Part shown: in pieces, positions 1 through 31,951 of the stretch
How the letters are laid out: each line of letters begins with the position of its first letter
Numbering within the stretch: the first letter of the stretch is position 1
Source: an uncultured Erysipelotrichaceae bacterium
GTDB lineage: Bacteria; Bacillota_I; Bacilli_A; Erysipelotrichales; Erysipelotrichaceae
Assembly (NCBI GenBank): GCA_964401865.1
Contig: CAYNZZ010000013.1
Span: 1-31,951 of the forward strand
Direction of reading: 5' to 3'
Length of the DNA stretch: 31,951 nucleotides
Notes under the pieces: model-generated
What the model was told of the DNA's origin: nothing
Database searches by the model: none
Seen by the model: only the letters and a program-made list of their open reading frames with translations
Position numbers and translations under genes: made by a program

Positions 1-1
1 A

Positions 2-433
2 GGTTTGACGAGCATTGGTATTGGTGGGGGATTATTCTTTAACTCTTTTCTGACACTAGAAAATGATTTTTCACCACTTGAAAGCGAGATGTATAAAGAA
101 CATTTTGAACCGGCTGATAATGTCAAACTATCTTTTAATTATTTCGATCCAGCCAATATTATCTATAACATTGTAGATGATTATAACGGGATAGATGTTG
201 AAATCAAACATTCAGTAAATACTATTATTTATAGTTACAGTTTTACAAGGGCTGAAGATGAAACCATTGTTTCATTTGGTTTGCGACAGGATGATTTGAA
301 GACTTTTGAATTAGCTTTAAAAGATATGAAAAATCATAAGATAAGAAAAGATGGTTATCTTTTTGATGGCGAAGAAATAAAAGTAATAATAACTTGTAGT
401 CAGGAGAATTTTGACAAATATATTAGGCAATGA
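2..433 (+). CDS. hypothetical protein, probably 5'-truncated by the window edge
   Basis: The frame is open from the first bases of the window, and the track start at 5 is a TTG. Stop at 431-433, followed by a hairpin terminator. No motif recognised. Confidence 0.45.
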   Translation, partial: GLTSIGIGGGLFFNSFLTLENDFSPLESEMYKEHFEPADNVKLSFNYFDPANIIYNIVDDYNGIDVEIKHSVNTIIYSYSFTRAEDETIVSFGLRQDDLKTFELALKDMKNHKIRKDGYLFDGEEIKVIITCSQENFDKYIRQ

Positions 434-438
434 ATAAA

Positions 439-462
439 TTAAAGCCACGAAAGTGGCTTTAA
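439..462. terminator. bidirectional rho-independent terminator between convergent genes
   Basis: Perfect 10-bp stem ttaaagccac / gtggctttaa with gaaa loop. A/T-rich runs on both sides. It overlaps the rarA stop codon. Confidence 0.7.
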
Positions 463-1757
463 TTATCTTTGCTATGTTCTTTTTTCCAATTTCGGATATT
501 TTCTAAACGCTCTTTTAGTTTTTGTTCATATCCCTGATTGTTCGGGAAATAGTATCTTTGATTTTTTAAACTGTCAGGCAAGCAATCCATGATAGCTATT
601 TTATCTTTAGTATCGTGAGCATAAATATATCCTTTTGAGTAGCCGGAATCTTCCATCAGTTTAGTCGGTGCGTTTCTTATCTGCATTGGCACAGGTTCGG
701 CGATGGTTTCTAAAGCATCTTTTTTAGCTTTTGAATAAGCAGTATAAAGAGAATTAGATTTAGGAGCTAAAGACATATAAACAACTGCTTCGCTTAAAGC
801 TAAAGAACATTCTGGCATTCCGATATAATGGCAGGCACTATAAGCATCATTAGCTAATTTCAAAGCGTTGATATCGGCTAGACCAATGTCTTCAGATGCA
901 AATCGGATTATTCTTCTAGCGATATATAATGGATCTTCTCCAGCTTCTAACATTCTTGCAAGCCAATATATGGCGGCATCAGGATCAGAGTTACGCATTG
1001 ATTTATGTAAAGCTGATATAACGTTATAGTGTTCCTCGCCTTTTTTATCATAAATTAAGCTTTTTCTATTTAGACAACCTTCAAGACTTTCGCTATCAAT
1101 GTATGTAATATCCTTAATCTTTTTAGAATAATTGTAAGTTAATTCTAAAGTGGTAAGAGCATTTCTGGCATCACCATTTGCTAGATAGGCAATTTTTGAT
1201 ATTAAGTCATCATCGATTTCCACTTTGTTGTCATAACCTTTTTGAGAAGTGATAGCCCTTTTTAATAAATCAAAGATATCTTCTTGACTTAATGGCTCTA
1301 GAATGAATACACGCATACGTGATAAAAGCGCTGAATTGATTTCAAACGATGGATTTTCAGTTGTTGCACCAATGAGAATGATACTTCCTTTTTCGACATA
1401 TGGCAAAAAGGCATCTTGTTGAGATTTATTGAAGCGGTGAAATTCGTCGACAAAGATAATTGTCTTTTCGAGATTAAGACCATTATCAACTTCCTCCATG
1501 AGATTTTTAATCTCTTTGATTCCATTGCTGACAGCGGAAAAGCTAAAAAAACGAGCTTTAGTTTTCTTGGCTATTACATTGGCTAAACTGGTTTTGCCAA
1601 TACCGGGCGGACCCCATAAAATCATTGATGGGACATCATCATTTTCAATAAAGTTTCTAAGAATTTTACCTTCGGCTAAGAGTTTTTTCTGCCCGACTAT
1701 CTCATCTAAACTATCTGGTCGCATTCTAGCTGCAAGGGGTTGAATTGAAGTGTTCAT
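459..1757 (-). CDS. rarA: replication-associated recombination protein A (AAA+ ATPase, MgsA/RarA)
   Basis: Walker A GPPGIGKTS, Walker B IFVDEFHRF, and a conserved RarA N-terminus (LAARMRPDSLDEIVGQ). C-terminal MgsA-type helical domain. 432 aa. Confidence 0.9.
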   Translation of the reverse strand: MNTSIQPLAARMRPDSLDEIVGQKKLLAEGKILRNFIENDDVPSMILWGPPGIGKTSLANVIAKKTKARFFSFSAVSNGIKEIKNLMEEVDNGLNLEKTIIFVDEFHRFNKSQQDAFLPYVEKGSIILIGATTENPSFEINSALLSRMRVFILEPLSQEDIFDLLKRAITSQKGYDNKVEIDDDLISKIAYLANGDARNALTTLELTYNYSKKIKDITYIDSESLEGCLNRKSLIYDKKGEEHYNVISALHKSMRNSDPDAAIYWLARMLEAGEDPLYIARRIIRFASEDIGLADINALKLANDAYSACHYIGMPECSLALSEAVVYMSLAPKSNSLYTAYSKAKKDALETIAEPVPMQIRNAPTKLMEDSGYSKGYIYAHDTKDKIAIMDCLPDSLKNQRYYFPNNQGYEQKLKERLENIRNWKKEHSKDN

Positions 1758-1769
1758 ACAATTATTATA
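1758..1769 (-). promoter_or_regulatory. -10 box of a leaderless rarA promoter (TATAAT-N6-ATG)
   Basis: The minus strand reads ccgtTATAATaattgtATG. The -10 hexamer is at 1764-1769, followed by a 6-nt gap and the ATG at 1757. There is no Shine-Dalgarno. Confidence 0.55.
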
Positions 1770-1789
1770 ACGGATAATTGTTCAAAATG

Positions 1790-1798
1790 TGATATAGT
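1790..1798 (+). promoter_or_regulatory. extended -10 promoter element for the SPFH operon
   Basis: TGaTATAGT lies 24 nt upstream of the ATG at 1823, with AGGAGG between them. No good -35. Confidence 0.4.
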
Positions 1799-1822
1799 GT
1801 AAATAATAGGAGGTGCTGAATT

Positions 1823-2914
1823 ATGGGCTTAATAAAAGCAACGGTTAACGCAACATTATCAACTTTAAAAGATACTTGGAAAGATTATTTTGTGTGTGAA
1901 TCTTTGAATCAAGATATATTAATGATTAAGGGTGAAAAGAAGGGTAGCACAGGTTTATTTTCTAAAAGCCAAGATGATATCATTACTAACGGTTCAGGCA
2001 TCGTGGTAAATGAAGGGCAATGTGCTTTAATAATTGAAGATGGAAAAATATTAGAAGTTGCCGCCGAAACCGGATACTATACATTTGATTCGGAAAAATC
2101 ACCAAGCGTATTTGATGGTGGTTTTAAAGGGATTAGTGATACATTTAAGGAATTATCAAAGAGAGTTACTTTTGATGGTCATGCCAATACAAGCCAATGT
2201 GTGTATTATGTAAACACAAAAGAAATCATGCAAAATTTATTTGGCACTGCTACACCAATTCCATTCCGTGTTATTGATAATAATATTGGTTTAGATATTG
2301 ATATTTCTATTCGTTGCAATGGCGAATTTTCCTTTAAGATTGTAGATCCACTACTTTTTTATACTAATGTAGCAGGAAACAAAGAAGTGTATTTAAAAAG
2401 CGATATTATCAATCAGTTAAAGAGTGAGTTTTTAACTGCTTTGCAACCAGCTTTTGCAACGATTTCTGCTAATGGTGTTCGATATTCAGAAGTTCCTATG
2501 CATGCTATAGAACTGGCTGATGCTTTAAATGAACATCTTAGTTCTAAGTGGGGAGCTCTAAGAGGTATTGAAGTCGTATCGATTGGTATTAATTCTATTT
2601 CGACTTCTAAAGAAAATGAAGAAATGATTAAAAATATCCAAAAATCAGCAGTATATAGAGATCCATCAATGGCTGCTGCTACTTTAGTAGGTGCACAAGC
2701 CGACGCAATGCGTGATGCAGCTAAAAATCAAGCTGGTGCATTTACTGGTTTTATGGGTATGAATATGGCTAATCAAAGTGGCGGTGTAAATGCGGCCGAG
2801 TTATTCACGATGGGGCAAAAACAAAATCAAGTCAATGCTTTTTGTCCAAAGTGTGGAAATCCAGTTGGGGCAGATGATCTGTTTTGTTCAAAGTGCGGGA
2901 ATAAATTAAAATAA
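1823..2914 (+). CDS. SPFH/band-7 domain protein with C-terminal zinc ribbon (YdjI / COG4260-like)
   Basis: AGGAGG RBS. The N-terminus MGLIKA...W.D.F is typical of the YdjI-type SPFH family. C-terminal double CxxC: CPKCGNPV...CSKCGNKL. Confidence 0.75.
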   Translation: MGLIKATVNATLSTLKDTWKDYFVCESLNQDILMIKGEKKGSTGLFSKSQDDIITNGSGIVVNEGQCALIIEDGKILEVAAETGYYTFDSEKSPSVFDGGFKGISDTFKELSKRVTFDGHANTSQCVYYVNTKEIMQNLFGTATPIPFRVIDNNIGLDIDISIRCNGEFSFKIVDPLLFYTNVAGNKEVYLKSDIINQLKSEFLTALQPAFATISANGVRYSEVPMHAIELADALNEHLSSKWGALRGIEVVSIGINSISTSKENEEMIKNIQKSAVYRDPSMAAATLVGAQADAMRDAAKNQAGAFTGFMGMNMANQSGGVNAAELFTMGQKQNQVNAFCPKCGNPVGADDLFCSKCGNKLK

Positions 2915-2915
2915 T

Positions 2916-3995
2916 ATGGAAAATACTATCAGCTCTTATAAATGTCCTAATTGTGGTGCTGATATTCCATATGACCCCAATTCAAGTAATCTAAAATGCA
3001 AGTATTGTGGAACGGAATATGAAGTTGAAATACTAAATCAATATAGCGAAGCAATTAAACATCAGGAAGACTCTTACGATTGGGATGAATATAATGGTCA
3101 AGAACTAGAATATAATCGTGCGGAATATGTATGTCCTTCATGCGGAGGAAGTGTGATTATGGACGAGGATAGTTCGGCTTCTTATTGTCCTTATTGTGGA
3201 AGCACCATCATATTAAATGATAAGGTTTCAGGGATGCTGAAACCTGATTTGGTTGTGCCCTTTAAAGTCAGTAAGGAGGCTGCAAAGAGTGCTTTGAAAA
3301 AGGAACTGAGTAACAAAATACTACTTCCTAGCGATTTCGCTAAGCAAGAATATCTTGATAAAATCGAGGGTGTTTATATCCCTTATTGGTTATATGACTG
3401 TAATGCCGATTGTCATGCACGTTTTAGAATGACAAGAACTAATTCTTGGCGAAGTGGAGACTATCGTTACACTAAAACCAGTTATTTTATGGGTATAAGA
3501 GATGGAAAGATGGAATTTGAAAAAGTGCCGGTTGACGCTTCTTTAAAACTTGATAGCGAATTGTTAGAATCATTAGAACCTTTCGATTATGCTGAGGCAG
3601 TTGATTTCAATACTGCTTATTTGGCTGGTTTCTATGCAGATATCAGACAGGAAGATGAAAATGCTTGCAAATCAAAAGCGAACAATAGAATACATCAAAG
3701 CATGTTAGATGCGCTATCATCTAGCGTTGTAGGATATAGTTCTTGTATTGTTGAATCATCATCGATTAGTTTTAATAATGGTAAAGCTCATTATGCTTTG
3801 TTACCGGTTTATTTGATTTCTAAAAAATATAAGGACAGAGTATATACTTTTGCAATTAATGGTCAAACATCAAAAGTATCGGGTGAAATTCCTTCGGATT
3901 ATAAAAAATTAGTATTGTATTCTTTATGTTTATTACTGTTTAGTTTCGCTATTATTTTTATTGTTGCGTATTTCTTATTGGGGCCAAGATTATGA
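2916..3995 (+). CDS. double zinc-ribbon membrane-anchored protein (YdjG-like)
   Basis: Two CxxC...CxxC ribbons (CPNCG..CKYCG and CPSCGG..CPYCG). C-terminal TM helix LVLYSLCLLLFSFAIIFIVAYFLLG. Starts 2 nt after the SPFH stop. Confidence 0.65.
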   Translation: MENTISSYKCPNCGADIPYDPNSSNLKCKYCGTEYEVEILNQYSEAIKHQEDSYDWDEYNGQELEYNRAEYVCPSCGGSVIMDEDSSASYCPYCGSTIILNDKVSGMLKPDLVVPFKVSKEAAKSALKKELSNKILLPSDFAKQEYLDKIEGVYIPYWLYDCNADCHARFRMTRTNSWRSGDYRYTKTSYFMGIRDGKMEFEKVPVDASLKLDSELLESLEPFDYAEAVDFNTAYLAGFYADIRQEDENACKSKANNRIHQSMLDALSSSVVGYSSCIVESSSISFNNGKAHYALLPVYLISKKYKDRVYTFAINGQTSKVSGEIPSDYKKLVLYSLCLLLFSFAIIFIVAYFLLGPRL

Positions 3996-4753
3996 AGAAA
4001 GTTATATTATTGATTTTGGTATTGGTATTGTTATGGCCGATGAATATTTTTGCTAGTACAAGTGGCGTAGTCGATGAGGCAGATATTTTTGATGAAAATG
4101 AAATCGCAAAACTACAAAATCGCATTGATAAAATTGAAGAAAAATATGATGTCAGTATAGTGATATATACCAGTTATGAGTATTATTTTGGCGATGATAT
4201 CAGAGTATGGGCAGCCGATTATTATGACTATGGCGGATATAAGGATAATGGCTTGATATTCGCTATCAATATGGCTAATCGTGAATATGCCATTGTCTCT
4301 AGTGGTGATATCCAAAAGACTTTTAATGCTTCTTGTATCGATAAACTATTAGATTATTCTGAAGATGATATGATTGATGGTGATTATTATGAAGCAGTAG
4401 CCACTTTTTTAGATTACTCTAATAATTTATTGAGCAATCCTGACTATTTGAAACAATTAGCTAGAAAAGATAATCTTGTTTTGATTGCTGGATCTTCATT
4501 AACTGGTGCAGGAGTTATAACTATTACTTTTATAATCTTTTGTATTAGCAACATGAAGATGAAATCGAAACAGAAAAGAGCGAGTTTTTATATTAAACCA
4601 CATAGTTTAAGCTTATCTCGTGCTAATGATTTGTATCTTTATTCAACTACTACCAAAACTAGAGTCAATACTCAAAGTAGCAGTTCATCAAGAAGTGGAA
4701 GTTTTAAAGGATCAAGTGGCAGATCGCATACTGGTGGTAGTCGCAGGTTTTAA
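3992..4753 (+). CDS. TPM-domain membrane protein (YdjH/YgcG-like)
   Basis: ATGA overlap with the upstream gene. Signal/anchor MKKVILLILVLVLLWP, a TPM-like core (VVDEADIF...IVIYT), a TM helix, and an S/G/R-rich C-terminal tail. Confidence 0.65.
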   Translation: MKKVILLILVLVLLWPMNIFASTSGVVDEADIFDENEIAKLQNRIDKIEEKYDVSIVIYTSYEYYFGDDIRVWAADYYDYGGYKDNGLIFAINMANREYAIVSSGDIQKTFNASCIDKLLDYSEDDMIDGDYYEAVATFLDYSNNLLSNPDYLKQLARKDNLVLIAGSSLTGAGVITITFIIFCISNMKMKSKQKRASFYIKPHSLSLSRANDLYLYSTTTKTRVNTQSSSSSRSGSFKGSSGRSHTGGSRRF

Positions 4754-4775
4754 ATGTGCAATTTAAAGGTAAAAT

Positions 4776-5249
4776 ATGAACTTGATTGATTTCTTTAAAA
4801 GATTTGATACATCTAAAAAACTATATCCGGGAGAAGTTGTTGATTTAAGAAAATCTTATGAAATAAGTGAAGAAGAAGCTTACGATGGCATACCGTGTGC
4901 ATATTATGACATCTATATTCATGATTCTAATATCAAAGTTGGATCGATTGATTTAAGACTTAAGATGGATAAGACGATGCTATATTTCGGTCATATTGGC
5001 TATTATGTCATCGAGAAACATCGAGGTCATTCTTATGCGTTTTGGGCTTGTAAAATACTATTTGAAATAGCTAAAAAAGAATATGGACTTAGTTATTTGA
5101 TACTCACATGTTCACCTGACAATATTGCTTCATACAAGACTTTAGTGCGATTGAATGGGAGATTTTTAGGGATTGTTGATGTTCCTAAAAATCATGAATT
5201 ATATATGAAAAACGAAAAAGAGAAGTGCATTTTTAGGTATATATTATGA
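4776..5249 (+). CDS. GNAT-family N-acetyltransferase (putative)
   Basis: GHIGYYVIEKHRGHSYA resembles the GNAT acetyl-CoA-binding motif A. 157 aa. Confidence 0.55.
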   Translation: MNLIDFFKRFDTSKKLYPGEVVDLRKSYEISEEEAYDGIPCAYYDIYIHDSNIKVGSIDLRLKMDKTMLYFGHIGYYVIEKHRGHSYAFWACKILFEIAKKEYGLSYLILTCSPDNIASYKTLVRLNGRFLGIVDVPKNHELYMKNEKEKCIFRYIL

Positions 5250-6790
5250 ATTTTTTAAAGAAGTTATTAACATATATTTATAGATTTTTGATGTCGAGAA
5301 CTTTTATGATTTTCACGACTTTATTGTTGCAACTGGTGGTGATGCTATCTTTTTTGTACTCGTTTTCATTAGAATCTCAAGTAATTAAGGTTGCTTTTTT
5401 AGCTTTAAACATCATTGTGACGATTTATGTGGTCAATCGTGATACCAATACATCATATAAATTGGCTTGGATTATTTTGATTAATGTAGTGCCTGTTGTT
5501 GGCGGTGTATTGTATCTGATGTTTGCAGAATACAAAATACCAAAGAAGCTGAGAAAAGAAACTACAAGACAACTAATTGGGGCTAAAAATTCATATCGTA
5601 AATATGCTGATGAAGTAGAAATTGAAGATTTAGATGTTAAACAACAATTTGATTATGTTAAAAACAATGCTTATTATCCATATTATAAAAATACAAAAGT
5701 AAGCTATTTTTCTTGTGGTGAAGAATTTTTTAAAGATTTAATTGCTAAATTGAAGAAAGCTAAACATTTTATTTTTATCGAATTCTTTATTGTCAAAGAA
5801 GGTAAAATGCTTTCGGAACTATTGGAAGTATTGAACGAGAAAAGACAAGAAGGCGTCGAAGTATATTTTATGTATGATGATGTTGGATGCATAACTGGCT
5901 TACCCAAAAATTTTAAAGAGACTTTGAGTTCAATGGGTATTCACTATGCCGTATTCAACAAAGTTTCATTGTGGTTATCATTTTTATCAAAAGCTAATAA
6001 TCGTGATCATCGTAAGATATGTGTTATTGATAATGAATATGGTTATATGGGTGGTATTAACATCGCTGATGAATACATTAATGAGATTGTTAGGTTTGGA
6101 TATTGGAAAGATACGGCTATATGTTTAAAAGGAGAGGCAGTTGCATCGTTAACCATTATGTTTATTCAATTTTTTAATGTCTTTTCCAAAGAAAAACTTG
6201 CATATCAGGATTTCTTATTGAAAATTCGGAAAATCACCAGTCAAAGCATTGTTTTGCCATTTTCCGATAGTCCTACCGATGAAGAGGATGTTGGTAGAAC
6301 TGTTCATATGAATCTTATTACCAAGGCTAAAAAATATGTTTACATTCATACACCATATTTAATACTTGATTATGATATGAACCACGCTTTGATAACAGCC
6401 GCAAAATCAGGGGTTGAAGTAATAATTACTGTACCAAAGATCCCTGATAAAAAAACTGTTTTTATGGTTACAAGAAAGAACTACGAAAGTCTGTTGAGAG
6501 CAGGTGTTAAAATATATGAATATACGCCGGGATTTGTTCATTCAAAATTATTTGTTAGTGATGATAAAATAGCTTTATGCGGAACTATTAATATGGATTA
6601 TCGTTCTTACTATCTTCACTATGAATGTGGTACACTGATTGCTTTTGATCCCGAGATTAAAAGGATGAAAGATGACTATTTAAAGACATTGGATAAATCT
6701 GAAGAGATTACACTATATAAAGCTAGTCAGACAAACTTTATTGTCCGTGTCGCAAGAGCGATACTTGACGTATTTGCACCGCTTCTTTAA
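5246..6790 (+). CDS. cls: cardiolipin synthase (PLD superfamily)
   Basis: ATGA overlap with the GNAT gene. Two N-terminal TM helices and two HKD motifs (HRKICVIDNEYGYMGGINIAD and HSKLFVSDDKIALCGTINMD). Confidence 0.9.
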   Translation: MNFLKKLLTYIYRFLMSRTFMIFTTLLLQLVVMLSFLYSFSLESQVIKVAFLALNIIVTIYVVNRDTNTSYKLAWIILINVVPVVGGVLYLMFAEYKIPKKLRKETTRQLIGAKNSYRKYADEVEIEDLDVKQQFDYVKNNAYYPYYKNTKVSYFSCGEEFFKDLIAKLKKAKHFIFIEFFIVKEGKMLSELLEVLNEKRQEGVEVYFMYDDVGCITGLPKNFKETLSSMGIHYAVFNKVSLWLSFLSKANNRDHRKICVIDNEYGYMGGINIADEYINEIVRFGYWKDTAICLKGEAVASLTIMFIQFFNVFSKEKLAYQDFLLKIRKITSQSIVLPFSDSPTDEEDVGRTVHMNLITKAKKYVYIHTPYLILDYDMNHALITAAKSGVEVIITVPKIPDKKTVFMVTRKNYESLLRAGVKIYEYTPGFVHSKLFVSDDKIALCGTINMDYRSYYLHYECGTLIAFDPEIKRMKDDYLKTLDKSEEITLYKASQTNFIVRVARAILDVFAPLL

Positions 6791-6847
6791 AGTTGCAGGT
6801 ATTATAGATATTTGTTAAGATTTATAGGAATTATTTATGGGGATTTT

Positions 6848-7405
6848 ATGGTAACTTCATTGCTGTTAGGAATAGGGTTAGCAATGGACGCGAGTGCTGT
6901 GTCTGTTGTAAACGGAATAAGATATCAAAATTATGGAAAAAGGGAAGCAATTATTTCTTCTTTTTCTTTTGGTATATTTCAAGGCTTAATGCCTTTGATA
7001 GGCTACTTTATTATTTTTCCTTTCGTCAGTTATATTGAGAAAATTGATCATTGGATTATTTTTGCCATATTATCATTTTTGGGAATCAAAATGATTGTTG
7101 ATGGTTTAAAAAAAGATGAAGAAGTTTCAGAAAAAACAGAACAGTTTTCTAGCAAAATACTCTTACTCGAATCATTGGCTACCAGTATTGATGCATTGAC
7201 AGTCGGTGTTAGCCTGCCTTCTTTAAGTATCAGCCCATTTATTTCCTGTTTAATAATTGGTGTTGTAACGACCTTGATGTGCCTTTTATTTCATGGATTA
7301 GGCAAGAAATTAGGAGTGTTGCTCAAAGATAAAGCGGTTGTTTTTGGTGGAACGATACTTGTAGTATTAGGTATTAAAATATTGTTGGAGCATTTATTGG
7401 GATGA
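6848..7405 (+). CDS. mntP: manganese efflux pump MntP
   Basis: Duplicated DUF204-type motifs GLAMDASAVS and ATSIDALTVG in a 6-TM protein. I prefer the ATG at 6848 (GGGGA 4 nt upstream) over the track's TTG at 6812. Confidence 0.8.
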   Translation: MVTSLLLGIGLAMDASAVSVVNGIRYQNYGKREAIISSFSFGIFQGLMPLIGYFIIFPFVSYIEKIDHWIIFAILSFLGIKMIVDGLKKDEEVSEKTEQFSSKILLLESLATSIDALTVGVSLPSLSISPFISCLIIGVVTTLMCLLFHGLGKKLGVLLKDKAVVFGGTILVVLGIKILLEHLLG

Positions 7406-7656
7406 ACGAATTATTAGATTACTATCAGGCACTTGATTTACTTAAAAACGGAGTTGTGCTAATGGATGAAAACGTAAACAGCTTCTATGTATTGAAAAAT
7501 GACAAGGTAATTAATTATCGTAATGGTTGTCGTTTTGCTATGAGTTTAAATGATTTTGAAACATTGTTTATTAAGCATTGCTTTAAGATTTATGAATATC
7601 AGGATGCGATTGATGAGAGTAAAGATATAGAATATTATGGTTTCAAGCATAAATAA
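7402..7656 (+). CDS. small hypothetical protein (84 aa)
   Basis: ATGA overlap with the mntP stop suggests translational coupling. No recognised motif. Confidence 0.5.
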   Translation: MNELLDYYQALDLLKNGVVLMDENVNSFYVLKNDKVINYRNGCRFAMSLNDFETLFIKHCFKIYEYQDAIDESKDIEYYGFKHK

Positions 7657-7665
7657 GGGGGATCT

Positions 7666-8526
7666 ATGACAAAGAAAATATCATTGGTTTTGGAAGGCGG
7701 AGGATTTAGAGGGGCATATACCGCTGGCTGTTTATCTTGGCTCATTGATGAGGGGATAGAGTTTGATAATGCATATGGAATCTCTACTGGAGCAGTTCAT
7801 TTATGCTCATTCTTGCTCAAAGAAAAAGAGTATCTCTTTGATTTAGCTACCAATTATATTTGTGATAAACAATTAGTAGGTTGGCGCTCGGTGTTAAGAG
7901 AGGGTCGCATTGTGGGTTATGATTATCTCTTTGAACATATTTTACCTGAAGTATTTCATTTTGATATTCAAAGAGTGATTAAGTGTAAACAAAACGCCAA
8001 GATAGGCATTTACGATTTAAAAAAAGGCTATACCGAATTTGAAAGAGTACAAAATATTGACTTAAAGATGGATTTATTAAAAGGTGCTTGCACACTGCCG
8101 ATTCTTGGTCGTGTCGTCAATTATCAAGGCAGAGAATTATTGGATGGCGGTATTACTAAAATGATACCGATCGAAGAATCTGTTAAAGATGGAAATGATT
8201 TTCATCTTGTGATTACTACCAAACCAAGAGATTTTGTTAGAAAAGAGGCGTCTTGGGTAATCAAATTTTTGATGAAATTCAATTATCTCAATCGTCCGTG
8301 TGTTGAAAAAGATTATGCTGTTCGCCACATTAACTATAATAAACAGATTGACATTATTAAAAAGTTGGAAAAAGAAAAAAAAGCTCTATATTTTTATCCC
8401 ACTGAATCGGTTCCCGTCGATCGTTTGAATGGAGATAAAGAAAATCTCATTAAATTATATGAGCTTGGTCGAAAAGATATGGAAGCCAGAAGAAAAGAAA
8501 TATATCAGTTTTTGAATAAAGAGTAA
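7666..8526 (+). CDS. patatin-like phospholipase
   Basis: GGGGGA RBS. Oxyanion-hole motif GGGFRGAYTAG, nucleophile elbow GISTG, and a catalytic-Asp DGG motif. Confidence 0.85.
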   Translation: MTKKISLVLEGGGFRGAYTAGCLSWLIDEGIEFDNAYGISTGAVHLCSFLLKEKEYLFDLATNYICDKQLVGWRSVLREGRIVGYDYLFEHILPEVFHFDIQRVIKCKQNAKIGIYDLKKGYTEFERVQNIDLKMDLLKGACTLPILGRVVNYQGRELLDGGITKMIPIEESVKDGNDFHLVITTKPRDFVRKEASWVIKFLMKFNYLNRPCVEKDYAVRHINYNKQIDIIKKLEKEKKALYFYPTESVPVDRLNGDKENLIKLYELGRKDMEARRKEIYQFLNKE

Positions 8527-8654
8527 AATAAATTTTATAATAATAAGTTTTTAATCAGCGATACATTTTTAAATGAATATGAAATTTCCTGTTTCATCAA
8601 ATGTTATGATTGTTTCAAATATCAGTATAGGAGATTATACATATCCAATGATAT

Positions 8655-8680
8655 AAAACTTGCCAAAGATGGCAAGTTTT
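8655..8680. terminator. bidirectional rho-independent terminator
   Basis: aaaacttgcca-aaga-tggcaagtttt: a perfect 11-bp stem with A and T runs built in. It lies between the convergent patatin and VanY-like genes. Confidence 0.8.
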
Positions 8681-8694
8681 AAAAACTAATTTTA

Positions 8695-9768
8695 TTATTT
8701 TTCTTCGTACATATAGAACATATAATACTCATCAAAAGTTAAACCAGATTCATATATTTTTTTAGCTAAGTCTTCACCAACATATCTTAAATAATATGGC
8801 ATAGCTTTTTGTCCGGTAATGCTTTCTTTGTTATCTGGATAACGGAAGATAAAACCATATTTATGTGCGTTTTCTTGAAGCCATTTGTATTCAGCTGTTT
8901 CATTGAATTTGGCTAAACTCTCATTTTCAATGCTTAAGACCGATACCGATAATCCGCTTTGGTTGTCAAGGAATCCTGGTCTAGTCGTATTTCTATCAGC
9001 CTCCTGAACAGAATCATACGAATCATAGACAGTCTTTTGATCTTCGTAACTGCGATATGCACTAACAGCATAGATGCCTAAATCTTCCCTGCTGATTGCA
9101 TCACATAGTTTCTGAAAAGCTTCTAGAGCTTTTGATTCTAGATAAATACCACCGGTTGATAATCGACTTGGTATTTCGACTAATTTGCTTGGTGCATATT
9201 CGCCGATCGATGATTTCAAAGAAACAAATACTTCTATACTATCATCGTTACTTTTCTCGATAATATTTTGATATGGATTTAGATAATCATTAGTTAATAT
9301 AAATGTATCTTTATTATTTTCAGCATGACTAAGGCAATCGTTTATGTATGTGTCGATATTGTCTAATTTGTCAAAAACCAGTAGAGGAGTTAGAGAGTAA
9401 TAATCTAACTTATCATACAATTTTGTCAATTCTTCTTGATTGTATTTTTTTATTTCGATTAGTCTTTCGTATAAATCGAATGATTTCTGATCTAAATTAT
9501 CACTCACTGCGTATAAGAAGATATACTTGGCATTAAAAGAATCTTTTGTAACTTCGCTATTCAGATAATCACTGTAGTAGTTATTCTTTAGTATTTCTCT
9601 TCTTATTCTTTTTTGATAAATTGATTCAATTGCTTCATCACTGTAACCTAAATTCTCTAATTTAGTTACATTGATAAAGTGAGGAATCTTGTAGATAGAT
9701 ATTCCCACTAGCAAGACAAATGCTAATAAGGAAATGAAAAGACCATTTATTACTCTTTTCTTTTTCAT
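8695..9768 (-). CDS. membrane-anchored VanY/M15B D,D-carboxypeptidase homologue with substituted active-site residues
   Basis: AGGAGG RBS and an N-terminal TM anchor. The C-terminal region is collinear with VanY motifs (SAYRSYEDQ, YGFIFRYP, LRYVG). However, SEHQTGLAxD reads LDNQSGLSVS and EPWH reads MPYY. Confidence 0.7.
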   Translation of the reverse strand: MKKKRVINGLFISLLAFVLLVGISIYKIPHFINVTKLENLGYSDEAIESIYQKRIRREILKNNYYSDYLNSEVTKDSFNAKYIFLYAVSDNLDQKSFDLYERLIEIKKYNQEELTKLYDKLDYYSLTPLLVFDKLDNIDTYINDCLSHAENNKDTFILTNDYLNPYQNIIEKSNDDSIEVFVSLKSSIGEYAPSKLVEIPSRLSTGGIYLESKALEAFQKLCDAISREDLGIYAVSAYRSYEDQKTVYDSYDSVQEADRNTTRPGFLDNQSGLSVSVLSIENESLAKFNETAEYKWLQENAHKYGFIFRYPDNKESITGQKAMPYYLRYVGEDLAKKIYESGLTFDEYYMFYMYEEK

Positions 9769-9779
9769 GGTGTCCTCCT

Positions 9780-10424
9780 TTAAATATCGAATGGATAACG
9801 ATCAGTTGAAGCTTCAAAACTAATTGTTTCATTTAATGTTGGATGAATGAAACTGATACGATATGCCCATAAAGCGATCTGCTCACCCTTTCTGGCTTTT
9901 GGATTATATCTTTGATCGCCATATAGTGGCCAATTTCTGGATGAGAACTGAACTCTGATCTGATGTGATCTTCCGGTTTTTAGAAAGATGTGAACAAGAG
10001 CCATATGTTTGGCTTTTTTGATGCAATGATAATCTAATATGGCTAGTTTGCCATTTTTATTGACGGTTACGGTATTGGTTTTAGAATCTTTTAATAAGAA
10101 GTCTTCTAAGTGTCCCTCATCTGGTAATTGATCATTATCAATTACAGCTAAATATTCTTTTTTAAATTCGTGATTTTTAATTTGTTTGCTAAGCCTTGAG
10201 GCTGCTTTAGAAGTCTTGGCAAAAACACAAACCCCACCAACTGGTCTATCTAGACGATGGACTAATCCGACATAGACATTTCCTGGTTTTTGATATTTTT
10301 CTTTGATATAGTTTTTAACCATAGTCAAGAAATCTAAATCTTTAGAATCATCGGCTTGCATGGGTACATTTATCGGTTTAACCGTTACAAGAAGATGATT
10401 GTCTTCGTATAGGATATCAATCAT
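9780..10424 (-). CDS. RluA-family pseudouridine synthase
   Basis: Catalytic motif HRLDRPVGG, plus GRSHQIR. I prefer the start at 10424 (MIDILYEDNHLLV), which has a GGTGGGA RBS and an 8-nt ATGATTGA overlap with the upstream stop. Confidence 0.8.
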   Translation of the reverse strand: MIDILYEDNHLLVTVKPINVPMQADDSKDLDFLTMVKNYIKEKYQKPGNVYVGLVHRLDRPVGGVCVFAKTSKAASRLSKQIKNHEFKKEYLAVIDNDQLPDEGHLEDFLLKDSKTNTVTVNKNGKLAILDYHCIKKAKHMALVHIFLKTGRSHQIRVQFSSRNWPLYGDQRYNPKARKGEQIALWAYRISFIHPTLNETISFEASTDRYPFDI

Positions 10425-11286
10425 TTTCCCACCTTGTAACAAATCCACATGGTAGATAAAAGTTACTATTTTGGATAGGAATAGTAAGTTCGTCAGAAAT
10501 GATATGGCCTTTTAAATTTTCGGGAATATGCATGCTCAAAACATTTCTTAAAACTGTTTGGCTATAGCCGGTTGTATATGAGTTAATAATTAAAAATAAG
10601 GCATTATTTGACAATAGTTTAACGCTTTCTTCTAAAAGATCATTAATCTTATCTTCAAACTTAAATAATTCGTTATTTGGGCCTCTGCCATATGATGGTG
10701 GATCCATGATAATGCCATCATATCTATGACCTCTTTTAACCTCTCTTTTTAGGAATTTTAGACAGTCATCAACAATATATCTAATGATATGGTTATCAAG
10801 ATGATTTAAATGCATGTTTTCTTTTGCCCAATCAATCATGCCTTTTGCAGCATCGACATGAACAACTTCTTTAGCTCCGGCTTTGCTGGCGGCCATAGTG
10901 GCAGCGCCGGTATAGGCGAATAAGTTTAATACTTTTACATCATCACGTTTAGATTTTTTTATCTTATCGTAAATAAATTTCCAGTTAGCAGCTTGCTCGG
11001 GGAATAGACCGGTATGTTTGAAGTTTGTTGGCGAAACTTTAAAAGTTAAATCATCAAAATCAACAGTCCAAAATGAATCTATTTTTTTAAGATATTCCCA
11101 ATGCCCGCCACCATTACTGGAGCGATGGTATATTGCATCGGCTTTTTTCCACAATTCTGGATTAGTTTTTGGCCATATTGCCATAGGATCAGGACGTCTT
11201 AGAATAATATTTTTCCAAGATTCTAGTTTTTCTTTATCACCTGCATCTAATAATTGATAATCTTTAAAATCGTTATTTGTAATCAT
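10417..11286 (-). CDS. class I SAM-dependent methyltransferase (RlmI/RlmK-like catalytic domain)
   Basis: SAM motif I NLFAYTGAATMAA and motif IV IIMDPPSYG. 289 aa. Confidence 0.7.
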   Translation of the reverse strand: MITNNDFKDYQLLDAGDKEKLESWKNIILRRPDPMAIWPKTNPELWKKADAIYHRSSNGGGHWEYLKKIDSFWTVDFDDLTFKVSPTNFKHTGLFPEQAANWKFIYDKIKKSKRDDVKVLNLFAYTGAATMAASKAGAKEVVHVDAAKGMIDWAKENMHLNHLDNHIIRYIVDDCLKFLKREVKRGHRYDGIIMDPPSYGRGPNNELFKFEDKINDLLEESVKLLSNNALFLIINSYTTGYSQTVLRNVLSMHIPENLKGHIISDELTIPIQNSNFYLPCGFVTRWEND

Positions 11287-11298
11287 GACTAAATTATA
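11287..11298 (-). promoter_or_regulatory. -10 box of a leaderless methyltransferase promoter (TATAAT-N6-ATG)
   Basis: The minus strand reads gtTATAATttagtcATG, with the hexamer at 11293-11298. No Shine-Dalgarno. Confidence 0.5.
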
Positions 11299-11355
11299 AC
11301 ATATTATATGAATAATGATTTCGTGTATAATTATTAAGCAAAAGGAGGATTTGTG

Positions 11356-13497
11356 ATGATAAAGTATTCAAATTTGAATGATGCTCAAAAAAGAGCGGTG
11401 ATTGATGAGAGCAAGCATTTAAGAATAATTGCTGGAGCAGGAAGCGGCAAGACTCGTGTTTTGACAATGCGCATAGCCTATTTGATTGAAGAATTGAATA
11501 AAGATCCACGCAATATTCTAGCTATCACCTTTACAAATAAAGCAGCTAATGAAATGAAATCAAGAATCAACGAGATGTTAAAAGAAAAGGGTACCGGTGC
11601 GTTTATTTCGACTATTCACTCTTTATGCGTCAGAATATTAAGTGAAGATATTAGGGCTTTAAATTATCCTAAAAATTTTACTATTGTCGATTCCGATGAT
11701 CAAAAACAAATCCTTAAAGAAGCTTATAAAGCTCATTCATTAGATAAAAGAGATTATAGCTACGGTTCAATGTTAGAATACATCTCTAATAATAAAAGTG
11801 AGGATGTATCGTTTGAAAGAGCTTATGAATTAGCTTTAGGCGACGAAAGACAAACCAATAAAGCGAAGGTGTATGAGTATTACCAAAAAAGATTAGCCAG
11901 TGTTTATGGTTTAGATTTTGATGACTTAATAATTTGGACAATCAGACTATTTGATCTGTTTCCAGATATTAAGAATAAATGGTCGTCACGTTTTCATTAC
12001 ATCATGGTCGATGAATTTCAAGATGTCGATCGACTTCAATATAAATTGATCAAGCAATTATCTTGCGTACATGACAATATATATGTCGTAGGCGATCCAG
12101 ATCAAACTATTTATACATGGCGTGGTGCCGATGTAGGAATCATCATTAACTTTGAAAGAGATTTTAATGACACTAAAACAATTTTTCTAAATGAAAATTA
12201 TCGTTCGACCGGCAATATTTTAAACGGAGCTAATAGTGTAATTAAGAATAATAAAATGCGTTTAGAAAAAGAGCTTTTTTCTAGTAGTGGTATGGGCGAT
12301 AAGATAGTTCATAAATCTTTGGGTAGTGAAGATGAAGAAAGCTATTTTGTGGCTGCAAGAATTGAAAAACTGCATGACCAAGGTTATGCCTATAAAGATA
12401 TTGCTGTTTTATATCGTTCTAATTACTTGTCGAGAAATATCGAAAAAGTATTAATGGAAAAACAGATACCTTATGTGATATATGGTGGCATTCGTTTCTA
12501 TGAAAGAGCCGAGATTAAAGACATGCTTTCGTATTTGAGAATGATTACGACCAATGATGATTTAGCTTTCATCAGAACGATTAATAATCCCAAAAGAGGC
12601 ATAGGTCAAAAGACTATTGATAGTATTTTGGAATTAGCTAGACAAGAAGATTCTACGATGTTTGATGTGGTAGCTGCTGGCAAGTATGGCAAAAATAAAG
12701 AAGTTTTATCTGGCTATATAAAGATGATTAATCGATGGAAAGAAGCATTGAAAACTAATGATGAGGATTTAGAACATCTATTTCAAATGGTTCTGGATGA
12801 AAGTGGATATCGTATGATGCTGGAAAATGAAAAAGAAACCGAAAGACTTGAAAATATCAAGGCTTTAATGGATGATATTGTCAATTATCAAAAAGTATAT
12901 CCGGGTTCAAAATTAGATGACTACTTGCAGAATATTGCCTTATATACTGAAAAAAATAGTGAAAAAAGCTCTGATTCAGTCAACTTATTGACTGTTCATA
13001 GTGCTAAAGGACTTGAGTTCAATGTCGTGTTTGTTATTGGATTATCAGAAAATATATTTCCAAGCCGTATATCAATGGAAGAGGGATTGAAAGGTTTAGA
13101 AGAAGAAAGAAGACTTGCGTATGTTGCGTATACAAGAGCGAGAGAAAAGTTGTTTTTAACTGATAATACTGCATATTCGTTTGTCACTCAAACATCTAAG
13201 AGTTCTTCTAGGTTTATCGATGAAATCGATGAAAAATGCATTAATCATTTAAATGAAGAAGAAAGAAAGAAATTTTCAATCTTTGATGAACCCATTAATA
13301 AAAAGAGTACTGCTTCTTCAGGAAATGTTAAAAGTAAATTTAAAAAAGGTGATATCGTTGTTCATAGTGTATTTAAGGAAGGTGTTGTTCTTAAAGAAGA
13401 AAACGGTATATTGGAAATTGCCTTTCCGTTTCCGCATGGTGTTAAAAAGATTTTAGCTTCACATCCTTCGATTAGGAAAAAGGAGTTATTATCATGA
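11356..13497 (+). CDS. pcrA: ATP-dependent DNA helicase PcrA (UvrD family, SF1)
   Basis: Motifs AGAGSGKTRVLT, DEFQD, VGDPDQTIYTWRGA, TVHSAKGLEF and AYVAYTRAREKL. GGAGG lies 7 nt before the ATG at 11356; the track's GTG at 11353 is too close to it. Confidence 0.9.
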   Translation: MIKYSNLNDAQKRAVIDESKHLRIIAGAGSGKTRVLTMRIAYLIEELNKDPRNILAITFTNKAANEMKSRINEMLKEKGTGAFISTIHSLCVRILSEDIRALNYPKNFTIVDSDDQKQILKEAYKAHSLDKRDYSYGSMLEYISNNKSEDVSFERAYELALGDERQTNKAKVYEYYQKRLASVYGLDFDDLIIWTIRLFDLFPDIKNKWSSRFHYIMVDEFQDVDRLQYKLIKQLSCVHDNIYVVGDPDQTIYTWRGADVGIIINFERDFNDTKTIFLNENYRSTGNILNGANSVIKNNKMRLEKELFSSSGMGDKIVHKSLGSEDEESYFVAARIEKLHDQGYAYKDIAVLYRSNYLSRNIEKVLMEKQIPYVIYGGIRFYERAEIKDMLSYLRMITTNDDLAFIRTINNPKRGIGQKTIDSILELARQEDSTMFDVVAAGKYGKNKEVLSGYIKMINRWKEALKTNDEDLEHLFQMVLDESGYRMMLENEKETERLENIKALMDDIVNYQKVYPGSKLDDYLQNIALYTEKNSEKSSDSVNLLTVHSAKGLEFNVVFVIGLSENIFPSRISMEEGLKGLEEERRLAYVAYTRAREKLFLTDNTAYSFVTQTSKSSSRFIDEIDEKCINHLNEEERKKFSIFDEPINKKSTASSGNVKSKFKKGDIVVHSVFKEGVVLKEENGILEIAFPFPHGVKKILASHPSIRKKELLS

Positions 13498-13976
13498 TTG
13501 AGTTAGCTAAGTTGGACGACATATTAGTTTTAGAAAACATTATTGATGAAGCTAAGACTTATATGAAAGAAAATAACATTGATCAATGGCAAGATGGCTA
13601 TCCTAATGCAGATACTTTGAAGAATGACATTGCCAAGAATCAATTATATGCTTTAAAGGACGAGGGAAAAATCATCGGCTTATTTGCAATGATTGATTAT
13701 GAAAAAACTTATGAATATATTGAAGATGGTAAATGGGGAAATAACGATAAATATCTAGCTATTCATCGTGTAGCAATTAAAAAAGAACATAAGGGTAAGG
13801 GATATGTCAAAGAGATATTTGACTATGCTAAGAGAAAATGCGAACATTTACGAATCGATACTCATAAAGATAACTTGTCGATGCAAAGAGCAATAGTGAA
13901 AAACGGTTTTATCTATTGTGGAATTATCTATTTAGAAAGTGGTGCCAAGCGTCTTGCGTATGAATATTGTAGGTAG
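13494..13976 (+). CDS. GNAT-family N-acetyltransferase
   Basis: ATGA overlap with pcrA. Motif A is IHRVAIKKEHKGKGYVKEIF. 160 aa. Confidence 0.7.
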   Translation: MIELAKLDDILVLENIIDEAKTYMKENNIDQWQDGYPNADTLKNDIAKNQLYALKDEGKIIGLFAMIDYEKTYEYIEDGKWGNNDKYLAIHRVAIKKEHKGKGYVKEIFDYAKRKCEHLRIDTHKDNLSMQRAIVKNGFIYCGIIYLESGAKRLAYEYCR

Positions 13977-13997
13977 TTACACAGTTTAAGCGAGATG

Positions 13998-14021
13998 AGT
14001 TCATTTATTGATTAATGAACT
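13998..14021 (+). terminator. possible weak terminator hairpin after the pcrA-GNAT unit
   Basis: agttcatt-tattgatt-aatgaact forms an 8-bp AT-rich stem. There is no immediate T-run; the nearest (ttttt) is 13 nt downstream. Confidence 0.3.
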
Positions 14022-14119
14022 ATCGAAATTATTGTTTTTCATGCGAAAGATTTATTATCAATTTGTAAAAGATGAATAATAGTAATAAAGTTAAGGTATG
14101 TAAATTTAGGAGGAAATTT

Positions 14120-15151
14120 ATGAAAAAATTATTAACGTTTATCGTTACTGGTTTTTTGTGTTTATCAATGGTTGCTTGTTCTAGTAACAATGATCCAAAA
14201 CCAGTCGAAACCACAACACCTAATCCAACAGAAACTACCGATGGAAGTTTAAAAGTTGGTCTTGGTTCAGTTACAAGTATGAAACTGACTTCTAAGAGTG
14301 ATGATCAAGAGGCTTCGACTCAATATAATACTACTTATGCATTAGTTGTATTAAATGAAGACGGAACAATCGCTCAAGCTCAAATTGATGTTGCCCAGAA
14401 TACAGTTGGTTTTGACGGTACTGCCGAAGCTGCTCCTACAAAACTAGAAAAGAAGGGCGACTATGGTATGCAAATCGCTTCTTCACTTGAAAAAGGTGAA
14501 TGGTTTGAACAAGCCGCTGCTTTTGAAGAATGGTGTGTAGGTAAAACTATTGCTGAAATTAAGAGCGCCGAACTTGGACAAACAGGTAATGGACATGGTG
14601 GTGCGGTTGTTGAACTTGCTTCAAGCTGCACAATGTCTGCTGAAGATTTTATTGCTGCATTAGATAAGGCAGCTTCAAATGCTGTTGATGCTAACGGAGC
14701 TACAACATTTGGTTTTGCTTCAGTTACAAGTTTAAAATCTGTTGCTGCCAGTGAAGATGTTGCCGCTTCAAATGGCGCTGATACTACAATTTCTGTTGTA
14801 GGTATGGACGGAGATAAAGTTAAGGTTGTAATTACCGATGTTGCTCAAAATACTTCAAGCATGGATGCTGACGGTGTTGTAACAGGTGAAGTTGCTCCTA
14901 CAAAACTAGAAAAACAAGGCGACTATGGTATGCAAATCGCTTCTTCACTTGAAAAAGGCGAATGGTTTGAACAAATCGCTGCATTTAATGAATGGTGTGT
15001 AGGTAAAACTATTGCCGAAATTACTGCTGCTGAATTAGGACAAACAGGTAATGGACATGGCGGTGCGGTTGTTGAACTTGCTTCAAGCTGCACAATGTCT
15101 GCTGAAGATTTTATTGCTGCACTACAAAAAGCTGTTGAAGCTGCAAAATAG
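14120..15151 (+). CDS. lipoprotein of unknown function built from two tandem ~154-aa units
   Basis: AGGAGG RBS 8 nt before the ATG at 14120. Signal peptide plus lipobox: MKKLLTFIVTGFLCLSMVAC. An internal duplication is visible at both the protein and DNA level. Confidence 0.8.
   Translation: MKKLLTFIVTGFLCLSMVACSSNNDPKPVETTTPNPTETTDGSLKVGLGSVTSMKLTSKSDDQEASTQYNTTYALVVLNEDGTIAQAQIDVAQNTVGFDGTAEAAPTKLEKKGDYGMQIASSLEKGEWFEQAAAFEEWCVGKTIAEIKSAELGQTGNGHGGAVVELASSCTMSAEDFIAALDKAASNAVDANGATTFGFASVTSLKSVAASEDVAASNGADTTISVVGMDGDKVKVVITDVAQNTSSMDADGVVTGEVAPTKLEKQGDYGMQIASSLEKGEWFEQIAAFNEWCVGKTIAEITAAELGQTGNGHGGAVVELASSCTMSAEDFIAALQKAVEAAK
14432..14659 (+). repeat. intragenic direct repeat, copy 1 (228 bp)
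   Basis: Aligns without gaps to 14894-15121. By my hand count there are about 19 mismatches in 228 nt, and the last 60 nt are identical. Confidence 0.85.
14894..15121 (+). repeat. intragenic direct repeat, copy 2 (228 bp)
   Basis: Offset from copy 1 is exactly 462 bp (154 codons, in frame). It encodes APTKLEK.GDYGMQIASSLEKGEWFEQ...GNGHGGAVVELASSCTMSAEDFIAAL. Confidence 0.85.
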
Positions 15152-15184
15152 TATTGATATAGAATTGTATGAATCACAAAAAAA

Positions 15185-15209
15185 CCTAGAGTATTCTCTA
15201 GGTTTTTTT
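15185..15209 (+). terminator. rho-independent terminator of the lipoprotein gene
   Basis: cctagag-tatt-ctctagg followed by ttttttt. Confidence 0.85.
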
Positions 15210-15347
15210 GTTGAACAAAACCCACAGATTGTCTGCAAGTGGTTAATTATAAGTTTATAGCACATAAGCAATGAAGCAACCTTTTTATTATGAGAAAATA
15301 TCTACCAATTAAATATTCTCATTTGTATTTATATGTCAAAAAGTATC

Positions 15348-15370
15348 AAAAAAAGCCCTAAAAACAGGGC
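15348..15370 (-). terminator. rho-independent terminator downstream of tRNA-His
   Basis: The minus strand reads gccctgtttttagggc followed by ttttttt. Confidence 0.7.
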
Positions 15371-15383
15371 TTAATTTTTAACA

Positions 15384-15461
15384 TGGGGCGATTGACGAGA
15401 CTCGAACTCGCGAATGCCAGAGCCACAATCTGGTGTGTTAACCAGCTTCACCACAACCGCC
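15384..15461 (-). tRNA. tRNA-His (anticodon GTG)
   Basis: The reverse complement reads GGCGGTTGTGGTGAAGCTGGTTAACACACCAGATTGTGGCTCTGGCATTCGCGAGTTCGAGTCTCGTCAATCGCCCCA. It has the extra G-1 pairing with C73, the anticodon loop TTGTGGC, a GTTCGAG T-loop and an encoded CCA. Confidence 0.93.
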
Positions 15462-15535
15462 ATACTTTAATATTGTACAAAATATATAGAATAAAGTAAA
15501 GCAAAATGTGATACAATTCTTTAAAAGGATATTTT

Positions 15536-16024
15536 ATGCAAAGAAGAGATAAAGTAAATTATTATTTAGATTTAGCTGATGTAGTTTCCAAAAGAGGAAC
15601 ATGTCTTAGAAGACACTATGGCGCAGTTATTGTCAATAACGATGAAGTAATATCGACAGGTTATGTTGGCGCACCTAGGGGAAGAAAGAATTGTTCGGAC
15701 TTAGGCTACTGTATCAGGCAAGAATTGAATATACCTCGTGGGGAACGATATGAATTATGTCGTAGCGTACATGCCGAAGCTAATGCTATAATAAGTGCTA
15801 GTCGAGATAAAATGCTTGGTGCCACTTTATATTTGTCAGGAAGAGAAGTATCAACTGGCAAATATATTAAGAATTCTAATAGTTGTTCGATGTGCAAAAG
15901 AATGATTATTAACGCTGGAATAAAAGAGGTTGTAATAAGAGATTCAGAAGATGAATATCGTGTCATAAATGTTGATGACTGGATTAAAGATGATGAATCA
16001 TTGAATGGTACTCTTGGATATTAA
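15536..16024 (+). CDS. deoxycytidylate (dCMP) deaminase, ComEB-type
   Basis: Zinc motifs HAEANAI and CSMCKRMI. 162 aa, a single-domain protein. Confidence 0.8.
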   Translation: MQRRDKVNYYLDLADVVSKRGTCLRRHYGAVIVNNDEVISTGYVGAPRGRKNCSDLGYCIRQELNIPRGERYELCRSVHAEANAIISASRDKMLGATLYLSGREVSTGKYIKNSNSCSMCKRMIINAGIKEVVIRDSEDEYRVINVDDWIKDDESLNGTLGY

Positions 16025-16026
16025 TT

Positions 16027-16866
16027 ATGGAAAAGATTTGTATATTAACCGACTCGTCGTGTGACATAGATGATATTGAAGCTTCAAGACTAGGGATTGA
16101 AGTTTTGAGAATGCCTGTTGTGATTGAAGGCAAAGAATATATTGATTCCAAAGAAATCGACATTGAAAGAATCAAGACTTTCTTGAAGAATGATATCCCC
16201 GTCAAAACATCACAGGCAACTTTAGGCATGCTTGTAAGAACATATGAAACACTTTTAGATAAATATGATCGAATTATTCATATTCCGTTATCTAGTGGTT
16301 TAAGCGGCATGTATCAGACCTCTTTAATGCAATCGAAGTTATATGATGGCAGAATTGTGGTAGTGGATGCAAAATGTGCTTGTTACCCTCTTACTCAATT
16401 ATGTCTGGATGTTAAAACTTTAATCGAAAAAGGATATTCACTAAATAAGATCAAAGATATTATCGAAAGTGAAGATTCAATGCTTGAAGCAATTATTATA
16501 CCTAACGATTTAAAATATTTAAAAATGGGCGGAAGAATAACACCTTCGGCTGCAGCTTTAGGTAATTTATTAAGAATTACGCCGATATTATATTTAAAAG
16601 ACGGCATTATTGATGTATATAGTAAAACCCATACTGTTAAAAAAGCTATAAGTAAAGGCTTTGAACCAATCTTAAATGTCGAAGATTATTCTATGTATCA
16701 TTGGATGGTCATTGCCGATGAAAATGATGAATATGCCGAGGAAATAAAAAATGAGCTCCAAAAGATTACTAAACAAGATGTAAGTATCCATGAATTTGGG
16801 GCGGTAATTATTTCACACACTGGCCCGGGAACTATAGCTTATGGAAGGATTAAAAAGATAGCATGA
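16027..16866 (+). CDS. DegV-family fatty-acid-binding protein
   Basis: N-terminus ILTDSSCDI and the overall DegV length and pattern (279 aa). Starts 2 nt after the upstream stop. Confidence 0.8.
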   Translation: MEKICILTDSSCDIDDIEASRLGIEVLRMPVVIEGKEYIDSKEIDIERIKTFLKNDIPVKTSQATLGMLVRTYETLLDKYDRIIHIPLSSGLSGMYQTSLMQSKLYDGRIVVVDAKCACYPLTQLCLDVKTLIEKGYSLNKIKDIIESEDSMLEAIIIPNDLKYLKMGGRITPSAAALGNLLRITPILYLKDGIIDVYSKTHTVKKAISKGFEPILNVEDYSMYHWMVIADENDEYAEEIKNELQKITKQDVSIHEFGAVIISHTGPGTIAYGRIKKIA

Positions 16867-17516
16867 TTGAACTTGACGGCTATTTTTTTAATGTTGAAGT
16901 AGAAAGAAAAAATAATAAAAATATGTATCTATCTTTAAGTGGCAACACGATAAAGGTTCGTTGTCCTTATACTTTAACTGATAAGATGATTGTCGATTTT
17001 ATCGTGGCTAAAAAAGATTGGATTATTAAAATTTATAAAAAAAGCTTTGAAAGTCTTTCAACAATCAATGAACATATCTATTATTTGGGTAAAGAGTATT
17101 TCTGCATTTATTTAAATGGATCTAATAAAGTTAAGATAACTGATGATACCATATATTTGTATGGCAAAGATTTCGATAGTGCTGTTAAACATTTTTATAA
17201 ACATTCAGAGAATACCTTGTTTCTAAATCTAAAAGAGTATGATAAAGAGTTTTATAAGATATTGAATGATTATGGATATCATCAGATACCGGAAATAAGT
17301 TTTAAATATTTAAAAAGGTCGTGGGGCAACTGCTATCCTAAAAAGAACAAGATAAATCTTAATTATCGATTGATTCATTACCCTCCGATATGTTTAAAAG
17401 CAGTGTTCTTACATGAGTGTTTTCATTTTATTTTGCCTAACCACTCTAAAAGATTTCATGATTTGTTGAATTACTATATGCCCGATTATCAAAAGGTTAT
17501 CAAGATATTGCGATAA
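16863..17516 (+). CDS. YgjP/DUF45-type M48-like metallohydrolase
   Basis: ATGA overlap with degV. Motifs WGNC...HECFHF (HExxH)...NHSKRFHDLL..MPDY are typical of YgjP. Confidence 0.75.
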   Translation: MIELDGYFFNVEVERKNNKNMYLSLSGNTIKVRCPYTLTDKMIVDFIVAKKDWIIKIYKKSFESLSTINEHIYYLGKEYFCIYLNGSNKVKITDDTIYLYGKDFDSAVKHFYKHSENTLFLNLKEYDKEFYKILNDYGYHQIPEISFKYLKRSWGNCYPKKNKINLNYRLIHYPPICLKAVFLHECFHFILPNHSKRFHDLLNYYMPDYQKVIKILR

Positions 17517-17522
17517 TTACTC

Positions 17523-17551
17523 TTGAAAGAAATAGTGATAGCGATTACAAT
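17523..17551 (+). promoter_or_regulatory. sigma-A-type promoter (TTGAAA-17 nt-TACAAT)
   Basis: -35 at 17523-17528 and -10 at 17546-17551, beginning 7 nt after the ygjP stop. Confidence 0.6.
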
Positions 17552-17577
17552 TTAATTAAGGAAAGTAGGACATAATC

Positions 17578-17646
17578 ATGGGAATTGTCGCATTGAGTCA
17601 ATTAAATCAAAATTGCAGTTTCTTTTATGAATATGTTTTAATGTGA
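17578..17646 (+). CDS. candidate 22-codon leader ORF (MGIVALSQLNQNCSFFYEYVLM)
   Basis: AGGA lies 7 nt upstream of the ATG. The ORF sits between the promoter and the terminator, and its TGA (17644-17646) overlaps the terminator stem. Confidence 0.4.
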   Translation: MGIVALSQLNQNCSFFYEYVLM

Positions 17647-17666
17647 ACACATCTGTGTTCTTTTTT
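17645..17666 (+). terminator. rho-independent terminator / putative attenuator
   Basis: gaacac-atct-gtgttc followed by tttttt. The AGGAGG of the ankyrin gene starts 13 nt later. Confidence 0.65.
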
Positions 17667-17694
17667 ATATGTTTGATATAGGAGGTATATAGTT

Positions 17695-18366
17695 ATGAAT
17701 CAAACTATCAACAAAGAATTCTTTGATGCATGTGCTAGTGGTGATTACGCTAAAGTTTGCGCATGTATAGCAAAGGGTGCCGATGTCAATATGACAAACG
17801 GAGATGGTAGAAGTGCATTGATGCGTTCTGCTAAAAGAGGATATGTAGATATCGTAAGAACATTATTGGACAATGGTGCAAATGTTCGTTCACGTGACAA
17901 AAATAACAAGACTGCTTTAATGGGGGCTTGTAAGAAGGGTTATTTAGATATTGTTAAATTATTATGCGAAGCAGGGGCTGATGTTAATTCGCATGACAAC
18001 AATGGTCGTACTTCTTTGATGAGAGCGGCTTTTATGGGAGAAAATGCAGTTGTTGAATATTTAGTTGAACATGGTGCTAATTTAGATACTCAAGACAATA
18101 GAGGAAGAACTGCTTTAATGGAAGCTGTCCTTGCGTTCAAAGTTGATGTTGTCGAGTATTTAATTGAAAAGGGAGCTAATGTTAATGCTCAAGATAACAA
18201 TGGTTGCACATGTTTGATGCGTGCTAGTTATGGCGGATATGGCGATTTGATAAATTATTTGCTTGCAAATGGTGCAGATAAAGAAATCGTAGATAATGAT
18301 GGTAATAAGGCCATTCATTATTTGCGCACTGAATGCTTTGAAGAACTTAAAGGATCTTTGAAATAG
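17695..18366 (+). CDS. ankyrin-repeat protein (6-7 ANK repeats, no signal peptide)
   Basis: AGGAGG 9 nt upstream. The protein has a 33-aa periodicity with repeated G(R)TALM..A..G..D(I/V)V..L(L/I)..GA(D/N)VN..D..G units. Confidence 0.9.
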   Translation: MNQTINKEFFDACASGDYAKVCACIAKGADVNMTNGDGRSALMRSAKRGYVDIVRTLLDNGANVRSRDKNNKTALMGACKKGYLDIVKLLCEAGADVNSHDNNGRTSLMRAAFMGENAVVEYLVEHGANLDTQDNRGRTALMEAVLAFKVDVVEYLIEKGANVNAQDNNGCTCLMRASYGGYGDLINYLLANGADKEIVDNDGNKAIHYLRTECFEELKGSLK

Positions 18367-18375
18367 GTGGCATTT

Positions 18376-20448
18376 ATGAAAGACTATTTAGCAAATGATA
18401 TTCGTAATGTCGTTTTATTAGGGCATTCTGGTGCTGGTAAATCGTCACTTATCGAGGCGGCATTATATTTTACTAAGGCTATTGATAGAATAGGTAGTGC
18501 TAGCGACGGTAATTCTATTGTCGATTACGATCCGGAAGAAATTAAAAGAGGGCTATCTATTTATACTGCTATTGCACCTTGCGAGTGGCGCAATTATAAG
18601 ATTAATTTCATTGATACACCCGGCTATCTTGATTATGAAGGCGAAATGCGCGCCGGATTGTCGGTTGGCGATAATGCTTTAATCGTCGTAAGCGCTAAAG
18701 ATGGTGTTGAATCAGGAACTGAAAAAGCTATCAAATTAGTTAATAAGAAGAAATTGCCTACTATTTTCTTTGTCAATAAGATTGATGATGAACACGCTTC
18801 TTTTGAAAAGACATATGAATCTTTAAGAGATTCGTTTGGAAAATCTATCATTCCTTTTGAAGTACCGATTGTTGAAAATGGCAAAGTAATCGGTTCAATA
18901 AATATTTTAAGAAATAAGGCTTGGTACTATGCTGATTTATCAACACCAAAAGAAGTACCGGATGATTATAAAGATGTGGTGGAAGAATATTACAATCAAA
19001 TTGCTGAAGCTATCGCAATGACTGATGATGAATTGATGGATAAGTTCTTCTCTGGTGAACATTTTGATGAAAACGAGCTTGCAAAAGGTTTGAGAATTGG
19101 CGTTAGAAATGGCGATATTAGACCGGTATATTGCGGAAGTGCTACTAATGTTATCGGTATTGAAAGATTATTAGACTTAATTACTGAATATTTTCCTAAC
19201 TATGCAGAAAAAGGAACAATCACTGCTACTAATGAAAAAGGTGAGGAAATTCTTCTTGAAACAAATGAACACGATAATTTCAGTGCTCAAATCTTTAAGA
19301 CCGTTGTCGATCCATTTGTTGGTAAAATTTCGTATTTGAAGGTCATGAGTGGTGTTTTAACTAGTGATTCGCAGGTCTATAATCTTAAAAAAGATCAAAC
19401 TGAAAAGATTAATCAGATTTATGTTGTTAATGGTAAGATGCAAATCGCTGTTGGTAAACTATTCACTGGTGATTTAGGTGCAGTTGTTAAATTACAATAT
19501 ACAGAAACAAATGATACTTTATCAACCAAGGCTTGCCCAGTCAATTATCCAGATATTGAGTTCCCTAAGCCTATGTTAGGCATGGCGATTACTCCAAAGA
19601 CTAAAGCTGACGAAGATAAGATGTCGTTTGCCATTCAAAGAGTATTAGAAGAAGATCGCACATTGCGTTTAGAAAAGAATGTTGAAACAAAGGAACAAGT
19701 TCTTTATGCAATGGGTGAGCAAGCTCTTGATGTTGTGTGCAATAAATTGAAGAATAAGTACAAAGTAGAAATCGAACTTGCACCATACAAGATTCAATAT
19801 CGTGAAACAATCAGAGGAACTGTTGAAGCTGAGGGTAAACATAAAAAGCAATCAGGAGGAGCTGGTCAATATGGTCATGTATGGATTCGTTTCTCACCAT
19901 GCGATAGTGAAGATATGGAGTTTGATGAAGAGATTTTCGGTGGTGCAGTTCCAAAACAGTACTTCCCTGCAACTGAACAAGGTTTAAGAGAGTGCATGGA
20001 GAAAGGTGTGCTTGCCGGATATAAGGTTGTTGGTGTTAAAGCTACATTGTTTGATGGTTCTTATCATGATGTTGATTCAAAGGAAATTGCCTTTAAAGCA
20101 GCTGCTAGACTTGCGTATAAAGCAGGTATGCCAAAGGCAAAACCTATCTTACTAGAACCTATTGGTAAGGTAGAGGTGTTAGTTCCAGAAGAGTACACTG
20201 GTACTATCATTGGTGATTTCAATAAACGCCGTGGTATTATCATCGGTATGGAATTAACAGAAGACAATGAACAAAGAATTGAAGTCGAAGTACCGATGTC
20301 AGAAATGCAAAGATATTCTACTGAACTCCGTTCAATGACTCAAGGTCGTGGAACATACGTAATTGAATTTGATCGTTATGAACCTGCACCACAACCAGTT
20401 GCTGATAAAGTTATCAAAAACGCTAAAATTGAAGAGGACGAAGAATAA
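18376..20448 (+). CDS. EF-G paralogue of the EF-G2 class (translational GTPase)
   Basis: AGGTGG 5 nt before the ATG at 18376. G1 is GHSGAGKS, switch II is DTPGYLDY, and G4 is NKID. Domain IV/V motifs are GKHKKQSGGAGQYGHV and GSYHDVDS. It is collinear with my recollection of Thermus EF-G-2. Confidence 0.85.
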   Translation: MKDYLANDIRNVVLLGHSGAGKSSLIEAALYFTKAIDRIGSASDGNSIVDYDPEEIKRGLSIYTAIAPCEWRNYKINFIDTPGYLDYEGEMRAGLSVGDNALIVVSAKDGVESGTEKAIKLVNKKKLPTIFFVNKIDDEHASFEKTYESLRDSFGKSIIPFEVPIVENGKVIGSINILRNKAWYYADLSTPKEVPDDYKDVVEEYYNQIAEAIAMTDDELMDKFFSGEHFDENELAKGLRIGVRNGDIRPVYCGSATNVIGIERLLDLITEYFPNYAEKGTITATNEKGEEILLETNEHDNFSAQIFKTVVDPFVGKISYLKVMSGVLTSDSQVYNLKKDQTEKINQIYVVNGKMQIAVGKLFTGDLGAVVKLQYTETNDTLSTKACPVNYPDIEFPKPMLGMAITPKTKADEDKMSFAIQRVLEEDRTLRLEKNVETKEQVLYAMGEQALDVVCNKLKNKYKVEIELAPYKIQYRETIRGTVEAEGKHKKQSGGAGQYGHVWIRFSPCDSEDMEFDEEIFGGAVPKQYFPATEQGLRECMEKGVLAGYKVVGVKATLFDGSYHDVDSKEIAFKAAARLAYKAGMPKAKPILLEPIGKVEVLVPEEYTGTIIGDFNKRRGIIIGMELTEDNEQRIEVEVPMSEMQRYSTELRSMTQGRGTYVIEFDRYEPAPQPVADKVIKNAKIEEDEE

Positions 20449-20457
20449 TATTAAAGT

Positions 20458-20486
20458 AAAAGGTAGTACATATGCGCTACCTTTTA
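20458..20486 (+). terminator. terminator of the ankyrin/EF-G2 unit
   Basis: aaaaggtag-(10-nt loop)-ctacctttt. Confidence 0.6.
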
Positions 20487-20504
20487 CATAATAGAAACAT
20501 AAAT

Positions 20505-20533
20505 AAAGCGAGGGTGCTTAATATCCTCGCTTT
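20505..20533 (-). terminator. terminator of the TauE gene
   Basis: aaagcgagg-(11-nt loop)-cctcgcttt. On the minus strand it is followed by tttattt. Confidence 0.6.
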
Positions 20534-20537
20534 ATAT

Positions 20538-21308
20538 TTATAGATAATTTACTAAAAGTATTGCAACTCCAAGTATGGAAAGTATTGCGCCAGTAACACG
20601 ATTTAATATGATAGGTGATGTCTTATTGGCAAATCGGGCGGCAATTCTAGCCCACAATAGAGTAAATAAAACGCATAGTATAAGTAAAGTGATATCTGGC
20701 AGTCCACCTATCATGAAATGCGATATTGAACCGGTTAAAGCAGTAAATGTCATGATGAATACGCTTGTACCAACTGCTGTTTTTAGTTCGTATCCTAAAA
20801 CGGATGTTAATATCAGCAACATCATTATTCCGCCACCGGCACCAACAAATCCGCATATGAAACCGACACCTGCACCACATACAATGGATTGAATTGCTCT
20901 TTTTTGAAATGATATACTATCCATTGCTTCGCGAGTTGTCATGACTGGTTTAACTAAAAATTTAATTCCCATTAAAAGAGTCATTACGGTAGAAAAACTG
21001 CCCATAGTTTGATTAGATACTAAACTTGAAGCCCAACTACCTACTAAAGTAAAAGTTAGCACGCTAATCATCATGATCAATCCATTTTTGATGTCTAGGT
21101 TTCCGTTTTTCTTATAAGTATATGCAGATATTGCGCTTGCCAATACATCAGAAGCCAGTGCTATTCCTACGGCTTGATAGGCTGGGACATCTAAAAAAGT
21201 GATTAACATTGGCGAAATTACCGCAGCAGCACTCATGCCTGCAAAACCAGTTCCTAGTCCTGCTCCCATTCCGGCAATAAAACAGATAAGAATTTTTGTT
21301 ATATTCAT
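20538..21308 (-). CDS. TauE/SafE-family sulfite/anion exporter
   Basis: Polytopic, Gly-rich membrane protein with duplicated halves (GMGAGLGTGFAG and GAGVGFICGFVGAGGG). The track start at 21326 is a TTG; I prefer the ATG at 21308, which has GGAAAGG upstream. Confidence 0.75.
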   Translation of the reverse strand: MNITKILICFIAGMGAGLGTGFAGMSAAAVISPMLITFLDVPAYQAVGIALASDVLASAISAYTYKKNGNLDIKNGLIMMISVLTFTLVGSWASSLVSNQTMGSFSTVMTLLMGIKFLVKPVMTTREAMDSISFQKRAIQSIVCGAGVGFICGFVGAGGGIMMLLILTSVLGYELKTAVGTSVFIMTFTALTGSISHFMIGGLPDITLLILCVLFTLLWARIAARFANKTSPIILNRVTGAILSILGVAILLVNYL

Positions 21309-21375
21309 TTTCTCTGACCTTTCCAAAACTGTTAAAAAAATAAGGATGTTACGAACAATATTATATATGTTAAAT

Positions 21376-21419
21376 AAAAAATAGTGTATAAGAGTAGCCC
21401 ACTCTATACACTATTTTTA
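21376..21419 (-). terminator. strong hairpin terminator after htrA (bidirectional geometry)
   Basis: atagtgtata(a)gagt-agccc-actctatacactat, flanked by an A-run and a T-run. Confidence 0.75.
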
Positions 21420-21428
21420 TCTGTTCTT

Positions 21429-22517
21429 TTATTCAACGCTTTGAACATTTTCTTTTAGGGTTATTTCTAAAGTGAGCTCTTCATTATTTCTCACAACTTT
21501 AATTGTTGTGGTATCACCGACATTCAATTCATTTAAAGCCGCACTTAATTCGCCATATGTAGAAATTGATTTGCCATTTAACTCGATAATTCTATCATAG
21601 ACATGAATATCAGCTTCTTGAGCAGCTCCGCCTTTTATTACTTCAATAACATATACTCCTTTAGGAAAACCATTAGCATCTTGATTGATTTGACTTATTT
21701 TGACACCAAGAGTAGCACGGTTTTTGACATAGCCGTTACTGATAATATCATTAGCTATTTTTGTCACAGTGTTAGAAGGAATTGCGTAACCTAAGCCTTC
21801 AACCGAAACAGATGATGAAGTATTGCCAGACTTAGCATTGACGATGCCGATTAGATTGCCGTTAATATCAAATAATCCTCCGCCGCTATTTCCTTGGTTG
21901 ACTGCTGCATTGGTTTGAATTAGGTACATTGTCTCGTTTTCGATAGAAATTTCTTTGTTCAATGCAGAAATAATGCCATCAGAAACCGAAATACCATTTC
22001 CTAGTGGATTGCCGATAACTATTGCTGTATCGCCGATTTCCAAACTATCGCTATCGGAAATAGTAACATATTTTAAATTATTGGCTTCGATTTTGATTAC
22101 AGCTAAGTCAGTTTTAGTATCATAACCTATTAATTTAGCGGCATAAATATTGCCGTTTGCATCTTTAACTTTAATTCCGTCACCATCTTTGATGACATGG
22201 GCATTAGTAACAATGTATCCGTCTTCGGAAATGACAACTCCAGAACCTTTAGATGTACTTGCTAACTGTTGACCAAAGTAGGTCGAAGACTTATCGACTG
22301 ATATTTCGACTACTGTTTCATACGCTTTATTGATGCCTTCTTTTAAAGAAGATTCTTCCTTATTGCTGAAAGTAGTATTAACGGTTTGGTTATTTTGAAT
22401 ATCACTATTTTTGATATTATTGGTATTGTATATTGCGTTACCACCATAGCCTCCTAATAAACCGCCTAGCAGTGCTACAAGGAAAACGATGAATAAGTTC
22501 TTAAAACTATTTCTCAT
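21429..22517 (-). CDS. htrA: HtrA/DegP-family serine protease with C-terminal PDZ domain
   Basis: GAGGTG RBS and an N-terminal TM anchor. The triad context is TNAHV, DLAVIK and GNSGGGLFD, with a PDZ-like C-terminus. Confidence 0.88.
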   Translation of the reverse strand: MRNSFKNLFIVFLVALLGGLLGGYGGNAIYNTNNIKNSDIQNNQTVNTTFSNKEESSLKEGINKAYETVVEISVDKSSTYFGQQLASTSKGSGVVISEDGYIVTNAHVIKDGDGIKVKDANGNIYAAKLIGYDTKTDLAVIKIEANNLKYVTISDSDSLEIGDTAIVIGNPLGNGISVSDGIISALNKEISIENETMYLIQTNAAVNQGNSGGGLFDINGNLIGIVNAKSGNTSSSVSVEGLGYAIPSNTVTKIANDIISNGYVKNRATLGVKISQINQDANGFPKGVYVIEVIKGGAAQEADIHVYDRIIELNGKSISTYGELSAALNELNVGDTTTIKVVRNNEELTLEITLKENVQSVE

Positions 22518-22570
22518 ATTATCACCTCACATTTATCATTATAAGCTGATGTGTGAAATGAAAGTGAATT

Positions 22571-24115
22571 CTAACTTAATTTATCAAGAATTTTATTAGC
22601 TATTCTTATACCGTCAATGGCGCAAGACATAATTCCTCCACCATAACCGCTGCCTTCTCCACATGGATATAGTCCATTTGTACTAACAGATTGTCCACTT
22701 TCATTTCTTTCGATTCTGACTGGACAACTACTTCTGGTTTCCGGCGCCACCATAATTCCGTCATTGATAAAACCTTTGATTTTTTGATCGAAATGAGAGA
22801 TGGCATTTTTAAAATCAATGTTAAATTTCGGATTAAAGAAATTGTTTAAATTGTATAAATAAGTGCCAAGTGGGTAGGTGGAATTGAAGATTAATGGATT
22901 TAATTCATTGTTCATATAGTCTTTTATGTTCATGGATAATGCTTTATACGAACCGGATATTTGATAGGCTTTTTCTTCATATTTGTGTAGTAAATTAAAA
23001 CCGCTCAATACATCCTCACTATCGTAATCATCACTATTGACTTGAACAAGTATTGCGCTATTAGCTATCCCACTATCTCTTTTGGCGTATGACATTCCAT
23101 TGGTAACAATTGTCTTTTCTTCACTACTCGCTGGTACAACAATTCCTCCTGGGCACATACAGAAACTATAAACACCTCTATTGCCTTGATAACGTAAAAA
23201 ATACTCAGCATGCGAAAGAGTTTTAACTTTATTTATGTCGCTATATTGATTTATGTCGATGATAGCTTGTGGGTGTTCAACACGAAAGCCAATCGCAAAG
23301 TCTTTATTTTTAATGGCTACCTGATGATTTTTTAACATTTTAATTGTTTCAAATGCACTATGACCAGTCGCTAAAATAACAGTGTCTCCATAATATGTAT
23401 TTTTATCTGTTAATATACCTTTGACTTTATCGTTTTCTATTATCAAATCTTTTAACTCTTCGTCAAAATGGAATTCAGCTCCTTTTTTAATCATTTCATC
23501 GGTAATATTAGTGATAATGTTTCTTATTTTATCGGTGCCAATATGAGGATGAGCATCAATCTTAATAGTTTTGTCTGCTCCGTTTTTTACAAATATGTCT
23601 AAAATATAGTCGATAAAAGGATTTTTGATTCTGGTGGTTAATTTGGCATCAGAAAAAGTTCCGGCTCCGCCTTCTCCAAATTGGACATTGGAATTAGGAT
23701 TTAAAATACCTTTTTCAAAGAAGGTTTCAACATCTTTAACTCTCTTTGCGATTCTTGAACCTTTTTCAAAGATGATAGGTTTTAGACCGGCTTCAACTAA
23801 TCGATAACTAGCGAAGATACCGCTAGGACCATATCCAACTATAATAGGTCGAATGGTTTTGGATATTTTGGGTGCGCTTAAATCTTCTTTGATGTATTTA
23901 GTAACGCCAGGAATTTTTAAATATTTGTTTTCCTGTTTAACATCGACAATTATTTGTAGAACATATACTATTTCTTTTCTTGCGTCGATGGAACGCTTGA
24001 TTATCTTGAAAGATCTAATCTCGCTCTTACTAGTTTTTAGTTTATGACATAGCTTAGAAATAATGATATCATCGCTATATTCTAATGGGCATTTAATTTC
24101 ATTTATTAGTAACAT
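22571..24115 (-). CDS. FAD-dependent oxidoreductase-like protein (COG2509-type)
   Basis: Dinucleotide-binding motif IIVGYGPSGIFASYRL and C-terminal GEGSGYGGGIMS. 514 aa. Confidence 0.7.
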   Translation of the reverse strand: MLLINEIKCPLEYSDDIIISKLCHKLKTSKSEIRSFKIIKRSIDARKEIVYVLQIIVDVKQENKYLKIPGVTKYIKEDLSAPKISKTIRPIIVGYGPSGIFASYRLVEAGLKPIIFEKGSRIAKRVKDVETFFEKGILNPNSNVQFGEGGAGTFSDAKLTTRIKNPFIDYILDIFVKNGADKTIKIDAHPHIGTDKIRNIITNITDEMIKKGAEFHFDEELKDLIIENDKVKGILTDKNTYYGDTVILATGHSAFETIKMLKNHQVAIKNKDFAIGFRVEHPQAIIDINQYSDINKVKTLSHAEYFLRYQGNRGVYSFCMCPGGIVVPASSEEKTIVTNGMSYAKRDSGIANSAILVQVNSDDYDSEDVLSGFNLLHKYEEKAYQISGSYKALSMNIKDYMNNELNPLIFNSTYPLGTYLYNLNNFFNPKFNIDFKNAISHFDQKIKGFINDGIMVAPETRSSCPVRIERNESGQSVSTNGLYPCGEGSGYGGGIMSCAIDGIRIANKILDKLS

Positions 24116-24167
24116 AGTACTATTATAACCGTTTTACAGAATCTAATAAATGATTTATAATTTCCGT
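24116..24167. promoter_or_regulatory. compact divergent promoter region, both transcripts apparently leaderless
   Basis: Minus strand: TATAAT (24122-24127), agtact, ATG at 24115. Plus strand: TTTACA (24133-24138), 17 nt, TATAAT (24156-24161), ttccgt, ATG at 24168. Confidence 0.55.
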
Positions 24168-25091
24168 ATGAGTAGTAAGACTAAAAGAGTAAGTGTAAAT
24201 TATATAAAAAATGAGTTCTTTACTGTCGGATTAATATTTTGCGTATACATCTTACTTGTGCTATATCTGTTATCATTTTTAGGGGTATTAGTTAATTCGT
24301 CGCCTAATTTATCTTTTATTGCTAATAATGAATATTTATATGTGGGGATAGTGTATTTATTATTCGTAATAGGAACTCTGGTTCCGGTTTTAACGATGGT
24401 TCTTTCCTCGAAAGTTAAGATAAGTGAATTTTGGCGGCACAGTAGTTGTAAATTTAGTGATATTATCGTTTCGACGGTCGTGTTTATTTCTTTGGGAACT
24501 GCTTCAATGTTTTTGATGGTAGTACTAAATTCATATTTTCCATTAGGAGAAGAACTTGTTTCGCCAATTGGGCTAACTATTAAACAGCAGTTTTTATTTA
24601 ATCCCTTATATGTATTTTTATTTGTGGTGGTATCGCCGATACTTGAAGAAGTTGCATTTAGAGGAGTTTTACTAAGAGTACTTGGAAAATATGGTAATCA
24701 GTTTGCAATGTGGGCGATTGCACTATTTTATGCCTTGTTGCACACATCATTTTCTGAAATATTTCCATCATTTATCATGTCGTTATTTTTGACTAAAGTT
24801 ACTTTAAGATATCGTAGTGTTCAACCGACTATCGTTATACATGTCTTGTATAATTTATTCCTGTATGCTTTTTCGATTATTTCACCTAAATACTATTTTG
24901 TATTGTCGATTGTTCTATTCCTGTTATATTTCTTATCAATCATTTTTATCTTTACGAAAAGATATCGTTTTGTCAAAATCAAAAAGCAAGATAATCCTTC
25001 GGTGGTGTGGAAATCTTTTTTAACCTCGCCAACAATCGTGATATCAATTCTATTGGTTATTGCTCATTCTGTTATTATGACTTTATTCTAA
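24168..25091 (+). CDS. CPBP-family intramembrane glutamic endopeptidase (CAAX protease-like)
   Basis: Motif 1 is EEVAFRG and the later His motifs are YALLHT and VIHVLYN, in a multi-TM protein. I chose the start at 24168 because the track's ATG at 24150 lies between the -35 and -10 elements and immediately abuts the -10. Confidence 0.75.
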   Translation: MSSKTKRVSVNYIKNEFFTVGLIFCVYILLVLYLLSFLGVLVNSSPNLSFIANNEYLYVGIVYLLFVIGTLVPVLTMVLSSKVKISEFWRHSSCKFSDIIVSTVVFISLGTASMFLMVVLNSYFPLGEELVSPIGLTIKQQFLFNPLYVFLFVVVSPILEEVAFRGVLLRVLGKYGNQFAMWAIALFYALLHTSFSEIFPSFIMSLFLTKVTLRYRSVQPTIVIHVLYNLFLYAFSIISPKYYFVLSIVLFLLYFLSIIFIFTKRYRFVKIKKQDNPSVVWKSFLTSPTIVISILLVIAHSVIMTLF

Positions 25092-25098
25092 ATACTTG

Positions 25099-25129
25099 AG
25101 AGTTATTGGTTTATAACTCTTTTATTTTT
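25099..25129 (+). terminator. rho-independent terminator of the CPBP gene
   Basis: agagttat-tggttt-ataactct followed by tttattttt. Confidence 0.75.
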
Positions 25130-25236
25130 GTTGCAACACAATTATTGCAAGAGATGAAAAGATAAAATAATCATCTGTTTATATAAATTTATAAAGAAGG
25201 GATTAGACTTCTGTTAATCATCTGCCAATAAAAAAA

Positions 25237-25257
25237 GAAACCTCTAATGAGGTTTTT
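25237..25257 (-). terminator. terminator downstream of tRNA-Trp (bidirectional geometry)
   Basis: gaaacctc-taat-gaggtttt, with an A-run upstream and a T-run downstream. Confidence 0.7.
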
Positions 25258-25269
25258 AAATAATATTAA

Positions 25270-25343
25270 TGGCAGGGGCTGAGGGGATCGAACCCCCATC
25301 AACGGTTTTGGAGACCGGTATACTACCATTGTACGAAGCCCCT
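25270..25343 (-). tRNA. tRNA-Trp (anticodon CCA)
   Basis: The reverse complement reads AGGGGCTTCGTACAATGGTAGTATACCGGTCTCCAAAACCGTTGATGGGGGTTCGATCCCCTCAGCCCCTGCCA. It has the anticodon loop CTCCAAA, a GGTTCGATCC T-arm and an encoded CCA. Confidence 0.92.
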
Positions 25344-25355
25344 AACGCATAATTA

Positions 25356-25384
25356 ATCATAATAAAAATATTTTAGAATGTAAA
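25356..25384 (-). promoter_or_regulatory. candidate promoter for tRNA-Trp
   Basis: The minus strand reads TTTACA-17 nt-TATGAT, 12 nt before the tRNA 5' end. Confidence 0.4.
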
Positions 25385-25394
25385 GATAAAATGA

Positions 25395-25721
25395 CTACGA
25401 TTTATTTTCGTTAGCGTGTTCTATCGCCATGGCAACTATATTTGCAATATGTTCATCATCAAGTGAATAGTATATGGTTCTGCCATCTCTTCTATTTTTG
25501 ACAAGGTTAGCAGTCCTTAATAGTTTTAACTGATGAGAAATGGTTGATTGAGAAATGTTTAATGTTTCTACGAGTTCTGAAACACATAACTCTCGATGAC
25601 TTAATGCGATTAAGATATTTAGTCTTGTATTGTCACCCATAATACGAAAAAACTCAGAAACTTTGTTGAGACAATTTTCATCTAAGACGCAACGTTGTAT
25701 ATTATCAATAGCTTTATTCAT
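25395..25721 (-). CDS. ArsR/SmtB-family metalloregulator with an alpha5-type site (CzrA/SmtB-like)
   Basis: wHTH region LNILIALSHRELCVSELVETLNISQSTISHQLKLL. The C-terminal DEH-x10-H-x2-E (DDEHIANIVAMAIEHANE) matches the alpha5 Zn/Co site pattern DxHx10Hx2E. I chose the start at 25721 (MNKAIDN); the in-frame extension to 25793 runs through the promoter region. Confidence 0.8.
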   Translation of the reverse strand: MNKAIDNIQRCVLDENCLNKVSEFFRIMGDNTRLNILIALSHRELCVSELVETLNISQSTISHQLKLLRTANLVKNRRDGRTIYYSLDDEHIANIVAMAIEHANENKS

Positions 25722-25727
25722 ATCTTT

Positions 25728-25756
25728 ATTATATTTTTTTAAATAATTATTGTCAA
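25728..25756 (-). promoter_or_regulatory. promoter of the ArsR-family gene (TTGACA-17-TATAAT), leaderless
   Basis: The minus strand has -35 at 25751-25756 and -10 at 25728-25733, then aaagat and the ATG at 25721. Confidence 0.6.
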
Positions 25757-25798
25757 AATATATGAATATATTGACATATGAACATATATACATATAAT
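25751..25798 (+). promoter_or_regulatory. metal-efflux operon promoter (TTGACA-16-TATAAT) plus a palindromic candidate operator
   Basis: -35 at 25771-25776 and -10 at 25793-25798. TGTCAAaatatatgaatataTTGACA (25751-25776) is a near-palindrome that joins the two divergent -35 boxes. Confidence 0.6.
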
Positions 25799-25819
25799 AA
25801 AGATATAGGAGGATTAAGT

Positions 25820-26038
25820 ATGAAGAAAGTATTTAATTTAGAAGAGTTGGATTGTGCAAATTGTGCAAGAAAAATGGAAGAAGCTGGAAGAAAAATAGAT
25901 GGAGTTTTGAATTTATCAATAAATTTCATGACATTAAAAATGAAACTTGAAGCCGAAGATGAAAGATTTGATGAAGTATTAAAAGAAGTTATCAAAGAAA
26001 TGAAAAAAGTTGAACCAGAATGTAAGGTTATCTATTAA
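25820..26038 (+). CDS. stand-alone HMA (heavy-metal-associated) domain protein
   Basis: AGGAGG 6 nt upstream of the ATG at 25820. Metal motif LDCANCA. 72 aa. TAATG overlap with the ATPase start. Confidence 0.75.
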   Translation: MKKVFNLEELDCANCARKMEEAGRKIDGVLNLSINFMTLKMKLEAEDERFDEVLKEVIKEMKKVEPECKVIY

Positions 26039-27855
26039 TGACAACTAAACAGAAAAAATTACTTTATCAAATTATAATAAGTTTTATTGTTTTTGTTATT
26101 TCTATCTTAATTGGAAATGATTTTGCAGTTATCGGATTTGTGGCAGCATACATTATCGTTGGATATGATGTGATTATTAAAGCTTCAAGGAATATTATTC
26201 ATGGACAGGTTTTTGATGAAAGTTTTTTAATGTTTATTGCGACTTTAGGAGCTTTTCTAACTTATGAATATCCTGAAGCTGTTATGGTTATGTTGCTTTA
26301 TCAGATTGGAGAATTATTTCAAAGTTATGCAGTAGGAAAATCACGCAAATCAATTCAAGCCTTAGTTGAAATTGCGCCAGAATATGCTAACTTGATTAAA
26401 GATGGAAAAGAAGAAAAGGTAGATCCTGAAGAAGTAGGTATCAACGATATCATTTTAGTCAAAGCGGGAGAAAAAGTTCCATTAGATGCTACTTTAATCA
26501 AGGGAAAGACTTCGTTAAATTTATCAGCTTTAACTGGTGAATCTAGACCGGTAGAGGTTAGTGCTGGTGATGAGATATTGAGTGGCTCGATTAATTTAAC
26601 CAGCCCAATCTATTTAAAAGTAAATAAAGAATATGAAGATTCTGCTGTTTCAAAGATATTGGATTTAGTGGAAAATGCTAGTAACAAAAAGTCAAAAAGT
26701 GAAAATTTCATTACAAAATTCGCAAAATACTATACACCAACCGTTACGATAATGGCTTTGATGTTGGCGATTATTCCACCACTGTTTAATGGCCAATGGA
26801 CAGATTATATTTCTAGGGCTTGTTCATTTTTGGTTATTTCGTGTCCGTGTGCTTTAGTCATTTCTGTGCCATTAACTTTCTTTAGTGGCATTGGTGTTTC
26901 CAGCAAAAATGGTATTTTAGTTAAAGGAAGTAATTATCTCGAGGCATTAAGTAAAGTGAATACAGTTGCTTTTGATAAAACTGGAACGCTTACTTATGGG
27001 GAATTTAGTTTAGATAAAGTATATGCTCAAAATAAAGATGAAGATAGACTTTTAAATTACGCTTTGATTGCTGAAGATAAATCTAATCATCCAATCGCAT
27101 TATCACTTAGAAAAGCCGTTAATAAAAAGGTTGATACTAGCGATTTTGAATATCAAGAAATAGCTGGTAAAGGTATTATTGCATCAAAAGGCAATGAAAC
27201 TATTTATGCCGGAAATCTTCAACTTATGAAAGAAAATAACATTGAAGTCGAAGAGCCGTATGTATCGCACACTATTGTTTATGTTGCGGTCAATGATGAA
27301 TATTTGGGTTACTTAACATATTCAGACAAAGTTAAACCAGAAGCTCAAACGCTAATCAACAATTTAAAAAATAGGAATATTAAAACAGTTATCTTGTCGG
27401 GCGATCAAAAAGAATACGCCAATGATTTAGCGAAGGAAATTGGCGTTGATGAAGTTCATGCTGAACTTTTGCCTGAAAATAAGGTCAACGAACTGGAAAG
27501 CTTATTAAATGAAAAAGGTAAGGTTGCATTTGTAGGAGATGGAATTAATGATGCTCCTTCATTAATGCGTGCAGATGTTGGTATAGCTATGGGTGCTATT
27601 GGCAGCGATGCAGCTATTGAAGTTAGTGACATAGTTATTGTCGATGATGATATCAGTCAAGTTGATAAAGCAATAAAGATAGCAACAAAGACGATGGCTA
27701 TTGTATGGCAAAATATCATTCTTGCGTTAGGTGCTAAATTAATAGTGTTGATTTTAGGAGCGTTTGGAATTGCAAGTATGTGGATGGCAGTTTTTGCTGA
27801 TGTGGGAATTGCTTTCATCGCGATACTAAATGCAATGCGTGCTATGAAAGTCTAA
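26038..27855 (+). CDS. P1B-type heavy-metal-translocating ATPase (Zn/Cd-type signature), lacking a fused N-terminal HMA domain
   Basis: Motifs TGES, SCPCALVISVP (CPC), DKTGTLT, GDGINDAP, and ADVG (DxG) in the last TM helix. 605 aa. Confidence 0.88.
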   Translation: MTTKQKKLLYQIIISFIVFVISILIGNDFAVIGFVAAYIIVGYDVIIKASRNIIHGQVFDESFLMFIATLGAFLTYEYPEAVMVMLLYQIGELFQSYAVGKSRKSIQALVEIAPEYANLIKDGKEEKVDPEEVGINDIILVKAGEKVPLDATLIKGKTSLNLSALTGESRPVEVSAGDEILSGSINLTSPIYLKVNKEYEDSAVSKILDLVENASNKKSKSENFITKFAKYYTPTVTIMALMLAIIPPLFNGQWTDYISRACSFLVISCPCALVISVPLTFFSGIGVSSKNGILVKGSNYLEALSKVNTVAFDKTGTLTYGEFSLDKVYAQNKDEDRLLNYALIAEDKSNHPIALSLRKAVNKKVDTSDFEYQEIAGKGIIASKGNETIYAGNLQLMKENNIEVEEPYVSHTIVYVAVNDEYLGYLTYSDKVKPEAQTLINNLKNRNIKTVILSGDQKEYANDLAKEIGVDEVHAELLPENKVNELESLLNEKGKVAFVGDGINDAPSLMRADVGIAMGAIGSDAAIEVSDIVIVDDDISQVDKAIKIATKTMAIVWQNIILALGAKLIVLILGAFGIASMWMAVFADVGIAFIAILNAMRAMKV

Positions 27856-27884
27856 TAAATGTTATAATTTAATAAAGGAGGATT

Positions 27885-28667
27885 ATGGCGATGATTGATT
27901 ACAATCAAGGTAATGGAAAAGAGTATCATATCGGAGTTGGAAAAGGGGATGTAGGTGAATATGTTATATTGCCAGGTGATCCAAAAAGATGTGAGAAAAT
28001 CGCTAAATATTTTGATAATCCAATATTAGTTGGCGATAGTCGAGAATTTGTAACATATACTGGTACACTTAATGGTGTTAAAGTTTCAGTAACTTCTACT
28101 GGCATTGGCGGACCAAGTGCTTCAATAGCGATGGAAGAATTGGTTAAATGCGGTGCCCATACTTTTATTCGTGTAGGTACTTGCGGAGGAATGGATATTG
28201 ATGTAAAAGGCGGAGATATCGTTATCGCTACCGGTGCGATAAGGTTTGATGGCACAAGCAAGGAATATGCACCAATCGAATTTCCAGCAGTTGCCAATTT
28301 AGACATTGTCAATTCATTAGTCAAATCTAGTGAGAAATTAAATGTTCCTCATCATGTAGGAATCGTACAATGCAAAGATTCATTTTATGGTCAACATAGG
28401 CCAGAAACTCTTCCAAATCATGTTGAGCTTGAAAGCAAGTGGGACGCATGGCTAAGATTACATACCAAGGCAAGTGAAATGGAATCGGCAACTTTATTTA
28501 TTGTGGCACAGTATTTAAATGTTCGTTGTGGTAGTGTGTTTTTGGTATGCGCTAACCAAGAAAGAGAAAGAGCTGGTTTAGAGAATATTCAGGTTCACGA
28601 TACAGATAAAGCAATTAGAGTAGCTATTGAATCATTGAAAGACTTAATTGATAATGAAAAGAAATAA
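27885..28667 (+). CDS. udp: uridine phosphorylase (PNP/UDP family 1)
   Basis: Collinear with Udp: [45 protein letters not shown] and EMESATL. The GGAGG is better spaced for the second ATG at 27891. Confidence 0.8.
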
Positions 28668-29190
28668 TTTCTTCATATATCCTATCTTACTAATTATAGA
28701 GATCGCACTATGCTTAAAAGGCGATCTTTTTATTGATAATATATCTGGATATGCCGATAATATTTATCGATATATTTTTGTGCTTGGCTTTGGAATAATA
28801 TTAGGAATATCATTTATGATGGCGGTTAAAAATTTTGTATCTAAAAAAATTCAATCTTTATTGATGATTAGTTCAATTATGCCTGTATATCTTCCATATT
28901 TAGGAAGTAATAGTATAATTTCTCAATTACATATATTGTCGGCTTATATCGGTTTTGCTCTGCTTACAACTATTAATATTTATATTTTTTATGGATTAAG
29001 TGTTTTATCTAAGAAGATGAAAAATATCTTTAAAGTATATGTGTTTATGCTAACGGTTATTTTGGTTCTGAATCTTTATTTTTTAGGAATAAATAATCTG
29101 ATGGAGATGATATATTTAGTAACGACCACATTTATTTATGGGCTTGTTTACATAAATCGTGACACTTTGTCGCTTTCTGATTGTAATTAA
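28654..29190 (+). CDS. hypothetical polytopic membrane protein
   Basis: About 5 hydrophobic helices. Overlaps the udp 3' end. No clear RBS, and the start is uncertain (TTG at 28648 or ATG at 28654). Confidence 0.5.
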
Positions 29191-29220
29191 AAAACAAATA
29201 GTGTAAAATGATATAGCAAT

Positions 29221-29305
29221 CCCCGAATGGCGGAATTGGTAGACGCATACGACTCAAAATCGTACGGAGCAATCCATGCCGGTTCAAGTCCGGCTTTGGG
29301 GACCA
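29221..29305 (+). tRNA. tRNA-Leu (anticodon CAA), class II with long variable arm
   Basis: CCCCGAATGGCGGAATTGGTAGACGCATACGACTCAAAATCGTACGGAGCAATCCATGCCGGTTCAAGTCCGGCTTTGGGGACCA. It has the anticodon loop CTCAAAA and an encoded CCA. Confidence 0.92.
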
Positions 29306-29317
29306 TATAGATTGCTA

Positions 29318-29344
29318 AAAGCCCTTTATATATGGGCTTTTATT
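29318..29344 (+). terminator. terminator after tRNA-Leu
   Basis: aaagccc-tttatatat-gggcttt followed by tatt. Confidence 0.6.
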
Positions 29345-29545
29345 ATATCTAAATCAAAAATAGCAATAGTTAAAATTTTAATAGCTTTTTTTCATGAGCT
29401 CTTTGTTTCTTCTAAATCATTTTGAAGATATGAAGATAATTATATACTACGTTTGTGTACTGGCTTCGATTCTTATACACCGTTGTTATAACATTATTTA
29501 AGACGAAAAAAATCCCAAAAAATCTTGAATGTTAATCATTTTTTT

Positions 29546-29594
29546 TTGCATACTTTAGAAGTATAAGATATTATCAAAAGTACACCTTTTGATA
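29546..29594 (+). promoter_or_regulatory. candidate promoter (TTGCAT-17-TATTAT) overlapped by a perfect 9-bp inverted repeat
   Basis: -35 at 29546-29551 and -10 at 29569-29574. The inverted repeat TATCAAAAG-tacac-CTTTTGATA is at 29572-29594. Confidence 0.4.
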
Positions 29595-29652
29595 ATGGTT
29601 AAACGATAAGATATTCATTATTAGATAGTTCGTATTTACGGGGGATTGCGTT

Positions 29653-31951
29653 ATGAAATCATATACACAAAAGAAAAATTATTGGCGCAAAATTGCTAAT
29701 ATTACGCTTTGCATTTTATTGCTTGGAACGAATATGACTATGGTATCAGCAAACGAGGAGCTTAGCGAAGATTCAAACCAAACTATAGAAGAAGTTGAAC
29801 AAAGCATACAAGAAGAACAAATCGCAGAGGAAAAAGAACAGAATGTAGATTATCTACCTTCAGATAGAGATGGTCTAGAACAACAGATTGACGATGTTCT
29901 TGCTAGGATAGAGAATTCAGAGAATTTAGATGAAGATAGCATGCTTAGTCTGTTCAAACAGGCGATTGAAATAAAACGCACATATGAGACTCTTGATCGC
30001 GAACAACAGTCTAACATCGATGTCGATAAGGTCGACATGCTTTTAGCGTTTGTGGAGACTTTGAATATTCAGACGCTGGATGTTGGTGATAGTGTTGTTG
30101 ACGGAATGAAGATTGCCACCGCCGAGATCTGGGCAGAGGGTGTGGACAATCAAACTTTGTCAAATGATGCCACCTTCTTTACCGTTGACTTTTCCAAGCA
30201 GTTCACTTTGCACATTGCGGTGGAAAGTAAACTGAATCTGGCAAACAAAAAAGTAGAGATTACCGTGCCTGACGGGTTGACCGTGGTGGAATACCCGATT
30301 CCTGAGCGAGGCGGTATGGCAGAGAGCGTAACGCCTGAAAGTATTGACGAGCTGCATAGTAAGAATAACTACGGCGGATACTGTCCTACAAATGGCACTA
30401 TCACCTATTCCCTCAAAAACACAGCGGAAAAGAACAGTTTTAATATCGTTCTGGCCCCGGACACCGTTCTTTGGAACAGAAGGTCAGAGCAGACACTTAC
30501 TAATCCGCTCAAAATCAGAGTCTACACAGACGCTCAAACATATCAGACAATCTCCGTAACTCCTAAGATTACAGGCAAATACAATGATACGCCTGGTGAC
30601 AACAGAGCCATTCAGACCGGTCCAAGACTGTCTAGAGTTGGCGTAAAGAATGGTGTGCCAGTGGCGGCGAACCAGCTATTTGCTCTACGACAAATCTGGA
30701 TAAATCCAGACAAGGATTACATCGATATGCCCCAGTTCTTTAAGAAGCTGGAGATTACCATCGCCTTGCCATATTATGTAAAAGATGGCACAAATGTTTA
30801 TGCGAAATTCGACCATGTTACCTATGACCCTGCAGGACAGTCCACTAGGCCTAATATGCTAAATCCAGATAATCACAAGGATGTGAACGGTGATTATTTG
30901 AATGGATTTAATTTCGCAGTAATAGAAAACAAAGATAATCATACCATTACACTAGTTTATGAAAACCTTTATTTAGAGTATGGGCAGGAATACTTAACAC
31001 CTTATTTTATATGGGAATCTGATTGCGACAACACAACTACAAATGCTGTCAAATGGGGTAGTGATTCTATTTTAAATACTGGTAAAACTGCTCCTGGATG
31101 CTATGAGGGGAAGACGCCCACTACTGGCGTTGCCTCCGCAGTGGGCGGAACGATCACTTGGCAAGATGATGGTACATGGTATCTCTATAATGGTGACTGT
31201 ACTACGTTCAGCTTCACCGCTCAAGTAGGAGAAAGCATGAGTGTGAATGGAAAAGCCAACAATCAACCGATTTATAATAATCACGAAGGCGATCCCGATA
31301 TTATCTATTATTTGGGACAGTTCCATGTGGTCAATCAGGGTGGTGCCGCGAGCGCCGATAAGACCGTGGAATTCACTTATGCATACAACGATAAAATTGG
31401 CGTCACCGCCCAGAAGATTCCTGCAACCACGGGCAAAACTGTGGAAGTCTGGTATACGACGACAAAGAACCCTGAACAAAAGTACAACGGTACTCTCACC
31501 AGTAGTGGTGGTTTTGTTACCTTTACCGCCCAGATGGCAGGACTTGGCGAGGGCGAGTATTTCACCAAAATCAAGGCCAACGTAGGCAGCTATGAGAAGG
31601 ATTATGTTGGATATGTGTCCTCCCGTGACCAGGATCCAACGTCGGGATACGCCACCACCTTCGGCAAGCTGCTGACCGAAGATGGGGCTAAGTATTCCAA
31701 CTTTGCTTCCATGAAAATGTACGATACCGCTTCAGGTGATAGCACGGCCAAATCGGGCAACTATACCGTAGAGGTCACAAACACAAGGGGCGAGATTCCT
31801 CTGGCAATGGAGCAGGCGTATAAGAAAGACAGCTTGGAGCGAGTGCCTATTCTGAGTAAGACCTCCGCAACGGCGGGAGAGACCATTACCTTCAATGGCC
31901 TGCTCAGCTCGTCCGCTTATCCTTATTCCTCCAACAATGTTACAACGGATC
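29653..31951 (+). CDS. large secreted/cell-surface protein of unknown family, 3'-truncated by the window end (766+ codons)
   Basis: This ORF is not in the supplied track. I translated 29653-31950 codon by codon and found no stop. GGGGGA lies 8 nt upstream. Signal peptide: MKSYTQKKNYWRKIANITLCILLLGTNMTMVSA/NEE. An acidic E/Q-rich segment follows, then a Thr/Gly/Asn/Tyr-rich, beta-type composition. Confidence 0.85.
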   Translation, partial: MKSYTQKKNYWRKIANITLCILLLGTNMTMVSANEELSEDSNQTIEEVEQSIQEEQIAEEKEQNVDYLPSDRDGLEQQIDDVLARIENSENLDEDSMLSLFKQAIEIKRTYETLDREQQSNIDVDKVDMLLAFVETLNIQTLDVGDSVVDGMKIATAEIWAEGVDNQTLSNDATFFTVDFSKQFTLHIAVESKLNLANKKVEITVPDGLTVVEYPIPERGGMAESVTPESIDELHSKNNYGGYCPTNGTITYSLKNTAEKNSFNIVLAPDTVLWNRRSEQTLTNPLKIRVYTDAQTYQTISVTPKITGKYNDTPGDNRAIQTGPRLSRVGVKNGVPVAANQLFALRQIWINPDKDYIDMPQFFKKLEITIALPYYVKDGTNVYAKFDHVTYDPAGQSTRPNMLNPDNHKDVNGDYLNGFNFAVIENKDNHTITLVYENLYLEYGQEYLTPYFIWESDCDNTTTNAVKWGSDSILNTGKTAPGCYEGKTPTTGVASAVGGTITWQDDGTWYLYNGDCTTFSFTAQVGESMSVNGKANNQPIYNNHEGDPDIIYYLGQFHVVNQGGAASADKTVEFTYAYNDKIGVTAQKIPATTGKTVEVWYTTTKNPEQKYNGTLTSSGGFVTFTAQMAGLGEGEYFTKIKANVGSYEKDYVGYVSSRDQDPTSGYATTFGKLLTEDGAKYSNFASMKMYDTASGDSTAKSGNYTVEVTNTRGEIPLAMEQAYKKDSLERVPILSKTSATAGETITFNGLLSSSAYPYSSNNVTTD

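Follow-up and report, generated by a model that had tools for sequence, protein, structure and literature searches.

A conserved leader with a short open reading frame and a terminator precedes an ankyrin/EF-G2 gene pair in Erysipelotrichaceae and may act as a coupling attenuator

The locus and its genes

The window, i.e. the whole stretch of DNA analysed, comprises 31,951 nucleotides of contig CAYNZZ010000013.1 from an uncultured Erysipelotrichaceae bacterium. The features considered in this work are the following:

17514-17516: stop codon (TAA) of a ygjP-like ORF, read from the sequence
17523-17551, + strand: SigA/sigma-70-type promoter of the leader transcript, TTGAAA (17523-17528), 17 nt spacer, TACAAT (17546-17551); 10/12 match
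17567-17570, + strand: Shine-Dalgarno (SD) sequence AGGA of the leader ORF, 7 nt 5' of the ATG; read from the sequence
17578-17646, + strand: leader ORF (uORF) of 22 codons, MGIVALSQLNQNCSFFYEYVLM and stop; ATG at 17578, TGA at 17644-17646
17645-17666, + strand: intrinsic terminator from the terminator scan, with a 6-bp stem formed by GAACAC (17645-17650) and GTGTTC (17655-17660), loop ATCT, and T6 (17661-17666)
17671-17676, + strand: GTTTGA motif, 3' of the T-tract and 5' of the ankyrin SD, recurring in relatives
17680-17685, + strand: SD sequence AGGAGG of the ankyrin gene, read from the sequence
17695-18366, + strand: gene of an ankyrin-repeat protein (Ank), 223 aa (Pfam Ank_2, 2.4e-57)
18365-18370, + strand: SD sequence AGGTGG for the EF-G paralogue; it overlaps the stop codon of the ankyrin gene
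18376-20448, + strand: gene of an EFG II (EF-G2-class) paralogue, 690 aa (NCBIfam NF009381, 889 bits)
20458-20486, + strand: terminator-like hairpin after the operon, AAAAGGTAGT-loop-GCTACCTTTT; found by reading, not listed in the scan, low confidence
20505-20539, no strand assigned: second GC-rich hairpin, AAAGCGAGG-11 nt-CCTCGCTTT, found by reading between the convergent EF-G2 and TauE genes

All positions that a first-pass annotation had assigned to the promoter, the ribosome binding sites, the uORF, the hairpin and the gene starts held when checked on the sequence. The TGA of the uORF overlaps the first two bases of the terminator stem, and the ankyrin ATG follows the T-tract at a distance of only 28 nt. 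With a dG of -5.7 kcal/mol the hairpin is the weakest of the family, the others ranging from about -6.4 to -15.4. In the single sequence the promoter and terminator signals are not significant relative to chance: the region contains 34 promoter-like sites (31.8 ± 5.7 in shuffled sequences) and 4 terminator-like sites (3.2 ± 2.0 in shuffles), and the leader fold has a z score of -1.83. That the layout is beyond chance rests on the comparison with relatives described below, not on single-sequence statistics.

The ankyrin protein consists of six 33-residue repeats followed by a partial C-terminal repeat, and it has no hydrophobic N-terminal signal. The EF-G paralogue, whose ATG lies 9 nt past the ankyrin stop, scored under the cut-offs of the EF-G equivalog (641.8 < 659.4), of tet_protect (329 < 775) and also of the NCBIfam EF-G2 equivalogs; by whole-sequence similarity it is nearer canonical EF-G (540 bits) than 1WDT (434 bits). 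All six EFG II signature positions, as defined in Margus et al. 2011, carry the expected residue (G16, L25, S61, T309, G353, K372), and these residues are conserved among 79 orthologues. The signature shows that the protein is an EFG II/EF-G2-class factor, as the first-pass annotation had it. It would be a second EF-G-type factor, canonical fusA in the same genomes being unverified. The domain IV tip (GSYHDVDS) is canonical. Tyr84 stands where the catalytic His is expected, and on account of this replacement GTP hydrolysis is likely to be impaired or altered. Downstream of the operon, the hairpin at 20505-20539, whose loop is larger than the limit of the terminator scan, is, as read from the sequence, likely to be a bidirectional terminator.

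Conservation of the gene pair and of its leader

Of the genome loci, 78 were informative in having sequence upstream of the EF-G paralogue; they come from many Erysipelotrichaceae genera, and every one of them has an ankyrin gene immediately 5' of the paralogue. The same adjacency was present in 22 metagenome contigs. In 78 of 81 loci, 4-21 nt lie between the ankyrin stop and the EF-G ATG. The ankyrin orthologues are 222-228 aa long and 61-87% identical, with at least 90% conservation at 53% of the positions (77 distinct orthologues). Ank and EF-G2 are conserved equally (r = 0.97), their mean identities to the window proteins being 70.6% and 72.1%, respectively. Throughout the family the operon lies in the chromosome, in conserved synteny, and is not a mobile element. 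These results show that the pairing is conserved across the Erysipelotrichaceae, a gut, rumen and oral family. The two proteins are likely to be translated from one mRNA and to act together, a reading for which there are no transcript or protein data. Ank could be a partner, adaptor or chaperone of EF-G2; a physical interaction, which had been suggested before, is still an inference. No description of an ankyrin/EF-G2 pairing was found in the literature searched, and the operon provides a new handle on the role of EF-G2 proteins.

The leader is conserved as well. A promoter of the form TTGAAN-16/17-TACAAT, matching at no fewer than 9 of 12 positions, was present in 52 of 61 relatives, 24-49 nt 5' of the leader ATG. 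It is retained whatever gene lies upstream, for which again no transcript data exist; the upstream genes are of the YgjP, MscS, ABC-2, PPK, SIS, uridine-kinase-like and ZnuA types, some of them on the opposite strand. Since the neighbours are so varied and sometimes face the other way, the leader belongs to the ank-EF-G2 operon. The objection that the hairpin merely terminates the upstream operon is partly addressed by the leader's own conserved promoter and by its persistence beside different or opposite-strand neighbours. In most relatives the distance from the start of the T-tract to the ank ATG is 26-56 nt, too short to hold a promoter plus a 5' UTR, so that most loci have no room for a second promoter before ank; the first-pass annotation had seen no convincing one in the 28 nt between the terminator and the ankyrin start. 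An exception is Holdemania, where about 240 nt lie between the terminator and ank and leave space for a second promoter. The GTTTGA motif was recognized by eye in roughly 25 relatives, Holdemania included.

In the alignment of relatives (A1) a GGAG sequence 6-10 nt ahead of the ATG and the ATG itself are invariant columns. Nearly all relatives have a homologous uORF of 21-38 codons, and ATG-to-stem distances of 94, 100 and 103 nt show that indels preserve the frame. The conservation of SD, ATG, frame and stop is the only basis for inferring that the uORF is translated, as there are no ribosome footprints. In 52 of 74 distinct leaders the uORF stop lies at -3 to +2 nt from the first base of the stem, in 8 of the 74 it is inside the hairpin, in 4 it is 4-15 nt upstream, and in a few relatives the uORF ends beyond the hairpin. 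The identity of the stop codon (TAA, TAG or TGA) changes with compensating 1-nt shifts. The 74 leaders were called automatically; 7 failed the strict criteria, and the picks for L027 and L033 were spurious, L033 having no recognizable leader.

A hairpin with a T-run occupies the equivalent place in relatives despite unrelated stem sequences, and the order of uORF, stop and hairpin persists even in clades, including that of the window, whose leader sequence escapes the profile. The leader profile gave a single hit per locus, invariably 5' of ank, and all 24 genuine hits of a metagenome motif search precede ank or stop at a contig truncation. Besides the objection about the upstream operon, the first-pass annotation had named two further findings that would refute it: a leader ORF and hairpin not conserved in relatives, and an ankyrin/EF-G2 adjacency restricted to one genome. 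Both points could be tested and both results speak for its interpretation, which is supported overall.

A complete mini-gene layout and recurrent hydrophobic peptide motifs, ..VF.VQ.. and (L/V)(L/V)FGG, would also suit a functional micropeptide, expressed from its own promoter and terminator and unrelated to control of the genes downstream. This explanation is all but excluded. The uORF substitutions show no codon periodicity (2397, 2289 and 2244 differences at codon positions 1, 2 and 3) and no third-position excess, the 21-38 codons are largely free in sequence, and the uORF is always attached to ank without space for a separate ank promoter.

Proposed coupling attenuation and its alternatives

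The terminator hairpin is the sole conserved helix in the leader. Blocking its 3' arm costs about the energy of the hairpin in every leader, which shows that there is no competing helix; neither helix conservation nor these folds revealed an antiterminator helix in the leaders, confirming a caveat of the first-pass annotation. Likewise, no conserved helix sequestering the ankyrin SD and no ligand-binding or alternative leader structure were found, and the leader matches no Rfam family.

On balance, we think that a transcription-translation coupling attenuator is the best explanation of the leader as a whole, the signal being unknown. The unit would have three parts: the promoter, the translated uORF with the intrinsic terminator, and ank with the EF-G2-class gene. 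Transcription is predicted to start about 7 nt past TACAAT. A ribosome at the last codons or the stop of the uORF would cover the 5' arm while the polymerase transcribes the hairpin and the T-tract; the hairpin would be blocked and the polymerase would continue into ank and EF-G2. If the ribosome were absent because of late initiation, slow elongation or a fast polymerase, the hairpin would form and the transcript would end at the T-run. As the presence of a ribosome at the end of the uORF would decide termination, the device would report how close behind transcription translation stays along the leader, and it would do so without an antiterminator helix. When a stop codon was placed 5 bp ahead of the terminator tR2 in E. 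coli, termination fell from ~90% to under 10% in a translation-dependent manner (PMC4824070), and the hairpin of the E. coli pyrBI attenuator is suppressed by a closely following ribosome (PMC5021804). For the ank leader the occlusion switch and the direction and nature of the signal are inferred only; that expression reports translation status, as proposed earlier, also remains an inference without transcript or protein data. Counterpoints are the weakness of the window hairpin and the absence of a third-position excess among the uORF substitutions. Moreover, uncoupled transcription and translation have been reported for Firmicutes such as B. subtilis, and occlusion would therefore require polymerase pausing. 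A pause-like TTNTTT motif, with C(-1)/G(+1), occurs at a fixed position of -41 from the stop in 16 loci, i.e. in part of the family only.

Alternatively, the leader might not sense anything, but provide fixed read-through (as a damper or insulator) or the end of a short leader RNA, without control by translation status. Its individual signals are ordinary, the window hairpin is weak, ligand-binding or alternative structures were not found, and expression data that might contradict fixed read-through are lacking. However, this leaves unexplained why the stop is held at the foot of the stem through frame-preserving indels and stop-codon changes and why the SD-ATG is invariant, and by the E. coli position experiments termination must depend on translation wherever a translated ORF ends at a terminator. 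We regard a non-sensing leader as unlikely.

A drug- or stall-sensing attenuator, in which a uORF ribosome arrested by an antibiotic or at a VF(I/V)VQ/LFGG motif would prevent termination and translation stress would induce Ank and EF-G2 as a module that protects or rescues ribosomes, is similarly improbable. In its favour, a uORF with a terminator is the layout of antibiotic-responsive Firmicutes leaders (PMC6310831; msrD preprint), the regulated gene has the EF-G fold, like Tet(M), the peptide motifs recur, the last uORF residue is Phe in 33 of 67 cases, and arrest in the final 3-4 codons would likewise mask the 5' arm. Against it, a stall further upstream cannot be transmitted without an antiterminator helix, and ribosomes stalled at the conserved motifs, which lie 10-25 codons ahead of the stop, would leave the hairpin uncovered and raise termination. 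The protein is far under the ribosomal-protection cut-off, the operon is chromosomal and syntenic family-wide rather than mobile, the peptide positions lack codon periodicity, and the window peptide has none of the motifs.

Some leader sequences are more conserved than the coupling model demands, namely the TTTTCGGCGGGG block and the AAGATGGA/TCCATCTT stem, where seven of the eight pairs are the same in 24-27 of 28 sequences while the remainder of the leader is ~54% identical. These could be recognized by a regulator, the uORF being secondary; candidates are Ank or EF-G2 (autoregulation, cf. ribosomal-protein leaders) or NusG acting through pause signals. Such a binding leader would be consistent with the near-invariant stem, with the TTNTTT motif, which agrees with the NusG pause motif of B. 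subtilis, and with basic residues conserved in Ank repeats 2-3 at positions usually used for binding. It is nevertheless very unlikely: the window clade and several further clades with the uORF-stop-hairpin layout either lack the blocks or have only degenerate versions of them, the terminator is the only conserved structure, an Rfam match is lacking, and NusG pausing would complement the coupling model, not replace it.

Comparison with known systems

The EF-G2 paralogues of T. thermophilus (EF-G-2, 1WDT), M. smegmatis and B. thetaiotaomicron share with the window protein the six EFG II type I signature residues, a G2 motif relaxed to xxxSx and a gene outside the str operon. M. smegmatis EF-G2, which has no ribosome-dependent GTPase activity, also has Tyr for the catalytic His. 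Neither an ankyrin partner nor a leader was described for known EF-G2 proteins in the literature searched. Staphylococcal proteins of the FusB type act by binding EF-G directly and are a precedent for a dedicated EF-G partner; unlike Ank, FusB is a mobile resistance determinant of unrelated fold and is not operonic with an EF-G paralogue.

The leaders of erm, ABC-F (msr, vga, lsa, vmlR) and hflXr genes also place a uORF and a terminator before a translation-related gene (PMC6310831), but they combine drug-dependent uORF arrest with an antiterminator/terminator switch. Because the ank leader has no antiterminator or other alternative helix, the comparison with erm and ABC-F drawn in the first-pass annotation is only loose. 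The Tn916 tet(M) leader (orf12) likewise has a short ORF and a terminator ahead of an EF-G-fold GTPase in Firmicutes, and its control has been proposed to depend on a ribosome keeping pace with the polymerase (a related preprint is 10.1101/2021.03.24.436905). Tet(M), however, is a ribosomal-protection protein carried by a conjugative transposon, whereas the window protein fails that family's cut-off and is chromosomal, syntenic and ankyrin-paired.

Pyr-type coupling attenuators and stop-adjacent terminators are closer. In the tR2 position series (Li et al. 2016, PMC4824070) the stop lies a few bp before the hairpin and the terminating ribosome represses termination, as proposed here; that series was engineered in E. 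coli and used a long gene, whereas the ank leader is natural and conserved, with a dedicated 21-38-codon uORF and its own promoter. In the E. coli pyrBI (pyrL) and pyrE attenuators a ribosome trailing the polymerase on a leader ORF suppresses an intrinsic terminator (PMC5021804). These attenuators have no antiterminator helix and, like the ank leader, carry T/U-rich tracts ahead of the hairpin. They differ in that the pyrL ORF spans the hairpin and UTP-dependent pausing provides the signal, while the window uORF stops at the foot of the stem, in a host of Firmicute lineage, and precedes genes for an ankyrin protein and a translation-factor paralogue.

The ankyrin gene and the EF-G paralogue

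The first-pass annotation had proposed that an attenuator-like leader controls a gene pair encoding an ankyrin-repeat protein (Ank) and an EF-G2-class GTPase (here also the factor), and every element of the leader and the operon was confirmed at the position assigned to it:

17514-17516 (+): TAA, end of the ygjP-like ORF
17523-17528 and 17546-17551 (+): promoter, TTGAAA and TACAAT with a 17-nt spacer
17567-17570 (+): AGGA, Shine-Dalgarno (SD) sequence of the leader ORF
17578 to 17644-17646 (+): leader ORF (uORF) of 22 codons, ATG to TGA, reading MGIVALSQLNQNCSFFYEYVLM
17645-17666 (+): terminator hairpin, stem GAACAC 17645-17650, loop ATCT, GTGTTC 17655-17660, T6 17661-17666
17680-17685 and 17695 (+): AGGAGG and ATG, SD sequence and start of ank
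18364-18366 (+): TAG, stop of ank, overlapped by the SD sequence of the EF-G2 gene, AGGTGG 18365-18370
18376-20448 (+): EF-G2 gene, 690-aa EF-G homologue

The G and A of the uORF stop codon double as the first two bases of the stem. Taken singly, the leader signals in the window are statistically unremarkable: scans found 34 promoter-like sites (31.8 ± 5.7 in shuffled sequences) and 4 terminator-like sites (3.2 ± 2.0 in shuffled sequences), the hairpin has only 6 bp and a folding energy of -5.7 kcal/mol, and the z-score of the leader fold is -1.83. A long-range hairpin within the uORF (17581-17622, GGAATTGT...ATTGCAGTTTC, about -6.7 kcal/mol, followed by TTTTAT) is not significant alone, given this z-score, and no conserved counterpart helix was found among relatives.

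The 223-aa ank product matched Pfam Ank_2 (PF12796; 191.9 bits, 2.4e-57) and Ank (PF00023; 138.1 bits), and has six repeats and one partial repeat in a 33-residue register. An identical ankyrin protein in the same gene order is present in many metagenome assemblies. Homologue searches with Ank returned mostly generic ankyrins of at most 46% identity and were useless for tracing orthologues. A scan with the EF-G paralogue, limited to one genome per species, yielded 80 loci at 65-90% identity, all from Erysipelotrichaceae or bins labelled as such (Holdemania, Solobacterium, Bulleidia, Lactimicrobium, Stecheria, Galactobacillus, Thomasclavelia and MAGs). A full-length ank orthologue (61-87% identity, tblastn) was directly upstream of the EF-G paralogue in 78 of the 80 loci; the contigs of the other two begin within the EF-G gene and lack the upstream sequence. 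The orthologues encode 222-228 aa, and in 78 of 81 loci only 4-21 nt separate the end of ank from the ATG of the EF-G gene. Among 77 distinct orthologues, 53% of the positions in Ank and 48% in the factor are at least 90% conserved, and the identities of the two proteins to the window copies (means 70.6% and 72.1%, respectively) correlate with r = 0.97. Because Ank evolves as slowly as the factor and adjoins it throughout, a joint function is indicated. This tight coupling wherever upstream sequence exists, in a family of gut, rumen and oral Firmicutes, points to Ank as a dedicated protein partner of the factor, an inference for which there are no binding data. Conserved housekeeping operons of bacteria seldom encode ankyrin repeats.

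Repeats 2-3 of Ank (especially residues 34-99) are almost invariant, including positions that usually contact the target (R39, K47, R48, K72, K80 and K81); these conserved Arg and Lys residues might form a fixed basic binding surface, as judged from sequence alone. Every repeat carries T(A/S)LM instead of the usual TPLH. Two further ideas were rejected: PADLOC yielded only generic ankyrin hits and no support for membership in a defence system, and the acidic C-terminal tail of EF-G2, considered as a docking site for Ank, is not conserved.

The factor matched NCBIfam NF009381 (889 bits). It missed the cut-off of the canonical EF-G equivalog TIGR00484 (641.8 against 659.4 bits) and also the NCBIfam EF-G2 equivalog cut-offs. 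By failing tet_protect by far (329.3 against 775 bits) and tet_protect_M_W (244 against 1100 bits), it differs from the Tet(M)/Tet(O)-type ribosomal protection proteins. The nearest solved structures by sequence were the canonical EF-Gs of T. thermophilus (540 bits) and S. aureus (522 bits), followed by T. thermophilus EF-G-2 (434 bits). The EFG II subfamily differs from EFG I at six type I positions: Gly instead of Ala at the start of G1, Leu instead of Thr at the end of the P-loop, Ser instead of Thr in G2, and Thr, Gly and Lys/Arg in domain II (Margus et al. 2011, PMC3150367). The window protein has the EFG II residue at all six (G16, L25, S61, T309, G353 and K372, aligned to A19, T28, T64, I316, A360 and G379 of T. 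thermophilus EF-G), and over 79 orthologues the counts are G 79, L/V 77, S 79, T 77, G 79 and K 79. Thus the label 'EF-G2-class' of the first-pass annotation held: by its signature the factor belongs to the EF-G2 class. The catalytic His of DTPGH is replaced by Tyr84 (DTPGYLDY), with Tyr in 77 of 79 orthologues, and the domain IV tip GSYH(P/E/D)VDS is kept. M. smegmatis EF-G2, reportedly without ribosome-dependent GTPase activity, has the same His-to-Tyr change. According to Margus et al. 2011 (PMC3150367), a genome with EFG II always has another EF-G as well; no second EF-G was found within the window, and the presence of a canonical fusA in the same genomes is unverified.

The EF-G2 gene lies outside the str operon (rpsL-rpsG-fusA-tuf), with ygjP/ank upstream and tauE or tRNA-Leu downstream, and none of the examined neighbours was recognised as a ribosomal-protein gene. 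The synteny, tRNA-His(GTG), a few genes, leader-ank-EF-G2 and tRNA-Leu(CAA), is conserved, with the tRNA genes located as follows:

15384-15460 (-): tRNA-His(GTG)
29221-29305 (+): tRNA-Leu(CAA), with its equivalent at 7147-7233 of L035, a relative's locus

In the Solobacterium, Bulleidia and Lactimicrobium loci, EF-G2 is followed after about 100 nt by the tRNA-Leu gene on the same strand; in the window, 8.8 kb lie between the two, occupied by tauE, htrA, the gene of an FAD-dependent protein and other genes.

Layout of the leader among relatives

A hairpin followed by a T-run precedes ank in nearly all relatives, at the same place throughout the family. The stems are wholly unlike between clades: GAACAC/GTGTTC in the window, GTGAGTGC/GCATTCAT and GGATTACATA/TATGTAGTCC in others, and the widespread AAGATGGA/TCCATCTT. 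The retained feature is the hairpin structure, not any single stem sequence. Over-conservation of a stem sequence and of a TTTTCGGCGGGG block would speak for a leader recognized by a protein, but both are missing in clades that keep the layout, including that of the window, and this explanation is not favoured.

The widespread stem is near-invariant across several genera in a leader that is otherwise about 54% identical (columns 138-172 of A1, a 28-sequence leader alignment; e.g. 4253-4279 in L035) and has no counterpart in the window. It holds an ATG 2 nt past the uORF stop (TAAGATGG). Re-initiation at this ATG was rejected, as was another ORF that terminates at the ank SD sequence, because the frames and ends of such ORFs are not conserved.

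A uORF of 21-38 codons with an SD sequence is conserved upstream of the hairpin, and GGAG and ATG are invariant columns in A1. When the nearest GGAG..ATG, picked blind to ORFs, was used as anchor, the distances from the ATG to the stem were e.g. 94, 100 and 103 nt, and indels preserved the frame. The first base of the stop codon was at -1 relative to the stem in 25 and at -2 in 4 of 48 loci; where the leader ends with TAG rather than TAA, a 1-nt shift compensates. In a stricter tally of 74 distinct upstream regions with automatic criteria, the first nucleotide of the stop was at -3 to +2 of the stem start in 52 leaders, the window having the majority register (-1). In 8 leaders the stop fell within the hairpin, in 4 it came 4-15 nt earlier, and in 3 it was past the hairpin. 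The automatic criteria located none in 7, most of which showed the same layout with a weaker SD sequence when inspected; the automatic picks in L027 and L033, two of the relatives' loci, were spurious. A fixed damper with constant read-through would leave this conserved stop register unexplained and is not favoured.

Some loci deviate. The uORF of L066 and L072 has 51 codons and ends 5 nt before the ank ATG, and L038 is a further variant; in these loci the stop at the foot of the stem is lost and the frame crosses the whole hairpin nearly to the ank start, an arrangement that would be expected, from sequence alone, to yield constitutive read-through or translational coupling. L033 is the sole genome locus without a recognisable leader, uORF or adjacent terminator before ank (ATG at 4322). 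Its upstream gene is a divergent ZnuA-like gene, and its control region may have been lost or replaced.

In 52 of 61 leaders, a TTGAAN-16/17-TACAAT promoter (at least 9 of 12 matches) precedes the leader ATG by 24-49 nt. The upstream neighbours vary, with YgjP, MscS, ABC-2 permease and polyphosphate kinase genes on the same strand and SIS-domain, uridine-kinase-like and ZnuA genes on the opposite strand. Because the upstream genes differ and some face the other way, the possibility that the hairpin merely terminates the dCMP-deaminase/degV/ygjP operon was rejected. In most loci the ank ATG follows 26-56 nt after the T-tract begins, which is too short for a second promoter and a 5' UTR; ank must therefore be transcribed through the terminator. 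Holdemania is an exception, since a GC-rich insert, about 240 nt long, separates the terminator from the ank SD sequence (4075-4300 in L014; also in L015, L016 and the metagenome locus L097). The insert had no Rfam match; conceivably it holds a second promoter or another regulatory element.

The sequence GTTTGA (or TTTGA) was noticed by eye between the T-tract and the ank SD sequence in about 25 loci (17671-17676 in the window, 4289-4294 in L014). It is kept even in Holdemania, about 250 nt from the terminator, and is not part of any conserved helix sequestering the SD sequence.

A nucleotide profile of the leader had a single match in each locus, in every case ahead of ank, over about 0.8 Mb of loci; neither there nor in a metagenome scan was the leader found before other genes. 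The metagenome scan, performed with an exact motif, gave 31 hits. In the 24 genuine leaders, ank is next (with EF-G2 where the contig continues) or the contig is cut before ank, and the other 7 are chance matches without a hairpin and not before ank.

Possible switching of the leader

A gathering-threshold Rfam scan of the window and 12 loci returned only tRNAs, and permissive scans of two leaders only sub-threshold chance hits. No antiterminator helix was present in the RNAalifold consensus, in which the terminator is the sole helix. In constrained folding of 61 leaders, forbidding the 3' arm to pair cost about the hairpin's own energy, which means that there is no competing helix and that the classical trp/erm/ABC-F logic is therefore unavailable. 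An attenuator sensing a drug or ribosome arrest has precedent in Firmicutes, and the regulated protein has an EF-G fold; against this explanation stand the lack of an antiterminator, the chromosomal, syntenic position of the locus, and the fact that the factor is not a ribosomal protection protein. It is not favoured.

Substitutions in the uORF are evenly distributed over codon positions 1, 2 and 3 (2397, 2289 and 2244). Without a third-position excess, coding constraint was rejected and no conserved peptide is claimed; the same lack of codon periodicity contradicts the reading of the uORF as a functional micropeptide. No run of a single amino acid was found in the uORF peptide. VF.VQ, LFGG and a C-terminal Phe recur in many leader peptides but are absent from those of the window clade. 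The sequence of the peptide varies mostly freely, whereas the open frame, its length and the register of its stop are maintained, a pattern that would fit a role for the act of translation itself.

On balance we lean towards a coupling-type attenuator, in which read-through would need a ribosome at the end of the uORF when the polymerase is at the T-run; translation of the uORF and dependence of read-through on it are inferred. A ribosome at the end of the uORF would cover the 5' arm and block the hairpin, and the polymerase would read into ank. In E. coli, termination at tR2 fell from ~90% to <10% when a stop codon was shifted to 5 bp ahead of it, an effect that disappeared without translation (PMC4824070), and in the pyrBI attenuator the hairpin is suppressed by a closely following ribosome (PMC5021804). 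By analogy, the geometry of the leader matches the E. coli experiments with stops placed near a terminator.

T-rich tracts that fit TTNTTT, the NusG pause motif of B. subtilis, occupy a constant position (-41 relative to the stop) in 16 leaders; about 20 have one at -5/-7, 16 have none, and the window has one at -24. Pausing that helps the ribosome to catch up is plausible, though unproven. At the same fixed 41 nt before the uORF stop, 16 loci have the block CTTCTTTTCGGCGGGG, coding for L-L-F-G-G (4209-4224 in L035 and equivalents; counterpart in the window 17620-17628, TTTCTTTTA), which fits TTNTTT with C(-1)/G(+1). Its G-run raises the idea, no more than that, of GTP-sensitive pausing. Ribosome availability, elongation speed, NTP level and dwell time on the stop codon are possible signals.

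Pairing of the U-tract with the ank SD sequence, seen in the minimum-energy fold of the window, was rejected as not conserved. The accessibility of the ank SD sequence did not differ significantly from that in shuffled sequences (0.525 and 0.486, respectively; Wilcoxon p = 0.18).

Significance and relation to known systems

The full-text literature searched yielded no description of an ankyrin/EF-G operon or of this leader. The attenuator principle and EF-G2 proteins are known; within that literature the conserved combination, especially the ankyrin partner, appears undescribed. The locus overturns nothing established. Roles reported for the EF-G2 class include a weak translocase, a mycobacterial stress factor without GTPase activity, and translocation free of GTP hydrolysis in Bacteroides. 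The function of these paralogues is still unsettled, and the locus offers a testable partner and a regulatory input in culturable organisms. By its geometry the leader would tie transcription to a ribosome reaching a particular stop, which points to control by translation status. If occlusion, which is inferred, is correct, the leader is a clean natural case of antiterminator-free terminator occlusion in a lineage unstudied for transcription-translation coupling.

A bolder reading, which is unlikely, is that Ank and EF-G2 with its His-to-Tyr change are the two obligate subunits of one ribosome factor, and that the ribosome itself serves as the feedback sensor that sets their synthesis. Read-through would be set either by ribosome dwell on the uORF stop, reflecting termination, recycling and translocation capacity, or by a shortage of UTP or GTP that slows the polymerase at the T-rich tracts and at GGCGGGG. 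If true, a GTP-sparing translocase or recycling factor would be made exactly when canonical EF-G function or nucleotide supply lags.

With the trp, his, erm and ABC-F attenuators the leader shares a promoter-proximal short ORF with a ribosome-binding site, the translation of which is inferred here, and an intrinsic terminator that separates this ORF from the structural genes; it differs from them in having no mutually exclusive antiterminator helix. With coupling attenuators of the pyrBI/pyrE type it shares an ORF that ends at or runs into the terminator.
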